Assembly: GCA_963815095.1 (NCBI GenBank)
Contig: CAWFFH010000006.1
Span: 128,001-192,000, forward strand
DNA length: 64,000 bases
Source: Candidatus Bathyarchaeota archaeon
Lineage (GTDB): Archaea; Thermoproteota; Bathyarchaeia; Bathyarchaeales; Bathycorpusculaceae
Direction: 5' to 3'
A model generated the notes under the pieces. The model saw nothing but the letters and a program-made list of their open reading frames with translations. It was not told the DNA's origin and ran no database searches. Shown one piece after another: positions 1-64,000 of this stretch (position 1 is its first letter; the number at the start of each line of letters is the position of its first letter). A program made the position numbers and the translations under genes.

Positions 1-1
1 G

Positions 2-955
2 AAGTTCCAGCACATTCAAAGCACATCAATGAAAGCAGGCTTTTATGACGCTATTTCAGATTTAAGTTCAACTTTACTTGCCCTTGTAGGTTTTGGCTTA
101 GCCATATTGGGTTTTACAGGCGGAGACGCTTTTGCATCTATTTTCTTAGGAGTAATGCTGACTTACTTGAGTCTTAAACTGGTGAAGGTCAGCGTTATGG
201 AACTTAGCGACACCGCTTCAAAAGAGCTTATTGAAAAAACTAGAAAAATAATTCTTTCCTGCGAGGATGTGGTTAAAACGGAGAACCTTAAAGTTCGCAA
301 AGTTAGTTCAAAAGTTTTCATAGATGCGTCAGTTCAGGTTCCAAGTCTTATGAGTTTGGAAGACGCACATTCCTTAGCCTCAAAGATTGAAGCCTGCTTA
401 AAAGGCGCCTTTGGAAATGTGGATGCAACTATTCATATTGAACCCTCTGATAAAGAACGAAAAATGGACCAACTAGTCGAGAAGTTGGCCTCGGTTGATG
501 GCGTAAAAGAAATCCACGAAATCTCAACCATTTACGTCGGCGGCAAACTGTACATCACTTTACATGCTTACGTTAACCCTGAAATGTCTGTGGAAGAAGC
601 CCATAGAATCGCTGAAACCATTGAGGGAAGCATGCAAGCTGAGATTAAATCTCTTGAAAACGTTACTGTTCATGTTGAACCAGCAGGAGTTGCTATTCCA
701 GCCGCGGAAGTTAATGAAGTTCAACTAAGAAAAGTCGTAAATGAAGTAGCCAAAAATATTCTGGGTAGCTTGCGCATTAAACGAGTCTTAACTTATGCTT
801 CGGGAGGCAAACGGTACATTAACATTGACTGCTATTTCACCAAGCAGATTCAGATAAAGGAAGCTCATAGGATAGCATCACAAATTGAGAAGGAAACTAA
901 AGAGTACTTTGCGAACGCTGTGGTTACGGTTCATATTGAGCCTGAGAGCCCCTAA
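2..955 (+). CDS. Cation diffusion facilitator (CDF) family transporter with three tandem C-terminal dimerisation domains; 5' end lies outside the window
   Basis: Frame is open from position 2. It has TM segments (DAISD..., DAFASIFLG) and three repeats of AHxxAxxIE...(V/A)T(I/V)H(I/V)EP, typical of ZT_dimer domains. Confidence 0.85.
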   Translation, partial: KFQHIQSTSMKAGFYDAISDLSSTLLALVGFGLAILGFTGGDAFASIFLGVMLTYLSLKLVKVSVMELSDTASKELIEKTRKIILSCEDVVKTENLKVRKVSSKVFIDASVQVPSLMSLEDAHSLASKIEACLKGAFGNVDATIHIEPSDKERKMDQLVEKLASVDGVKEIHEISTIYVGGKLYITLHAYVNPEMSVEEAHRIAETIEGSMQAEIKSLENVTVHVEPAGVAIPAAEVNEVQLRKVVNEVAKNILGSLRIKRVLTYASGGKRYINIDCYFTKQIQIKEAHRIASQIEKETKEYFANAVVTVHIEPESP

Positions 956-1082
956 ATCTAAAAGAGTAGGCAACTGCCGAGAGCAAGATATACTTTTATG
1001 AAAAACCAGTTAAGTTTAGTTACAGTATGAAATAAATCAACCAATAAAACTTCGTTAAAAAGACAAAAAATTAATACTTTGC

Positions 1083-1112
1083 AAGAAAAAAAATAAAAAA
1101 AGGAAAAAGAGT
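1083..1112 (-). terminator. Oligo-T terminator tract downstream of the 1114-1863 gene
   Basis: The A-rich run aaaaaaaataaaaaaaggaaaaaga reads as a T-tract on the minus strand right after the stop codon. Confidence 0.5.
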
Positions 1113-1113
1113 T

Positions 1114-1863
1114 TTATTTAGTTTTGCGTCGGTATGCGTATGTTCCGAAGGCAATTGCAACTAATGCTAAAGCTACGACTATTGTTGCTATGCTTGAAAA
1201 TTCGGGAACTGTTGGTGTTGGTTCAGTTGTACCTTCGGGGGTAAATACTGCTTGGTAGCTGTAGGTGCTTCCGTAGCCGTGGTTAACGTTGTAGGGATTG
1301 TCTGTTGGTGTTGCTGTGAAGGGGTATCCGCCGTGGCTTAGGTTGGGTCCTGAAATAACCCAGTGTGAGAATACCCAACCGCTCGCGGGCGTAGCTGTCA
1401 GTTCAAGCGCTGATGCATCCTCTAAAGCATAAGTTCCTGGCACTGGACTTGTTGTTCCTCCTGCAGATGTTAAGACTATTACGATTGCAGCTGTGGCAAA
1501 ATTAGTGACCGGAACACCATTTGGGGGTACCTGTATTGGAACAAAGTTTGCTTGCACAGTATAGGTGACGCCTCCGCTCACGGGGATTGTGATTGAAGCA
1601 TCTGTGGCAGTGTTGGCGCCTTGATCAATGGAAAAGATCCAATCTTGGAATACGTAGCCTGTGTCAGGTGTTGCAGTAAATGTAACTGATGTGCCATCAT
1701 CATAGGTGTGAGTTCCTGCCGCTGGATCTGTTGATCCTCCGACAGTGTCCACCATGATTACGGTAGCTTGGGTTTGAGCGCTTAGAACACTAACGTTTAG
1801 CGCTGCAAGGAGTAATAGCGAGGTTATGAAAGTCAAAGCAAATATTTTTTTAGATTTCATCAT
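1114..1863 (-). CDS. Secreted/surface protein with two InlB-B/bacterial-repeat-like beta domains and a PEF-CTERM-like anchor
   Basis: N-terminal signal peptide; two GGxTxPxxGTxxx...TATPxxGxVFxxW repeats; C-terminal VPEF + TM helix + RRKTK. Confidence 0.8.
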   Translation of the reverse strand: MMKSKKIFALTFITSLLLLAALNVSVLSAQTQATVIMVDTVGGSTDPAAGTHTYDDGTSVTFTATPDTGYVFQDWIFSIDQGANTATDASITIPVSGGVTYTVQANFVPIQVPPNGVPVTNFATAAIVIVLTSAGGTTSPVPGTYALEDASALELTATPASGWVFSHWVISGPNLSHGGYPFTATPTDNPYNVNHGYGSTYSYQAVFTPEGTTEPTPTVPEFSSIATIVVALALVAIAFGTYAYRRKTK

Positions 1864-2117
1864 TTATTTTTTTCTCCAAAATAGCATGCTTGCTTGTTTC
1901 AATTTAACCAAATATTGTTATATTTAACTATGTGACTGTACCTACACAACAACAAGTAAACGACTGCTTCTTTGCAATCACAGCTACTCACCTCTTTATA
2001 TGCCGCAAAGGCGAAATCTGTTCTGATTAATTATTTTTTCTTTGAAACCTTTGCCACATAAACCTTTAATTCTCATATGCCTCTATATGAATAAGCAAAA
2101 TTTGAGGCGAGAGGAGA

Positions 2118-4346
2118 ATGTTATCTCGTTCAGCAATAGTTAAACTGAAAGCAATTCTGATAATTGACTTAATTATTATTGGCGTGGCTGCAGGAGCCTA
2201 TGTTTATCTTCAAGAACAAGGCGCCCTTGGAAGCGCCACTAAAGCCGCCAAGTTCACCTTAACTGATTTATCTATCTCTCCATCTGAAGCTTTCGTAGGT
2301 CAAGCAGTTCAAATTTCAGTTAACTTAACCAACATTGGCGATTTAGAAGGCAACCAAGCAGTAAACCTTGAAGTTAATAATGCTGTTAAAGATTCGACGA
2401 ATGTAACTCTTGCAGGTAACTCGACACAAATTGTCGAGTTTACCGATATTGAAATGGTGGCAGGAAACTATAGTGTTACAGTCGGGGATTTAACGGGAGC
2501 ATTTCTCATTAAAGATGCCCCGCCAGATTCCAGCAAAATTTTACTCTCAAATTTTATAAGCACACCCTACGAAGTTTGGGCATATGACAATGTCACTTTT
2601 TCTGCCATCGCCCAGAATCCATCAAATAAACCCGACAGCTTAACAATTAAAGTAACGGTTGATAACGTATTCGTAGGAATACTGGTTATTTCTCTAAATG
2701 CCGGAGAAACTCAAACTGTACAATATTCAATTAACGCATCCAACGCAGCAGAAGGAAAACATACAGCAGCACTAAACACGCTCTCTGGTTCATTTTATGT
2801 GGTTAAGACAGGATACCACACACTCATAATCAACCGCTCAGGAGGAGGCTCCACCCCGTTACCATTCACAATAAACGGCCAAAAAGAACAAACCGTTTAC
2901 CAAGCGCTACTGCCTATAGGAACATACACCGTTACTGTGCCTGACCCATTCAGTGTCGGAACAGGAGTGCTAGCCTTTACTTCTTGGAACGACGGCAGTA
3001 CAAATCCAACAAAAACTTTCACGTTAAGCAACCGTCAATTACTTGTTGTAACTTATACGTTAGTAAGCGGATACGCGTCCTGTCCTTCACTGTTCATGTG
3101 GAATGGAACAGGCTATTCTTATGTAACTGACGTTTCAAACCCAGGCTGGCTTGGATACATCGGCTACATGAATGAAGACGGCGGCATTGTAAATAGCGGA
3201 GGAAACCCCTGGGACTATATAAAACTCAACAATAACCTGATCGCTACAAACAATGATAACTTTGACATGACTTTGACTCAGCAATGGGACGAACTATTCT
3301 ATTTAGATTCAGCTTACATGCTGGTTGTTGACCACCCGGCAGGAACCAACGCATACACCTCGATGACAAACTACCTCAACAAAGGTTCAACAGGCCAAAT
3401 TTATACCGTAAGCAACAGTACCCTACTATCGCCTATCAGCGCCACAAACGAAAAAGGTCAAAATGTTCTGTCTCAAATCATAAAACAAGATGGAATTTAC
3501 ACGCCAGGAATAAATGGAGATGACAGCAAATCGTGGAACAACATAACCCAAAACCAATTAACTTTAGATTTAGGCAATTTATCTGCCGCTCCAGCCACAA
3601 AACTTGTAATTACGGGAATGGTCGATTGGGGCTCAGCCGACGCGTATTATGCTTGGATAAACGATTTCAAAGAAGCGGCTGCACAAGGACTTGTTCCCAA
3701 CGGCACGCAAATTACTCCCCCACCCACCATGGAAATTAAAGATGCAAACGGCAACTGGGTTAGCGTTCCACAAAGCAGTGAGGTACCTTTGCCCTCAGAT
3801 TATAATGCTCGAACTTTCATCGTCGACCTATCAGGACTTTTCCCGGCTGACGTGAAGAGTTACCAAGTTAGAATCACCAACTTCTGGAACGTTACATACG
3901 ATTACATAGGAATAGATACAACGCCACAACAAACCACAACAATTCAGAAACTAACACCTACTTCAGCAAATCTCAGCCAAATCTGGGACACCAACTCTTC
4001 ATCTTCAGGAGCTTTCACTCGATACGGCGACGTAACACCATTAATGCAAAGTGCGGATGACATGTTTGTGATTGGACGACAAGGTGACACTGTTAACATG
4101 CAATTCTCAACCGCCAACTTGAAAGCTCCTACACCAGGTATGGTGAGAGACTACTTCTTTGTGGTAGCATGCTGGTTTAAAGACCCCCCAAGCGCATGGG
4201 GATACGGATTCAACTTCACAGTAAACCCAATGCCTTTCATGGCTATGAGTGGATTCCCTTACCCAACAACTGAGAGCTATCCATACGTCGCAGTAAACTT
4301 AGCCTACATCCAACAATACAACACTCGAATAATACCTGCCCCATAG
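2118..4346 (+). CDS. Large membrane-anchored extracellular protein with CARDB/Ig-like domains and a conserved uncharacterised C-terminal domain
   Basis: N-terminal TM anchor; CARDB-like NLTNIGDLEG and LNAGETQTV; C-terminal motifs SCPSLFMWNG, VDHP, FTRYGDV, WFKD, PMPFMAMSGFPYP, YNTR. Confidence 0.8.
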   Translation: MLSRSAIVKLKAILIIDLIIIGVAAGAYVYLQEQGALGSATKAAKFTLTDLSISPSEAFVGQAVQISVNLTNIGDLEGNQAVNLEVNNAVKDSTNVTLAGNSTQIVEFTDIEMVAGNYSVTVGDLTGAFLIKDAPPDSSKILLSNFISTPYEVWAYDNVTFSAIAQNPSNKPDSLTIKVTVDNVFVGILVISLNAGETQTVQYSINASNAAEGKHTAALNTLSGSFYVVKTGYHTLIINRSGGGSTPLPFTINGQKEQTVYQALLPIGTYTVTVPDPFSVGTGVLAFTSWNDGSTNPTKTFTLSNRQLLVVTYTLVSGYASCPSLFMWNGTGYSYVTDVSNPGWLGYIGYMNEDGGIVNSGGNPWDYIKLNNNLIATNNDNFDMTLTQQWDELFYLDSAYMLVVDHPAGTNAYTSMTNYLNKGSTGQIYTVSNSTLLSPISATNEKGQNVLSQIIKQDGIYTPGINGDDSKSWNNITQNQLTLDLGNLSAAPATKLVITGMVDWGSADAYYAWINDFKEAAAQGLVPNGTQITPPPTMEIKDANGNWVSVPQSSEVPLPSDYNARTFIVDLSGLFPADVKSYQVRITNFWNVTYDYIGIDTTPQQTTTIQKLTPTSANLSQIWDTNSSSSGAFTRYGDVTPLMQSADDMFVIGRQGDTVNMQFSTANLKAPTPGMVRDYFFVVACWFKDPPSAWGYGFNFTVNPMPFMAMSGFPYPTTESYPYVAVNLAYIQQYNTRIIPAP

Positions 4347-4351
4347 TTCTC

Positions 4352-4368
4352 CCCTTTTCTTTTTTTTA
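4352..4368 (+). terminator. Oligo-T tract after the 2118-4346 gene (possible terminator or attenuator)
   Basis: ccccttttcttttttttaa immediately follows the TAG. Confidence 0.4.
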
Positions 4369-4473
4369 AAAAACAGCTAAAAACAGAAAAACAAATACAA
4401 ATGCGAAATTTATGTAAGATTTAAAAGGTTTCAACCTGTTACTTGCTTTAATAACTTCCAAAGAGACTATGGC

Positions 4474-5172
4474 ATGTCGTTGACACCTGAAATCCCAAAT
4501 CCATACGTAGGCTCATTTATCATAGGACTAATTTATGGATTAGGGGTTTGCACCGCCTCCTGCCTGCCATATATATCAGCCTACATTGCAGGAACTGGCG
4601 CAGGTTTTAAAAAAGGAATTAAAATTACTTTAATTTTTAATTCTGGAAGAATAATAGCATATGCTTTGATTGGTGCATTAATCGGGATGTTAAGTGGACT
4701 GGTGACTTTGCTAGCGCCTAACGCTTTGTCGCCCTTTCAAGTTTATTCTGCGTTGATATTTGGAGCAATAACAATAGCAATTGGCGCAAGTATTCTCTTG
4801 AAAACAAGAAAACCATACGAATGTAATATCAAAGGCACAAATGTTGCGGCATCTGGGAAAAAAAGGCGCTTCGGATTTGATTTTGGCGCCTTCACACTTG
4901 GTCTAAGTAGAGGATTAATCATCTGCCCACCCCTTGTTTCTCTGCTCTTAGTCTATGCATTACCGTTCTCCAACCCTGTAGGAAGTATGACTTTGGCTGT
5001 CCTCTTTGGATTAGGAACCGTAATCTCGCCCTTGTTAGTGCTTGGCGGAGTTACAGGTTGGTTACTAAACAAGGCGCCGCTATTTCGCAAATGGATCTCA
5101 CTATCAGGAGGCGGAATACTAATACTACTTGGAGTAATTACTATCGTTAATTCCGTAATTCAACCAAGATAA
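4474..5172 (+). CDS. DsbD_2/CcdA-like (TauE/SafE-like) membrane protein
   Basis: About six TM helices; CTASCLPY and ICPPL cysteine motifs; FNSGRIIAYALIGA and FGLGT signatures. Confidence 0.8.
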   Translation: MSLTPEIPNPYVGSFIIGLIYGLGVCTASCLPYISAYIAGTGAGFKKGIKITLIFNSGRIIAYALIGALIGMLSGLVTLLAPNALSPFQVYSALIFGAITIAIGASILLKTRKPYECNIKGTNVAASGKKRRFGFDFGAFTLGLSRGLIICPPLVSLLLVYALPFSNPVGSMTLAVLFGLGTVISPLLVLGGVTGWLLNKAPLFRKWISLSGGGILILLGVITIVNSVIQPR

Positions 5173-5191
5173 TTCTATAGGTGGGAAAAAA

Positions 5192-6217
5192 ATGGGTTTG
5201 GAACTACTTGGAGACCTATTAAGGCTCATGGTGCTTGCGGGACTTGGGGTAGCAGGGATTCTGAGTATTTTGATTTGGAAGAAAAACCTATCCACACGGG
5301 TAACTTTTCTCAGGTTTGTTATCCAAGCAGTTTCTTTTGCAGCAATATTCTATGTGCTTTCTTATACAATTCCGCCTGCGTCTGGAGGATTGCCACCCAT
5401 TGAGTTTCTTTACGTACTAGTTATAGTGTTGTCTATGACTCTTTTTTTGGGCAGGATTTTCTGCGGATGGTTATGTCCCTTCGCCCTTATAATGGACATA
5501 GAAAGCCTCGTTAGAAAAGCCCTCAAAATACCCTACCGAATAATCCCCAACAAACTAAACAAAATGCTCCATCAATCACGATACATCATATTGTTATTTT
5601 TCTTGCTAATGCCGGTATTGTTATGGTTTCTGAATCCCCAGCCAATCATGGTTTCGCCATTGATGGCTCAACTTTTAGCAGGTCATTTCCGACCCTACAG
5701 CATACTGCTTGACCCGTTAATTCCTTTTCTTGTCCCATGGAAAGGACAGCTTATTATAAACCAGGTTAACTTAACTTATCCTTATGCTTTGGACTTCATT
5801 ACTTATGTAGGCGCAAACATTGGGCAAGTAATAGCCATAGTGTTTGTTGGGTTAACGTTGGTGGGATCTTTTTTGTTTAGGCGTGTCTGGTGCCGTTTCT
5901 GTCCAACAGGCGCTTCATTGGCTGTTGTGAACAGGTTTAAGGGTTTTAAGTGGGCACCACTGCTTCATATTGACAAAGACGAAGAAAAATGCACCAAGTG
6001 CGGCGTGTGCAAACGCGTTTGCCCAGTACAAGTTAATGAAGTTTATGAGCAAAAGGGCGGAAAAATCAAAACCTCCCAATGCATGCTCTGTGTAAGATGC
6101 GTGGAAATGTGCCCATACGAGGAAACACTAAAAGTAAAGTTGGGTAGCAAGACCGTATTTAAATCAAGAAACTGGTTAGAACAACCTAAGAGTGAAAGAG
6201 GAAGAGAGAATGACTGA
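5192..6217 (+). CDS. NapH/MauN-like membrane 4Fe-4S binding protein
   Basis: GRIFCGWLCP and RVWCRFCP motifs; two C-terminal CxxCxxCxxxCP ferredoxin motifs; multiple TM helices. Confidence 0.9.
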   Translation: MGLELLGDLLRLMVLAGLGVAGILSILIWKKNLSTRVTFLRFVIQAVSFAAIFYVLSYTIPPASGGLPPIEFLYVLVIVLSMTLFLGRIFCGWLCPFALIMDIESLVRKALKIPYRIIPNKLNKMLHQSRYIILLFFLLMPVLLWFLNPQPIMVSPLMAQLLAGHFRPYSILLDPLIPFLVPWKGQLIINQVNLTYPYALDFITYVGANIGQVIAIVFVGLTLVGSFLFRRVWCRFCPTGASLAVVNRFKGFKWAPLLHIDKDEEKCTKCGVCKRVCPVQVNEVYEQKGGKIKTSQCMLCVRCVEMCPYEETLKVKLGSKTVFKSRNWLEQPKSERGREND

Positions 6218-7541
6218 CGAAACCGTTGGAAAAAGATACATGCCTGATATATCCCGAAAAGAAATTGATGAACTCAAAAGCACTATGAAAGCAGCATCTC
6301 AAAAAGTAATAGCTGATAACATCGAACGCATGAAAAAAGCCGATCCACATAGACCTGAAGCGATGAGTTACTTTGACGAAATCTCAAACCTGTTTGGTAG
6401 ACGCCAAGAGGAAATTGCGGCAGAGAAAGAAAAAGGCAAGAAAGTTATCGGTTACATGTGCCTCTTCGCTCCCACAGAGTTGATTCTAGCTGCCGACGCC
6501 ATCCCGGTTAGGGTTAACTCAGGTTGGTATGACACATCCAAACTCGGCGACAGAGTTGTGCCTGTAGAGGTCTGCCCAGTTATCCGCTCAACCATCGGAG
6601 CAAAAATGATTGAACTTTCGCCGTTTCTTGAACAGAGCGATGCACTTATTAGCGTTTTAACCTGCGATGGCATGACTAAACTCAGCGAAATCCTCAGCGA
6701 TTACAAAACAATTTGGGGAATGAACGTTCCTCGAATAAAGGATTCCACGCAGTCGTTGCATTTCTGGAATGATGAAATAAAACAAATGAAAGCTCAGATT
6801 GAACAGTTCACAGGCAACAAAATTACTCGCAAGAACCTAAAAGAAGCTATCGAAACAACCCACAGGGCGACCAAAGCTTTCCGACGCTTACAAGAACTGC
6901 GCAAAGGCTCACCTGTAATTATGGGTAGAGATGCCATGTTGGTTAACCAAACCTTCCTGTGGGATGATAAGAAGCGATGGACCGAGAAAACTGAGGCTTT
7001 ATGCAATGAGCTTGAAGCGAGGGCGCAACGGAAAGATTGGGTTTCCCCTCCGGACACTCCAAGAGTCATGATTACTGGCACGCCGATGTTTTGGCCTGAC
7101 AGTTGGAAATTGCCTACGTTGGTTGAGGAAAGTAATCCTCGGGGCGTTATCGTTGCAGACGAATTATGTTCAGGCGAGAGAATACTAAACGACCCCGTCG
7201 GCGTTGACGAATGGTCAATGGATGACATGTTAAATGCCATCGGCGAACGCTATTTGATGGCTTCCACATGCCCTTGCTTTACAAGCAAAGACGGGAACGA
7301 GGACCGTGTCAATTGGCTTCTAAATAAAGTCAAGGACTGGAACGTTCAAGGCGTAATTTATTATGTGGTCAGGGGTTGCATGCTCTATGCCATGGAATAC
7401 ACTCGAGTTAAAAAAGCACTCGACAAAATCAATGTACCAGTTTACTACCTTGACACTGAATACACACGCGAAGACGTTGGACAAATGAAGACCCGTGTAG
7501 AAGCGTTTCTTGAAATGTTAACCGCGAGGTTGGACTTCTAA
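6210..7541 (+). CDS. 2-hydroxyacyl-CoA dehydratase superfamily protein, double-cubane cluster (DCCP)-type reductase
   Basis: Seven-Cys pattern GYMC..PTE, VCPVIRS, TCDG, DELCSG, CPCF, GC; C-terminal GQMKTRVEAFLEM. Confidence 0.8.
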   Translation: MTDETVGKRYMPDISRKEIDELKSTMKAASQKVIADNIERMKKADPHRPEAMSYFDEISNLFGRRQEEIAAEKEKGKKVIGYMCLFAPTELILAADAIPVRVNSGWYDTSKLGDRVVPVEVCPVIRSTIGAKMIELSPFLEQSDALISVLTCDGMTKLSEILSDYKTIWGMNVPRIKDSTQSLHFWNDEIKQMKAQIEQFTGNKITRKNLKEAIETTHRATKAFRRLQELRKGSPVIMGRDAMLVNQTFLWDDKKRWTEKTEALCNELEARAQRKDWVSPPDTPRVMITGTPMFWPDSWKLPTLVEESNPRGVIVADELCSGERILNDPVGVDEWSMDDMLNAIGERYLMASTCPCFTSKDGNEDRVNWLLNKVKDWNVQGVIYYVVRGCMLYAMEYTRVKKALDKINVPVYYLDTEYTREDVGQMKTRVEAFLEMLTARLDF

Positions 7542-7543
7542 AA

Positions 7544-8329
7544 ATGATAACTGTTGGAATGGATTTGGGCACTCAAAGAGTGCAAGTTGTAGTCGTTAAA
7601 GACGGCACAGCAGTAGCCAGAGCTTGGGCTTTTTCAGGGTTTGACCCAACCAAAGCCGCTGAACAAGCTGTAGAGGAAGCCCTAAAACAAGCGAACCTAA
7701 AACTCTCCGAAGTTAACCACTTCGCAGCTACAGGCTCTGCCACTGACATGGCGCCATACGCCTTCAGCAAAGTCAGCATGATGAGTGCCGACGCAAAAGC
7801 AGGCATCTTCCTTGTCCCTAAAGCGCGAACAATCATCGATGTGGGTGCGGAGGAAGCAAGAGCTGTAAAATGCGACGAAAAAGGAATCATGGTGGATTTT
7901 GTCGTTAACGAACGCTGCGCTGCTGGCGCGGGAGCTTTCATAGAAGCTATGGCGAGAGCGCTTGAAGTTAAAACCGAAGAAATGGGTCTATTATCACTTA
8001 AGGCAGAGCGAGCGAGCCCCATAAACGCTTCATGCGTAATCTTTGGCGAATCCGATGTGGTTTCACTTATTCATCGTCAAGAATCCAAACCCGAAATCGC
8101 ACGAGCAGTATATGACGCGATGGCTGACCGAGTCTCATCCATGATCCACCGCTTAGGAATCAACCCCGAAGTGATACTTGTAGGCGGCGTCGCCAAAGAC
8201 CCGGGGTTTGTTGCATCGCTAAACCGCAAACTAGGTTTAACTGTCACGATTCCAGAATACCCAGAATACGTTGGGGCACTAGGCGCGGCGTTGATAGCCG
8301 CAACGCGCGCAAAGGAGCCACAGAAATGA
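7544..8329 (+). CDS. ASKHA-type ATP-dependent activase (BzdP-like benzoyl-CoA reductase/dehydratase activator subunit)
   Basis: GMDLGT, IDVGAEEARA, NERCAAGAGAF, CVIFGESD, VGGVAK, GALGAAL. Confidence 0.85.
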   Translation: MITVGMDLGTQRVQVVVVKDGTAVARAWAFSGFDPTKAAEQAVEEALKQANLKLSEVNHFAATGSATDMAPYAFSKVSMMSADAKAGIFLVPKARTIIDVGAEEARAVKCDEKGIMVDFVVNERCAAGAGAFIEAMARALEVKTEEMGLLSLKAERASPINASCVIFGESDVVSLIHRQESKPEIARAVYDAMADRVSSMIHRLGINPEVILVGGVAKDPGFVASLNRKLGLTVTIPEYPEYVGALGAALIAATRAKEPQK

Positions 8330-9228
8330 ACCAGCCAAAAGAGACAGAATTCTGGCGTTGGCAAGAATACCACCGCATAATGCCCAACAAGAAATGGACA
8401 AACAAAGACATAATCACTGCAGGCGTAGATGTTGGCTCAGTTGGTTCCAAAGCTGCCATCATGGTTAATGGTGAAGCGTACAGTTGGGGCATTACCCGCA
8501 CAGGCTCTAACAGCCCTGAAAGCGCCACCAAAGCCCTCAACTACGCATTGGAAGGTACAGGACTGAAAGCAAGTGACCTCAAATACATCGTCGGCACAGG
8601 CTACGGACGTGTCAACGTACCTATGGCAAACAAAGCCATAACCGAAATCGCCTGCCACGCAAAAGGTGCCAACTACATCTGGGGAACCAGCGTCAGAACC
8701 GTCCTAGACGTTGGTGGACAAGACATCAAAGCCATCCGAATAGATGAAACAGGCAGAGTTGTCTCCTTCTTAATGAACGACAAATGCGCCGCTGGAACAG
8801 GCAGAGGAATGGAAGTTTTTGCTGATTTATTGCAGATTCCCATCGAACAAATAGGCGATATTTCCCTCAAAGTGGAAAAAGAACCAGAACCAGTAAGCTG
8901 CACTTGTGTTGCTTTCGCAAAAACTGAAGCCATGGGCTTACTGCGCAAAGGCTGGACAAGAGAAAAAGTTTTGGCCGCATATACAAGGGCAATGGCTGTA
9001 CGCATGGCCAATTTAATTAACAGAGTAGGCTTGGAACTGGAACTAGTCGTCACCGGCGGACAATCCAAAAACAAAGGTATTGTTACCCGAATCGAAACCA
9101 TCCTTGGGATAAAAACGCTTCCGACTCCCAAGTGGCGCGAAGAAGGCAGCTTAGACCCCATGGTTGCAGGCGCATTAGGCGCTGCTTTACTTGCCAAAGC
9201 CCTCTACGAGAAAGCACAGAAGACATAG
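8326..9228 (+). CDS. ASKHA-type ATP-dependent activase (BzdQ-like subunit)
   Basis: N-terminal EFWRWQE; GVDVGS, GTGYGR, EIACHAKGA, DVGGQD, MNDKCAAGTGRG, CVAFA. Confidence 0.85.
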   Translation: MNQPKETEFWRWQEYHRIMPNKKWTNKDIITAGVDVGSVGSKAAIMVNGEAYSWGITRTGSNSPESATKALNYALEGTGLKASDLKYIVGTGYGRVNVPMANKAITEIACHAKGANYIWGTSVRTVLDVGGQDIKAIRIDETGRVVSFLMNDKCAAGTGRGMEVFADLLQIPIEQIGDISLKVEKEPEPVSCTCVAFAKTEAMGLLRKGWTREKVLAAYTRAMAVRMANLINRVGLELELVVTGGQSKNKGIVTRIETILGIKTLPTPKWREEGSLDPMVAGALGAALLAKALYEKAQKT

Positions 9229-9236
9229 GTGAAAGT

Positions 9237-9524
9237 TTGATTACGCATTACGGCTATATCGACGGTTCTGGCGAATACTTCATAGTAATTGACTCCAACA
9301 AATGCAGCGGCTGCGGTAAATGCGTTCAAAAATGCCCCCAAACTGCCCTTCAAATTGAGACCGAATTTATTGATCTTGAAGACAAAGTGGTGGCGTCAAT
9401 AGTGGAAGGGCACCGAAAAAAAATAAAGTACACTTGTACACCCTGCAAACCCGAAGGCAACAGTACGCCATGCGTGGTCGCATGTGAATCTGGAGCAATC
9501 AGGTGCATTTGGAATCCGTTATGA
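9237..9524 (+). CDS. 4Fe-4S ferredoxin of the type found in benzoyl-CoA reductase-like clusters
   Basis: TTG start after an AGGTGA RBS; HYGYIDGSGEYFIVIDSNKCSGCGKCVQKCP; second CTPC...PCVVAC motif. Confidence 0.8.
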   Translation: MITHYGYIDGSGEYFIVIDSNKCSGCGKCVQKCPQTALQIETEFIDLEDKVVASIVEGHRKKIKYTCTPCKPEGNSTPCVVACESGAIRCIWNPL

Positions 9525-9812
9525 ATTGTTCAGAGTCAGCAGTTAGAAAATTTTTAGGATAAAATAAGCTGATAAACAAAGATAAAACGAAGGATTATGG
9601 GAACAAAAATTATGGGTTTTATTATATTCCAATAATTACTACCGTGGCGGTTCCTTTGTTGGTTGAGCGAAAAAGGAAGGCGGAATCAGCGAGAAAATGT
9701 TGAGATCTGATGGGTTACGGACCCTATTTACTCCACTTTAAGTATTGCTAATCAATTACTTCGATACTATTTTATAATTCGCTAGGTTTAATTAGCAAAA
9801 AGGTGTATTGAG

Positions 9813-10394
9813 TTGTCAGACAGAGGGGTAGAAAAATTGGCCAAGAATCCACAATCAAAAGATGATGCTTTAGAGGCTTTAGATTTCATAGTAAATGTTC
9901 TCAAAGAGCACGAGAAAGACTTAGATAAACTAATCAATGAGTTGACAATCGTCACAGAACAAATAGGTGACACCGGGGAATTAAGCAGCAAAGTTGAGAA
10001 TATAGAGGAAAAAATAGATACTCTTCAAAAAGAAGTAACAAACTTAATCGGTCACATATCCAGCGTTCCCAGAGAAGCATCACCAACAACATTAGCATCC
10101 GAAAAAAACGAAACTATACCTGCGGCAACGGCAGCATTGCAGGGGGCACCATCAGTAGTTTTTCGTTGCAGACAATGGGAGGACTTCCAAGCATTAGCTA
10201 ATAAAGCTCAAACATTGTCTTTCAGTTATAAAGAAGAAGAGAAGGTTTTCCAAGCTGATGCACTTAAGGGAAACCAAATCATTATCTACAGTGGTGCACT
10301 TCCAAAGTTTTCTTCCATACTCAAAACATGGCTGTCTAAACAGCTCGATGTTCCCGAACGAAGTATTATGGAAGGCGTTTTAGCAGTAAGCTAA
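9813..10394 (+). CDS. Hypothetical protein with an N-terminal coiled coil
   Basis: 193-aa ORF with a heptad-like acidic N-half (ALEALDFIVNVLKEHEKDLDKLINEL) and a small alpha/beta C-domain. Confidence 0.7.
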   Translation: MSDRGVEKLAKNPQSKDDALEALDFIVNVLKEHEKDLDKLINELTIVTEQIGDTGELSSKVENIEEKIDTLQKEVTNLIGHISSVPREASPTTLASEKNETIPAATAALQGAPSVVFRCRQWEDFQALANKAQTLSFSYKEEEKVFQADALKGNQIIIYSGALPKFSSILKTWLSKQLDVPERSIMEGVLAVS

Positions 10395-10810
10395 AACCTG
10401 TATTTTCACTCCTTATTTTTGTTTCATAATGCTTAAATGAATTTTTGATTATCTTGATTCTTGTTAGTGATTGGAGGAATTGGTTAGGGTTGAAGGCTAC
10501 ACCAGTATGCCAAAAAATAATTTCCGTTTTCGAAGCCTTCTCCTTTCTCCTCGATACGGATGGCTATTGGACGCCAACACACATAACCAATCCTTCAAAC
10601 TTCACTAACTTAACTTCAACTTTTAAGTTACCCGTTTATGTTTCTCGATAAGGACTCGTGCCTCTTTCGAAGCTAACGAAATCTCATATGAAGAAATTTG
10701 GGAGGAGTTTGTCTGTATTGGCGGTTTCTATCGTAATTAGTATGTTGAAAATTTGCTCTTTAGATTGGAAGGCAAATTATTTGATTAATAGACCTTTCCA
10801 ATATCCTTTT

Positions 10811-12118
10811 TTATTCGCTGGAATGTTTTGCCTTGCTCTTGCCATACCTAAGTTTTGCAGTCAGTATTTTTTCAGTTGCAAACAGCCGTGAAGCAATGTA
10901 CATTATGGCAATCGTGAAGATTGCAACATAAACAATCCCAAACACAACGGTTCCATAGTCGCCTGTAACTACAGCTTTTGCGGCGAGGATAGGATGACTG
11001 TACGGAATTGCGTAGAAGATTGCTTTTATTGAGAGTGGCAGCGAATTCACGTCGAGGTAGATTAACGCCATTGCAGGCAGGAAAATCAAGGGGTAAATAT
11101 ATCCAACTAAGGCTTGTGCGCCCCTAACGTTTTCGCTGAAAGCTGACATCACAACAGCCAACGCCAATGCCGACAGCAACGTAAAGAACAGGCTTATACC
11201 CAACAAAACATATCCTCCAATTGAAGGCACTAACCCTAAAGCAACTAAGTCAACACTTCCGCCTGAATTACTTGCGATTCCAACCGTTAAGGAACCAAGC
11301 ATATAATTGTAACCTATCAAAACCGTGATCGCGGCAACCCCCGCAACGATGATGGTGCTGGAGACTTTTCCCATAAGAATCGCAAACCTATCCACAGGAG
11401 TTGTGAGGAGAGTTTCCAACGTTTTTTCTTCTTTCTCCATTGCAACACTTGTCGCAGCAATCTGCATGGCATAAGTCAACATAACCATTATCGTGATGGG
11501 TAAAGCGATCGATTGGGTTAACAACAAACTTGACAAAACACTAACACTGACACCATTAGTAATTGTTCCTTTAATAACGCTTGACTCTGAAACTGAAACA
11601 ACATCTGGTGCAACTGCACGGTTAAAACCGTTAAGGACCGCGGTAACTGTTGTACTGCTGATGCCGCTGAAAATTCCGCCTCCACCATTGAATACTCCAT
11701 AAGTGTTTATCACGCCAGTTACATTCCATTCCCCAGCGTTATGCCGTGTTAGGTTGTCGCTGAATCCAGCGGGAATAACTAAAAACGTACTGCTGTTATA
11801 TTTGGCAAGCAAACCTTGGTCAACTACACTTTGAGGCGCAACATTGTTGACCGCCTTAACGTTCATTGTGTTGTTGAGGTAGCCCACGAAAGCTTGGCTC
11901 CAGTTGCCATTATCGTTGTCAATCACAAGTAAAGTTGCCCTTTGAGCCTCTGTCTGAGCTGTCTGAACCGCAAAACCCATAACTAACCCCAAAACTGGGA
12001 ACATAATGAGGGGCAAAACTATCATGCCAATTAGAATTTTTGGGTCACGCATAAGTTCTTTTAATTCTTTGATAAGTATAGTTGTGAAACCTTTAAGCAA
12101 AGCCAACCACCCTCGCAA
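10811..12118 (-). CDS. ABC-2 type exporter permease (NatB-like)
   Basis: KELKELMRD; EKEEKTLETLLTTPV; ILMGK; six or more TM helices with a large extracellular loop. Confidence 0.9.
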   Translation of the reverse strand: MRGWLALLKGFTTILIKELKELMRDPKILIGMIVLPLIMFPVLGLVMGFAVQTAQTEAQRATLLVIDNDNGNWSQAFVGYLNNTMNVKAVNNVAPQSVVDQGLLAKYNSSTFLVIPAGFSDNLTRHNAGEWNVTGVINTYGVFNGGGGIFSGISSTTVTAVLNGFNRAVAPDVVSVSESSVIKGTITNGVSVSVLSSLLLTQSIALPITIMVMLTYAMQIAATSVAMEKEEKTLETLLTTPVDRFAILMGKVSSTIIVAGVAAITVLIGYNYMLGSLTVGIASNSGGSVDLVALGLVPSIGGYVLLGISLFFTLLSALALAVVMSAFSENVRGAQALVGYIYPLIFLPAMALIYLDVNSLPLSIKAIFYAIPYSHPILAAKAVVTGDYGTVVFGIVYVAIFTIAIMYIASRLFATEKILTAKLRYGKSKAKHSSE

Positions 12119-12824
12119 AAACCTCTTCTAAATTCTGGCTATTATATTTCGATTTGAGCTCTTTTGGTTCCCCTTCAACAACCAACCGACCCTTATGAAC
12201 GAGTGCTACGCGGTTGCAGAGGTACTCAACTTCAAGCATGTTGTGGCTGCTGAACAGAACCGTGACGCCATGTTCCTTAACGTAGCGTTTAACGATCTCA
12301 CGAATATGATAAGCGTATAAAACATCCAACCCACTTGCTGGTTCATCAAGCACTGCTAATTTTGGATGTGTCATTAAAGCCCTTGCAACGAGTAATCGTC
12401 GTTTCATGCCTTTGCTGTAAGTTTTAGCTTTGTCTTTTAAGCGGTCTCCTAGTCCACAGATTTCTACAGCTTCCTCTATAGTGGCTTTTAGATTCATGCC
12501 GGGTGTGGTTTGAAGTTTAGCCATAAATTGAAGGTACTCTAAACCCGTAAGGTTTGGGTAAGCACCAGATTCTTCTGGCAAATAACTGATAATTTGACGG
12601 GTCTTTTCAGGTTGATTTGTTGCGTCCTGACCAAAAATATTTATTGTTCCTGTTGTTGGCTTAATTAAAGTGCAGATGATGCGCAGGGTTGTAGTTTTTC
12701 CGGCACCGTTGGGTCCGATTAAGCCGTAGATTTCGCCAGGTTTAATATTAAAACTTACACCGTTAAGGGCTCTTACTTGACCAAACTGCTTAGTTATTGA
12801 AATTGCTTCTACGGCTAGACTCAA
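12093..12824 (-). CDS. ABC transporter ATP-binding protein (NatA-like)
   Basis: Walker A GPNGAGKTT, signature YSKGM, Walker B LDEP, SSH switch. Confidence 0.95.
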   Translation of the reverse strand: MSLAVEAISITKQFGQVRALNGVSFNIKPGEIYGLIGPNGAGKTTTLRIICTLIKPTTGTINIFGQDATNQPEKTRQIISYLPEESGAYPNLTGLEYLQFMAKLQTTPGMNLKATIEEAVEICGLGDRLKDKAKTYSKGMKRRLLVARALMTHPKLAVLDEPASGLDVLYAYHIREIVKRYVKEHGVTVLFSSHNMLEVEYLCNRVALVHKGRLVVEGEPKELKSKYNSQNLEEVFARVVGFA

Positions 12825-12946
12825 GTTATCCGCTCTCTTGAGGTAGAAGACAATAATTTGTTATTTAAGTTTTAACTACTTTCGCCTCGCTTCTAAAAGA
12901 ATTAAAATAATAAAAGAAAGTGGAATTTCTTTTCCCTTTCTCTGGT

Positions 12947-14176
12947 TTAGCGACAGTCCCTATTTTCAGGCAGGATTTTTAGTATGCGAAGGATTTTCTT
13001 GAACTCTTCCTCTTTTAGCGATGCTCTGCGACCATTAGCATACATGTCTTTAACCGTATCTACGACTGCTGCGACGACTTGATCATCTGGAGCATTTCCA
13101 GATAACTCGGTGATTTTGTGTTTGATTATCCCTTTGCCGGATTGTTTGCCAATGGTTAAACGTCTTGTGTTACCTACTAATTCAGGCGGATAAGGTTCAT
13201 AGGTCCATGGATCGTTGAGAACGCCGTGAGTGTGGATTCCTGATTCGTGGGCGAAACCATAGTCGCCTACGATTGCCTTGTTTGGTGGAACTGTGTAACC
13301 TGTAGCTTTTCCAATGTAATCTGCTGTTACCTTCATTTTCTCTGTTTTGCCCTCATATTTCTTGACGCCATAGTGCAAATACAAGTTCAACAGAACTTTT
13401 TCTGTCTCTGCGTTACCTGCTCGTTCACCAATGCCAAGGTAGGTTGTGCTTGCGTAAACTTTATCCCAAACCCCTGAAGCCGTCTTAATCGCAGCCATAG
13501 TGTTCTCAACAGCGTTTCCAAAATCATCATGAGCATGAATCTCAATAGCGCTCATCCGAGTTTCCTTTTTGATGGCTAAAACTTTAGCGGGAATGCCGTG
13601 GGGTAAAGGTGCTTCGGGGTCAGATAATCCAATCCCAACTGTGTCACATATACGGTAACACTCTGCTCCTGCATCTGCAACAGCATTTATAAAACGTTTT
13701 TCAAAACCCCAGTCAGCGCGAGTACTATCTTCACCATGAACAAAGGTTCGCAAGCCACAAGTTTTAGCGGAGTATTCAGTTACGTCGACTATGTTAGCTA
13801 AGATTTGTTCTTGGGTTTTTTCTGGCCATTTTGCTTTAAAATGTATATCTGAAACAGGGTGCGAAATGCCAACTTCTTTGAGTCCACATTGGACCGCACT
13901 ATCGATGTCTTCTTTGACAGCTCTGCACCAACCTGCGACCCGTAAATCAAGATGCAGATCCCCGATTAACTTAGCTGCTTTTTTGTCTGGTTCCTGATAA
14001 TGAAAAAGTTCGATACGTTCAACGCCAACTTCACTGAGCAACTGGGCAATTTTTGCAGCATCTCTTGGTCCAGCGGCTAAGCCCGGCATTTGTATACCGT
14101 CACGAAGGGTAGTGTCATCTATAATTGGCTCGGTTTTTAGTGGCTTGAGTTTGAAATAAAAATCTTTTATGTCCAT
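12947..14176 (-). CDS. DRE-TIM metallolyase (homocitrate/isopropylmalate synthase family), Re-citrate synthase-like
   Basis: DTTLRDGIQ, EDSTRAD, CDTVGIG..P..PLP, HAHDDFG, GIGERAGNA, AHESGIH; no LeuA regulatory domain. Confidence 0.8.
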   Translation of the reverse strand: MDIKDFYFKLKPLKTEPIIDDTTLRDGIQMPGLAAGPRDAAKIAQLLSEVGVERIELFHYQEPDKKAAKLIGDLHLDLRVAGWCRAVKEDIDSAVQCGLKEVGISHPVSDIHFKAKWPEKTQEQILANIVDVTEYSAKTCGLRTFVHGEDSTRADWGFEKRFINAVADAGAECYRICDTVGIGLSDPEAPLPHGIPAKVLAIKKETRMSAIEIHAHDDFGNAVENTMAAIKTASGVWDKVYASTTYLGIGERAGNAETEKVLLNLYLHYGVKKYEGKTEKMKVTADYIGKATGYTVPPNKAIVGDYGFAHESGIHTHGVLNDPWTYEPYPPELVGNTRRLTIGKQSGKGIIKHKITELSGNAPDDQVVAAVVDTVKDMYANGRRASLKEEEFKKILRILKILPENRDCR

Positions 14177-14351
14177 TGCTCTCTTGATCCTTTGCGTTTC
14201 TCCGACGCATTTTTTTAACGCTAACTAACGCTTGTCTGCAATTGATAAACGTTTCTGCACTATTTATGTAAGTTTGTCCAAAAGAATACGAGACTTAACT
14301 GCAAAATGTTTTGTCTTAATATTAACAAAACCTTTACATTCAACACGCAAA

Positions 14352-14666
14352 CTATCCAACATTAGCATACAGAGCTTTAAGCGTCCCCGAAACAGCCAAA
14401 ACGTGCACCGACGCTACCTTACCAGCCACATTCGTAACTGTAACCAACGAAGCTCTAACTTTCGGAAAAGACACAAGAGAAGTGCGAACCACAAAAATTT
14501 TTCTCTCCCCCTCAAAATTAATCAAAGCTAACCCAGTCGTACTTGCCCCAATCTCTCCATATAGCTTAGTAACAGCAGCCCAAACAGCATCCATAAATTC
14601 CCGCTCTGAGGGTAAAGTTTCGGATTCCAGTTGAAGGGCAAGGTACCGGCGTTTAACTCGTTTCAA
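14352..14666 (-). CDS. rnp2: Ribonuclease P protein component 2 (Pop5/Rpp14)
   Basis: KRRYL, LYGEIG, VSGTLKAL; lies downstream of Rpp30 in the conserved operon. Confidence 0.9.
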   Translation of the reverse strand: MKRVKRRYLALQLESETLPSEREFMDAVWAAVTKLYGEIGASTTGLALINFEGERKIFVVRTSLVSFPKVRASLVTVTNVAGKVASVHVLAVSGTLKALYANVG

Positions 14667-15397
14667 ATGGGTTTGCCCTCCTTAACTACACTGATACCGG
14701 GCGCCACAAACCTTGTACTTAGCTTTTCGCGGTTACGCAAAACAATCTCGGCGGGATTAGTTGAAACTGCATTTAAAGCCTGAACTTCGTCGAGCCCAAA
14801 TAAGTAACCTAAACTTGCCAAATCATGGGGCATGCGCATCAGATTTTCCTCGCCAACTCCGCTCGAAACTATAACAGGCACATGGAACTCCAGTGCAATT
14901 GCCACTTCCCGCCTCAAACTCGAAAGCAACCTGACACGTGCTGGGCCCTCCATAACGAGCAGAGGTTTAATATCCACTTCCAACGCTGCTAAACTGCAGC
15001 TAGCAAGTTCCGCTTCGGCGCGGTCAAAAAACCGTTTATGATAATCAAGACTTGGAAAACTTAATAGGTCAACGCGTCTGTCTTTGGCAGCTTGCCGCGC
15101 AATTTCTTTTTCGTCACAAACAATGCATATGACTTCGAATTGACGCCGGAATTTGCGCAGGAAACGCATTAGGTCTTCTTGGGTTCGGGGCTTAAAATCC
15201 GCTCGCAAAACAAAGTCCAAACCCGCTTGAGTGCATGCAGCTTTGAGGGCAGCTACTTCGGTTTCTCGGACACCATTTGTGAATGGAAAACCTATGTAGT
15301 GGTAACCCATTCGGGCTGCCTTTGTGATTAGTAGCTGAGCCGTTTGTTGGTCTTTTGGATTGATACGTAAATGCAAATCGGCGAAGGTTCGGGTCAT
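14663..15397 (-). CDS. rnp3: Ribonuclease P protein component 3 (Rpp30)
   Basis: FADLHL, ARQAAKDRRVDLL, VSSG...MRMPHDL, STNP; operon context. Confidence 0.9.
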   Translation of the reverse strand: MTRTFADLHLRINPKDQQTAQLLITKAARMGYHYIGFPFTNGVRETEVAALKAACTQAGLDFVLRADFKPRTQEDLMRFLRKFRRQFEVICIVCDEKEIARQAAKDRRVDLLSFPSLDYHKRFFDRAEAELASCSLAALEVDIKPLLVMEGPARVRLLSSLRREVAIALEFHVPVIVSSGVGEENLMRMPHDLASLGYLFGLDEVQALNAVSTNPAEIVLRNREKLSTRFVAPGISVVKEGKPI

Positions 15398-15841
15398 GGC
15401 AGCAACCCAGTTTGCTTAGAAAGCTCCATTATTTCCTTCGCGGTCTTGTTTTTGAAATGAATTTTTATGCGGATTGGATCATTATGAGAAAACTTTAAAG
15501 TGTCCCAAAAATGCAGATTGTTTGTCAAACCTTAGGTATAGGTTTCCTTTTTCAAGGTGCAGTTTGATGTCGCGATCTAATTCTTCCTTATCCAAGGCGC
15601 CTAGGTCTTTGCCAAATTTTTCCAAAGTGTTTGGGAGCAGTTTTTTGTCGGTTAGTTTAGCGGTAAAAAGGATGATATGGTTTCCGTGGTGCCCTGTGCA
15701 ATTGGTTTTTTCAAAAACAAGAGTTTGTGCCAGTTCGGCTGGCAATAGGTTTTGTACGGCAGTTTGAACTTTGGTTGGGTCTTCTGTTGCATGGGCGAAG
15801 ACACGTATATCTATGTAAGCTATTGGCGGTTTAGTAGACAT
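15394..15841 (-). pseudogene. DUF54 RNA-binding (exosome-associated) protein with an apparent one-base frameshift near its 3' end (or an assembly error)
   Basis: HATEDPTKV, GHHGN, LYLRFDKQSAFLG. The ORF stops at 15482, but removing one base near 15494-15499 gives FSHNDPIRIKIHFKNKTAKEIMELSKQTGLLP* with the TGA overlapping the rnp3 ATG. Confidence 0.7.
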
Positions 15842-15874
15842 TGGGCACCGGGTTTGTGTTGTTTGTTTTGGCTT

Positions 15875-16075
15875 TTAGCTTTTTGGTTTAGCGTGGGCTT
15901 TGATACAATCCACGTTTTCTTTATGGGTGGATTTGCGTTTGATGTCGATGCGTATGCCCAATTGCCGAGCTTGCTGCGTGTTTACGCCTGCTTCTTTAAG
16001 TTCATTAGGGCTAAAGCCCTGACCGGGTTTATGTTTGCCGTTTTGTTTAGTTATTATAGCTTTCATATGATGCAT
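15875..16075 (-). CDS. rpl13e: 50S ribosomal protein L13e (short form)
   Basis: GQGFSPNELKEAG...ARQLGIRIDIKRKSTHKENV. Confidence 0.85.
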   Translation of the reverse strand: MHHMKAIITKQNGKHKPGQGFSPNELKEAGVNTQQARQLGIRIDIKRKSTHKENVDCIKAHAKPKS

Positions 16076-16684
16076 TTACTTTCCTCCCTTCTTCTGATGG
16101 TCACCGTGACGGCCAGTGTTGCCGAATTTGTGGCTTGGGCGCAGTTTTTCTGTGCCTCTGCCGCGGTGGTGGAGTCCTCGGACGTTTTTGCCTGCACTGG
16201 TCATGCTACGGAAGACTCTGCTGGTGTGTTGTGGTTCTGTTATCCAGCTGACATCTTTGTCAGTCTTTATGGTTGGAGCATTGGGGTCAAGGAGGATGAC
16301 TTCAAACCATTTGTGTTTTCCGTCTTCGCCTACCCAGTAGCTGTTCAAAACTTCCAGGTTAGGGAATTTTTTGGCGGTTCGCTCTTCAGCTATAAGTCGG
16401 ATGCTTTTTCCTGGTTTAAATTTGGCCACACCCATACGTTTGGGGCGTCGTCCTGATCGTGGACGTAGTTTTCTCAAATTGCCCCTTCGAACTTTTGTTC
16501 GGGCAACAACGAAGCCTTGTTTGGCTTTGTAGCCGAGTTTTCTTGCGCGGTCGAGTCTTGTAGGATGCTCGATGCGTAATGTAGTTGGTTGTTTACGCCA
16601 CTGCACTAAGCGTTGGCGCATAAGTTCTTCAACGAAGCTTTTTTCGGGCTGTGCCCATTCTTCTGCTATGTATTTATATGCCAT
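16076..16684 (-). CDS. rpl15e: 50S ribosomal protein L15e
   Basis: AYKYI, PTRLDRARKLGYKAKQG, IAEER, NLEVLNSYWVGEDG, WFEVIL. Confidence 0.98.
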   Translation of the reverse strand: MAYKYIAEEWAQPEKSFVEELMRQRLVQWRKQPTTLRIEHPTRLDRARKLGYKAKQGFVVARTKVRRGNLRKLRPRSGRRPKRMGVAKFKPGKSIRLIAEERTAKKFPNLEVLNSYWVGEDGKHKWFEVILLDPNAPTIKTDKDVSWITEPQHTSRVFRSMTSAGKNVRGLHHRGRGTEKLRPSHKFGNTGRHGDHQKKGGK

Positions 16685-16714
16685 CTAAATTTTCTCCTAA
16701 ATGTATTGTTTGCT

Positions 16715-16786
16715 TACGGTTCAGTCCCGAAGGACCACATCCCAACGGACTATGTTGTCCGCCTGCAATTTCACATCATAGTGACC
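16715..16786 (-). ncRNA. Structured 5' leader of rpl15e (eL15 ribosomal-leader-like RNA)
   Basis: Minus strand reads GCGGACAACATAGTCCGTTGGGATGTGGTCC-TTCG-GGACTGAACC: two hairpins, one with a cUUCGg tetraloop, between the TATA box and the rpl15e start. Confidence 0.65.
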
Positions 16787-16792
16787 TTGAGT

Positions 16793-16806
16793 GAGATAAA
16801 CCTTTC
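16793..16806 (-). promoter_or_regulatory. BRE/TATA promoter for the rpl15e operon
   Basis: Minus strand GAAAGGTTTATCTC: purine-rich BRE followed by TTTAT. Confidence 0.5.
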
Positions 16807-16831
16807 CAGCGGAAACCAAGCTCCAAGGTTT

Positions 16832-17155
16832 ATGGAGGTTGTTTTTGAAGAAAAGTATGGGTCTATGGAAATGAAATTTAGACCAATCTGGAAGCAACAA
16901 AAAACGTTTACAAAAGTTAATAATTATTGGGAAGCCGACGGAATAGTTGCAGATTTACAGATTGAGCGTCGAGAGGACGTTGAGCAGGTGGAAACTCTTA
17001 AGCTATTAAAGAATTTATATGAACAATATCAAAACTGTAAGTTCTGCAATTACCGCAACAGTAAGGATTCTATTTATTCGCTCTATTCTTTTAACCGTTT
17101 GTTCAATAGTACTTTCCATTCTTTCCCACCCCTTGACCTATTTTTTCTTCTTTAA
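16832..17155 (+). CDS. Possible small hypothetical protein
   Basis: 3' part of the 16613 ORF from ATG 16832; fills the intergenic gap; has CKFC; no recognisable family. Confidence 0.3.
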   Translation: MEVVFEEKYGSMEMKFRPIWKQQKTFTKVNNYWEADGIVADLQIERREDVEQVETLKLLKNLYEQYQNCKFCNYRNSKDSIYSLYSFNRLFNSTFHSFPPLDLFFLL

Positions 17156-17442
17156 AGAAAAGATATGATTATTAGAACAGCAAGAATAGCTACTCCGAGA
17201 CCTGCTGCGGCATAACTTAACAGTTCATTTCGTCTCATCGCTTTTTCTAATCGCAAAGTCATGTCGCCGCTATCATTCGTATTTGTTTGTAAAGCTACTT
17301 GATTTTGAAATGAGGATACTGGCGTTTGGGAGGAGTTTAAGGCGGCTCCACAATTGCTACAGTTTACTACATCCGCGGGAACCTTTGCACCACAGTTTGA
17401 ACAAGTTGGCAATTCAGTTTTTCCCCGATATATTAGAATCAC
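17152..17442 (-). CDS. Zinc-ribbon domain protein with a C-terminal TM helix
   Basis: CSNCG...CSNCG; hydrophobic C-terminus. Confidence 0.8.
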   Translation of the reverse strand: MILIYRGKTELPTCSNCGAKVPADVVNCSNCGAALNSSQTPVSSFQNQVALQTNTNDSGDMTLRLEKAMRRNELLSYAAAGLGVAILAVLIIISFL

Positions 17443-17589
17443 AGAAAGTATCTATAATTAAAACTTTCCATTAACAAAACAGCGGTAACCAAACTTTTTT
17501 GCGCTCCGCCGAATCTACCGCAAATAATAAATCATATGTCAAACAAGTTCCAACATCCTTATCCTCACTGAATCTACACGGAGAAAAAC

Positions 17590-18516
17590 ATGAGGCTACT
17601 GCTATCTAAAAAAATGGCAATCATTTTAGTTATTCTCTTAGCAGTACTGCTGAACTTCAGTATTTTTTGTTTCGCATATCCTCAAACATTTGCGCCTCAA
17701 ACAACTACCCTTGCACGAGATTTTTCAGCTTACTACACAGGGGAATGGCGATTGTTCCATAATCCAACCCAAATATATTCTGAAGGCGTTCAACCGGGCG
17801 ATTACCCGATTATTGGGCAGCCGCAACCTTTCAAATATACACCTTCCTTTCTGATACTTTTTGCGCCGTTCCTAACTTTAAACTACCAGAATGCGCTTAA
17901 CGCGTTTGACATTGTGCAATTTATTTCAATTCTTGCTTTGGCTTTCTTTGTCTACAAACTTGTCAAAGACAAAAACCTCTTTCTCGGCGTTGTAGTTGCA
18001 TTGATTGTTTTGGTTGAACCACTACTTTTTACGCCTTCAATAAAATATGATGTTGCTAATTTTCTTCATTACCGTATGTTAAGCCTTCATGTCCAGACGT
18101 TTTCGCCAAGTTATTATTCTGGATATCTTTTGGCAAATGCCCACATTCTTCAAAATGTCATTCTAGTAGGCGCATTGTATTTTGGGTTCGCTAAAAAGCC
18201 ATGGTTTTCAGCTTTGTTTTTTGCATTTGGTTTATTTGACCCCCGTATGGCACTTTTTGCATTGCCGCTTCTACTGTGGTATAATAGGCAATCGATATGG
18301 AAATTCATTGGGGGGTCCGCTGTTTTTCTTGCGGCTACCAATCTTCCGTTCTTCTTCTATTACAATATAGGCTATACATTTTTGCAGACTGAAACCAAGG
18401 CGTCAGTGGCCTCACAAATGTATCTGTACGATTGGATTCCACTTTATTCAATTGCGGCATTTATAATTCTTGAAATAATAACGGTTCTATACAATCGAAA
18501 AAGTAAATTTGGTTAA
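17590..18516 (+). CDS. GT-C fold membrane glycosyltransferase (GT87/DUF2029-like)
   Basis: RDFSAYY, FKYTPSFLILFAPF, multiple TM helices. Confidence 0.7.
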   Translation: MRLLLSKKMAIILVILLAVLLNFSIFCFAYPQTFAPQTTTLARDFSAYYTGEWRLFHNPTQIYSEGVQPGDYPIIGQPQPFKYTPSFLILFAPFLTLNYQNALNAFDIVQFISILALAFFVYKLVKDKNLFLGVVVALIVLVEPLLFTPSIKYDVANFLHYRMLSLHVQTFSPSYYSGYLLANAHILQNVILVGALYFGFAKKPWFSALFFAFGLFDPRMALFALPLLLWYNRQSIWKFIGGSAVFLAATNLPFFFYYNIGYTFLQTETKASVASQMYLYDWIPLYSIAAFIILEIITVLYNRKSKFG

Positions 18517-18517
18517 G

Positions 18518-19882
18518 TTATTCGGCGTTTCCTTGTTTGGATAACCAAACAATTTCATACCTGAAAGCCCACAATAGGACAGACAAAACAATAACGTAGC
18601 CCAAATATTGAAGAACCATAAGTGGACTGCCAACGGTTAATGGTGTTGGATTCAGAAAAGCATATCCATAGTTCACTTGTGGCTCCACTCTATATTGCAA
18701 GTAATCGTGTGTGGAAAGCTCATTTGTATAATACATGCTTGAAATCAAAGATGCAACAACCAGAATTATCGCCGCTGAAGCCGACAAATAAAACAGTATT
18801 TTTTTCGAATTCACCTTCTCTTTTGCTGAATTAACCATTAAAAAGCCCTTGGCTACGAGTGAAGCTGCTAACAAAACAAAGAAAGGCAAAGTTTGGTAGC
18901 AATATTTTATGGCGCTAAAATAAGGCACATTAAGTTTGAACCCTGCACCCAAAATAACGTTAACGCCTAAAATAAGAACTATTGATACTAAAAGTATCCC
19001 TTCAAAAACAACTTTTTTAGAAAAATATTTTTTAAGCGAGAAACCCAAAAGCAAGGAAAACGTGACTGCAACTAAAAAGTAGAGCCCTAACCCATAATTT
19101 AACAGAAAATTGGTAACAAAAAAAGGTGAAGTAACAACGCCTGTGCTTGCGGGAACCACATCTGTAAGGTCGTTGTGACGAAAAATGGTCAGTATTGAAA
19201 CACTACGAATAATTTGATACCACAAGAAAGCAAACATGAGCGACGGTATTGAAAATGCAGCTAATCGGGTTGGAATGTGATTTAATTTCGGTCGAGAATA
19301 AATGTAATACAAAAGTAATGGAATGAGCACGAACGCAGCATATAACTTTGTTAAAAGAGCAGCGGCAAAAACCACTCCCGTGACTAATGCGAATTTTCCT
19401 GAGCCGTTGCGGATGGCCAAAATACCGACATAAAGGCAAATAATACTAAAGAAAAGGCATTGTGCATCAAGCAGGAAGCTTCGGGAAAGTACAAGTTGCC
19501 ATGGGTTTAAACCAAAAAGTGCGGCTGCAAAAAACCCAGCTGACTTGCCATACAATTCTTTGGCAATCAAGTAAATTGCAACGGTGGATGCGAGCCCAAA
19601 AAGAGTCATTAAGGCTGTGCCGGTGTTGGCTGACATCCCGAAAATTTTCAAGAATAATGCTTCAATGTAGAATCCAAGCGGTGGCTGGTCTATTGCTGTG
19701 CCATAAGCTTTCACGTAAGGAATACCTGTTTTAACTACGTTTGATGCGGCTTCAAATTCTAATTGTGTGTCATAGCTCTGGTAGGGACCAATTGAGAAAG
19801 CGACTAATGCAACGCCCACTAGAATGATAAGAAGGGGGACGACTTCAATTACTAATTTTTTGATCCTAACTTTATTGAGCAA
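18518..19882 (-). CDS. GT39/PMT_2-like (ArnT-type) membrane glycosyltransferase
   Basis: DQPPLGFY, AAALFGLNP, SRSFLLD, AALLTK; about 12 TM helices. Confidence 0.8.
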   Translation of the reverse strand: MLNKVRIKKLVIEVVPLLIILVGVALVAFSIGPYQSYDTQLEFEAASNVVKTGIPYVKAYGTAIDQPPLGFYIEALFLKIFGMSANTGTALMTLFGLASTVAIYLIAKELYGKSAGFFAAALFGLNPWQLVLSRSFLLDAQCLFFSIICLYVGILAIRNGSGKFALVTGVVFAAALLTKLYAAFVLIPLLLYYIYSRPKLNHIPTRLAAFSIPSLMFAFLWYQIIRSVSILTIFRHNDLTDVVPASTGVVTSPFFVTNFLLNYGLGLYFLVAVTFSLLLGFSLKKYFSKKVVFEGILLVSIVLILGVNVILGAGFKLNVPYFSAIKYCYQTLPFFVLLAASLVAKGFLMVNSAKEKVNSKKILFYLSASAAIILVVASLISSMYYTNELSTHDYLQYRVEPQVNYGYAFLNPTPLTVGSPLMVLQYLGYVIVLSVLLWAFRYEIVWLSKQGNAE

Positions 19883-20025
19883 TTTACCCCACTTTTCCAG
19901 CCATAAATACGCTAACTTTACTTGCTATCTCCTTGGAAGATAACATAAAATTTGCGCATTTCCCCAAGCGGCCACCAAGCAAGATTAAAATAAGAACACT
20001 TCTCCCAACTATAGGGTGGTTAGCC

Positions 20026-21066
20026 ATGCCTTATAATGAACTCAGAAAAGATTACTTACTTAACCGATGGGTAGTAATTGCCACCGAACGCAGTCGCCGA
20101 CCCATCGACTTCGCTAAACCCAAACCTGAAGCCGCCAAAACCGCAACATGCCCCATGTGTGTTGGCAACGAAAACATGACACCACCAGCCTTAATGCTGT
20201 ACCTCAAAGAAAACGGAACAGTAAAGAAAAGCCAAGATCCGTTAATAGGTGAGCGACCCAAAAACTGGATTGTTCGCGTAATCCCAAACCTCTACCCAGC
20301 CTTCAGTCCACCTAAACAGCCTGAGGACGAAAAACAAATCACAAAAAACGATTATTTGTGGAATGCAATTGGTCATCACGAAGTTATTGTTGAATCTCCA
20401 AACCATGATGAAGACCTAGCCAACGCAGAGTTGCCCCAGTTGGAACTGGTCATAAACGCCTACGTTGAGCGGCTCAAAGAATTAAGCGCCAAACCGTATG
20501 TTAAGTACGTGTCGATTTTTCGCAATCATGGCTTGGAAGCTGGAGCATCTTTGTCTCATGCACACAGCCAAATCATTGCCTCTCCTATAGTTCCGCCAAT
20601 AATCCAAGAGGAACAGAAAGCCAGCAAAGAATTCTATGATGATTTTGGCAAATGTGTGTTCTGTGACATTATTGAGGGGGAATCAAAGGGTCCAAGGATG
20701 GTTTCTGAAGAGGGAGATTTTGTTGTTTTGGCCCCTTATGCAAGCATCAACCCGATGGAGTTCTGGATATTTCCCAAAAAGCATTCCCCAAACATCCTAA
20801 ACTTAACTACCTCTGAGATTAGTGCGTTTGCGAAAACTCTCAAAGACAGCCTCAAAGCTCTAAAAGATCTCGTCAACGACCCCCCATACAACTACGGCAT
20901 CCACCTATCCCTAAGCCCCCAAAACCAAGACAGCTACCACTGGCACCTGGAAGTTTACCCTAAACTTGCAACTTGGGCAGGCTTTGAGAAAAGCACAGGA
21001 TGCTACATCAATACAGTGACACCAGAAACCGCCGCCAACAGCTTAAGACTCACTATGAAACTTTAA
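20026..21066 (+). CDS. galT: Galactose-1-phosphate uridylyltransferase (GalT family)
   Basis: ELRKD, CPMC, RVIPNLYPAF, HEVIVESP, GASLSHAHSQ (HxHxQ), HWHLE, AGFE. Confidence 0.9.
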   Translation: MPYNELRKDYLLNRWVVIATERSRRPIDFAKPKPEAAKTATCPMCVGNENMTPPALMLYLKENGTVKKSQDPLIGERPKNWIVRVIPNLYPAFSPPKQPEDEKQITKNDYLWNAIGHHEVIVESPNHDEDLANAELPQLELVINAYVERLKELSAKPYVKYVSIFRNHGLEAGASLSHAHSQIIASPIVPPIIQEEQKASKEFYDDFGKCVFCDIIEGESKGPRMVSEEGDFVVLAPYASINPMEFWIFPKKHSPNILNLTTSEISAFAKTLKDSLKALKDLVNDPPYNYGIHLSLSPQNQDSYHWHLEVYPKLATWAGFEKSTGCYINTVTPETAANSLRLTMKL

Positions 21067-23135
21067 ATTCCCAAAATTTCTTTTGAGTATTTCGATTTAA
21101 CCTGCAAGATATCTTCTACGTACGCTCTCAATGGTTCGGCTACGCTCCATGCTTGGGCTATACAACCACGGGGTTCATTCGGGGGGTCGCAATCGTAAAT
21201 TTCGTTCATTGTTCCTAAGCCGCCCTGGTGGATTCCAGTAGTGAATAAGGGCAGAACTAAATTTTCTAATGTTTGCTGCCTTGCCTGTATTGAGTAATCG
21301 TTGACTTTGAGGTATGCTGTCACGTAGGGACCTAAAAGCCAAGGCCAAATTGTGCCGTTATGATAAGCCATATCCCTGCTTCTACTGTCACCCATACATT
21401 TTCCAACAAACTTGGGGTCACTAACCGATAAAGTCTTCAATCCATAGGGCGTAACAAGCTCGCGGTTCACTACATCTATTACTTTTCGGCATTTTTCTCC
21501 CTCAAGAACAGGGTATTCGAGCGAGACAGCGAATATTTGGTTGGGACGAATAGATTCATCCGCTTTATCGTCAATAACGTCGAAGAGACAGTTTTCTTTT
21601 GGGTTCCAGAATTTTTGGTTGAAGCTTTGGCGGGCTTGGTTTGCCATGGCACCATATTTTTCAGCCAAAGTTTGAACATCAAATTTGTTTGCGAAGAGTT
21701 CCATGGTTCGGAGGGTGTTGTACCATAATGATTGGATTTCTACGGCTTTTCCTGTTCTGGGAGTAATTACGTCGTTTCCTACTTTGGCATCCATCCATGT
21801 GAGTCTTGGACCATGCATAAGTAAACCGTCATTGTCCACGTGGATGCCAAATAGGGTGCCTTTTTGGTGATTCTCAACTATATCCTGAAGTTTCTCCCAC
21901 AACGCCTCTTTAACAAACTCAAAGTCGCCAGTGTATTTGACGTATTGAAGCACAGCATTAACATACCATAAAGTGGCATCAACCGTATCATAAACTGGAA
22001 TTCCTGACTTATCGGAAATAAAATTAGGAATCAACCCACTTTTGCAATACTGTATATAGGTTTGCAGAATGTCTTTGGCAGCATCGCATTTTCCAGTTAC
22101 CAGCATTAGCCCCGGAAGTGAAATGAAAGTGTCTCTACCCCAAGTCTCAAACCAGTGATATCCAGCGATTACTGCTTTTCCGCCAGCACCATTTTCTACC
22201 ATGAAAGAGTCGGCAGCGAGCAAAATCCAGTTTAGCCAATCACTCGTAGGAACGTCAGGTTGGTCGCGGTGAAAATTTGAGAGCAACTCTTCTTTTTGAT
22301 TTAGCTCTTGGTTGAAAGAATTTTTTACTCCGCTAATTATTGTTCCAATCGAATTGGAAATCGCGTTGGCTTGTTGGGTTTCATGGCTTACGGCACATGT
22401 TATTGCAAATTCTTTCTCCATATTTGGGGGTATTTGGACTTCAAAGTATCCTGGTTGGAAACAATCATCTACGTTGGTTTCACCTCGCAGCGCCTCGTCG
22501 CGATAGTGAATGTGGTTTACCCAATTTACTGCTTCTTTGAATTCTCCGTCGGTTGAGCGGCAAATGATTGTGGCTTGTGGACGCTGAAAAACAACTTGGA
22601 ACTGAGCACCCGCGCTATTTAAGGTAAAATTCAAAGGTATTTGTGATTGGTAGATTACGGTGTGGTAGTATCTGCATGTTAGAAGCGGATAAAGTCGAGC
22701 CGTGGCGTCTGAATTGTTCTGGTTTGTTATCCTGTATTTTACTATGACAGCGTTCTTGTTTTTTTGCATAAAAATGGTTTTGTTAACCTGCACATTGCCC
22801 AAATCATAGTTGTAGTTGGGAAAGGGGTTTATTGAAAAATCCTTTATCAGTTTGTAACCTTCAGGATAAATAACGTCGTGGAACTCGTTAGCGCCTAAAC
22901 GAAAAACGCCATCGCCCACCAACATATCTTCGTCGAGTTTTGAGAGGCAAACCGTTCGGTTTCCCGGCGGATCCAACGCAGCAACAAGCAACCCATGATA
23001 CTTTCGTGTATTAATCCCGGGAACGCTTGAGGACGCGTAACTGCCCAAACCATTGGTTATCAGCCACTCCTTCTCAAGAAGATTGCTAAAACGAGAGAAG
23101 GCTTCTTTTTGAAAAGTTATGGCGGGCAAATTCAT
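21063..23135 (-). CDS. Glycogen debranching enzyme (amylo-alpha-1,6-glucosidase, GH133-like)
   Basis: EWLITNGLGSY, RKYHGLL, AGYHWFETWGRDTFISLPG, TWMDA, RPNQ, YHNGTIWPW, QAWSVAE. Confidence 0.95.
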   Translation of the reverse strand: MNLPAITFQKEAFSRFSNLLEKEWLITNGLGSYASSSVPGINTRKYHGLLVAALDPPGNRTVCLSKLDEDMLVGDGVFRLGANEFHDVIYPEGYKLIKDFSINPFPNYNYDLGNVQVNKTIFMQKNKNAVIVKYRITNQNNSDATARLYPLLTCRYYHTVIYQSQIPLNFTLNSAGAQFQVVFQRPQATIICRSTDGEFKEAVNWVNHIHYRDEALRGETNVDDCFQPGYFEVQIPPNMEKEFAITCAVSHETQQANAISNSIGTIISGVKNSFNQELNQKEELLSNFHRDQPDVPTSDWLNWILLAADSFMVENGAGGKAVIAGYHWFETWGRDTFISLPGLMLVTGKCDAAKDILQTYIQYCKSGLIPNFISDKSGIPVYDTVDATLWYVNAVLQYVKYTGDFEFVKEALWEKLQDIVENHQKGTLFGIHVDNDGLLMHGPRLTWMDAKVGNDVITPRTGKAVEIQSLWYNTLRTMELFANKFDVQTLAEKYGAMANQARQSFNQKFWNPKENCLFDVIDDKADESIRPNQIFAVSLEYPVLEGEKCRKVIDVVNRELVTPYGLKTLSVSDPKFVGKCMGDSRSRDMAYHNGTIWPWLLGPYVTAYLKVNDYSIQARQQTLENLVLPLFTTGIHQGGLGTMNEIYDCDPPNEPRGCIAQAWSVAEPLRAYVEDILQVKSKYSKEILGI

Positions 23136-24016
23136 TACGGCATCAGCTTTGCTATGTTCTTATCGCGTGGAACACAGAAATAGTTTGCGACGGGCACACA
23201 TTTGGTGCGGAACATTAGCAAATGGGGCTTGGTTAGTTTGTATTCGGTAAGCGTTTCAGCGTATCCCATACCTTTGGCGAAGACGAGTTCTGCGTCATCG
23301 TAGACTTTTAGAAATTCAGCGGAGGCTTCCTTTTTCTGTAACCCCACCGCGTCACAGCCTGTAGTTATTACTTCGTCTGCAAGCTTGTCGATGTTCGAAA
23401 TCTCAACATCTTCCATGGTAGCATCGTTAATTACAGGTGCACCTTTAACGACATAGGTGACTTTTAACCCCATGTTTTTGAGTTGCTCAACCAACAGCGA
23501 ATCAAAAACGATTTCTCCGGCGTTATCCGCCAAAAATAGAACACTATTCGCTTTCTTGGCTAACTCATAAGCCTTGTCAATATCATCAATAGCCAAGTCT
23601 TTGGCAGCTTCTCTAATGGCGCCCGCCATATTTTTCAAAGTAAACTTGTGCCCAGGAATATCAAACTCCATAATGTTCCCCACAATGGCACATAAGCAGG
23701 CTTTTTTGAATCGTTCCTGTTGATTAATTCCTGATTCGACATATTTTTTTGCGTGAGGACGCATTTTGAGTGCTTTTTCGTTGGCGAGTTTTTTATTATA
23801 TTTGTAAGGGTCGCTGTTGCTTGTTAATTGGCGTATTATGCGGTCTCTCTTTGTCCCAATATCTGCTGCTACCGATGTAGACTTGAACTCTCGGTTGAGT
23901 AGTTTAACGATTTCAGCTAAGCATCTAAAACGCAATGCAGGGTTAGTTGTGGCTTGGTAAGTTTGTACTTGTGACCGTGAAAGCAGGCACGATTCACATT
24001 CAGGTTCAACCTTCAA
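23135..24016 (-). CDS. ARMT1/DUF89 family metal-dependent phosphatase
   Basis: ECESC, DPY, GNIMEF, DNAGEIVFD, PVINDAT, KGMGYAETL. Confidence 0.9.
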   Translation of the reverse strand: MKVEPECESCLLSRSQVQTYQATTNPALRFRCLAEIVKLLNREFKSTSVAADIGTKRDRIIRQLTSNSDPYKYNKKLANEKALKMRPHAKKYVESGINQQERFKKACLCAIVGNIMEFDIPGHKFTLKNMAGAIREAAKDLAIDDIDKAYELAKKANSVLFLADNAGEIVFDSLLVEQLKNMGLKVTYVVKGAPVINDATMEDVEISNIDKLADEVITTGCDAVGLQKKEASAEFLKVYDDAELVFAKGMGYAETLTEYKLTKPHLLMFRTKCVPVANYFCVPRDKNIAKLMP

Positions 24017-24030
24017 GGATTTTCACGTGC

Positions 24031-24747
<717 letters not shown>

Positions 24748-24788
24748 TTAATAATTGTTTGCCTTTCAAAAAAGAATTGGCAGGTGGA

Positions 24789-26483
24789 CTAAGAGGCTTT
24801 TTTGGCGACAGGTTTCACGTGTAGGGCAGCTTTTTTGGCTGCTTGTTCAGTTAACATACCAATTAACTGACCATTCTTTACCATGGCTGCTCGCTTGAAA
24901 TCTTTTTCACCCATAATTTTCATGGCAGTAATCATTGACTCGTTACCTTCCAAAATGATGAGAGGCGTGTAATCGATGTCTTTTGCAAGAGTCTTCAGCG
25001 GGTCTTTCCGTGCATCAACAATTTCTCTTAGTAGTTCTCGGTCGTTAATTACGCCGATGGGTTTGTGGTTTTCAGTAATCAAAACTGAAGTAACATTATT
25101 CTGCAGCATCTTACCCACGGTCTTAGCCACACTCTCAGTTGTTGCAATTTCCACTGTTGGAAGCTTTGTACCTGCTTGACTGCTAATTTCAGTTATGTCA
25201 ATGCCGCGTTTCCAGATATCATCTAGCATTTCGCTGACCCTTTCAATTTGGCTGGGGTCGCTGGAGTAGAAGGTGTCAGCTAAGTAGAAGGCAGATTCGG
25301 TGCCTAAATCGCTTAGAGGTGGCATCTTGAACATAAACAGGTGTTTATCGTCAACCAACATCATTGTTAGGTAGCTGATTGGGACGTGTTTGACTTCGTA
25401 GTCCTTTGCTAGTTTCTGTGCGGGTTCGAGGTTGTCTAAGTCGATGGATGCCATTATGCGGGTGTTTAAGCCTTTTTTAAAGTATTTTATGATGGGGTCG
25501 CCTTCGGCTAGTCGGTTAATGCCCTGTGAAGAAGTAATTACAATGATGTCTTTTTTGGCTGAATCAAGAATCTTGGAAATTTTGTTCCATGCTTCCTCGA
25601 CGCCTTTTATGACGAGGGTTTCGCCAATGGGGATTCCGCTCTTAAGTTCCTCGATTCGTCTTGAAGCGTCAACTCCGCTCTGCCACATCTGCACAAAAAA
25701 CGCTTTCAAAACGGAAATGAACATTTTGTCGTTTATCCATAAACCTTCATCCTCCAAGTTTAGAACTGACGCTTCGTTTCCGAAGGGCGCGTAGAGGATG
25801 GCTTCTTCTTCGTCTTTGATAAGGAAGCGGGGGAAAAACTTTGAGCTCATGTTAACGTGGCGAAGTTTAATGTTAAGTTTATCTTCAGCAATTTCTCGAT
25901 CGATTCTCTCTACAACTTTGAGGTTCTCTGAGGCAATCTCCGTTATAATTTGAGTCTGCACTTTACTATCTTCAGGTGGACTAAGGACCGCATCGAAGAT
26001 TCCTGCAACGTCTTCTTGAATTAATCCCAGAGCAGTCGTTAAAACGATAACTTCAGATTTTGATTCCTCAATCATGTTGATCATTTTTGAGTGAATCTTT
26101 TTCTTGCCTGTGATGATTGAGAATTTAGCAACAGGATATTCTGATTCGGGTGCGCTAATTGATCCCCATGCTGTTAAAAGGCTTTGTTTCTGGTCGTTGA
26201 GGGTAACAACCTCAGTTTTTTTGGTGTTAATGAAATTATCAACTAAGTTTTCAAAGGGAACAATTGTGAACCGGGTTGGACGCTCAAGGGTTGCTTCGAT
26301 AAAACCTTTTTCTTGCAGTTTCTTGAAGGTGCGGTAAGCTTGGACCCGTTCCATCTTTAGGCGTTTAGCTACGAAGCTGGTTGATTGGACGCCGCTTTTG
26401 GCAAGGAACATGTAAACTTGAATTTCTCTTTTTGATAAAAGTAACAGTTGCAAAAATTTAGTTACGTCTTTTTCACTCATCAA
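24789..26483 (-). CDS. TrmB-family transcriptional regulator with two effector-binding domains and a C-terminal CBS pair
   Basis: N-terminal TrmB HTH (RVQAYRTFKKLQEKGFIE...RPTRF); two PLD-like effector repeats; C-terminal CBS motifs (PIGVINDRELL, LIGMLT). Confidence 0.85.
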   Translation of the reverse strand: MMSEKDVTKFLQLLLLSKREIQVYMFLAKSGVQSTSFVAKRLKMERVQAYRTFKKLQEKGFIEATLERPTRFTIVPFENLVDNFINTKKTEVVTLNDQKQSLLTAWGSISAPESEYPVAKFSIITGKKKIHSKMINMIEESKSEVIVLTTALGLIQEDVAGIFDAVLSPPEDSKVQTQIITEIASENLKVVERIDREIAEDKLNIKLRHVNMSSKFFPRFLIKDEEEAILYAPFGNEASVLNLEDEGLWINDKMFISVLKAFFVQMWQSGVDASRRIEELKSGIPIGETLVIKGVEEAWNKISKILDSAKKDIIVITSSQGINRLAEGDPIIKYFKKGLNTRIMASIDLDNLEPAQKLAKDYEVKHVPISYLTMMLVDDKHLFMFKMPPLSDLGTESAFYLADTFYSSDPSQIERVSEMLDDIWKRGIDITEISSQAGTKLPTVEIATTESVAKTVGKMLQNNVTSVLITENHKPIGVINDRELLREIVDARKDPLKTLAKDIDYTPLIILEGNESMITAMKIMGEKDFKRAAMVKNGQLIGMLTEQAAKKAALHVKPVAKKAS

Positions 26484-26579
26484 GTTACCGCCATATAAAA
26501 CCCGTGTTTACTAGTACGGATGGTAGACCATATTTATAAATTGCATCTTTTTGGACACTACAAAACACAATGTTTAACA

Positions 26580-27242
26580 CTAAATTAGCTTCGTCTGTAA
26601 GGTTCCATGTTCACTTTTGGCTTTCTGCGCAGGCTTCCACGCTTTTCTGACAAAGCTTGGGTAATCTCCGTTCGTATCTAAAAGCCATTTTAAGAAAACC
26701 ATAGTTTTGTCATCAGTTAAGTATCCGCTACCAAAATCGCCATATTTCTTTCTTAATTTTTCAATCTCAGCATCCCGCTGTACTTTAGCAATTATTGAAG
26801 CTGCTGAAACTATAGGGTAAGTTCTGTCAGCTTTGTGTTCTGAAACAATTTTGGGTTTGAACCTCAGCAATTCAGCTATGTGGTTTCCGAACCGATGTTC
26901 CAACACATCTGCCGCATCAACGTAAGCTTCGTCAGGTCTTAAAACCTCAATGATTTTTGCCATAGTTTGGGCTTCAAGGCGGTTCAGTTTGTGGAGTGTT
27001 CTGCTGCTGCGAACTACTTTGTCAATTTGGGCAGGTGGAACCTTTATTATATGGTGTTTTTCGGTTAATTTAATTATTTCTGGGAATAGAGATTCCCTTT
27101 TTTTAGCGGTTAGAAGTTTGGAGTCTTTAACTCCCAAATCGATAAGTGACTGCAGATTCTCGGTTCTCACTGCAACGCCAGCAACAACTAACGGACCGAT
27201 AACGCATCCACGCCCAGCTTCGTCAACTCCAGCAACTAACAT
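26580..27242 (-). CDS. rnhB: Ribonuclease HII
   Basis: GVDEAGRG, VKDSK, EHKAD, VSAASIIAKV, GSGY; start taken at ATG 27242. Confidence 0.97.
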   Translation of the reverse strand: MLVAGVDEAGRGCVIGPLVVAGVAVRTENLQSLIDLGVKDSKLLTAKKRESLFPEIIKLTEKHHIIKVPPAQIDKVVRSSRTLHKLNRLEAQTMAKIIEVLRPDEAYVDAADVLEHRFGNHIAELLRFKPKIVSEHKADRTYPIVSAASIIAKVQRDAEIEKLRKKYGDFGSGYLTDDKTMVFLKWLLDTNGDYPSFVRKAWKPAQKAKSEHGTLQTKLI

Positions 27243-27354
27243 CAAAGGTTCTTTCCCTAAACTATGAATGGGTTTGGTTCCTAGGCTATAACGCTTTTCC
27301 AAAAACAACAATTTCAAAGAAAACAAAAACTAGCGCAGATCAATTTAACCTCAA

Positions 27355-28053
27355 TCAAATTCGCTGTGCAACAATCATTGCGTGTGCTTTGTCGTATGGT
27401 TCTAGATCCACGATTTCTTTTACGTCAAAACCCCTGTTTCTTAGTATGGCTGCTTCTTGGCGATAGACTGCATTGGGGTCCATTGTAACGTCGATGCTTT
27501 GGGATTTGCATGCAAGCATAACCCAGCCTTGTGGTTTGAGGAAAACGTCTGCGTTGTCTGCGAGGAGTTTGGCTTGTTCGGGTTGTGCGACATCGCAGTA
27601 GATCGTGTCGACTTTGCCTGAGATGAACATGGCGTACCGCTCGGGCAGGCGTGCATCTTCGAGCATAGGTGAAATGTTGTTTCGGTAAGCCGCGACATTG
27701 TTAACTAAATCTCGAAGAGAGCGCTGCGCAAATTCTACGCAGTAAACGTGTCCGGTGTCACCGACTATGTCTGAGACATGGCTAGGTGTGGTTCCAGAGG
27801 CTGCACCCAAATAAAGAATTTTGAACCCAGGTTCGACAGGTACGTTTTGGACGCCTTTTATGATGGCTCCTGCAAGTTTACTGCGGAACGCATCCCAAAC
27901 TCGGTACTCAACATATTTGAATTTGAAAAGCCGTTCGCCATAAACCCGAAGCCCAGGGGTCAAGTTTTTTGTGGCTAACCGCTGATGACCGTCTTCCAGC
28001 ATTACTTGGTAGATTTCTTCGAATTTAGGGTGTGGTTTAACTTTGAGGTGCAC
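27355..28053 (-). CDS. flpA: Fibrillarin-like rRNA/tRNA 2'-O-methyltransferase
   Basis: VYGE, YRVWDAFRSKL, LYLGAASGTT.SHVSD, DVAQPEQ, LEPYDKAH; GTG start at 28053 is likely. Confidence 0.95.
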   Translation of the reverse strand: MHLKVKPHPKFEEIYQVMLEDGHQRLATKNLTPGLRVYGERLFKFKYVEYRVWDAFRSKLAGAIIKGVQNVPVEPGFKILYLGAASGTTPSHVSDIVGDTGHVYCVEFAQRSLRDLVNNVAAYRNNISPMLEDARLPERYAMFISGKVDTIYCDVAQPEQAKLLADNADVFLKPQGWVMLACKSQSIDVTMDPNAVYRQEAAILRNRGFDVKEIVDLEPYDKAHAMIVAQRI

Positions 28054-29470
28054 GTCGTTCTGGTCCCCGGTTTTGACCGCCACCGCTACCGCTTCCGCCG
28101 CGTCGGTCACCTCTATCGCCGCCACCGTAACTGAAGTTGCGTCCTCCGCCTCCACCGCCGCCTCCGCGATGTGGTGGTCTTGGACCTCTATCGCCGCCAC
28201 CAAAGTTTTTGCCACCGCCCCTGAATCCGCCTCGGTCATCTCTTCGTGGAGGTCGTTGTTCTCTTCGTTCAAATCCCGCTGCTCCTTCGGGACGTGGTTT
28301 AACTTCTTTTGGCGCTGGGGGTTCTTTGTATTTTACGTGGATTTCTTCTATGCGTTTGTTAATGTCCTCTTTTAATTTGTCTCCGATATAGTGTCCTGCT
28401 CCGAAAGCGTCAGCTCGAGCTGCAATGGCGAGTTTGCCTGCAATGACCCGGGCGATTTTTCCGCGTTGCCACCTTTTGGCGTCATGAAGCAGGGTGTGTT
28501 GGAAAATTAATCCATGTTTTGGTGGTCGTGCTCCTGTTTTTAGGCTGCGGAAGAGGGCTTTTTCTGCACCTATAACTTGTATAGTGCTTGCTGGTCTCAT
28601 GGCTAAGTTTTGTAGACTTCCTGCCATGGCAATCAAACGTGCCCCCAAAAGGGATCCAGCAACAGCGCGTACGTTTGGCGCGAGTTCCTCCATAGTGTGG
28701 TCAACGTAATCTTCCATGTTCTTGCGCAACAAATAGAAATCCAAAACGTTCTTGGCTAAGTCTTGCACCATTTCCAGGTCGGCTTCTGCCACATCTGCGC
28801 CCATAGATGATTCAGCTGCTTTCGCCATAAGCTGGGTTCGTTCTTTTGGAATGTTCTCTTTTTCCAAATTGTCAATAGTAAAGTTTTCCCTATCACCCAA
28901 GTTCACAACAAGCCTGGAGTACGTTTCGTGTTTTTCGACCAGACGATCAAGCTCTGGGAAGTACACGCCATACCATTCGCGGAGTCTGCCCATAAAGAGG
29001 TTAACGGTTTGATCTAAACTATCGAGTGTTTGGATGCCTTGAGCAACTATTAAGTCACGTTTTCCAGTGGCACCTTTAATCCGTAACTTTGCAAGTTCCA
29101 AACTGACACTGCGGTTCCAAACGCTAAGTTCCTGTTCGTCCTTCGCAAAGCCTACCTCAATCGCTAATTCACCCATCCGCGAATGAAGCACGGCGGTTTC
29201 CGCGGGCTTTGCAACTTCAACTTTGACTTTCATTTTCTTTTGGGCTTCTTCTGCCAACTTGCCGGATTCAAAAACAAAAGTATCGTAACCTACGCTTGCG
29301 AGAAGTGATATTAAGGATGAGACTTGATCGGATAATTTTCCAGACTCAGTTTTTAGCATGCTTTTTGCTGCTGCCACCGCATTTTTTGGAAACAGTGCTT
29401 TTTCTACTAAGCCGTTGTTTTCGTCGAAGGCTGCAACGCCGAAGGGAAATTGAATGATGACTATTTTCAT
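28037..29470 (-). CDS. nop5: C/D box RNP protein Nop5 (Nop56/58) with a Gly/Arg-rich C-terminal tail
   Basis: REWYG..FPEL, SMG, APN, PASTIQVIGAEKALF, PPKHGLIFQH, GKIAR. Confidence 0.95.
   Translation of the reverse strand: MKIVIIQFPFGVAAFDENNGLVEKALFPKNAVAAAKSMLKTESGKLSDQVSSLISLLASVGYDTFVFESGKLAEEAQKKMKVKVEVAKPAETAVLHSRMGELAIEVGFAKDEQELSVWNRSVSLELAKLRIKGATGKRDLIVAQGIQTLDSLDQTVNLFMGRLREWYGVYFPELDRLVEKHETYSRLVVNLGDRENFTIDNLEKENIPKERTQLMAKAAESSMGADVAEADLEMVQDLAKNVLDFYLLRKNMEDYVDHTMEELAPNVRAVAGSLLGARLIAMAGSLQNLAMRPASTIQVIGAEKALFRSLKTGARPPKHGLIFQHTLLHDAKRWQRGKIARVIAGKLAIAARADAFGAGHYIGDKLKEDINKRIEEIHVKYKEPPAPKEVKPRPEGAAGFERREQRPPRRDDRGGFRGGGKNFGGGDRGPRPPHRGGGGGGGGRNFSYGGGDRGDRRGGSGSGGGQNRGPERRAPQS
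28075..28235 (-). repeat. Low-complexity GGC/GGA-rich repeat encoding the RGG/poly-Gly tail of Nop5
   Basis: Repeated ccgcc/ccacc units; GGGDRG occurs twice. Confidence 0.7.
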
Positions 29471-29749
29471 GTTATTTGGCCCCGATAAACTATGCATTGT
29501 AACTGCATTGTCTTTATAAATAGTTTCGTTGCCCGCAATCCAAAAGAACCGTTTTTTTTAATTTATATGCCTTGAGATGCCAGAAAACTATGGTTTGTTC
29601 TGGTTTTATTTTTGTTTTTTAGGAGGTTTGCTTATATTTTTCAAAAAAGTTAATACACAGCCTATAAATTAGTTGAAAACAAGGAAGGAAATCAAATCGA
29701 AGCTTCCAAAACAAATTCAAAAATTACTAAATTAAAGAGCGGTAAAATA

Positions 29750-30616
29750 GTGGCTGTTGGGCTTATCCAAACTTCAGTTTCCGAAAATGTCGCCAAGAAC
29801 ATGGAGAAAATCGTGGAAAAGATTGAGGAAGCAGCCAAAAAGGGTGCGAAAATTGTTTGTCTCCAAGAACTATACCGAACAAGATATTTTCCGCAAGAAG
29901 AAAACAAAGATGTTTCGGCTTTAGCTGAAGTGATTCCCGGAGAATCCACAAACATATTTTCCAAGTTGGCAAAAAAATATGGAGTAGTTATTATTGCACC
30001 ATTATTTGAGAAAGCTAAAAACGGCAAATTCTACAACACAGCCGTCGTAGTCGGTTCAAAGGGCGAAATCTTGGGTACTTATCGTAAAGCCCACATTCCC
30101 CAAGACCCTTATTTCTACGAAAAAGACTACTTCGCAGAAGGCGACACAGACTACAGTATTTTTGAAACAGAATTTGCCCGCATTGGCGTGCTCATATGTT
30201 ATGACCAATGGTTCCCTGAACCAGCCCGAATCAACGCGCTTGAAGGTGCAGAAATAATATTTTACCCAACAGCAATCGGCTACGTTAAAGGGCACACATC
30301 TGAGGACGGCGACTGGCATGATGCCTGGCGAACTGTTCAACGTGCCCACGCCATCGCAAATGGGATCCACGTTGCAGCAGTTAACCGTGTGGGGGAGGAA
30401 GGCGAGTTGGAGTTTTGGGGGGGCTCGTTTATCTGCGATTCTTTTGGCAAAGTTCTCGCTGAAGCAAGCTCTACAAAAGAAGAAGTTGTGGTTACATCCG
30501 TTGATTTGGGCAAGAATAAGAAAATTCAGGAAGGGTGGGGTTTTCTGAGGAATCGACGCCCGGATACCTATCAAAGACTCACCAAGGAAAAAAGAAAGGG
30601 TGCGGAAGATGAGTAG
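29750..30616 (+). CDS. aguB: Carbon-nitrogen hydrolase, N-carbamoylputrescine amidase
   Basis: Nitrilase triad CLQEL / YRKAHIP / ICYDQWFPE; YPTAIG; RNRRPDTY; adjacent to agmatine deiminase. Confidence 0.85.
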   Translation: MAVGLIQTSVSENVAKNMEKIVEKIEEAAKKGAKIVCLQELYRTRYFPQEENKDVSALAEVIPGESTNIFSKLAKKYGVVIIAPLFEKAKNGKFYNTAVVVGSKGEILGTYRKAHIPQDPYFYEKDYFAEGDTDYSIFETEFARIGVLICYDQWFPEPARINALEGAEIIFYPTAIGYVKGHTSEDGDWHDAWRTVQRAHAIANGIHVAAVNRVGEEGELEFWGGSFICDSFGKVLAEASSTKEEVVVTSVDLGKNKKIQEGWGFLRNRRPDTYQRLTKEKRKGAEDE

Positions 30617-31655
30617 TTCCGAGCGGAGTTGCCGTGAACAGGGTTTTTGTATGCCTGCAGAATGGGAAAAACATGATGCCATCTGGCTTGCGTGGCCCTA
30701 TGACCCAACCACTTTTCCAGAAAAAGTAGAGCGCGTGGAAGCTACTTATGTCCAAATTGTTAAGGAGATTCACGAAGGCGAAGAAGTAAACCTATTCGTC
30801 ATCGATGAGCCTACCAAACAAAAAGCAACAAGAATGTTTAAAGCTGCAAACATCAACATGGAGAAAATCCATTTTTACGTTTCCGACTACGCCGATGTAT
30901 GGTTTAGAGATTATGGACCAATATTTGTCAAGAACCAACATGAACTTGCGATGATTCATTGGGACTTTAACTCATGGGGAGAAAAATATGAAACTCTGCT
31001 AAAAGACAGGCAAATTCCCGATGTAATCAACCAAAAAATGTCTATGCGATGCTTTAAACCTGGCATAGTTTTGGAAGGTGGGTCTATAGATGTTAACGGA
31101 AAAGGAACCCTGCTTACGACAGCGCAGTGCCTTCTAAACAAGAACCGAAACCCCGACCTTGACAGGCAACAGATTGAAAAATACCTTTCTAACTATCTTG
31201 GCGTAAATCATTTTATCTGGTTGAAATGTGGAATCCTCGGTGACGACACAGACGGGCACATTGATGACTTAGCAAGATTCGTGAACCCGACCACAATCGT
31301 TTGCGCCTATCAAGATGACGAAAACGATGTCGATTACGATGCCCTCAAAGAAAACTTTGATATTCTCTGTCAAGCAGTTGATCAGGATGGCGAAAAACTC
31401 AAAATCGTAAAATTGCCCATGCCAAAAGTTGTCAGTGATGAAGATGAACGGCTTCCTGCGAGTTATACGAACTTTTACATTGGCAATCAAAAGGTGTTGG
31501 TGCCGATTTTTGACCATAAAAACGATGCCAAAGCCCTCGCAATTCTGCAAGAATTGTTTCCGACCAGAGAGGTGGTTGGGATCCGCTGCGTTGATTTAGT
31601 CTATGGGTTTGGCACGATACACTGCATATCTCAACAGCAGCCTTGCAGTGTCTAA
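30609..31655 (+). CDS. aguA: Agmatine deiminase
   Basis: MPAEW, WFRDYGP, LEGGSI, DDTDGHID, ASYTNF, GTIHCISQQQP. Confidence 0.92.
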   Translation: MSSSERSCREQGFCMPAEWEKHDAIWLAWPYDPTTFPEKVERVEATYVQIVKEIHEGEEVNLFVIDEPTKQKATRMFKAANINMEKIHFYVSDYADVWFRDYGPIFVKNQHELAMIHWDFNSWGEKYETLLKDRQIPDVINQKMSMRCFKPGIVLEGGSIDVNGKGTLLTTAQCLLNKNRNPDLDRQQIEKYLSNYLGVNHFIWLKCGILGDDTDGHIDDLARFVNPTTIVCAYQDDENDVDYDALKENFDILCQAVDQDGEKLKIVKLPMPKVVSDEDERLPASYTNFYIGNQKVLVPIFDHKNDAKALAILQELFPTREVVGIRCVDLVYGFGTIHCISQQQPCSV

Positions 31656-31761
31656 TCGTAAAACGTTACAATGCAGAGCCATTTTTTCTAGTTAAGTTTA
31701 AACCCTCGACTGGAATTATAGGTAAACCCCAAAGTTTGAGGAGTTCAGGAGAGATTAGGTA

Positions 31762-33978
31762 ATGGTTAATCAGCCTCCGCATCGTGCACGCGGCGTTAAG
31801 GTGCTAAAAGCCGTTTCGTCACCGTTGCGGCTACAAATCCTTAACCTACTCTTCGACAAAAGCGCCCTCTCCTACACTGAACTTATGAACCAACTTAAAA
31901 TGAACCCCAGCCGAGACGCAGGCAGATTCGCTTACCACCTAAAATTCCTGCTAAAAGCAGATCTGGTTGAGGCAGATGTCGAGGCAAAAAAATATTATCT
32001 CACTGACCTTGGCAAGATGGTGCTCGATGTTGCTGACCGGGTGGAGAAGAAGGCGGTTAAGCCAAGAGGAATGATGGTTCGTACGTCTCATCTGACGGTA
32101 GAAGAGTTTGACGCTAACAAAATTGCCAATTCACTAATTAAAGAGGCCAAAGTGCCTGCTGAATTGGCGCAGAAGGCAGCGAAGGAAGCTGAAAAGCGCC
32201 TTGTTAAATCGAAAACAAAGTATCTGACTGCTTCATTAATCAGGGAAGTTGTCAACGGAATTTTAGTTGAGAAGGGCTATGAAGATTACCGTAATAAACT
32301 CACCCGAGTTGGCATGCCAATCCATGAAGTAACCGCACTCATCGAAACCAAAGACGCCGCTCAAGATTGCGTAGCCACGATCAGTAAGGCAGGGCAAACC
32401 GTATTGGGCGAGTATACATTGCTAAACATTTTCCCACGGGACATCGCGGACGCTCACCTTTCAGGCGCCATTCACGTCGAAGGCTTAGGCACATGGGTAC
32501 TCAAACCAAACGAGGTAATCCACGACCTAAGATACTTCTTTCAACATGGCGTCAAACTCGACAATCCACTCCAAGTCGCCATGGACGCGCCCACCGATCT
32601 CAAATCCGCCTTATCTATTGCCTTTAATGTGCTTTTGCACGCTAGCAGAGAAACCAATCGAACTCAAACCTTCAACTACTTCAACGTGTTCCTCGCACCT
32701 TATGTGAGAGGCAATGAAGTTGCGAAAATTAGAGAAAACCTGCGTTTATTCATTCAAAACCTCAACCAGCACGCTGAGGCTACGCTGGGACTTGAGCTTG
32801 CTATTCCAAAGCTAATGGCCGAAAAAGAAGCAATCGGACCGCATGGCAAACCAAACGGCAAATACGGCGACTTTACCCAAGAAAGCCAACTAATAGCTTC
32901 TCTTACCGTCGACGTTTTCACTGAAGAAAGCGTCAGCAAGCCGCTGCTTAGTCCAAAGTTGGTTATAAAAATCAACATTGCTGCTTTGACCGATGAAAAC
33001 GCTAAGGCGATTCTGCTTAAAGCACATCAGTTAGCGGCAAAAAGTGGAATCCCATACTTTGCTAACATGACTAAAAAAGAAAACGAGAATGCAGCTTTTT
33101 CGTCTTCAGGCGTAAAATTCTCAGCTGATTTAACTGGCGACTGGGAAACCGACACCTTGCGCACGGGCGCTTTGGGCTGCGTAACGATTAATCTTCCCAG
33201 AATCGGGCTTGAATGCGATAAAGACAAAAACAAATTCTTTGATTTGATGCGGGAACGTTTTGAACTTGCAGCCCGAGCATTGGGGATAAAGAATAATGCG
33301 CTCAAGCAGTTTGGAAAAAATTCTCTGCCGTTTCTGCTCCAGAAAGCCGACCGCGACACCTACTTTCGATTGGAAAACTGCTCACGGCTAATTAATTTAG
33401 CTGGGTTCCGAGAAGCCATCGAAGCCTTCACTGAAAAAAGCGTTAACTCGGAAGAAAGCCGAAAATTCGCCGAAGAAACAATCATGAACCTTTTGGCGTT
33501 TAAACAGAAGATCGGAAGAAAATACGGCAAACGTCTCTACCCTGTCATCCTCGGCAGCGCGGAAGCCTCGGAGCGGCTGGCGCAGTTGGATGTTGAGCGG
33601 TATGGGGTTGCTAAAGTGAAGTTTTCGGGAACCAGAGACAAACCGTATTATTCCACTGCTAGACGGTTCCAAGTTAAAGCCGCTGAACTCCTCAGCATCC
33701 AAACTGAATTGCTTGAGACCGCGCAGAAGTGGAAGGGGTTGAATGCTGGCGGAAACCTAGCAATCATCGAACTTGAAGGCGCCGAATACAAACCCGAAAC
33801 CCTCATGAACCTGACAATGCGTCTAATGGAAAACCAATCCATCGAATTCTTCACCTATAACCGCTTAATCAGCTTCTGCGATAACTGCAAGAAAAACTGG
33901 TTCGGCACACTCCACAAATGCCCCAGCTGCGGCTCAATGAGCAACCTAACAACGTTTGACCGATTCACATCAACCTAA
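31762..33978 (+). CDS. ArsR-type winged HTH + ATP-cone + class III ribonucleotide reductase (NrdD)-fold protein lacking catalytic residues
   Basis: HTH (LRLQILNLL...LSYTELM...FAYHLKFL...YYLTDLG); ATP cone (EEFDANKI...LIREVV); NrdD landmarks (ADAHLSG.IH, VTINLPRI, PYYS, CDNC..CPSCGS); ends in DRFTST with no RxxGY. Confidence 0.8.
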   Translation: MVNQPPHRARGVKVLKAVSSPLRLQILNLLFDKSALSYTELMNQLKMNPSRDAGRFAYHLKFLLKADLVEADVEAKKYYLTDLGKMVLDVADRVEKKAVKPRGMMVRTSHLTVEEFDANKIANSLIKEAKVPAELAQKAAKEAEKRLVKSKTKYLTASLIREVVNGILVEKGYEDYRNKLTRVGMPIHEVTALIETKDAAQDCVATISKAGQTVLGEYTLLNIFPRDIADAHLSGAIHVEGLGTWVLKPNEVIHDLRYFFQHGVKLDNPLQVAMDAPTDLKSALSIAFNVLLHASRETNRTQTFNYFNVFLAPYVRGNEVAKIRENLRLFIQNLNQHAEATLGLELAIPKLMAEKEAIGPHGKPNGKYGDFTQESQLIASLTVDVFTEESVSKPLLSPKLVIKINIAALTDENAKAILLKAHQLAAKSGIPYFANMTKKENENAAFSSSGVKFSADLTGDWETDTLRTGALGCVTINLPRIGLECDKDKNKFFDLMRERFELAARALGIKNNALKQFGKNSLPFLLQKADRDTYFRLENCSRLINLAGFREAIEAFTEKSVNSEESRKFAEETIMNLLAFKQKIGRKYGKRLYPVILGSAEASERLAQLDVERYGVAKVKFSGTRDKPYYSTARRFQVKAAELLSIQTELLETAQKWKGLNAGGNLAIIELEGAEYKPETLMNLTMRLMENQSIEFFTYNRLISFCDNCKKNWFGTLHKCPSCGSMSNLTTFDRFTST

Positions 33979-35028
<1,050 letters not shown>

Positions 35029-35074
35029 TTAACCAGACCTGAGCAATAGTATTTTAAATTCAGGTAAACAAAAC

Positions 35075-35302
35075 TTGAAGGTGTTTTTGAAAATGGAAAG
35101 CGGAATGCAAACTTTAATGGAACAAATTTCTAAACGAGAAACAAACCACAAAGAAACTTTTAACTCACGCGCATACATGCCACGAATAAGCGAAATTAGG
35201 GCTCCTTGTCAATGGCTAAAGAATTGCTACGACGGAAAATGCCCTGCGTTTGTGCGGCAGAATGGGAATTTTTACTGCGCCAAAATTAAAGCGATAATTT
35301 AA
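35075..35302 (+). CDS. Small Cys-rich hypothetical protein
   Basis: C-x5-C-x4-C-x11-C in the C-terminal half; followed by a T-tract; divergent from pyrB. Confidence 0.45.
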   Translation: MKVFLKMESGMQTLMEQISKRETNHKETFNSRAYMPRISEIRAPCQWLKNCYDGKCPAFVRQNGNFYCAKIKAII

Positions 35303-35329
35303 TTTTTTTTCCTTTTTAAATTTATTAGT

Positions 35330-36241
35330 TTAATCTTTGAGAGCAGCTATTGCTCCTTTTATAACCGCCACTGATTTCGCAAAGCGTTCCCTGGTTTTCT
35401 CGGATAATTCTAGTTCAATTATTTTTTCAACTCCCTGCTTCCCCAGAACTACAGGTACACCGATGGACAGGTCCGAGGCTCCATATTCGGCGTCAAGACA
35501 AGTGGAAACGCTCATGACGCGGTTTCTTCCAGTTAAAATCGCGTCTGCCATTATTGCAATCACGGTGCCTGGAGCATAAATGGTGCTGCCTTTTAGTTGA
35601 ATTACGTCGGCGCCTGAAGTTATCGTTGAATTCACAATTTTGTCAATCTGCTCATTTGTAAGTAGACTTTTTATTGGTATGCCTGAAACTGAAGCATATT
35701 CATCAAGCGGCACCATCGAGTCGCCATGCTCACCAATCACTAACGCCCTCGTGTCTTCCCGTGAAACATCAAGTTCATTGGCAATGTATGTTCTAAAGCG
35801 CATGGAGTCTAAGATGTTGCCCATTCCAAAAAGACAGCAGCGGGGAAAACCTGTTTCCTTCGATGCAATGTAAGTCATGATGTCTACAGGGTTGGTTACC
35901 ATCATAAGTTTGCACTTAGGCGCGTACTTGACAATTTCTTTAACTATAGATTTTATGATTTGAGCGTTGGTGTTCATGAGGTCAAAACGTGTCATGTCGG
36001 GGCGTCTACCCAAACCAGCCGTCACAATCACCAGTTCTGAACCCTGCATTTCCCTAAAATCACTGGTTCCGCGAATTTTGCCATCAAACTCAATCGCGGG
36101 GGCCGCCTGCATCATATCTAACGCTTCGCCCTGTGCCGCCTTCTCATTAGTATCAATCAAAACTACATCACTTATTTTATATCGCAAAATATCAAAAGCA
36201 GCTTCACTGCCCACTTTACCAGCGCCAATAACAGTTATCAT
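35330..36241 (-). CDS. mdh: Malate dehydrogenase (LDH-like MDH)
   Basis: GAGKVG, GLGRRPDMTR (Arg specificity loop), VTNPVD, LDSMRF, GEHGDSM. Confidence 0.9.
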   Translation of the reverse strand: MITVIGAGKVGSEAAFDILRYKISDVVLIDTNEKAAQGEALDMMQAAPAIEFDGKIRGTSDFREMQGSELVIVTAGLGRRPDMTRFDLMNTNAQIIKSIVKEIVKYAPKCKLMMVTNPVDIMTYIASKETGFPRCCLFGMGNILDSMRFRTYIANELDVSREDTRALVIGEHGDSMVPLDEYASVSGIPIKSLLTNEQIDKIVNSTITSGADVIQLKGSTIYAPGTVIAIMADAILTGRNRVMSVSTCLDAEYGASDLSIGVPVVLGKQGVEKIIELELSEKTRERFAKSVAVIKGAIAALKD

Positions 36242-36329
36242 AGAAAAACCTACAATTAACTAAAGCCTCATGCGCTTAAAAAATATTCGCACTAAACTAA
36301 GTGAACATACTTATTTTGAAAAATCAGAA

Positions 36330-36779
36330 TTACCTAATAATTACAACTGAACAAGTCGCCAAATGAACTACTTTTTCACTTACAGCACCCAAAAAAATCT
36401 CCCTCATCCTGCCCTTCCCTCTATGCCCAACCACAACAACATCAAAACCGGCATCCTTCACCTCTGCAACAATCTCCAATGCAGGATCCCCCTCTCTCAA
36501 CTTCGAAGAAACTACCACATTAGGCTTAACCATTTTCGCATGTTCCACGGCTTTATTAAGAATTTCTTGATGGAAATTTTGCAAATCCTTAGCAAAAATC
36601 GCCATGCTATCTCCTGAAACCGTTGTTGGCTCCAAAGGAACCGCACCCATCGATGGCGACTCACTAACATTCAAAATCGTTACGGCAGCACCATATTTTT
36701 CTGCAAAGTCAAGGGCAAAATCTATAGCTCTATCCGAATTTTCCGATCCATCAACTGCAACCAAAACATTGCGAATCAA
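36330..36779 (-). CDS. Universal stress protein
   Basis: VLVAVDGSENS, GDPA, VVGHRG...FLGAVSEKVV. Confidence 0.93.
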   Translation of the reverse strand: MIRNVLVAVDGSENSDRAIDFALDFAEKYGAAVTILNVSESPSMGAVPLEPTTVSGDSMAIFAKDLQNFHQEILNKAVEHAKMVKPNVVVSSKLREGDPALEIVAEVKDAGFDVVVVGHRGKGRMREIFLGAVSEKVVHLATCSVVIIR

Positions 36780-36947
36780 ACAGATTGAACTCCGTAGGCA
36801 AATATGTTTTTAGAGACATTAAACTTTTCCTCAAAGAAACATTTAGAAACTATTTACCGTTTTTGGCACATTTCGCGACTAATTTTCCTTTAACAATATA
36901 AGGATAAAGCGTTATTTCATAACTGAGGAAGCGTTGGGGGTACATCA

Positions 36948-38567
36948 ATCAACAAGCATTTCAAAATCTTAGCATTAATACTCATCGCATTAACTCTTAT
37001 TCTTCCGTCCCTCAATCTTAATTTGCCTCCTGCAAAAGCAGCCGATGTTCAATCGTCTTGGACAACCATGACACCGATGCCTACTGCAAGAGGAGGATTT
37101 GGGGTAGCAGTTGTCAACGGAAAAATCTATGCAATCGGTGGCTTAACTGATGAAAATAATCCTTTAAGTACTGTTGAAGAGTTTAATCCTCAATCCGACG
37201 GGTGGACAAGCATGATGCCTATGCCAACGGCTAGAAGCGGTTTTGCCATTGCAGTTTACCAAAACAAGATTTATGTCGTAGGTGGAACTGTTGGCAATGG
37301 TTTTGTTGGAAACAACGAGGTATATGACCCAGTAAGCAACACTTGGGAAACAAAAGCTTCAATGCCTACTCCAAGAGCGGATTTATCTGCAAGCGTAGTT
37401 AATGATGAAATTTACCTCATCGGCGGAGAAAAATATTCAAGCACAACTCCATTCTACAATGTAACCAACATAAACGAAGTTTACGACCCAGTTAATGATA
37501 CTTGGATTACAAAAACGTCCATTCCGACATCCGTTCAAGGGTATGCGTCAGCAGTTCTGGATAACGAAATCTATTTCATGGGAGGTTCCCCGGAATCCAC
37601 ATCTCCGGTAATTGCTCATGTTACCAGTGCAAATCAGGTATATGACCCCGAGACTGATAGCTGGAGTTTAGCTTCTAATTTACCAAAAGCTAATAGCTAC
37701 GGAGCGGCGGCTGCAACAGAAGGGTACCTGGCTCCGCCAAGAATTTATTGTGTAGGCGGTTTTTCAGCTGGGAAATTTAGCGGACAAGTTCAAGCGTATA
37801 ACGCGGAGAACAATTCATGGAACATTGTAGACCCGATGCCTACTGCCCGAGCCTACTTGAGTGTGGCCGATGTGAATGATGTTTTGTATGCAATCGGTGG
37901 GTTTGATGGAACAAACTGGCTTAATGTAAATGAACAGTACAAGCCCGTTGGGTATGGAACTGTAGCGCCACAAGTACAAATTACCTCTCCTGAAAACAAA
38001 ACCTACAATGCGGTCTCATTGGCGTTTTCTGTTAATAGAGGAACGCAATGGATGGGTTATAGCTTAGATAATAAGGCAAACGTAACGATTACTTCTGGAT
38101 TCAACATTTTAGGTCTATCACAGGGAGTTCATAAAATAACGATCTTTGCTAATGACAGCCTTGGAAATATGGGTTCTTCGAACACTGTTTTCTTTTCGGT
38201 AGATACGACTCCACCAAACATTAAGGTAATAGTTCCCAAAAACCAATCTTATGGTGCAACTGACATTCAGTTAACATTTACCATAAATGAACCTGTATCT
38301 TTTTTGGCTTACAGTTTAGATGGTCAAGAAAAAGTAAAAATTAACGGAAACCTTACTTTGCCAGCGCTGTCCAATGGCCCTCACAGAGTAACGCTTTACG
38401 CAACTGACGAAGTTGGCAATTCAGCTGAGAAAACGGTTTTCTTTAATATTGCACCTTTCCCAACCGTTACTGTTGCTGCAGTAGCGGCTACAATAACGAT
38501 TGTTTTAGCTGCCGGATACCTGTTCTATAAGCGCAAAAAATCCAGCAGCATTAAAGAATCGCCATAA
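36948..38567 (+). CDS. Secreted Kelch-repeat beta-propeller protein with two Ig-like domains and a C-terminal membrane anchor
   Basis: Six MPTAR...IYxIGG...YDP..W repeats; YSLD Ig-like repeats; PFPT + TM + KRKK. An in-frame signal peptide extends to ATC 36948, upstream of the called TTG 37023. Confidence 0.85.
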   Translation: MNKHFKILALILIALTLILPSLNLNLPPAKAADVQSSWTTMTPMPTARGGFGVAVVNGKIYAIGGLTDENNPLSTVEEFNPQSDGWTSMMPMPTARSGFAIAVYQNKIYVVGGTVGNGFVGNNEVYDPVSNTWETKASMPTPRADLSASVVNDEIYLIGGEKYSSTTPFYNVTNINEVYDPVNDTWITKTSIPTSVQGYASAVLDNEIYFMGGSPESTSPVIAHVTSANQVYDPETDSWSLASNLPKANSYGAAAATEGYLAPPRIYCVGGFSAGKFSGQVQAYNAENNSWNIVDPMPTARAYLSVADVNDVLYAIGGFDGTNWLNVNEQYKPVGYGTVAPQVQITSPENKTYNAVSLAFSVNRGTQWMGYSLDNKANVTITSGFNILGLSQGVHKITIFANDSLGNMGSSNTVFFSVDTTPPNIKVIVPKNQSYGATDIQLTFTINEPVSFLAYSLDGQEKVKINGNLTLPALSNGPHRVTLYATDEVGNSAEKTVFFNIAPFPTVTVAAVAATITIVLAAGYLFYKRKKSSSIKESP

Positions 38568-38656
38568 AGAATTTGGATGAACATATTTCTCTATCTTTTT
38601 ATTCTTCAAAGGGGAAAATTTTAAGTAAACATTAACCAACGCATTCTTGAGGTTTC

Positions 38657-38914
38657 ATGCTAATGGGCTACGAAATTGATTACGCTGGGGGCGAACGGAT
38701 TGGTTGTTCCTCTGAAATAGTTATTGCGGACAGAATTTTCTATGTGAAACTGTTTTCGTCTGGGCCTTCAAGGTTTTTTTCGGGGGATCAGCAGGGCGTT
38801 ATCCAGAAGGAAATTTCGAAAGCTGAGTTTGAATTATGGATTAACATCTTGGCAGATAACGAAACCGATGTAAACATGATTCAGAAAAAGCTAAGTCTAG
38901 GCAAAAAGTATTAG
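38657..38914 (+). CDS. Hypothetical protein
   Basis: 85-aa ORF with an upstream GAGG RBS and a TATA-like ttttaagta. Confidence 0.65.
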   Translation: MLMGYEIDYAGGERIGCSSEIVIADRIFYVKLFSSGPSRFFSGDQQGVIQKEISKAEFELWINILADNETDVNMIQKKLSLGKKY

Positions 38915-38918
38915 CCGC

Positions 38919-39662
38919 TTAAATGTCTCGCCATCTTGTCTTTTTTATTGCTATAAACAATATGATGGCGCAGACAACCAGTAAGACTACCCAATCTAGG
39001 ATTATCATGTTGGTTGAGATTTTTAGGTAGCCAGTTGCTGAATGCATTATTTCGGCTGCGTACGTTGTTGGAGAAAGGTAGGCTAAATAATTGTAAGGTG
39101 TAGGCACGTAGGATATTGGATAATAAACCGGGGGCAAAGTGGCAAACAGTAATGAAAGCAGCCGTGAGAAAGCGTAACTCTGCACTACATCACTCGAAAA
39201 AGTTGATAACATAAATCCTATAGCTACTGAAATCGCGAACATTAAGAGTAAGACGATGGATAAGATGGCGATTTGCAGAAGCGATGGGTGCAGGTAGAAG
39301 CCGGCAAGCGCAATCAAAATGATTAGTGCTGGTAGCGAGTAAACGATTTCGGCTAGAGCCATGCCACCCATGTACATGCGGGAACTGGTTGGGGAACTCA
39401 CAATCATGTCCTGTAGCTTAAAGTCGTTTTTTAAGTGGGAGAGGTCGGATTGGAGGGCTATGCCGCTTGAGAAGAAAACCATGATTAATCCGCCTTCTAT
39501 GGCGGCTCCAAAAAGTGTGCCATTGCTAACAAAAGTAATGACAAATAGCATTGACAGGGGAGCAATCACGCTGCTAATCAGCACTATGGGGTAATTCTTC
39601 ATTTCGTATATGGCGTTTACGAGAACTCCAGCGAGAATTTGGCTGAGTTTACTGCGTTTCAG
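38919..39662 (-). CDS. ABC-2 type transporter permease
   Basis: Six TM helices, PPVYYP, SPTTY; frame open upstream to CTG 39662, directly after the ATPase stop. Confidence 0.85.
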   Translation of the reverse strand: MKRSKLSQILAGVLVNAIYEMKNYPIVLISSVIAPLSMLFVITFVSNGTLFGAAIEGGLIMVFFSSGIALQSDLSHLKNDFKLQDMIVSSPTSSRMYMGGMALAEIVYSLPALIILIALAGFYLHPSLLQIAILSIVLLLMFAISVAIGFMLSTFSSDVVQSYAFSRLLSLLFATLPPVYYPISYVPTPYNYLAYLSPTTYAAEIMHSATGYLKISTNMIILDWVVLLVVCAIILFIAIKKTRWRDI

Positions 39663-40565
39663 TTATTCATCCCTCGCTTTTTGTCCAACAATACTGAAGA
39701 AGATATCATCCAAAGTAACTGGAGTAATTGAGAACTTTACCTCTTGCTCAGCAAACACCTTTGCCAAACGGAAAGCTTCAGCTTCGTTAGTCATTATCTG
39801 CGTGTATCCACTATTGCTAACCGTTACTTCGCCGTCAATTATAGCTGGCACCTGTACTTTTGGTGGTATTTGTATGCTATACTGAAATCGTGAGCTTTGT
39901 CTTAGATCTGAGAGAGAACCAATGCATACTAGTTTTCCTTCATTGAGGATTCCAATTTGGTCAGCAAGCTGTTCTGCTTCTTCAAGATAATGTGTAGTGA
40001 GAAAGATGAAGCGGTTTTTTCCAAGTTCCCTAAGAATATCCCAAAGTTCCCTTCGTGAAATGGGGTCTAAGCCAGTTGTGGGTTCATCAAGAAATATTAT
40101 TTCTGCTTCCGAAGCGGTAACTGTTGCGATAAGGACTTTTCTTTTTGTGCCGCCGGAAAGATTACTGTTCAATGTGTTGGCATATGATTCTAAACTGAGT
40201 TTTTTTAGCGATTCTACAGCTAGCTGGTTTGCTTGTTTGTAGGGGTAGCCTCGCCAAAGAAGATAGGACATTACGGTTTGTTTTGGTGTCATCCACCTTA
40301 TTGCTCGGGCTTCTTGAGGAACAATTGCGATTTTTTCTCTCAGTTTGTCAGCGTGGGAAATTATGTCGATACCGTTTATGTTTGCTGTTCCAGAGGTGGG
40401 TTCAAGCTCCGTTGCGAGTATACGGATAAGTGTGGTTTTTCCTGCGCCGTTTCGTCCAATTAACGCGAATATGCCTTTAGTTTCCACTGAGAAACTTACG
40501 TTATCTAATGCTTTTCTTTGGTCTTTGTAAACCTTTGTTAGATTGTTGCATTCAAGCTTACCCAT
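39663..40565 (-). CDS. ABC transporter ATP-binding protein
   Basis: GRNGAGKTT, LSGG, FLDEPTTGLD, TTHYLEEAE. Confidence 0.95.
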   Translation of the reverse strand: MGKLECNNLTKVYKDQRKALDNVSFSVETKGIFALIGRNGAGKTTLIRILATELEPTSGTANINGIDIISHADKLREKIAIVPQEARAIRWMTPKQTVMSYLLWRGYPYKQANQLAVESLKKLSLESYANTLNSNLSGGTKRKVLIATVTASEAEIIFLDEPTTGLDPISRRELWDILRELGKNRFIFLTTHYLEEAEQLADQIGILNEGKLVCIGSLSDLRQSSRFQYSIQIPPKVQVPAIIDGEVTVSNSGYTQIMTNEAEAFRLAKVFAEQEVKFSITPVTLDDIFFSIVGQKARDE

Positions 40566-40688
40566 TAAGATGCCTTCTGGGTCGATGGGCAATGTTTTTA
40601 GTTGATTTAATTTTCTTCACTAAAAACGTTCCGACCTCTACCGTAGAATGCTAAGGTTTATACCAAGAAATATACGCTAAAGTGTTAG

Positions 40689-41726
40689 TTGGGAATAATT
40701 GTGACTGTCCATTTGTTGCCTTGGGATACTAGCCGTAACTTATTGGAGGAAACAAATCGCCTCTATGATGAAGCAGGAACCTTCGATTGTATACAGAAAG
40801 GGGATCTTGTAGCAGTTAAATTGCATGTGGGTGAATTAGGTAATCCGTATTATGTGCAGCCTTGTTTTGTTCACGATATAGTTCGCAGGGTAAAGGAGGT
40901 CGGCGGTAAACCTTTCTTAACTGACTCCAACACAGCTTATCATGCTCAACGAACCAATGCATACGATCATATGAGGACAGCTTTGATGAATGGATTTAAT
41001 ATGGCGCCGTTCATCGTTGCTGATGGGTTGAAGAGCGAAAACTTCCGCCTCGTAAAAACTAAAGGTGTTCTAAAGGAGATTGAAGTTTCAGGTGCCATAG
41101 CTGAGGCTGATGCTATGATTGTTGTATCGCATTGCAAGGGACATGAACTTAGCGGATTTGGAGGCGCTATAAAAAACTTGGGCATGGGTTGCACGCCGAG
41201 CGCTGGAAAGATTCGTCAGCACAAAACCGTTGGCTTAAAAATTGACACATCCAAATGTAGTGGTTGTGGCAAATGTAAGGAAACATGTCCGATGAACCTG
41301 CCGGAGATAATTGAGGGAAAAGCTCATAATACTTCGCCTTTGTGCATGTGTTGTCCAATGTGCATTGGAGCTTGCCCTATTGAAGCTATAAGTTTTGTTG
41401 ATAAGGGAAATCTGAGCAAGGCCTTAGCGTCAGCTGCTTTTGGCGTTCTGTCTACTTTTCAACCCAAAAAAGTCTCTTACGTAAGTTTTGCTAAAGACAT
41501 AGCGGAAGGCTGCGATTGCTTACCTAACCCAGGGCAAATAATTTTCAAAGATGTCGGTATCTTTGCTTCTAACTCGCCAGTTTCCATTGACGCCGCGTTT
41601 CTATCAATGATTGATTATAAAGTATTGAATGATTTATCCGAGGTAGATTGCATGTTACAAGTAAAAGAAGCAAAGCGCATCGGTATTGAAGGCGAGGTTA
41701 AGCCAAAAATAAATAAAATCATTTAG
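40689..41726 (+). CDS. DUF362 domain Fe-S protein with a ferredoxin insert
   Basis: VAVKLHVGE, PFLTD, SHCKGH..GFGGAIKNLGMGC, CSGCGKCKETCP, CDC. Confidence 0.9.
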   Translation: MGIIVTVHLLPWDTSRNLLEETNRLYDEAGTFDCIQKGDLVAVKLHVGELGNPYYVQPCFVHDIVRRVKEVGGKPFLTDSNTAYHAQRTNAYDHMRTALMNGFNMAPFIVADGLKSENFRLVKTKGVLKEIEVSGAIAEADAMIVVSHCKGHELSGFGGAIKNLGMGCTPSAGKIRQHKTVGLKIDTSKCSGCGKCKETCPMNLPEIIEGKAHNTSPLCMCCPMCIGACPIEAISFVDKGNLSKALASAAFGVLSTFQPKKVSYVSFAKDIAEGCDCLPNPGQIIFKDVGIFASNSPVSIDAAFLSMIDYKVLNDLSEVDCMLQVKEAKRIGIEGEVKPKINKII

Positions 41727-42501
41727 TCTTTTGAGTTTTTCTTTTTCTTCTCCGAATTAACATGTACCCCCCAAAAAGCAGGGCCAATGAAGCTACGACA
41801 GCCAGGAGAATGTAATGTGAAATACCCGCAACCTCTGCCCACTTACTTCCCAAATAGAAACCTACATAAATTAATAGACTGTTCCACAAGATGCATCCTG
41901 CAGTCGTAAGAACCAAAAACTTTGCCAAAGGCATTTTGGTGGCTCCTGCAGGGAACGATATTAGTGTTCTAATTCCCGGGATCAAGCGTGCAAGAAAAAT
42001 TGTGAGCGAGCCGTATTTGTTGAACCAATTTCCAGCAAAGGTCAATTGATCCATAGACAACAATGCTCTTCCCAACACTTTACGCTTCGTTAGCACCTCA
42101 ATACCTTTCAAGCCTATGTAATAATCAATCAATGAACCCATTATGGCGGCCACGGTTGCAACCGCTACTGTTACTATAAAGTTTAGTTGACCTTTGAAAA
42201 CCAAAAATCCCGAGAAAGGAAGAATTACTTCGCTGGGAACAGGTAATGAACTGGATTCCAAAAGCATTAAACCAAAAATTCCAAGATAGCCCCATGAAGA
42301 AACAGTGTCCTTCACGTTACCAGTAAAAGACATAATTGCGCGAACCAGTGGTCCGCTTGTTAGAGGGGCACCTTCGATGAATACGTCTTCTAAAAACTCA
42401 AACGAAACATAAACTGCAATAATGATGATTATTGTTGCAGCGATTATTTGCGGCGCTTTCCGTCTAAGGAACATGAACCTTGAATTTTGTGAAATAGTCA
42501 T
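41719..42501 (-). CDS. DedA family membrane protein
   Basis: LESSSLPVPSEVILPFSG, ARLIPGIRTLISFPAG. Confidence 0.93.
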   Translation of the reverse strand: MTISQNSRFMFLRRKAPQIIAATIIIIIAVYVSFEFLEDVFIEGAPLTSGPLVRAIMSFTGNVKDTVSSWGYLGIFGLMLLESSSLPVPSEVILPFSGFLVFKGQLNFIVTVAVATVAAIMGSLIDYYIGLKGIEVLTKRKVLGRALLSMDQLTFAGNWFNKYGSLTIFLARLIPGIRTLISFPAGATKMPLAKFLVLTTAGCILWNSLLIYVGFYLGSKWAEVAGISHYILLAVVASLALLFGGYMLIRRRKRKTQKTK

Positions 42502-42616
42502 CGGTTGAACTTTAATGCTGAACTTGGATTTATCTTAGCCTATGATAGTTTGATTTTCTAATATTTTTATAGGACCTCTTTCTTCCAGTTTGCGCATCAA
42601 ATAGGGGGCTTGTTTG

Positions 42617-42830
42617 ATGGAAATAATTGAAGGCATCCACCGAATTGATGAAGCCAGCAACAAACCTTGAACACGCTAACGTTTACTTAGTAATCAACGA
42701 AAAAGAAATAATGGTTATTGATACCGGAACAGCAGGAAACGCAAAAATGGATTGTTACCTTGACCGACGGGGAAGTCACCTTAAATATATCCAAGTTATG
42801 AACGAGCCTGAAGCCTCATCAACTTGGTAG
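42617..42830 (+). pseudogene. Frameshifted, truncated MBL-fold metallo-hydrolase remnant
   Basis: ATG 42617 gives MEIIEGIHRIDEASN, then a frame change to HANVYLVINEKEIMVIDTGTAGNAK; the HxHxDH motif and the rest of the fold are absent. Confidence 0.65.
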
Positions 42831-42925
42831 GTTGGTTCAAAAGTTACAGACGATTTACTACTGGAACCAAACGATCACTCATTAATAGCATAGAAGGCCG
42901 ATTTTTCCCAGTTTTTCGGCAAAGC

Positions 42926-43615
42926 TTAAGCGACCTTTTTTGATGTTCTTTCGACACCTGAAGCGGCCGTAGCCGACCCTCCTGATTCCGAAACACCAGC
43001 CGCGGCGCCGACGCCCTGAATAGTATTAGGTTGTCCTGTCAGAAATTTATAGGCATCAATAAGAGACGCCCGTGCATTCTGATGATTTAAGCAAACGCTG
43101 CGAGCACCAACATTGCTGCCGACCTCCGAAACGTTCAGTACTCTTAAAATTAAACTTACAGTTGCTCTCGTCGGATTCAAAGTTATATCAAAAGAATTCT
43201 CCTCAACATCAAAACTTACAAAACGCACTGCCACAGCCCTTTTAGCCCCCCACTTAAAAACGACAATAGGCATGCATGTCTGGCTACCTACTACTTGCGG
43301 CTGCATCATAAGTTCCAACATAGCCAATGCCGGATGGACACCTAGATCTGCTGAAGCTTGAATCTGAGACGGTAGATTAAGATCCATACTGTCAAGTTCA
43401 AAGGTTAAATTGAAAAACTCGGATGGGACGCTTTGTATGTTGGAGGATAAGTTTGCGGTGGTTTCTGATGGAAGGGGTTGGTTGAAGGTGTGGAGGAGTT
43501 TTTCCGGATTGTATTGGAAAGTAAAAAAGACGTTCTTTGAAGAAATAGTTGCGTCTTTTGCATCTGGGGCAAGCAGGATTAGGGTTCCTCTGTTGATACT
43601 GGGTTGGCTTGGCAA
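42926..43615 (-). CDS. Contractile injection system tube-initiator-like protein (Afp7/Pvc7-like CIS tube domain)
   Basis: FQYNPEKL, ELDSMD, GVHPALAMLE, FKWGAKR..VR, EENSFD..LNPTRATVSL.LRVL match the eCIS-associated family. Confidence 0.75.
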   Translation of the reverse strand: MPSQPSINRGTLILLAPDAKDATISSKNVFFTFQYNPEKLLHTFNQPLPSETTANLSSNIQSVPSEFFNLTFELDSMDLNLPSQIQASADLGVHPALAMLELMMQPQVVGSQTCMPIVVFKWGAKRAVAVRFVSFDVEENSFDITLNPTRATVSLILRVLNVSEVGSNVGARSVCLNHQNARASLIDAYKFLTGQPNTIQGVGAAAGVSESGGSATAASGVERTSKKVA

Positions 43616-43635
43616 CGTTTACCTACCTTGGCATT

Positions 43636-44133
43636 CTATGTTTCTTTGGGTTCAACCACGGCTGTGTCTCTTTCCCAGCCTTCATTCTCAATTGTTATGC
43701 TTTGTATGGCAACCGCGTTTATTCCCGCATCTAGTTCAGGCAAGGCAACGTACTCAGAAACCCAGCATCGGAAAACCTTGTAAGCTACACATGGAACTCC
43801 TGCCTCGTTGAGTAACTCAATTATTATATCTTTTCGGAAATTCTTAAGAGACATCGACCCGCTGTTTTTATTAAACACCATGTTTGCCCAATCCTCAAAT
43901 TCTTGGTCATGGGTTACGCCACGTTCTAGAATGATCGAGTCATAATGGGTTTTTCCTGGAGACTTTCGTTCAACATTTGTATCACCTCCATCGCGGTGAA
44001 GAATGACGTCCGTGGTGCGTTTGAGCGGACTCATCTTTGAGACGCCCGCAACAACTTTATTGTCCCATTTGACTCTGAACTTGAATTTTTTGTAAGGGTC
44101 AACTCGATGTGTGTTAACACTGAATTGTGGCAC
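43636..44133 (-). CDS. Phage T4 gp19-like / eCIS tail tube protein (Afp1/5-like)
   Basis: DPYKKFKFRVKWD, RKSPG, LERGVTHD.EFEDWAN, FRKDIIIEL.NEAG, RCWVSEY.ALPELDA, ENEGWERD. Confidence 0.92.
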   Translation of the reverse strand: MPQFSVNTHRVDPYKKFKFRVKWDNKVVAGVSKMSPLKRTTDVILHRDGGDTNVERKSPGKTHYDSIILERGVTHDQEFEDWANMVFNKNSGSMSLKNFRKDIIIELLNEAGVPCVAYKVFRCWVSEYVALPELDAGINAVAIQSITIENEGWERDTAVVEPKET

Positions 44134-44507
44134 TATTAATCAACCAACTCTCACTTTGTCGATTTAACTTATTTATGTTTGCGGTTGATTAAGAATTGAG
44201 ATTCAACTCATTTGCAATCAAAAATGCTTTGACCTGTTTCTTGAAGTTTTGATTGACTCCGATAACTTATCATATTTGCTCCATCACTCATTAGTTGAGA
44301 CATAAATTTTTAGGGTCAAGTAAGACATGATTTTCTGGAACTTACTTTTAAAATTAGTTTTTAGTTCCTTTTTTGTTTGGCTTCTTTTTGTGGTTTTTTT
44401 GGGTTTGGTTCCTGAAATGTTGTTGGACTTAATTTTCGCTAAACAAAGTTTATTAATAAACGAGACTCATGATTTTTAACAAGTGAGTTATCAGGGCAAC
44501 AATAAAC

Positions 44508-44738
44508 ATGCCAAACATCCCCAAAAAGTTACGATTCCTCATCCACGGCATAGGCTTAAGCAGCTTAGGCAGCGCCCTATTCCTACAAAGCACCGTATTC
44601 ACAAGCATCCTAAAAAACGGATATTTCAGAGGAATAGAAACAAACTCACTCATACTCTACTCCGAGATAGCGCTGACAGGTATTGCGATAACTTATTTTG
44701 GATACATCCTAGTTCGGTTCCTTTTTCCTAAAAATTAA
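44508..44738 (+). CDS. Small two-TM membrane protein
   Basis: Two hydrophobic helices around GYFRGIE; 76 aa. Confidence 0.6.
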   Translation: MPNIPKKLRFLIHGIGLSSLGSALFLQSTVFTSILKNGYFRGIETNSLILYSEIALTGIAITYFGYILVRFLFPKN

Positions 44739-44940
44739 TCAATTACGTTAGCTCGATTAATTTTTGCAGTTCAAGTTTTCTTGAAGGTTTTTCGACTACA
44801 AAGGTATAGATATCTTTTCTGTCGTTTAGTTCTCTCCAAAGTTACACATAATAAAATGCAAATTTGTTGGGTTTTGAGAAAAAGAACTGATTATTTAAAA
44901 ATGAAAAAAGGAAGTTTAGTTTTTCGGGGCAGGTATAGCG

Positions 44941-46416
44941 TTAGGGTTTGGTTGTTTGTTTTGTTTCTTTTTTTCTTCGTCTTCGCCTTGCCAGCAGCAG
45001 GAACGCTATGAGCAGGAGGATTAGGATGATTAGTGCTGATTCAGCTACGGTGTAGAGGCTTACGGTTTGATCCCAGTTTGCTGTCTCGGTGATGGGGTTA
45101 TTCATGGTAACATATGGTGTGTTATCAGTGCCGCTGTACGAGCCTAAACCGTTTCCAGCCCAGTTTGAGAAGGCATACTGTGTGCCATAGCTATCTGTGC
45201 TCTGTGAATCTACGTTAAAGTTTGCAGTTGCACCGGCATTGTACCAGCCTTGTCCCATGGGATTCCCGTAGGGCGAGTTAATAGCCAAATAATACTGTGT
45301 ACCGTATACTATAGTTTGGATTGTAACTGTTGGAACCTGAATTGTAGCTGAGTTACTTCCCTTGACTATGTATCTGGTTGTAGCATTTTGGCTTACTACG
45401 CTCCTTGTTGTCCATGAGTAATCTCCAGCTTGAATGCCGCTGAAAGTTACGGTTGATGTTGTTGTAGTTTTGGTTTGTCCGTTGAAGGTTATGCTCCATG
45501 ATTTTCCTAAGGGTAAGCCTTGTTCTTTGAAAGTTATTGTGTTGGTGGTTGTAGTTTCAGTAAGAGGTTTTGGTCTTGAACTTTGGGTTGAGATGGGGGT
45601 TGGTGATGGGGTTATTGTCTCGGTTGGAATTGGAGTGGGTGTTGGAGAATCGGTTAATGTTGGTTCCTGGCTTGGTGTAGGTGTTGGTGTCGGAGAATCG
45701 CTTGATATTGGACTTGGGCTGGGGGTTGGCGTTGGTGTAATTGTTGGTGCCGAAGTATCAATTGGTGTTGGTGAAGTTGTTGGTGTAGGTTCTTGTGTTG
45801 GGGGCACGGTGGGTTGGGGTGTTGGAGAAGTTACAGGAGTTGGCGTGGGGGTGGTGGTTGGTGTCGGTGTTGCAGTTGGAATTGGCGTTGGAGTTGGGGC
45901 TGAAGTTATGATTTGTTTAAAGAGAACAGTGTATATTTGGTAGTCTCTCCATGAGTTTTGATAGGCACTTATGATCCATTGATATTGGCCTGCAGCGCTA
46001 GGGTTTTGCAAGGTGAAGGTGACTGAAACAACTTGGTTGGTGCTCAGCCCTTCTCCATGTCCATGTAGATTTATCGTGCCGTTGCCAGTCAGGGTGGGTT
46101 GGGAGATTACTGTAGGTTTCCAGGTTTGTCCTGTTGGGGAGTTTGTAATTTTTAGTGATGAAGAAACCAAATTATTGTATCCCTTAGGAATTGTTAAATT
46201 TACAGAGATTATATTTGATGTGCCGGTGTTCGTTATCGTTATTGCATATTGAGCTGTTTGAGCTGTAATAGCATTGTCAGTTGTTACATTTGCTGTGCAT
46301 ATGAAACTAGATGTTGAACATGCTGAACTAAGCTGAACTGGGATTGCAATTGTCGGAACTAAGGCTATTATGAGGATGATTAATAGTGATGTTGATTTTT
46401 TATTGGTTAATTTCAT
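44941..46416 (-). CDS. Surface glycoprotein-like protein: signal peptide, beta domain, long Pro/Thr linker, thermopsin-like/Ig repeats, C-terminal TM anchor
   Basis: Signal peptide; about 110-aa (PT)n; [16 protein letters not shown]; QYYL...G.GWY; TM + RRRRRKK. Confidence 0.85.
45570..45902 (-). repeat. Pro/Thr-coding low-complexity repeat
   Basis: Tandem ggtgtt/ggagtt hexamers. Confidence 0.8.
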
Positions 46417-46648
46417 ATCAGGTTTCTTCCTATTTGAATATGTTATTATAAATCAACTTTCCATGCGATTGCTTATAACCATGCTTGGGATTTTGGCTAT
46501 ATATCGAATTTTAGAGTATTGTTGTTTTACAGTTCAGGATTTATATCTTAAATATTAATACTTATATAGCACGATACCAACTATGAATTCCAGTAAACAC
46601 TACGCTCAACTAACAATTCAACAGGCACTTAAGGAGCATTAAAACGAA

Positions 46649-47194
46649 ATGGTGAAACAAATCACTGTTGGAAAAATACAAGCATCTTACCTTACTGAAG
46701 AAGACATTGTTGAAACAGAAGAGTATTTTCAACAATCAGTAGTTATAAGCAGTAAACAAACCGAAAGTTTCAAAGAAACAACATCTCCACAGTTCAAAAA
46801 CACCGTTTCCATAGAACCTACATCCACCCGGGCCAATATTTCTGATGAGAAATTCAATCAATATCTGTTGCAAGCCATTGATGAAACTTTAGCTTCCCTG
46901 GGCGAAGTTGTTAAGAACGCGGTGTTTGAACATTTAGAAAACGATTTCCAAATAGCTAAAGGCGATATCCCCCAAAAGATTTGTGATTTTGCTAAGATTA
47001 TTCACAAGGTCTTTGGATTAGGTGCGGATCGATTGGAACTTAAGATTGTGAAAAATTTGAGTTCCAAGCTTCAAGTCGATGTTCAATTAACTGAGTATGA
47101 ATGGCCGCTCTCTAAGTGGATTGTTAGCGATGCGTCGTTTACAGATAATATTGAAGATTTACGCAGCAGCTACGCCAAAAAGAAGAATCTGTAA
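46649..47194 (+). CDS. DUF3227/NitrOD5-like helical domain protein
   Basis: LLQAIDETLASLGE....FEHLE..F.I...DIP.....F......FGLGA..LE..IVKNL. Confidence 0.65.
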   Translation: MVKQITVGKIQASYLTEEDIVETEEYFQQSVVISSKQTESFKETTSPQFKNTVSIEPTSTRANISDEKFNQYLLQAIDETLASLGEVVKNAVFEHLENDFQIAKGDIPQKICDFAKIIHKVFGLGADRLELKIVKNLSSKLQVDVQLTEYEWPLSKWIVSDASFTDNIEDLRSSYAKKKNL

Positions 47195-47317
47195 TTTTAC
47201 ATTTATTTTTTTATTGAAAGTTATTGGCTAATTTTTTGTTTGTAACTTGAGTATGTATTCAGGATTCATAATGCTTATGTGCTTTTTTGGAGCTACCTTT
47301 TAGCATTACGAGAGTTG

Positions 47318-49270
47318 ATGAATATTACCCAAAAGGCGAGTTCGATCAGTGGCATAATCTTATCCGATATTACAAGAGATGAAGAAAACTTTCAAGTCAT
47401 AGCTAACTCACTCAAGGACGCTGTAATCATAGTAGATGAAAAAGGTAAAATTTCATGCTGGAATTCTGCCTCTGAAAAAATGTTTGGATACAATAGCAAT
47501 GAAGCCATAGGCAAAAACGTGCATCAACTAATAGTTCCCAAAAGCATGTGCCTGGAAGCTAAAGACCGAATTAAAACTAGCATGGAAATCTTTGAAGATA
47601 CAGGAATGGGTTACTATGCTGTGGGAAATGTCGAGTTGGCTGGGTGCAGAAAAGATGGATCCGAAATTACAGTTGAGCTTACGATTTCTCCACTGAAAAT
47701 CTCAGGCAAATGGAACGCCGTTGGAATAATCAAAGACATTACACGTAGAAAACAGGCTGAGGATAAATTAAGAGAAGCCGAACAACGGTACCATGCGCTG
47801 TTTAATCAATCCCCTGCAGGGGTCCTAGTTGTTGACCCTAAGACCACTGGTTTTGTTGAATTTAACGATCTTGCGCATAACCAACTTGGGTACACAAGAG
47901 AAGAATTTGAAAAGCTTTCACTAACCGATATAGAAGTCAACAAGCCAGGCAAAATTAAGAAAAATGTCGCTGAATTATTGAAGGCTGGAGATGGAGAATT
48001 TGAGACAGAACATAAAACCAAAACATCAGAGACAAAAAATGTTCTGGTAACTACAAAGACCCTCAAACTAAAGGGCACAAAATATCTCCAGTGCATATTC
48101 CGTGACATTACCGAAATTAGACGCGTCCAAAAGAGTCTGGGTGAGAGTGAAGCTAAGTATCGACAATTAGTTGAACTCGCTCAAGAAGGCGTTTGGGTTC
48201 TATCAAAAGACTATGAAACAGTTTTTGTTAATCGTAGAATGACAGAAATGTTGGGTTACAGTAACAGTGAAATGACTGGAAAAACCCTGTTTGATTTTAT
48301 AGATAGCCGAGTAGTTCCTTTGGCGAAGGATTTCTTAGGAAAATATAAGTGTGGAGTTAGCGGAAATTTGGAGTATGAACTCACCAAAAAAGATGGCTCC
48401 CACATATACGCAAGTATTGCGGCATCTCAGATTACTGATGATAAAGGAGATTATTTGGGAACCCTTGCCCTCGTAGCCGATATTACGTTACGTAAAGATA
48501 TGGAAAACAAGTTAGAAAAGTATTCTAAGAATCTTGAAGAAATAATTGCCCAAAAGACCAAGGAATTAGAGAAAGCACAGGTTCAACTGTTAAAGTCTGA
48601 GCGATTAGCCGCGATAGGAGAGTTATCCGGCATGATTGGTCATGACTTACGCAACCCATTAACCGGGATAAAGAACGCAGCCTACTTCTTAAAAAGAAAG
48701 AATTCTAATTCGTCCCCACAAGAAAAAGAAATGATCGAAATAATAGATCGCTGCGTTGAGTATTCAAATAAAATAATAAATGACTTGCTCGATTTCTCAA
48801 GAGAAATCCGGTTAGACCTCAAAGAAACTTCATTACAAAAAATGATACCTGAAAGCTTAATGATGGCAAACATTCCAAGTAAGATTAATGTCATAAACGA
48901 TCAAATCAATACGACCAGATTTATGGCTGATGTCAATAAATTAACTCGCATCTTTGTTAATTTAATCAAAAATGCAGTAGACGCCATGCCAAATGGTGGC
49001 ACCTTGAGCATCAGTAGCGTAATAGAAGACGGCAGAGTAAAAATTCATTTCTCTGATACAGGTATGGGAATTTCAGAAGATGTTTTACCCAAGTTGTTTG
49101 CCCCATTGTTTACTACGAAAGCTCAGGGTATGGGATTTGGGCTAGCAATTTGCAAACGCATCGTTGAAGCACATGGAGGAACGATAACCGTTAAAACAGC
49201 CCTGGAAAAAGGAACAACCTTTACAGTAACTATTCCAATTGAAGCTAAACTTCAAAGCGGAGGTGACTAG
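47318..49270 (+). CDS. Cytoplasmic PAS-domain (x3) sensor histidine kinase
   Basis: Three PAS/PAC repeats; H box GHDLRNPL; N box NLIKNAVDAM; DTGMGI, LFTTK, GMGFGLAIC. Confidence 0.95.
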   Translation: MNITQKASSISGIILSDITRDEENFQVIANSLKDAVIIVDEKGKISCWNSASEKMFGYNSNEAIGKNVHQLIVPKSMCLEAKDRIKTSMEIFEDTGMGYYAVGNVELAGCRKDGSEITVELTISPLKISGKWNAVGIIKDITRRKQAEDKLREAEQRYHALFNQSPAGVLVVDPKTTGFVEFNDLAHNQLGYTREEFEKLSLTDIEVNKPGKIKKNVAELLKAGDGEFETEHKTKTSETKNVLVTTKTLKLKGTKYLQCIFRDITEIRRVQKSLGESEAKYRQLVELAQEGVWVLSKDYETVFVNRRMTEMLGYSNSEMTGKTLFDFIDSRVVPLAKDFLGKYKCGVSGNLEYELTKKDGSHIYASIAASQITDDKGDYLGTLALVADITLRKDMENKLEKYSKNLEEIIAQKTKELEKAQVQLLKSERLAAIGELSGMIGHDLRNPLTGIKNAAYFLKRKNSNSSPQEKEMIEIIDRCVEYSNKIINDLLDFSREIRLDLKETSLQKMIPESLMMANIPSKINVINDQINTTRFMADVNKLTRIFVNLIKNAVDAMPNGGTLSISSVIEDGRVKIHFSDTGMGISEDVLPKLFAPLFTTKAQGMGFGLAICKRIVEAHGGTITVKTALEKGTTFTVTIPIEAKLQSGGD

Positions 49271-49271
49271 T

Positions 49272-49724
49272 TTGGACCAAAAATACAAAATATTAATCGT
49301 TGACGATGATGAAACCATCAGATCTACTATGAAAGCAATCCTTGAAGATGAAGGATACAGCGTTGATAGCGCAGCTAACGGAAAAGAAGCAATCAAAAAG
49401 ACCCAAGAACAATCCTACAACTTAGCATTACTTGACATAAGATTACCCGACATGGAAGGCGTTGAATTACTAAAACTAATGAAGGAACCTATGCCTAGAA
49501 TGCGCAAAATCATGGTGACCGGATTCCCATCTCTACAGAATGCCGTTGAAGCAGTTAACAAAAATGCAGATGCATATTTGATTAAGCCTGTTGACGTAGA
49601 TAAATTACTTGCTACAGTGAAAGAGCAGCTTGCAAAACAAGAAGAAGATAAAAAATTCAGTGAACAAAAAGTCGCTGATTTCATTGAAAGTCGCGTCAAA
49701 GACATAACAGTGGACCAGGTTTAA
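49272..49724 (+). CDS. Single-domain response regulator with a short C-terminal helix
   Basis: ILIVDDD, LLDIRLPDMEG, MVTG, KP; TTG start after GGAGGTGA. Confidence 0.93.
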   Translation: MDQKYKILIVDDDETIRSTMKAILEDEGYSVDSAANGKEAIKKTQEQSYNLALLDIRLPDMEGVELLKLMKEPMPRMRKIMVTGFPSLQNAVEAVNKNADAYLIKPVDVDKLLATVKEQLAKQEEDKKFSEQKVADFIESRVKDITVDQV

Positions 49725-49928
49725 TAGAATCTATAGTTTTTTTCTATATTTACTTTTTTAATGAATTTAAATAATTTATATTAAATAATTTGTTGCTTTA
49801 ACCAAAAATATTCTTAAATATTGATTGATGATAAATATTTTGAATATTTTAAGTTTATATATCCAGTTAGCTGCATGTCTTAGTAAAGAATCGTTAAGGA
49901 ATAATAGAACTCACATGAAGGAAAACGA

Positions 49929-50402
49929 ATGAGTTTTACGATAACACAAGAAGAGTCCCTAATTCCATTAGCAAATAGCGCTGAGTCATATCTTTCTCAA
50001 AATCTTACTGAAAAAACCTATCAAAAAGGTGATAAACCAACGAATCAAACGCCCTCAGATAAATTTAACCATTTGTTGATTGAGTCTATTGATGAAGCGA
50101 TTATTTTATTAGGCGAACCCGTAAAGAACGAGTTTTATCTTCGCTTGGAAGTTAACTTCAACATGGAAAAAAACGACATCCCGCTAAGGCTGGAAGAATT
50201 CTCTTACATTTTGCAAAAGGTTTTTGGCTTTGGCGCAAGTCGACTCGAACTCAACTGCTTAAAAAATCTTGATTCAAAAATTCCAACCTGTACCAAATGT
50301 ATTGATGCTAATTGGTCAGTTTCTACGTGGATCGAACAAGAGAAGTCCTTCATTGGGATGATAAATACCAAACGAAAAGACTTTCTACTAAACATCAAGT
50401 AG
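49929..50402 (+). CDS. Second DUF3227/NitrOD5-like protein, paralogue of 46649-47194
   Basis: SDKFNHLLIESIDEA...LGE.VKN..Y.RLE..F......IP......VFGFGA.RLE...KNL aligns by eye with the upstream paralogue. Confidence 0.65.
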   Translation: MSFTITQEESLIPLANSAESYLSQNLTEKTYQKGDKPTNQTPSDKFNHLLIESIDEAIILLGEPVKNEFYLRLEVNFNMEKNDIPLRLEEFSYILQKVFGFGASRLELNCLKNLDSKIPTCTKCIDANWSVSTWIEQEKSFIGMINTKRKDFLLNIK

Positions 50403-50444
50403 CAACTTTTGCAGCATTTCCCAATTTAATTTAATTCTGGCCGA

Positions 50445-50753
50445 TTATTCCTTTTTGAGGCTTAGTTCTTCTTGGTTTTTTTGCTGGCGCCTCTGTTCGC
50501 AGCTGTCAAATATTTTTCCCCACTTTGTAGTGTTTAACCAATTGATTAAGGAAAACTGCAATATACCTCCAGCGGCGCTGGCGACTAACCAGGTTAAAGC
50601 TCCAAAAGTGCTGAAAGCAACCGCGAAAATGGCGGTTCCGACGAGGAAAACAATGAAACCGATAATGTTGAATTTAATGAAGGCGAAAAGCCACTTCTTT
50701 GCTCTTTCACCAAAACTCTTCTTAGTTTGCTTACCCATGCTCACCATACTCAA
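50445..50753 (-). CDS. Small membrane protein (GtrA-like half domain)
   Basis: FIKFNIIGFIVFLV...A..GGILQFSLIN; two TM helices. Confidence 0.55.
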   Translation of the reverse strand: MSMVSMGKQTKKSFGERAKKWLFAFIKFNIIGFIVFLVGTAIFAVAFSTFGALTWLVASAAGGILQFSLINWLNTTKWGKIFDSCEQRRQQKNQEELSLKKE

Positions 50754-50904
50754 AAACTTTATTCATATTATTTATTGCCCTATACTTATTTAAGTTCTCA
50801 ACAGGCTCGTTTTTTCTCATTTCAAGTCATCAACAGCGATTTAAAAAATTTCAACAATTATTGCAATTTTTATATCAGACATAATTAGGTAAGCTTCGCA
50901 AAAA

Positions 50905-50997
50905 TTACAGATGTCCACCCAGAACGCCAGCTACGGTGGAAACTATAAACAGAATGATAATGCCGATGACTATGATTTTTTTAGTTGAAGCCTTCAT
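50905..50997 (-). CDS. 30-aa single-TM microprotein (below the ORF-track cutoff)
   Basis: MKASTKKIIVIGIIILFIVSTVAGVLGGHL*, preceded by a GGGAGGGG RBS-like tract. Confidence 0.55.
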   Translation of the reverse strand: MKASTKKIIVIGIIILFIVSTVAGVLGGHL

Positions 50998-51661
50998 TTG
51001 ACACTGTGCCCCTCCCGTTTTAAATGTTTCAAGGTTAGCTTTTAACATTTGTTATTTTCAAACCCTAAATCTCTGCATATGTGAAATTCACAAAGTGGGG
51101 TGAATCAAATTATTGACCAAACCGTGTTAATTTTCTAAACTTGGTGTGTGAAGAAGATAAAAAACGCGAAGCTCACAAATAACCGATGAGACCTTTTGGT
51201 CTCGCGTATTAAGTAGCCAATAACTATTATAGAACGTACGGGAAGCGTTAAAATTCAGTCTTTTTCCCCTCTCTAAATCTTCAACAACTACACCTACAAC
51301 AACAGCGAACTCTAACTCTCTCGTATCACTCTCTCCACGCATTCTTTCGTTACCTTGCTCAGACAGACACAAACAGAAAAAAAGGAGATATTGCTTCATC
51401 TTCAGCCATTTATTATGTCGTATCAAAAACTAAGTCCGCTTTGGTTAGGCTGAAAAATGGATAATAAACATGGAAATGAACCTTGAAGGAGCAGGTTTAC
51501 GCTCTTTTAAACGGTTGGCATCCACATTCATCGCTTATGTCTTCTAGATTTTTGAACAAAGACTGGTTTTGTCGACATATTTCGGGTTTTGCAACATTTG
51601 TTATATACAAACTTGTAGAACGAAATATCATGGGCAATTTAAGCAGGGGTATGAGGGAAAA

Positions 51662-52252
51662 ATGAAAAGTTTTAGACGAAGTTTTAAAGCTATTTCGCCA
51701 ATATTCGCAGTTCTAATTCTTGTTTCAATTGTAGTTATTGCTAGCACAGTCGTTTACATGTTTACTAGTGGAACTTTTGCAACTGTAACTGATAATGGAT
51801 CTGGGGCATCAGAAAGAGTTTCGGTTTTAGCTGCTCAAATAACTATTGATGGAACTGGCACTGGCGTAGTGAATGTGTATGCTGAGAGTAAAAACAGCAT
51901 TAATGTCATTGTCTCTAGTATCATAATTAAAGATGCAAATGGAAATGTGGTTACTACATTTACGCCTTCCACAACCTCGCCATATTCTAACTGCCTTCCC
52001 TCATCTGGAGCGTTGGTGCAAATCGGTTCAGAGCGTCTCACTTTAACTGGCGTAGCTGAAGGAAAAATTTACACTTTATCTGTAATAAGCACGAGAGGCG
52101 GCAGTTTCACTTCATCCACAGTCGTTGCGAACGCACCTACGCCTACTCCGAGTCCAACTTCAACTCCAACTCCCACACTAACACCAACACCAACAACAAC
52201 TCCCAGACCAACACAACATCCCACTCCTACACCAACACCAAAACATCATTAG
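51662..52252 (+). CDS. Archaeal type IV pilin-like protein with a Pro/Thr-rich tail
   Basis: Class III signal MKSFRRSFKA|ISPIFAVLILVSIVV; YTLSVISTRGGSF; C-terminal (PT)n. Confidence 0.85.
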   Translation: MKSFRRSFKAISPIFAVLILVSIVVIASTVVYMFTSGTFATVTDNGSGASERVSVLAAQITIDGTGTGVVNVYAESKNSINVIVSSIIIKDANGNVVTTFTPSTTSPYSNCLPSSGALVQIGSERLTLTGVAEGKIYTLSVISTRGGSFTSSTVVANAPTPTPSPTSTPTPTLTPTPTTTPRPTQHPTPTPTPKHH

Positions 52253-52442
52253 CCTTCTCCTGCACACAACAAGTTTCTGTAATGCTAAAATAACCACAAT
52301 CTCTCTTGTCTCTGCCCAGAATTAGAAGACAGAGGAATAGAGAAAAAGCTAAAATTAGTTTAAATTGTGAGATCTACAGAATTTCGCTTAATACTGTCAA
52401 CTAATTAGTTCTTCATTTAGCAAAATGTTCCAAAGTGAAAGT

Positions 52443-52793
52443 TTACTTAGTCCAAGAGCGCCTCATGAGGAATGCACCAACCCCGACACAAGCGATAGCA
52501 TAAAGCGTAAGAACCAAAAGCGCAAAAGGAAGTCCCGTAGGGTTAGGATAAAACAACGCTTGACGCAAAGCATCGATCGAGTACCGTGTTGGGATGAACG
52601 CGCTTAAAGTCTTAAGCCAACGGGGAACCAATTCAATTACAGTAAACCCCCCACCCAAAAGGAACAGGTAAATCGCGGTCATTGAGGAGATAAATGCAAC
52701 GTATCTTGAACCTTTTACGCAGGTACCAATTATTGCACCGATACCAGACGCACAAAATGCTGTTCCTAAGAATATTCCGAATAGAGTAGGCTT
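52443..52793 (-). pseudogene. C-terminal remnant of an ABC-2 permease
   Basis: Open frame KPTLFGIFLG...LGGGF...PRWLKTLSAFIPTRYSIDALRQAL; bounded upstream by an in-frame TGA; N-terminal half and partner ATPase are missing. Confidence 0.65.
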
Positions 52794-52931
52794 TCATTTT
52801 TCCTTAACTTTACTGTGCGCGTAGTTATATTAGTTGTTTGAAGACTTACTCGAAAGTTGCGTTCGCTAAATTACGATGCTTAAGTATGGAATGCAAGGAT
52901 TGATTGGTTGGATAGCTGATGGTTTAGGGGT

Positions 52932-54128
52932 TTATTTTTTTCCCATAAATTTGTTTATGAATGATTTCTTTTGCTGTTTATTTTCTTCCGGTTGCTTGCT
53001 GCTTATTGAATTGTCTTGTGGTTTGATTTCTAAGCTTTTTTCTATTTCAGATTTTATTTGTGCCATTGCTTCTTTTTCGTCCGCTGAACCCTCAATTAAG
53101 AGAATGTTGTGGCCTTGAGCGATTTTTCTGGCCGTTTCGTTAAGTTGCGGAATAGCTACAAAGATAGGAACATCGACTTTGACTTCCGAGGTTTTGTATA
53201 TGTATAGAATTAGAGGAGATGTAGAAACTTCAGATTCGCTTACAGCATGATCTAATGCAATGACTTTTTCTTGTCCATCAACTATTTTTTTGGCGATAAG
53301 ACTAAAATGGTGTTGCATTCCACTTTTTTGGCCCATCACTAAGCCTGGAATTTCAACTGAGAACCCTAAGTTTACAAGGAGTTCTTGGATGTTTTCTAAG
53401 CTGGCGACGTTTTGTCTAATTTCTTTCTTTCTCGCCAAGTTTAATGAAAACTTAGGTATATCGACAGGTTTAGCTTCTTTTATAGTGAAGTTCTTTGAGC
53501 AACTTCGACAGACAAGGTCTGATTCCGGGTTTTCGAATTTTTCCCCGCATTCTTGGCATATGTACCAACGACCCATATTACGATATTGGCCTTCGATTAA
53601 GGGTTCGCCGCACTTAGGACAATGGTTTTCTATGTACTTGTCTCTTTGATTTATGTATCCGCAGGGTATGTGTTCGGTTAAGCTCGTTTTTTCTACGTTG
53701 TGACTTTTGCATTTGGGGCAACGATTGTGTAATGTAATTATTGTTGATTCACAATTTGGACACACTGAAACTGAGTCAAAGAAACCTTTTTTCAGGATGT
53801 CCAATCGCGCGAGGTTTTCTAATAGATCTTTACTAATTACTTTCGCTTTAGGAGCATTCAAAACCTGACTCGTAGCCTGGTATACGAATCCTTGCCCTAG
53901 AACGTACTTAGGAATTATCTCTTCACTATCGGAGTACTCAAGAATTTCTCTGAGTAGGTCGCGCGCTTTAGGTTCAATGTAGGCTTCCCTTCTTTCGAGC
54001 TCTATTTTGTCTTCCGTGTCCAATGCCTTTATTGTTTCTTTGTTCTTGTTTGGCAAAATCTTACTTATCAGTGGCTTTTGATTTTCGGTTATTTGTACGG
54101 TATCGGTACTTTGTGGGTTTTTTTTCAT
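52932..54128 (-). CDS. TackOD1-type multi-zinc-ribbon protein with a C-terminal restriction-endonuclease-like domain
   Basis: CPNC, CPKC.S, EHIPCG, CPKCG, CQECG, CRSC; C-terminal G.KSG.QH.F.L.A. Confidence 0.75.
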   Translation of the reverse strand: MKKNPQSTDTVQITENQKPLISKILPNKNKETIKALDTEDKIELERREAYIEPKARDLLREILEYSDSEEIIPKYVLGQGFVYQATSQVLNAPKAKVISKDLLENLARLDILKKGFFDSVSVCPNCESTIITLHNRCPKCKSHNVEKTSLTEHIPCGYINQRDKYIENHCPKCGEPLIEGQYRNMGRWYICQECGEKFENPESDLVCRSCSKNFTIKEAKPVDIPKFSLNLARKKEIRQNVASLENIQELLVNLGFSVEIPGLVMGQKSGMQHHFSLIAKKIVDGQEKVIALDHAVSESEVSTSPLILYIYKTSEVKVDVPIFVAIPQLNETARKIAQGHNILLIEGSADEKEAMAQIKSEIEKSLEIKPQDNSISSKQPEENKQQKKSFINKFMGKK

Positions 54129-54178
54129 TTAAGCGACCTGTCCTTTTCTGATTGATGTTCTTTTTTTGTGTTATTTTT

Positions 54179-55003
54179 TTAATGGAGGAATAGATAGAAT
54201 GCTACACCTGAAACGACGGCTAAAACAGTCACATGTTTTAATCCGTTGGCGAAGCTTTCCTCGTTGATTTTTCCTGCAATGAGTCCTCCGAATACGGATT
54301 CTATCAAAGATGCGTGCAGGAATAGACGTCTTGATTCATTTTGTGAAAGTATTGGTTTAATGAAAGAAACTCCTGTTGAGGTTTGACTTAGTGGAGCGAA
54401 CATCATGTTTGAAATAACTATAATTATGAACAGGAACATGAATACTGAGAAGTAGAAAATTGCAACGTATGGAAGTGTTTGCTGTCTTCTCTTTTGCGTC
54501 CATTCATTGATGTTTTCAAGGTACTTTGCTGTTGAGTCAAAGATGTTTGATAAGTCGCCACCGTGTTTTCCTGCTTCATTTATTAAAATGGTCGCTTTTT
54601 TGATTAGTGGGAGATCGATTCTGGCGCCAAATTCGTCTAACGCATCGTTAAAGTTCATGCCCCAGCTCATATGCGCAACTAAGATTTTGAGTTCTTCTGT
54701 AAGCGGACCGTACATTCTGTGGGATGCATGTTCCATGGCGACTTGCAAGGGAATACCTGTCCGTGAAGCGGTGGCCAAGTCTCTTAGAAACTCGGGGGTT
54801 GCTTTTTCAATTTTCATTTTCCATCTATTGTGAATTATGCTCACGATACTTGGTGGGCCAACACCTATTGCCAATGCTATGATGATCATGTAGTCTAATG
54901 TTGGGGATGTAAGGTAGAAGGCTGCTGCGAAAATGAAGAAGATAATGGCTGCTATGCCTGAGATGATAGCAATTAGCTTTATTGTTTTTTTAGGTATTCT
55001 CAT
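54179..55003 (-). CDS. Type II secretion F / TadC-like pilus platform protein
   Basis: PEFLRDLA....TG, YGPLTEEL, MSWG, GG.L, GLIAGKI. Confidence 0.9.
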   Translation of the reverse strand: MRIPKKTIKLIAIISGIAAIIFFIFAAAFYLTSPTLDYMIIIALAIGVGPPSIVSIIHNRWKMKIEKATPEFLRDLATASRTGIPLQVAMEHASHRMYGPLTEELKILVAHMSWGMNFNDALDEFGARIDLPLIKKATILINEAGKHGGDLSNIFDSTAKYLENINEWTQKRRQQTLPYVAIFYFSVFMFLFIIIVISNMMFAPLSQTSTGVSFIKPILSQNESRRLFLHASLIESVFGGLIAGKINEESFANGLKHVTVLAVVSGVAFYLFLH

Positions 55004-55010
55004 GTAGTTA

Positions 55011-55892
55011 TCACTTTTCGAATGTTGACATTATGACCATCATTATGGCGCCCATAATTGGAATTCCAACGTAGGTTAGTAGATACAGAATGAGTGACAT
55101 AGACATGCCAGCAATTGTTCCGCTTCCGATCATGCCTAATGTAACAAAGAGGACTACGAATAAAAGCGGAGCTGCAACGAGCATCATGATGTAGATTTCA
55201 GCTGATGCTGCAAGAGATTCGAGCATAAGATCTAGTTTGCCGATTCGGTCTTTGGTGACCTTTTCTGTTGTAATTTTGAGATATTCTGTTGGGTTTCCGC
55301 CTGTTCTTACGGTTGCTACGTAGCCTTGGAGGATTTCTCCAAGTTGTTCATTAGGGGTCAGTTTGGCATTATCAAGAATTGAACTCATTAAATCACTGCC
55401 AAAAACTTCTATGTCTCGAATTATGTTAGTAAATTCCATCCGAACTTCTTTTAAGGTATCAATTTTGGCCATTGAATCGAAGATGACGCTTGGTGGAACA
55501 TTAGAGCTTGAGAGAAGGGTTAGAAAGTTGGCGATATATGGTAAATTCTTATCTATCGGACCATTTCTATTGCTGGCTTTCAATCCTGGGTAAATGTACA
55601 TTACCATCAGTGTTATAAACGCGGCGGAAACAGCAATTACCAGGGTGAACAAGAAATTTGTCACCGAAAGCATTGGAACTCCACTTAAAAGTGGAAAGAT
55701 AATAAATGCAATGGGGATTGCAGCTGCAAAAGCGATGATTGAAGTTAAGACCATGAAGGCGATGTAGGCTTTGAAGGCGATTAGTACGCCGCCTTTTTTT
55801 AACTGGACATGAATCTCTTGGAAATGTGGGTATAGTCTCTGTAACCTTTTGTTTAGCAGATCGTATGCTGTTGCCCAAGGTTGAAATTTCAT
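55011..55892 (-). CDS. Type II secretion F / TadB-like pilus platform protein
   Basis: IDKNLPY, IRDIEVFG.D, TP, TGG, AEIY; TM helices. Confidence 0.88.
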   Translation of the reverse strand: MKFQPWATAYDLLNKRLQRLYPHFQEIHVQLKKGGVLIAFKAYIAFMVLTSIIAFAAAIPIAFIIFPLLSGVPMLSVTNFLFTLVIAVSAAFITLMVMYIYPGLKASNRNGPIDKNLPYIANFLTLLSSSNVPPSVIFDSMAKIDTLKEVRMEFTNIIRDIEVFGSDLMSSILDNAKLTPNEQLGEILQGYVATVRTGGNPTEYLKITTEKVTKDRIGKLDLMLESLAASAEIYIMMLVAAPLLFVVLFVTLGMIGSGTIAGMSMSLILYLLTYVGIPIMGAIMMVIMSTFEK

Positions 55893-55894
55893 TT

Positions 55895-57526
55895 TTAGCT
55901 CACTTTTGCTTTTCGGTAGATTTGTTGTGGGTCAGAGAAGTAGTCTAAGACTAATTTTGAGACCTGCTCATATGAACGCAAATGGTTCCTAACCATATAC
56001 TCAAGGATTGTTTGCCGCATTTCTAGTTCTTGATCTATTTCTTCCGATGTATATCCCCATTGAGTAGCGATTCGGTCTAGCAGGGGGCTTCTTGAAACTT
56101 TTTCGTAGGTGTCTTTTTCAGTGTTCCAGGTGAATATGTCTTGAATTTTGAAGTCGTTTTTCTCTTTGTCCCATCCAACCATTTCTGATACGCTTATGGT
56201 TCGCCTTAGCGAGACGTTGTTTACGACTAGTCGTCGGACGATTGAGATAGCGTTCAAGTTTTCTACTTGTGTTTGGGGTATGTTCATGGGTTTTGTTGTT
56301 AATCTGTGGAGGACACCTTGTACGTGTTCTGCGTGTATGGTTGTTAAGCCTAAGTGTCCTGTTGCCATGGCTTGGAAAAGCGCGTAGGCTTCTTCGCCTC
56401 TAATTTCGCCTACTATGATGAAGTCGGGACGTTGTCTTAGGGCTGCTCTGAGCAAGTCGAACATGCTGATGCTGCCTATTCCAGCTTCGCCGACTGCTCC
56501 TGCGCCTGTGCCTAAGCCTTGCCTTGTTACCATCATTTCCCAGTTTTGGTGGGGTAATCGGATTTCTTGTGTGTCTTCTATGCTTACTATTTTTAGGGTT
56601 GGCCGAATGAATAGGCTGATGGCGTTAAGCATTGAAGTTTTTCCTCCACCGATGTCGCCGCCTATCATAACTGAGTGGCGGTTTTCTATTAAGAACCAGT
56701 AGTAAGCTGCGATTTCTGGTGACAACGCCTTGTATATTATTAGATCGGTGATTGTGAGGGGAGTCTTTTTGAATTTTCGGATGGTGAAGGTGCTTCCTTT
56801 TGGTGTAACTTCGGTTCCATAGGTTACTTGGGCTCGGCTGCCGTCATTTAATGTTCCGTCAAGGATTGGTTGTGCGATGGAGATGTGTCTGCCGCAGAGG
56901 TAAGCGAGTTTGAAAACAAAGTTTTCTAGTTCTTGATGAGTTTCAAATTTTACGTTTGAGGGTATGGATTCATATTTGCGGTGCCAAACAAATACCGGCG
57001 AGTTAGTTCCATCGCAGGAGACGTCTTCAATGTTTTCGTCTCTCATTATGCCATCTATTTTTCCAAACCCTAAGAAATCTCTGCCAATATAATACTGATA
57101 TTTGCCAAGTGTGTTGGCATCCACGTTTATTCGATATTTTATTGCCGTTTCTAAAATTTTATATTTTAAGAAATCGTCTGCTTCCTGTCCATTTTTGAAT
57201 CCTTTCGTATTAACGGAAAGTTCATCCCAAAGAATACTTTTTAATTCAGCTAGGATTTGTTCATCCAATTTAGTTAATGTAGGCTCTAAAAGTGAATATT
57301 TTACTTCGTTTCTTTCGTCTTCAACGATTGCAGCGTATGAAAAAGGAAGCAAAAGAGGATAATGTTCTTTGAATGTTTCAGGAACCTCTGAACCCATAGC
57401 CGCGTCCGTGTGGGATACAATAGCAGGACCAGGCGTATCAATATCTATGACTGAGGCATTTTCCTTTTGTAGTTGTGATTGCTCAGTTTTCTTTTCATGT
57501 TTCCAAATCTTCAAGTCAGCGACCAC
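55895..57526 (-). CDS. Type IV pilus/type II-IV secretion assembly ATPase (archaeal PilB/TadA-like)
   Basis: IEDVSCDG, TFTIRKF, Walker A GDIGGGKTS, IEDTQEI, LRQRPDFIIVGEIRG, TGH..TTIHA. Confidence 0.95.
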   Translation of the reverse strand: MVADLKIWKHEKKTEQSQLQKENASVIDIDTPGPAIVSHTDAAMGSEVPETFKEHYPLLLPFSYAAIVEDERNEVKYSLLEPTLTKLDEQILAELKSILWDELSVNTKGFKNGQEADDFLKYKILETAIKYRINVDANTLGKYQYYIGRDFLGFGKIDGIMRDENIEDVSCDGTNSPVFVWHRKYESIPSNVKFETHQELENFVFKLAYLCGRHISIAQPILDGTLNDGSRAQVTYGTEVTPKGSTFTIRKFKKTPLTITDLIIYKALSPEIAAYYWFLIENRHSVMIGGDIGGGKTSMLNAISLFIRPTLKIVSIEDTQEIRLPHQNWEMMVTRQGLGTGAGAVGEAGIGSISMFDLLRAALRQRPDFIIVGEIRGEEAYALFQAMATGHLGLTTIHAEHVQGVLHRLTTKPMNIPQTQVENLNAISIVRRLVVNNVSLRRTISVSEMVGWDKEKNDFKIQDIFTWNTEKDTYEKVSRSPLLDRIATQWGYTSEEIDQELEMRQTILEYMVRNHLRSYEQVSKLVLDYFSDPQQIYRKAKVS

Positions 57527-57592
57527 GTGACTTTATTCCCTAAGAGTCCATATAAACCATGTAAATGGCGAGTAGGCAGGTCTACATTGAGT

Positions 57593-58630
57593 TTATGCCA
57601 GATTTTTCAGATAAAACCTTTTAATGGTCAAAAAGGAGGGTTTATGGTAAGCATAGTGCTTTCTTACCGCAACTACCATCAGCATTGTAATTGCTATGAA
57701 AGTCGAAATTGCTAAAATAAATGGGATTTCTGGAACGACAGGAGTAGTTGTAGGGTCAGTTGAAGTTGGTTTCGAAGTTGGCTTATTGGTTGGATTTGAT
57801 GATTCTTTAGGGGTTGGAGTGGGAGATATTGATGGGTGTGTGGTAGGAGTTGGAGAAGGTGACAGCGTTGGGGTTGGAGTGGGAGAATCCGTTGGCGTTG
57901 GTGATGGTGAAGGCGTAGGTGCAGGAGTAGGAGTGGGTGTTGCAGTGGGTACTGGAGTTGAAGTTGGTGCAGGTCCAGAGGACCCAAACGGCTGGGTGCT
58001 GACAATTACATCGTCATAGTTAGTGCTGGCTTTCCAAGTCCGAATTGTATCAAATATCAAGGTATTTAGGTAATATCCGTCAACCTGAGGCATGTCTTGT
58101 TTTGCAATAACTGACCCATTTAGCCATAATGTCGCCGAAGATAGGGAACCCTGATTTGGGTCTAGATATAAAGATAAAGTTATGTTGTACCAGATATTCG
58201 GAGACAAAATAGCATTTGTTTCATTATAACCATAATCCCAATCGAATATGATTCCGTATTGATCTTGATAAATGCCTATGTACGCTGTTTCTCCTAGCAA
58301 AGATAGAATGTAAGAGTAGCCCGTTTTATTTGTTTCATAAAATATTTGAATATATAATTGACCCGTAACATTATCAAAAGTTGCGTGGCTGAAATTCGTA
58401 CTTTGTGGTGATACTTGAAGTGAATTGTTTGGACTTACGTAATGAGTATTGTTAAGGAGATCACTTGAGCCTATGATAAACTGTGAGTTTGGTTGATTAG
58501 TGTCAAAGTCGTCACTAAATAAAGGAGCTAATTGGGCTTTAACTAATTGAGGTTTAACAATTGTTAGGAACATGCTCGAAAGTAATATCACTATTATAAA
58601 CATCAATAGTTTTTTTCTTTGTGATTTCAA
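57593..58630 (-). CDS. Secreted beta-sandwich (LamG/lectin-like) protein with a PT linker and a VPE-type C-terminal anchor
   Basis: Signal peptide; FSDDFD...WYNITL...LWLNG...YDDV; (PT)n; VPEIP + TM. Confidence 0.75.
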   Translation of the reverse strand: MKSQRKKLLMFIIVILLSSMFLTIVKPQLVKAQLAPLFSDDFDTNQPNSQFIIGSSDLLNNTHYVSPNNSLQVSPQSTNFSHATFDNVTGQLYIQIFYETNKTGYSYILSLLGETAYIGIYQDQYGIIFDWDYGYNETNAILSPNIWYNITLSLYLDPNQGSLSSATLWLNGSVIAKQDMPQVDGYYLNTLIFDTIRTWKASTNYDDVIVSTQPFGSSGPAPTSTPVPTATPTPTPAPTPSPSPTPTDSPTPTPTLSPSPTPTTHPSISPTPTPKESSNPTNKPTSKPTSTDPTTTPVVPEIPFILAISTFIAITMLMVVAVRKHYAYHKPSFLTIKRFYLKNLA

Positions 58631-58709
58631 TTTTTCTTCACCGTTTGTCTTAATTCTAATTTATTTGCATTGTCAGAAATTTCTATAAAGAAAATACTTG
58701 GGTGGGTAC

Positions 58710-61700
58710 TCATGTGCTAAAGTTCACCATTATCCAAACTTCTGAGCATCTAGTTTGTCCAGATGCACGATGTAGCGTTAACCCGCTTTGAAGGTTATTT
58801 ATATCGCTCATAGTCCAAGCTCCGCCTCCTGGTCTTGTAAAAGTATCTGAATGGGTAGTCCACGTGTTTAACGCTGGAGTAAAGTTGTTGCTTGTTAGCG
58901 TGTTGGTTCCAAGGGTAAGTGAGGATGTTACATAATTGCTGGAAACAGCTGTGAAATCCACTCTTATGTATTGAGTAACGCTGCTAATTGTACCAGTAAC
59001 TGAGCCAATGGACTGAAGGGAGTAAGAATCGGTAAAGGTTCCGCTTTTTCCGGCATATACATATGTGCTATCGCTGCTGTCTGATACATCGACCCAATGA
59101 TTGCTGTTGTTTGGGGCTTCGCTAGGTATGTTTTCGGTTATGGATGCCTCAGGGTCTATAGTCATTTGACCATTCCAGTGCCACATGACGGATGATGGTT
59201 GGGTTAGGGTGAAGCTGACCGTTGGTCCTGAGCCGCTTGATGGTGCATTTCCAGTTCCTGTAAATCCATTTGAATTGTAGATAATACTTGGTGGACCCGC
59301 AATAATTACCGTAGTAGAGACTGAAGAAGAGATAATTGTTCCTGAATCATAGTAACCTGAAGTTTGACCGCCAGAAGTGCCGGCAGCTGAAGTCACAGTC
59401 AACTCATATTGAGTCTTGTAAGTACCTATAATGGTGGCTCCGGTAGTTCCACTAACTGGAGAGGCTGGAGAAGTCCCTATCAAAGCAAATTGCGTTTCAG
59501 AAACTGAACCTGCAACTGTAGAATAATAAATGTAAGATGTGCCGCTATCAAACCAATTCGTAAACGGAAGCTGACTATATAGCACATCAGAACCTCCAAC
59601 ACTTATCACCTTAGTATTAGGAGCAACAGAGCCCAAACCGGAAGCGGCAAAAGATACCTGGTACTGAGTTTTCCAGTTCCATATGCACGTTGTGTAAGCA
59701 TTTATCGCAAATGATCCTGTGCTACTTGAGCCAGCACTCCCGCCTGAACTTAAACTGCCCGAACCCGTCCAGCCTGTAGTTACGTATTGGATTCCAGTTA
59801 CCCCAGAAAAAGGAGTTGTTACAGTTGATGATATGGTAGTTCCTGCATTGTACCATCCTGAGCCAGTTGCACTGTCATACGTGGATGAAACTGTGAAGTA
59901 GAATTGCTGTTGGAAGTTGGCCGTATAAGTTGTAATAGTGGCTGGCGACACAGTGTGTGATTGTGCTCCAGCGTCGCTCCAGCTTAAATACTGATACTGT
60001 CTTTGCCCAGCAACTACAGTTACAGTCGAGCTTGCTGCAATTGTATGAGTTGAACCACTATCCCACCAAGAGGTTGTATATGGCGTTGATTGGGCAACTC
60101 CATCTACTGTAATGAATCCACTTCCTGTAGCTGGAGAGCTAGTTATTGTGTGTTGATATTGAGTCTTATAAGCACCAGAATAGGCCCCTGCAGTCAATAT
60201 AGGTGAAGTGCCCGTACTTCCTGTACTTACAAACTGCTTACCAGCACCTCCAGCAACAGTTGGCACCCAATTGAAAATCGTTCCACTATCAAACCAAACG
60301 TTAGCAGGCAAAGCATTGTAAGCATAGTTTGTAGAACTAACCGTTAACACTGCATTGGTCCCAGCAGAACTATCAACACCAGACTGACTAAAACTCACCT
60401 GATACTGATGATGCATATTCACAATCTGGGTTTGCGCTGACGTAGCCAAAATGCTGGCTGGAACCGGAACCCACTGTTCACCGACTCCTTCAGCAGAAGT
60501 GCTAAAAGCGATGGAACCTAAAGCATCAAACCAGTAACCCGTCGCAGCATTAGTTAATGAAGGCGCATAAGCAACCCCAAATGAGGCACCAGTGGCAGCG
60601 GGAGCTGCGGGCGAACCACCAGCGAAAACAGAGTAGCTCAACGTTTGCGGATACTGATGATAATAAGACGTGGAATAAGTGTTTCCGCCAGAAGTTAAAA
60701 CAGCGGTTGAGTATGCTCCGTTTATTGCCCATCTTTGCGTTGAACTGCTCAAAGCTGTGTTAACAGGGAAAGTAACAACAGTATTGTAATCACTCCACGA
60801 AGATGATCTCCAACTGTTGCCTGAGTTAAGCGCTGTGATAGTACTCGAGCTTGCACCCAGATAAGTTCCAGTCATAGTAAGAGAATCTCCACTTCCAGCA
60901 TTACCACCATTAAATGTGACACTGAAAGTATTCTGCACTTGCTCGAAGCCAGTGACCGTAACAGGGGTAACTGAGGCTGTATAAGAGATTGAACTTGCAG
61001 AGAAATCGCTAGCCACGATGAAGCCATTGCGAGTATTTCCACTATTAGAGAAAGACAGAGTAAATGAGGACCCTGAAAACATAGTTACAGAATGTGAGGT
61101 TCCATCAGCTGCGAAAGTGTTTGGAGCAGGATTACCGCCATTCACTGTCACAGTGGCGCTTGGAGCTGAATCGCTCAGAGTAACTGTGATGCTCTGGGTC
61201 ACAGTGTTTACCGTGAATGTGTTGAGGCCAGAGTTAGCAGCAGCATCGGTGATGACAACCGTTTGAACACTTCCTATTGCCCAAGTTGATACCCAGGTTG
61301 GTACTGTGAAGGTCGCGCCAGTAAACGCGCCTGAAGAATTTGTACTTGTGGTGCCCACAAGTGTTACCGTTGATCCTGCAAACTTTAATGCAAGAATGGA
61401 ATTTGCAGCAAATCCTGAACCTGACACATTAACAGTTGAACCAACATCACCGTTTGTTGAATTTAGAGAGATTGAGGGGGTTACGGCGAATGTGGTAGTG
61501 GCTGAATTTGAATTAGCGTCGGTTGCGACAACGTTTTTCGTTCCGGCTGTTTGACCTGAAGGAACTGTGAAGTTAGAGGTGAAAAAGCCAAAGCCATCAG
61601 TATTAACATTTACAGGAGCCGTTGTAACAGTTGCACCTGCAAAGGTGACGGTAACTGATTGAGAAGCGGCAAAACCTGTACCGGTCACAGTCGCAAGTGA

Positions 61701-63458
61701 GCCGATTGGACCTGTAATTGGGTTTAATGTGATTGAAGGTTTAACATTGAAATTGGCAAAGGCAGAATTAACTCCATCGCTAGCCATAACTTGGTTAATG
61801 CCTGCTGAAGCATTGAAGTTAAAATTAAAAGTTGCTGAGAACGAGCCAGTTGGATCCGCGACTATCGGATAAGGACTTGTTGTCATTGGGTTTCCGGCAA
61901 AGTTGATGCTTATTGTCGAATTATAAATAAAGTTTGAACCCGTTACTGTTATAGTAGTTCCGACTGGGCCATTTGTAGGACTTATAGCTATTGTGGGAGT
62001 GGTAACTATGAAGGTGGTATTTGCGTAATTGAAATTTTTGTCGACGATAGTGACTGTTTTGTTTCCTGGTGTTTCCCCAAGAGGAACCGTGAATATGGAG
62101 TTGGCAGTGATGACTCCATTTGAATCAGTGGATGCACTAAAGGGAACTTGCGTCCCATCAAAAATAGCTAAAAGTGGAGAGTTGGCTGCAAAACCTTGCC
62201 CTGATACCGTAACTGGCTGACCAATTGGACCACTGATAGGTGAAAGACTAACAGGAGTTGTAGGAGGTATTACAACCAATTTGACAGCATCTAAAATTAT
62301 AGCCCAATTTTTAGTAGAGGTAAAACTGCAATTTACTGACAAGTTGTTTTTTGGAGCTGCGGTTATAGCCCATTCACTCCACACTGACCTGGGCAGAGCA
62401 TCAGGTTCTCCAGTTGCTCCGTAAGAACTCTGTACGGGCATAATTTCCTGGAAACCCAATCCAGGCGTTATTACTGGATTAAGAGAGTCAATACTTAGGG
62501 CTCCTATTACAAGTTCATTTGAGTAATGAATATTGATTGTATCTTGTACTAGAGTGGATTTGCCTATCGCAGTTTGTGCTGAACCATCAAATGGAGAGGT
62601 AGTATTAACATCACTAACTGCAAAAGCTAAAGCCGAACAATAATAATCGCTTAATTCATCAGCAGTTGAATGAATGCTGATAGTTAACGGACCAACTGAA
62701 GGCATAATAGCATAGTAAGTTTCCAAAATGCTATCCCCATCCATTGAACCATAATCAGTAGGCAATGTGTGGCCCCTAATAGTCCAAGTTAAGCTAGGAG
62801 TTGAAGTGGGTGTATACAAGTTATTCTCATCATCGTAAGAAACTACAACATAAATTAGTTGATTAGGCTTTGTTGTTGTAAGAGATAACTTCAGGGGTGT
62901 TGAGTCAGTGGAGTAAGTAGAGTTGATATCAGTAACTCCAGGGAAACTATTGCTTGTAACTATGCCATTAAATTGGTTAATTCCTGGAAAAGCCGATATA
63001 ATATTCCCTCTTGTAGTTACAAACCAAAAGCTAAACTGATCATAATTTGACGCGTTTAATATGGGAACTGACTTGAAATATTCAATACTGCTTCCAGGTT
63101 GAATAACAAGTGATGGACTCAATAATACGTTACCAACCGTATCATTGGTTATATCTCTAATCCATAAACGTACCAATTCAGTGGGAAGCGTACCATTGTT
63201 GGTAATATCACATAGCATGTAAACCTTGTTGTTTAACACAGCAGTCTCCGGGTTCGTAATTGATACGGTTTGGAGTTCTGTGTAGCGATCCAAATCCAAC
63301 TGTTTTGCCTGAATTGTCGTCTGTTCGAGGCCAGTATTTTGATTGAGAACAATCATAAAACTAGCAAAAACAATCATGACTATAAGTAAGAAAAATACCA
63401 TACCAAATACAGTACCGATTCCTTTATTGTTTCTTCGCAGATTATGGTGTAAATTCAT
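58710..63458 (-). CDS. Giant (about 1580 aa) pilin-like adhesin with a class III signal peptide and IPT/TIG and beta-repeat domains
   Basis: RRNNKG|IGTVFGMVFFLLIV; pilin-like domain ending VTTRGN; four xSLxPxxGPxGxxVTVxGxxF repeats; several QY-x-T/S repeats. Confidence 0.85.
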   Translation of the reverse strand: MNLHHNLRRNNKGIGTVFGMVFFLLIVMIVFASFMIVLNQNTGLEQTTIQAKQLDLDRYTELQTVSITNPETAVLNNKVYMLCDITNNGTLPTELVRLWIRDITNDTVGNVLLSPSLVIQPGSSIEYFKSVPILNASNYDQFSFWFVTTRGNIISAFPGINQFNGIVTSNSFPGVTDINSTYSTDSTPLKLSLTTTKPNQLIYVVVSYDDENNLYTPTSTPSLTWTIRGHTLPTDYGSMDGDSILETYYAIMPSVGPLTISIHSTADELSDYYCSALAFAVSDVNTTSPFDGSAQTAIGKSTLVQDTINIHYSNELVIGALSIDSLNPVITPGLGFQEIMPVQSSYGATGEPDALPRSVWSEWAITAAPKNNLSVNCSFTSTKNWAIILDAVKLVVIPPTTPVSLSPISGPIGQPVTVSGQGFAANSPLLAIFDGTQVPFSASTDSNGVITANSIFTVPLGETPGNKTVTIVDKNFNYANTTFIVTTPTIAISPTNGPVGTTITVTGSNFIYNSTISINFAGNPMTTSPYPIVADPTGSFSATFNFNFNASAGINQVMASDGVNSAFANFNVKPSITLNPITGPIGSLATVTGTGFAASQSVTVTFAGATVTTAPVNVNTDGFGFFTSNFTVPSGQTAGTKNVVATDANSNSATTTFAVTPSISLNSTNGDVGSTVNVSGSGFAANSILALKFAGSTVTLVGTTSTNSSGAFTGATFTVPTWVSTWAIGSVQTVVITDAAANSGLNTFTVNTVTQSITVTLSDSAPSATVTVNGGNPAPNTFAADGTSHSVTMFSGSSFTLSFSNSGNTRNGFIVASDFSASSISYTASVTPVTVTGFEQVQNTFSVTFNGGNAGSGDSLTMTGTYLGASSSTITALNSGNSWRSSSWSDYNTVVTFPVNTALSSSTQRWAINGAYSTAVLTSGGNTYSTSYYHQYPQTLSYSVFAGGSPAAPAATGASFGVAYAPSLTNAATGYWFDALGSIAFSTSAEGVGEQWVPVPASILATSAQTQIVNMHHQYQVSFSQSGVDSSAGTNAVLTVSSTNYAYNALPANVWFDSGTIFNWVPTVAGGAGKQFVSTGSTGTSPILTAGAYSGAYKTQYQHTITSSPATGSGFITVDGVAQSTPYTTSWWDSGSTHTIAASSTVTVVAGQRQYQYLSWSDAGAQSHTVSPATITTYTANFQQQFYFTVSSTYDSATGSGWYNAGTTISSTVTTPFSGVTGIQYVTTGWTGSGSLSSGGSAGSSSTGSFAINAYTTCIWNWKTQYQVSFAASGLGSVAPNTKVISVGGSDVLYSQLPFTNWFDSGTSYIYYSTVAGSVSETQFALIGTSPASPVSGTTGATIIGTYKTQYELTVTSAAGTSGGQTSGYYDSGTIISSSVSTTVIIAGPPSIIYNSNGFTGTGNAPSSGSGPTVSFTLTQPSSVMWHWNGQMTIDPEASITENIPSEAPNNSNHWVDVSDSSDSTYVYAGKSGTFTDSYSLQSIGSVTGTISSVTQYIRVDFTAVSSNYVTSSLTLGTNTLTSNNFTPALNTWTTHSDTFTRPGGGAWTMSDINNLQSGLTLHRASGQTRCSEVWIMVNFST

Positions 63459-63999
63459 AGTCAAAAGCACTTCCACTTTGAGTTACTAAATGAAGAGTAT
63501 AAATTGAACCTTGATTTAGGGGTGGCCCACTTAAAATAACGTAAAAGTATGCTTCTTTACCAATATTAAGGGCATTTCCCGTTATAGGCGTCGGAGCAGG
63601 AGTAACAGAACTAATAGGGTATAATTGTGAAATTTGTAATGGTGAAAGTTGAGGGTTAGCAGAATAAACACCTACTATATTATTATTTGAGTCGTAGATG
63701 AAAACAGAGTTTATTTTCAAGCTATTAGAACCCCCAGAATTTATAATGTAAACTGTTAGGTTTGCTGGAGATTGCGAATAGACGACGTTTTCGAACCCGA
63801 TCCGTTCAGCAATCGATTGCTGACTATTAGATATAGTGCTAGAATAATTGTTTGTAGTAGTCGTCGTTACGTTGCTTGCGTAATAGTAAGCGACGGAACC
63901 AAAAATTAGGATAATTGCCGCTAACAAAACGGTGGCAAATATTGGACTAAGCGCACGCTTATCACGTGAAAAGATACAAAGTTTTCTCAAGCACAACAC
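63442..63999 (-). CDS. Archaeal type IV pilin
   Basis: RDKRA|LSPIFATVLLAAII; ER...E; VYIINSG; YTLHLVTQSGSAF. The start lies at the window edge. Confidence 0.88.
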   Translation of the reverse strand: MLCLRKLCIFSRDKRALSPIFATVLLAAIILIFGSVAYYYASNVTTTTTNNYSSTISNSQQSIAERIGFENVVYSQSPANLTVYIINSGGSNSLKINSVFIYDSNNNIVGVYSANPQLSPLQISQLYPISSVTPAPTPITGNALNIGKEAYFYVILSGPPLNQGSIYTLHLVTQSGSAFDYEFTP

Positions 64000-64000
64000 C

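What the first reader, a model, noticed from the sequence alone, without database searches (positions are those of the whole stretch)
42926..44133. Orphan two-gene contractile-injection-system module: tail tube plus tube initiator with no sheath, baseplate or spike
Seen: an intact gp19-like tube gene and, 20 bp downstream, an intact Afp7/Pvc7-like gene with an Ala/Ser/Gly-rich tail. The flanks are unrelated genes, and no sheath, VgrG/PAAR, baseplate, AAA ATPase or capsid gene occurs anywhere in the 64 kb. Established: eCIS loci are normally contiguous clusters of a dozen or more genes in which these two genes are usually not alone. Inference: either a remnant or split locus, or a minimal domesticated system where an initiator nucleates a sheath-less tube (cytoplasmic filament, nanotube or cargo container) in an archaeon.
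Basis: partly seen in the sequence, partly recalled or inferred. Interest (0 to 1): 0.75.

Follow-up and report, generated by a model that had tools for sequence, protein, structure and literature searches.

The report
Baseplate-less tail tube module in Bathyarchaeota
An archaeal genome keeps only three parts of a phage-tail-like injection machine: a tube and tube-starter gene pair here and a lone sheath gene far away, all under selection and shared by many related species, which suggests the parts were re-used for something other than injection.

Summary
At 43636-44133(-) lies a gp19/TIGR02241-type tube gene. Twenty bp downstream, at 42926-43615(-), lies an Afp7/Cis7-type tube initiator with a disordered Ala/Ser/Gly tail.

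The genome (98.45% complete, Bathyarchaeota-like) has one more contractile-injection-system (CIS) gene. It is a one-domain 357-aa sheath, alone on another contig among housekeeping genes. No spike, baseplate, cap, CIS-type ATPase or PAAR was found. This held for Pfam models and for the proteins of congeneric full eCIS clusters used as queries.

The pair is not a decaying remnant:
- It is adjacent and intact in 18 of 101 genomes of the genus.
- Median dN/dS is 0.08 for the tube and 0.16 for the initiator.
- 0 of these 18 genomes has Baseplate_J and 1 of 18 has a VgrG domain.
- In two single-contig genomes the module and the sheath lie 0.5-0.7 Mb apart.
- Five module genomes show no sheath at all.

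A few congeners hold full eCIS clusters with 58-70% identical tubes. Others carry tube plus an initiator-AAA fusion, or tube plus a Pvc16 cap.

Best reading: a vertically inherited, reduced CIS derivative that builds an initiator-nucleated tube without a baseplate. Its function is unknown and I found no description of it in print.

The parts
43636..44133 (-). ORF A: inner tube protein of a contractile injection system (gp19/TIGR02241 type), 165 aa, GTG start
   Evidence: PF06841 2.3e-41; TIGR02241 1.7e-42. Best solved relatives are All3324 at 4.2e-13, the AlgoCIS tube 7adz at 1e-12, and Afp1/Afp5/Pvc1. It is 76-87% identical in 17 congeners, with median dN/dS 0.076.
43616..43635 (-). 20-nt spacer between A and B, with the Shine-Dalgarno-like AGGTAGGT (43621-43628) 5 nt before the TTG start of B. 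Read as an operon junction (inference).
   Evidence: Sequence read. In 16 of the 17 relatives' loci the listed ORFs are 0-24 nt apart or overlap; in L056 the gap is about 67 nt (coordinates).
43028..43615 (-). ORF B residues 1-196: Afp7/Cis7-type tube-initiator domain, followed by a long helix (169-193)
   Evidence: PF19266 27.5 bits vs cut-off 27. Profile vs PDB: 9rce_H 2e-6, Afp7 0.009, All3321 0.013. AlphaFold pLDDT 79.4. Foldseek top hits 7b5h_AK, 6rao_G, 9qgl_7A, 6j0n_b, 9gtp_M, 7aeb_M, with TM 0.40-0.47.
42926..43027 (-). ORF B residues 197-229 plus stop: disordered Ala/Ser/Gly-rich tail ending in a basic patch. Eight of 18 orthologs end in K-x-K-(I/V)-S-A, and all 18 ends are K/R-rich.
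   Evidence: pLDDT below 50 for residues 201-229; alignment; C-termini listed. The tail is absent from the initiator homologs inside full clusters (L026, L068) and is replaced by an AAA+ domain in the 384-391-aa paralogs.
44134..44190 (-). Conserved upstream stretch with a TATA-like ATAAATAA (44169-44176), about 39 nt before the GTG. Putative archaeal promoter (inference).
   Evidence: DNA similarity to 10 of the 17 relatives' module loci runs to 44184-44190; in the other 7 it stops at 44102-44144, and nowhere does it go further. Sequence read.

Best explanation
The two genes are a functional, vertically inherited operon. They are what is left of a phage-tail-like extracellular contractile injection system (eCIS) after loss of the spike, baseplate, cap, tape measure and ATPase.

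Proposed mechanism:
- ORF B forms the hexameric initiator ring that normally sits between the spike and the tube.
- That ring templates stacking of ORF A hexamers into an open tube in the cytoplasm. Neither protein has an obvious signal peptide or membrane span by eye; this was not tested with a predictor.
- In this genome the unlinked one-domain sheath (contig C1:75372-76442) probably polymerises around that tube.
- Without a baseplate or spike the assembly cannot be a triggered injection device. It is more likely a static or slowly turning-over tubular scaffold or container.
- B's flexible, basic-ended tail may tether one end of the tube to a partner.

What is shown: gene identities, fold, conservation, purifying selection, absence of detectable baseplate/spike genes, and the physically separate sheath. 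What is inferred: assembly, the sheath-tube partnership, cytoplasmic location and the role.
For: Identity. Tube: PF06841 at 2.3e-41. Initiator: profile and fold matches to Afp7, All3321 and other CIS baseplate chains.

Operon. A 20-nt spacer with a Shine-Dalgarno-like motif. The pair is adjacent in all 17 other genomes that have a B ortholog.

Selection. Median pairwise dN/dS is 0.076 for the tube (128 of 153 pairs usable), 0.163 for B (91 of 153) and 0.125 for the short sheath (74 of 190).

Reduced state is real and common. My tallies from the lists, out of 101 genus genomes:
- 45 have a gp19 tube, and 35 of those have neither Baseplate_J nor Phage_base_V.
- Of the 18 genomes with a B ortholog, 0 have Baseplate_J, 1 has Phage_base_V and 2 have Pvc16_N.

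Not an assembly artefact. Single-contig genomes G013 and G110 carry the module and the sheath about 505 kb and 732 kb apart.

Own genome. phmmer with 198 ORFs from relatives' CIS loci found only the tube, B, the sheath and generic AAA genes. tblastn with the ORFs of loci L025 and L026 gave the same result.

Linkage of the three parts. In G053 a 363-aa short sheath (48% identical) lies divergently next to a tube (68%) and a B-type initiator (map).

Shared history. Distance matrices of A, B and the sheath correlate across the 11 genomes that have all three (Spearman 0.67-0.79; 1 of 5001 permutations as high). These genomes are related, so they are not independent samples.

Origin. Module tubes are close to a supported clade (96/100) of full-cluster and AAA-fusion tubes.
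Against: No experiment, expression data or image exists for these proteins.

The module persists without any detectable sheath in five genomes of 90-96% completeness (0 of 5 with PF04984). The sheath occurs without A/B in 13 genomes. So the sheath-tube partnership is not obligatory and may not exist.

In PVC, deletion of baseplate, tube or sheath-initiator genes prevents particle production (passage seen in PMC12210884). A baseplate-less assembly is therefore not what canonical CIS biology predicts.

B's Pfam score is marginal (27.5 vs 27), and the whole-genome PF19266 search missed B itself. Family searches in genomes can therefore miss weak relatives, including divergent baseplate proteins.

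dS is near saturation (medians 1.4-1.8), so the dN/dS values are rough.

One of the 18 tube copies (G111, a 75%-complete genome) appears altered at its C-terminus.
Confidence: 0.55

Rival explanations
1. The genome encodes a complete contractile injection system whose remaining parts (spike, wedge, cap, tape measure) are scattered. They would be too divergent for sequence methods to find, or they lie in unassembled sequence.
For: The known parts are already scattered (tube and initiator on C6, sheath on C1). The PF19266 genome search missed ORF B itself. Several small proteins inside the congeners' own clusters have no Pfam match. The genome is 98.45% complete in 9 contigs.
Against: Using the congeners' own cluster proteins as queries (198 ORFs by phmmer; tblastn) found nothing beyond the tube, initiator, sheath and housekeeping AAA genes. 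Two single-contig relatives with the module and the sheath have no Baseplate_J, Phage_base_V or Pvc16_N match. The Pvc16_N search does work in this genus (39 of 101 genomes) yet finds nothing here.
Confidence: 0.13
2. The genes interact with viruses. They could be decoy tail subunits that poison the tail assembly of infecting myoviruses (a defence). Or they could be host-kept tail parts used by a head-only provirus, satellite or gene-transfer-agent-like element.
For: The genome holds a head module (terminase, a putative portal by position and size, HK97-type capsid) at the very end of contig C5, with its tail genes unseen. A capsid-gene fragment lies on the window's own contig at C6:97959-98149. 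Two further terminase-like matches lie on C3.
Against: The C5 capsid matched in only 2 of 100 other genus genomes, both as fragments, and in 0 of the 17 module-bearing relatives. It is therefore not co-inherited with the module. No recognisable tail genes lie next to the C6 capsid fragment. The tube, initiator and sheath gave no PADLOC match. All three genes sit mid-contig among cellular genes.
Confidence: 0.12
3. The pair is a non-functional leftover of a lost eCIS cluster, on its way to decay.
For: Congeners carry full clusters with closely related tubes. Some short-sheath copies in the genus are broken (G077, G047, G011:C5 with stop codons; G094 in two pieces). One tube copy (G111) looks altered.
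Against: All 18 B ORFs and 17 of 18 tube ORFs are intact, although synonymous divergence is near saturation. dN/dS is 0.08-0.16. The B family has 137 database relatives of constant length. The spacer and upstream region are conserved.
Confidence: 0.05

Closest known systems
Afp/PVC-type extracellular contractile injection systems (eCIS), including the full clusters in congeners G005, G016 and G044
   Same: The tube and initiator are homologous. The tube is 58-70% identical to the congeners' cluster tubes. The initiator's fold matches Afp7, All3321 and other CIS baseplate chains. The tube-family tree joins module and cluster tubes.
   Different: There is no contiguous cluster. No spike, baseplate wedge, cap, tape measure, AAA ATPase or eCIS_core protein was detected. 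The sheath is unlinked. The initiator carries a disordered basic-ended tail that the cluster copies lack.
Cytoplasmic or anchored CIS (Streptomyces CISSc; Anabaena thylakoid-anchored CIS)
   Same: These are CIS that act inside the producing cell rather than being released (abstracts seen in the listing: PMC10020575, PMC8894136). Chains of the Streptomyces (9gtp_M) and Anabaena (7b5h_AK) baseplate structures are among B's best fold matches.
   Different: Their solved structures include baseplate complexes (entry titles). Here no baseplate or spike gene was detected.
Orphan hcp/vgrG/PAAR islands of type VI secretion systems
   Same: Small islands of tube and spike genes found away from a main cluster (abstract of PMC13098142 seen in the listing).
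   Different: [quoted passage not shown] The tube family also differs (Hcp rather than gp19; recalled, not tested). Here the companion gene is an initiator, not a spike, and no main cluster was detected in the genome.
One-domain Bathyarchaeota sheath described in 'Evolution of Phage Tail Sheath Protein' (PMC9230969)
   Same: A very short (321 aa) one-domain sheath from a Bathyarchaeota assembly was modelled there (passages seen). The 357-aa sheath on C1 is of the same kind: PF04984 plus PF17482 only.
   Different: In the passages I saw, that paper does not discuss gene context, an isolated position or tube partners. I did not test whether its protein is an ortholog.

Membership tests
CIS inner tube, gp19/TIGR02241 type (PF06841) | Sequence match over the curated cut-off | tested here: met
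   141.2 bits vs 28.2; TIGR02241 144.5 vs 62.4. The NCBIfam equivalogs CIS1 and CIS5 score far below their cut-offs (47.6 vs 220; 52.4 vs 260), so ORF A is not an equivalog of either.
CIS inner tube, gp19/TIGR02241 type (PF06841) | Similarity to solved CIS tube chains | tested here: met
   All3324 4.2e-13, AlgoCIS 7adz 1e-12, Afp1 1.3e-5, Pvc1 1.9e-5
CIS inner tube, gp19/TIGR02241 type (PF06841) | Forms stacked hexameric rings | not testable with these tools
   Needs expression and electron microscopy.
Tube initiator, Afp7/Pvc7/Cis7 type (PF19266) | Sequence match over the curated cut-off | tested here: met
   27.5 bits vs 27, which is marginal. No NCBIfam or PHROG match. The profile of relatives hits Afp7 at 0.009 and 9rce_H at 2e-6.
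Tube initiator, Afp7/Pvc7/Cis7 type (PF19266) | Fold of the initiator chain in solved baseplates | tested here: met
   Foldseek top hits 7b5h_AK, 6rao_G, 9qgl_7A, 6j0n_b, 9gtp_M, 7aeb_M at E 3e-7 to 7e-6, with TM only 0.40-0.47.
Tube initiator, Afp7/Pvc7/Cis7 type (PF19266) | C-terminal LysM-like domain (recalled for Afp7; a 'peptidoglycan-binding protein' name appears for 9rce_H) | tested here: not met
   Pfam finds no LysM in B. Residues 201-229 are disordered. The one cluster copy scanned (L026) also shows no LysM; the L068 copy was not scanned.
Tube initiator, Afp7/Pvc7/Cis7 type (PF19266) | Works on top of a VgrG-type spike within a baseplate | tested here: not met
   No Phage_base_V match over the cut-off in the genome (best E 0.16). 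The congeners' VgrG proteins find nothing.
Complete eCIS locus (Afp/PVC-like) | Sheath gene | tested here: met
   One gene, C1:75372-76442, PF04984 5.6e-18 plus PF17482 9.2e-15. It is on another contig and flanked by DinB, fasciclin, HIT and NurA/HerA-like genes.
Complete eCIS locus (Afp/PVC-like) | Baseplate wedge (gp25-like, Baseplate_J/gp6-like, T4_baseplate-like) | tested here: not met
   No match at E <= 1. The congeners' homologs find nothing. The T4_baseplate genome search had no positive control.
Complete eCIS locus (Afp/PVC-like) | Spike and tip (VgrG, PAAR) | tested here: not met
Complete eCIS locus (Afp/PVC-like) | Tail terminator/cap (Pvc16_N) and AAA ATPase (Pvc15-like) | tested here: not met
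   Pvc16_N: none in this genome, although the same search finds it in 39 of 101 genus genomes. The CIS-type AAA of G044 is only 25-31% identical to this genome's housekeeping AAAs, against 51% to the fusion proteins.
Complete eCIS locus (Afp/PVC-like) | Genes contiguous in one cluster | tested here: not met
   Tube and initiator on C6, sheath on C1. They lie 505 and 732 kb apart in single-contig relatives.
Tailed provirus or gene-transfer-agent-like element | Head genes co-inherited with the tail genes | tested here: not met
   The capsid and terminase on C5 are sporadic. The capsid matched 2 of 100 other genomes, as fragments, and none of the 17 module-bearing ones.

The most novel reading that the evidence does not exclude
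Bathyarchaeota of this genus have turned CIS parts into a family of baseplate-free tube machines built from interchangeable one- or two-gene units. The units are tube plus initiator, tube plus initiator-AAA fusion, tube plus cap, and a lone one-domain sheath.

In the fusion form, a hexameric AAA+ motor would sit coaxially on the open end of a tube. This suggests an ATP-driven device for loading or conducting protein into the tube lumen. The tailed initiator in this window would be the version that recruits its partner in trans through the basic C-terminal motif.

This would be the first use of CIS tube parts that does not involve injection.
Probability: 0.25. Interest if true: 0.85.

Novelty: new variant of a known kind. 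Interest (0 to 1): 0.62.

Why it matters
CIS surveys identify systems from multi-gene clusters (passages of PMC12210884), so units of one or two genes appear to fall outside what they count. In this genus the reduced state is the common one: 35 of 45 tube-bearing genomes have no detectable baseplate or spike gene.

Selection on the remaining genes implies a function that does not need the firing machinery. If that is confirmed, it would show:
- how a complex machine is dismantled and re-used;
- a minimal initiator-plus-tube pair that could serve as a simple system for studying tube nucleation, or as a protein nanotube scaffold;

Tried and rejected
- Complex prediction of tube plus initiator (residues 1-200), with alignments: no verdict (score 0.02, mark 0.32). 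Not evidence either way.
- RNA-seq look-up for 42926-44190: no RNA holder listed, so expression is untested.
- Remnants in the 800-bp gene-free gap upstream of the tube (44134-44940): tblastn with all relatives' ORFs gave only chance-level hits. No Rfam family or tRNA lies there.
- The 181-aa ORF upstream of the sheath as a hidden CIS part: no Pfam match. It is 83-97% identical across species, more conserved than the sheath, and present in 10 of 20 sheath loci. I take it for an unrelated housekeeping gene.
- c11, a roughly 310-aa ORF in the 'sheath position' upstream of the tube in 5 of 18 module loci: no Pfam match. Its sequence is hydrophobic throughout, read by eye as a polytopic membrane protein, and this genome's homolog is unlinked on C3. 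It is not a sheath.
- Weak tube-like stretch in a 251-aa ORF at C3:1304508-1305260: no Pfam match. Left unexplained.
- Search for longer fused forms of B (402-2000 aa): none found, which the tool itself calls weak evidence.
- Earlier findings for this genome: none on record.
- Bacterial promoter and terminator scan: not informative for an archaeon.
- Literature searches and passages in PMC9230969, PMC11566945, PMC12210884 and PMC10598620: no description of these reduced modules. PMC6509191 is not held. Supplementary files were not consulted, and CIS surveys may list such loci there.

Full report
OBSERVATION

ORF A (43636-44133, minus strand, 165 aa) is a contractile-injection-system (CIS) inner tube protein:
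- PF06841 at 2.3e-41, TIGR02241 at 1.7e-42, and a PHROG tail tube family at 2.1e-19.
- Its best solved relatives are the tube chains of the Anabaena CIS, AlgoCIS, Afp and PVC.

ORF B (42926-43615, minus strand, 229 aa) starts 20 nt after A's stop codon, behind an AGGTAGGT motif. Its Pfam match to CIS_tube is marginal (27.5 vs 27 bits), but two independent lines confirm the Afp7-like call:
- A profile of 23 relatives hits 9rce_H (2e-6), Afp7 (0.009) and All3321 (0.013).
- An AlphaFold model (pLDDT 79.4) has as its best Foldseek matches chains of the Anabaena, Afp, PVC, Streptomyces and AlgoCIS baseplate entries. Chains of phage A-1(L), P1, pyocin R2 and T4 baseplate entries follow. TM-scores are only 0.40-0.47.

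The last 30 or so residues are disordered and Ala/Ser/Gly-rich.

THE REST OF THE GENOME

The window is C6:128001-192000 of a 2.69-Mb assembly in 9 contigs, 98.45% complete.

There is one gp19 tube and one sheath. The sheath is a 357-aa, one-domain protein (PF04984 plus PF17482) at C1:75372-76442. It sits alone among DinB, fasciclin, HIT, NurA/HerA-like and ABC-transporter genes.

Searches for other CIS parts found nothing:
- GPW_gp25, Baseplate_J, PAAR, Pvc16_N and T4_baseplate gave no match at E <= 1. Phage_base_V gave only two sub-threshold hits (E 0.16 and 0.29).
- These genome searches use a pre-filter that missed ORF B itself, and two had no positive control. I therefore repeated the question with close-relative queries.
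- tblastn with the ORFs of two congeneric CIS loci, and phmmer with 198 ORFs of ten related CIS loci against all six-frame ORFs of the genome, found only the tube, B, the sheath and housekeeping-type AAA genes.

RELATIVES

Record titles of relatives read Candidatus Bathyarchaeota.

In a draw of 101 genomes of the genus, the family tallies are:

| Family or query | Genomes with a match |
|---|---|
| gp19 tube | 45 |
| Own sheath protein | 38 |
| Pvc16_N | 39 |
| Phage_base_V | 13 |
| Baseplate_J | 7 |

By my tally of those lists, 35 of the 45 tube-bearing genomes have neither Baseplate_J nor Phage_base_V.

B orthologs (48-70% identical) occur in 17 other genomes, and in all 17 the tube gene is adjacent. 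Of these 18 genomes, 0 have Baseplate_J, 1 has Phage_base_V and 2 have Pvc16_N.

Intact short-sheath orthologs (57-76% identical) occur in 23 other genomes, and about four further copies are broken. Of the 18 module genomes, 11 have an intact ortholog. Five module genomes of 90-96% completeness have no Pfam-detectable sheath (0 of 5).

The sheath lies in a partly conserved housekeeping neighbourhood in the 20 loci examined. In the single-contig genomes G013 and G110 the module and the sheath are about 505 and 732 kb apart. The separation is therefore real and old.

SELECTION AND HISTORY

Pairwise NG86 dN/dS medians are 0.076 (tube), 0.163 (B) and 0.125 (sheath). dS is near saturation.

DNA similarity to relatives is confined to 43022-44190, that is, the two genes plus up to about 50 bp upstream. 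The flanks differ from those of the window. They are shared within subgroups of relatives, however, which indicates vertical inheritance with local rearrangement. Distance matrices of A, B and the sheath correlate in the 11 genomes that hold all three (Spearman 0.67-0.79).

Three congeners hold conventional eCIS clusters around tubes 58-70% identical to A. Together these clusters contain:
- a long sheath and the tube;
- a T4_baseplate/DUF6760 protein;
- a Pvc16 cap;
- a WHD-AAA ATPase;
- an eCIS_core(+LysM) protein;
- VgrG;
- an Afp7-like initiator;
- Baseplate_J.

In the tube tree, cluster tubes and fusion-pair tubes form a supported clade next to the module tubes. The direction of change is not resolved.

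OTHER REDUCED FORMS IN THE GENUS

Three further layouts appear:
- G053, G058 and G103 have a tube (65-70% identical to A) followed by a 384-391-aa protein in which the B-type domain is fused to an AAA+ domain. That AAA domain is 51% identical to the cluster ATPase of G044, against 25-31% for housekeeping AAAs. In G053 a short sheath lies divergently beside this pair.
- Twelve genomes have a second kind of pair: a more distant gp19 tube followed by a roughly 200-aa Pvc16_N cap (coordinates; Pfam). Nine of these twelve also have the short sheath.
- About 300-aa Pvc16_N proteins occur in genomes with no tube.

RIVALS

Decay is contradicted by the selection data.

A dispersed but complete system is unlikely, given the close-relative searches and the closed genomes. 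It cannot be excluded without a fold-level scan.

I tested a virus-linked role because the genome has a head module (terminase, putative portal, HK97-type capsid) at the very end of contig C5, and a capsid-gene fragment at C6:97959-98149. That role is not supported:
- The capsid matches only 2 of 100 other genomes, as fragments, and none of the module-bearing ones.
- No tail genes lie near the C6 fragment.
- PADLOC has no match for the three proteins.

VERDICT

The finding is real. The genes are a conserved, selected remnant of a CIS without a baseplate, one of several such reduced layouts in this genus.

The most likely mechanism is nucleation of an open tube by the initiator ring. In this genome the tube may also be wrapped by the unlinked sheath. 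This mechanism is inferred, not shown. Complex prediction gave no verdict and no RNA data could be found.

I found no description of such modules in four full-text searches or in the passages read. Supplementary files could not be consulted.

Noticed in passing
L065:8747-9922(-), L066:8965-10140(-), L067:9847-11001(+) (genomes G103, G058, G053): Fusion proteins of 384-391 aa: an Afp7-like initiator domain joined to an AAA+ ATPase domain (PF00004, residues 261-386), each directly after a tube gene. The AAA part is 51% identical to the cluster ATPase of G044. G001 has a stand-alone 196-aa AAA of the same type next to a second tube (L022:9055-9645).
   Followed up: partly
e.g. L023:9460-10534(-) in G007; twelve genomes by the coordinates: A second kind of two-gene unit: a distant gp19 tube followed by a roughly 200-aa Pvc16_N tail-terminator (cap). 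It occurs mostly in genomes that have the short sheath but lack the A/B pair.
   Followed up: partly
Genus genomes G012, G015, G046, G052, G055, G093, G099, G115 and others: Proteins of about 300 aa with a Pvc16_N domain. Seven of the eight named genomes have no gp19 tube match (G099 has one): another apparently orphan CIS-derived gene.
   Followed up: no
G000 contig C5:163010-169249 (L092:8010-14249): Head module of a tailed-virus-like element: large terminase (phrog_2, 5.6e-24), a 548-aa putative portal (by position and size only; no family match), a 357-aa ORF, and an HK97-type capsid (PF05065, 3.8e-7). It ends 109 bp before the contig end, so its tail genes, if any, are not assembled next to it.
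   Followed up: partly
G000 contig C6:97959-98149(-), about 30 kb before the window start (L091:17959-18149): A 190-nt copy (95% DNA identity, 98% protein identity) of the 3' end of the C5 capsid gene, beside a DNA-methyltransferase-like fragment and DUF7347/HTH genes. Probably a relic of a related element.
   Followed up: partly
G000 contig C3:853712-854308 and C3:1341953-1343155: Two more terminase-like matches. The second is 73% identical to the C5 terminase. Possible further provirus remnants.
   Followed up: no
G000 contig C3:1304508-1305260(+) (L087:1509-2261): A 251-aa ORF with a 45-residue stretch 36% identical to residues 52-95 of the G005 cluster tube (E 1.8e-6 against this 2.5-kb region alone; 5e-4 genome-wide). 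It has no Pfam match. Chance or a buried tube-like segment; unexplained.
   Followed up: partly
window 44134-44940: About 800 bp upstream of the tube gene with no convincing ORF, no Rfam match and no similarity to relatives beyond the first ~50 bp. This is unusually long for this gene-dense region.
   Followed up: partly
window 44941-46416(-): A 491-aa protein with no Pfam match, an N-terminal hydrophobic segment, a long Pro/Thr-rich linker and a C-terminal hydrophobic segment followed by a basic tail. Read by eye as an archaeal surface-anchored protein.
   Followed up: no
window 16713-16761(-): Rfam eL15-Euryarchaeota ribosomal-protein leader (42.5 bits, gathering score 33.7) in a genome whose relatives are labelled Bathyarchaeota.
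   Followed up: no
Genus genomes G077:C12, G047:C166, G011:C5, G094:C11: Short-sheath copies interrupted by stop codons or split in two. The sheath is sometimes lost by decay, even though it is under purifying selection overall.
   Followed up: no
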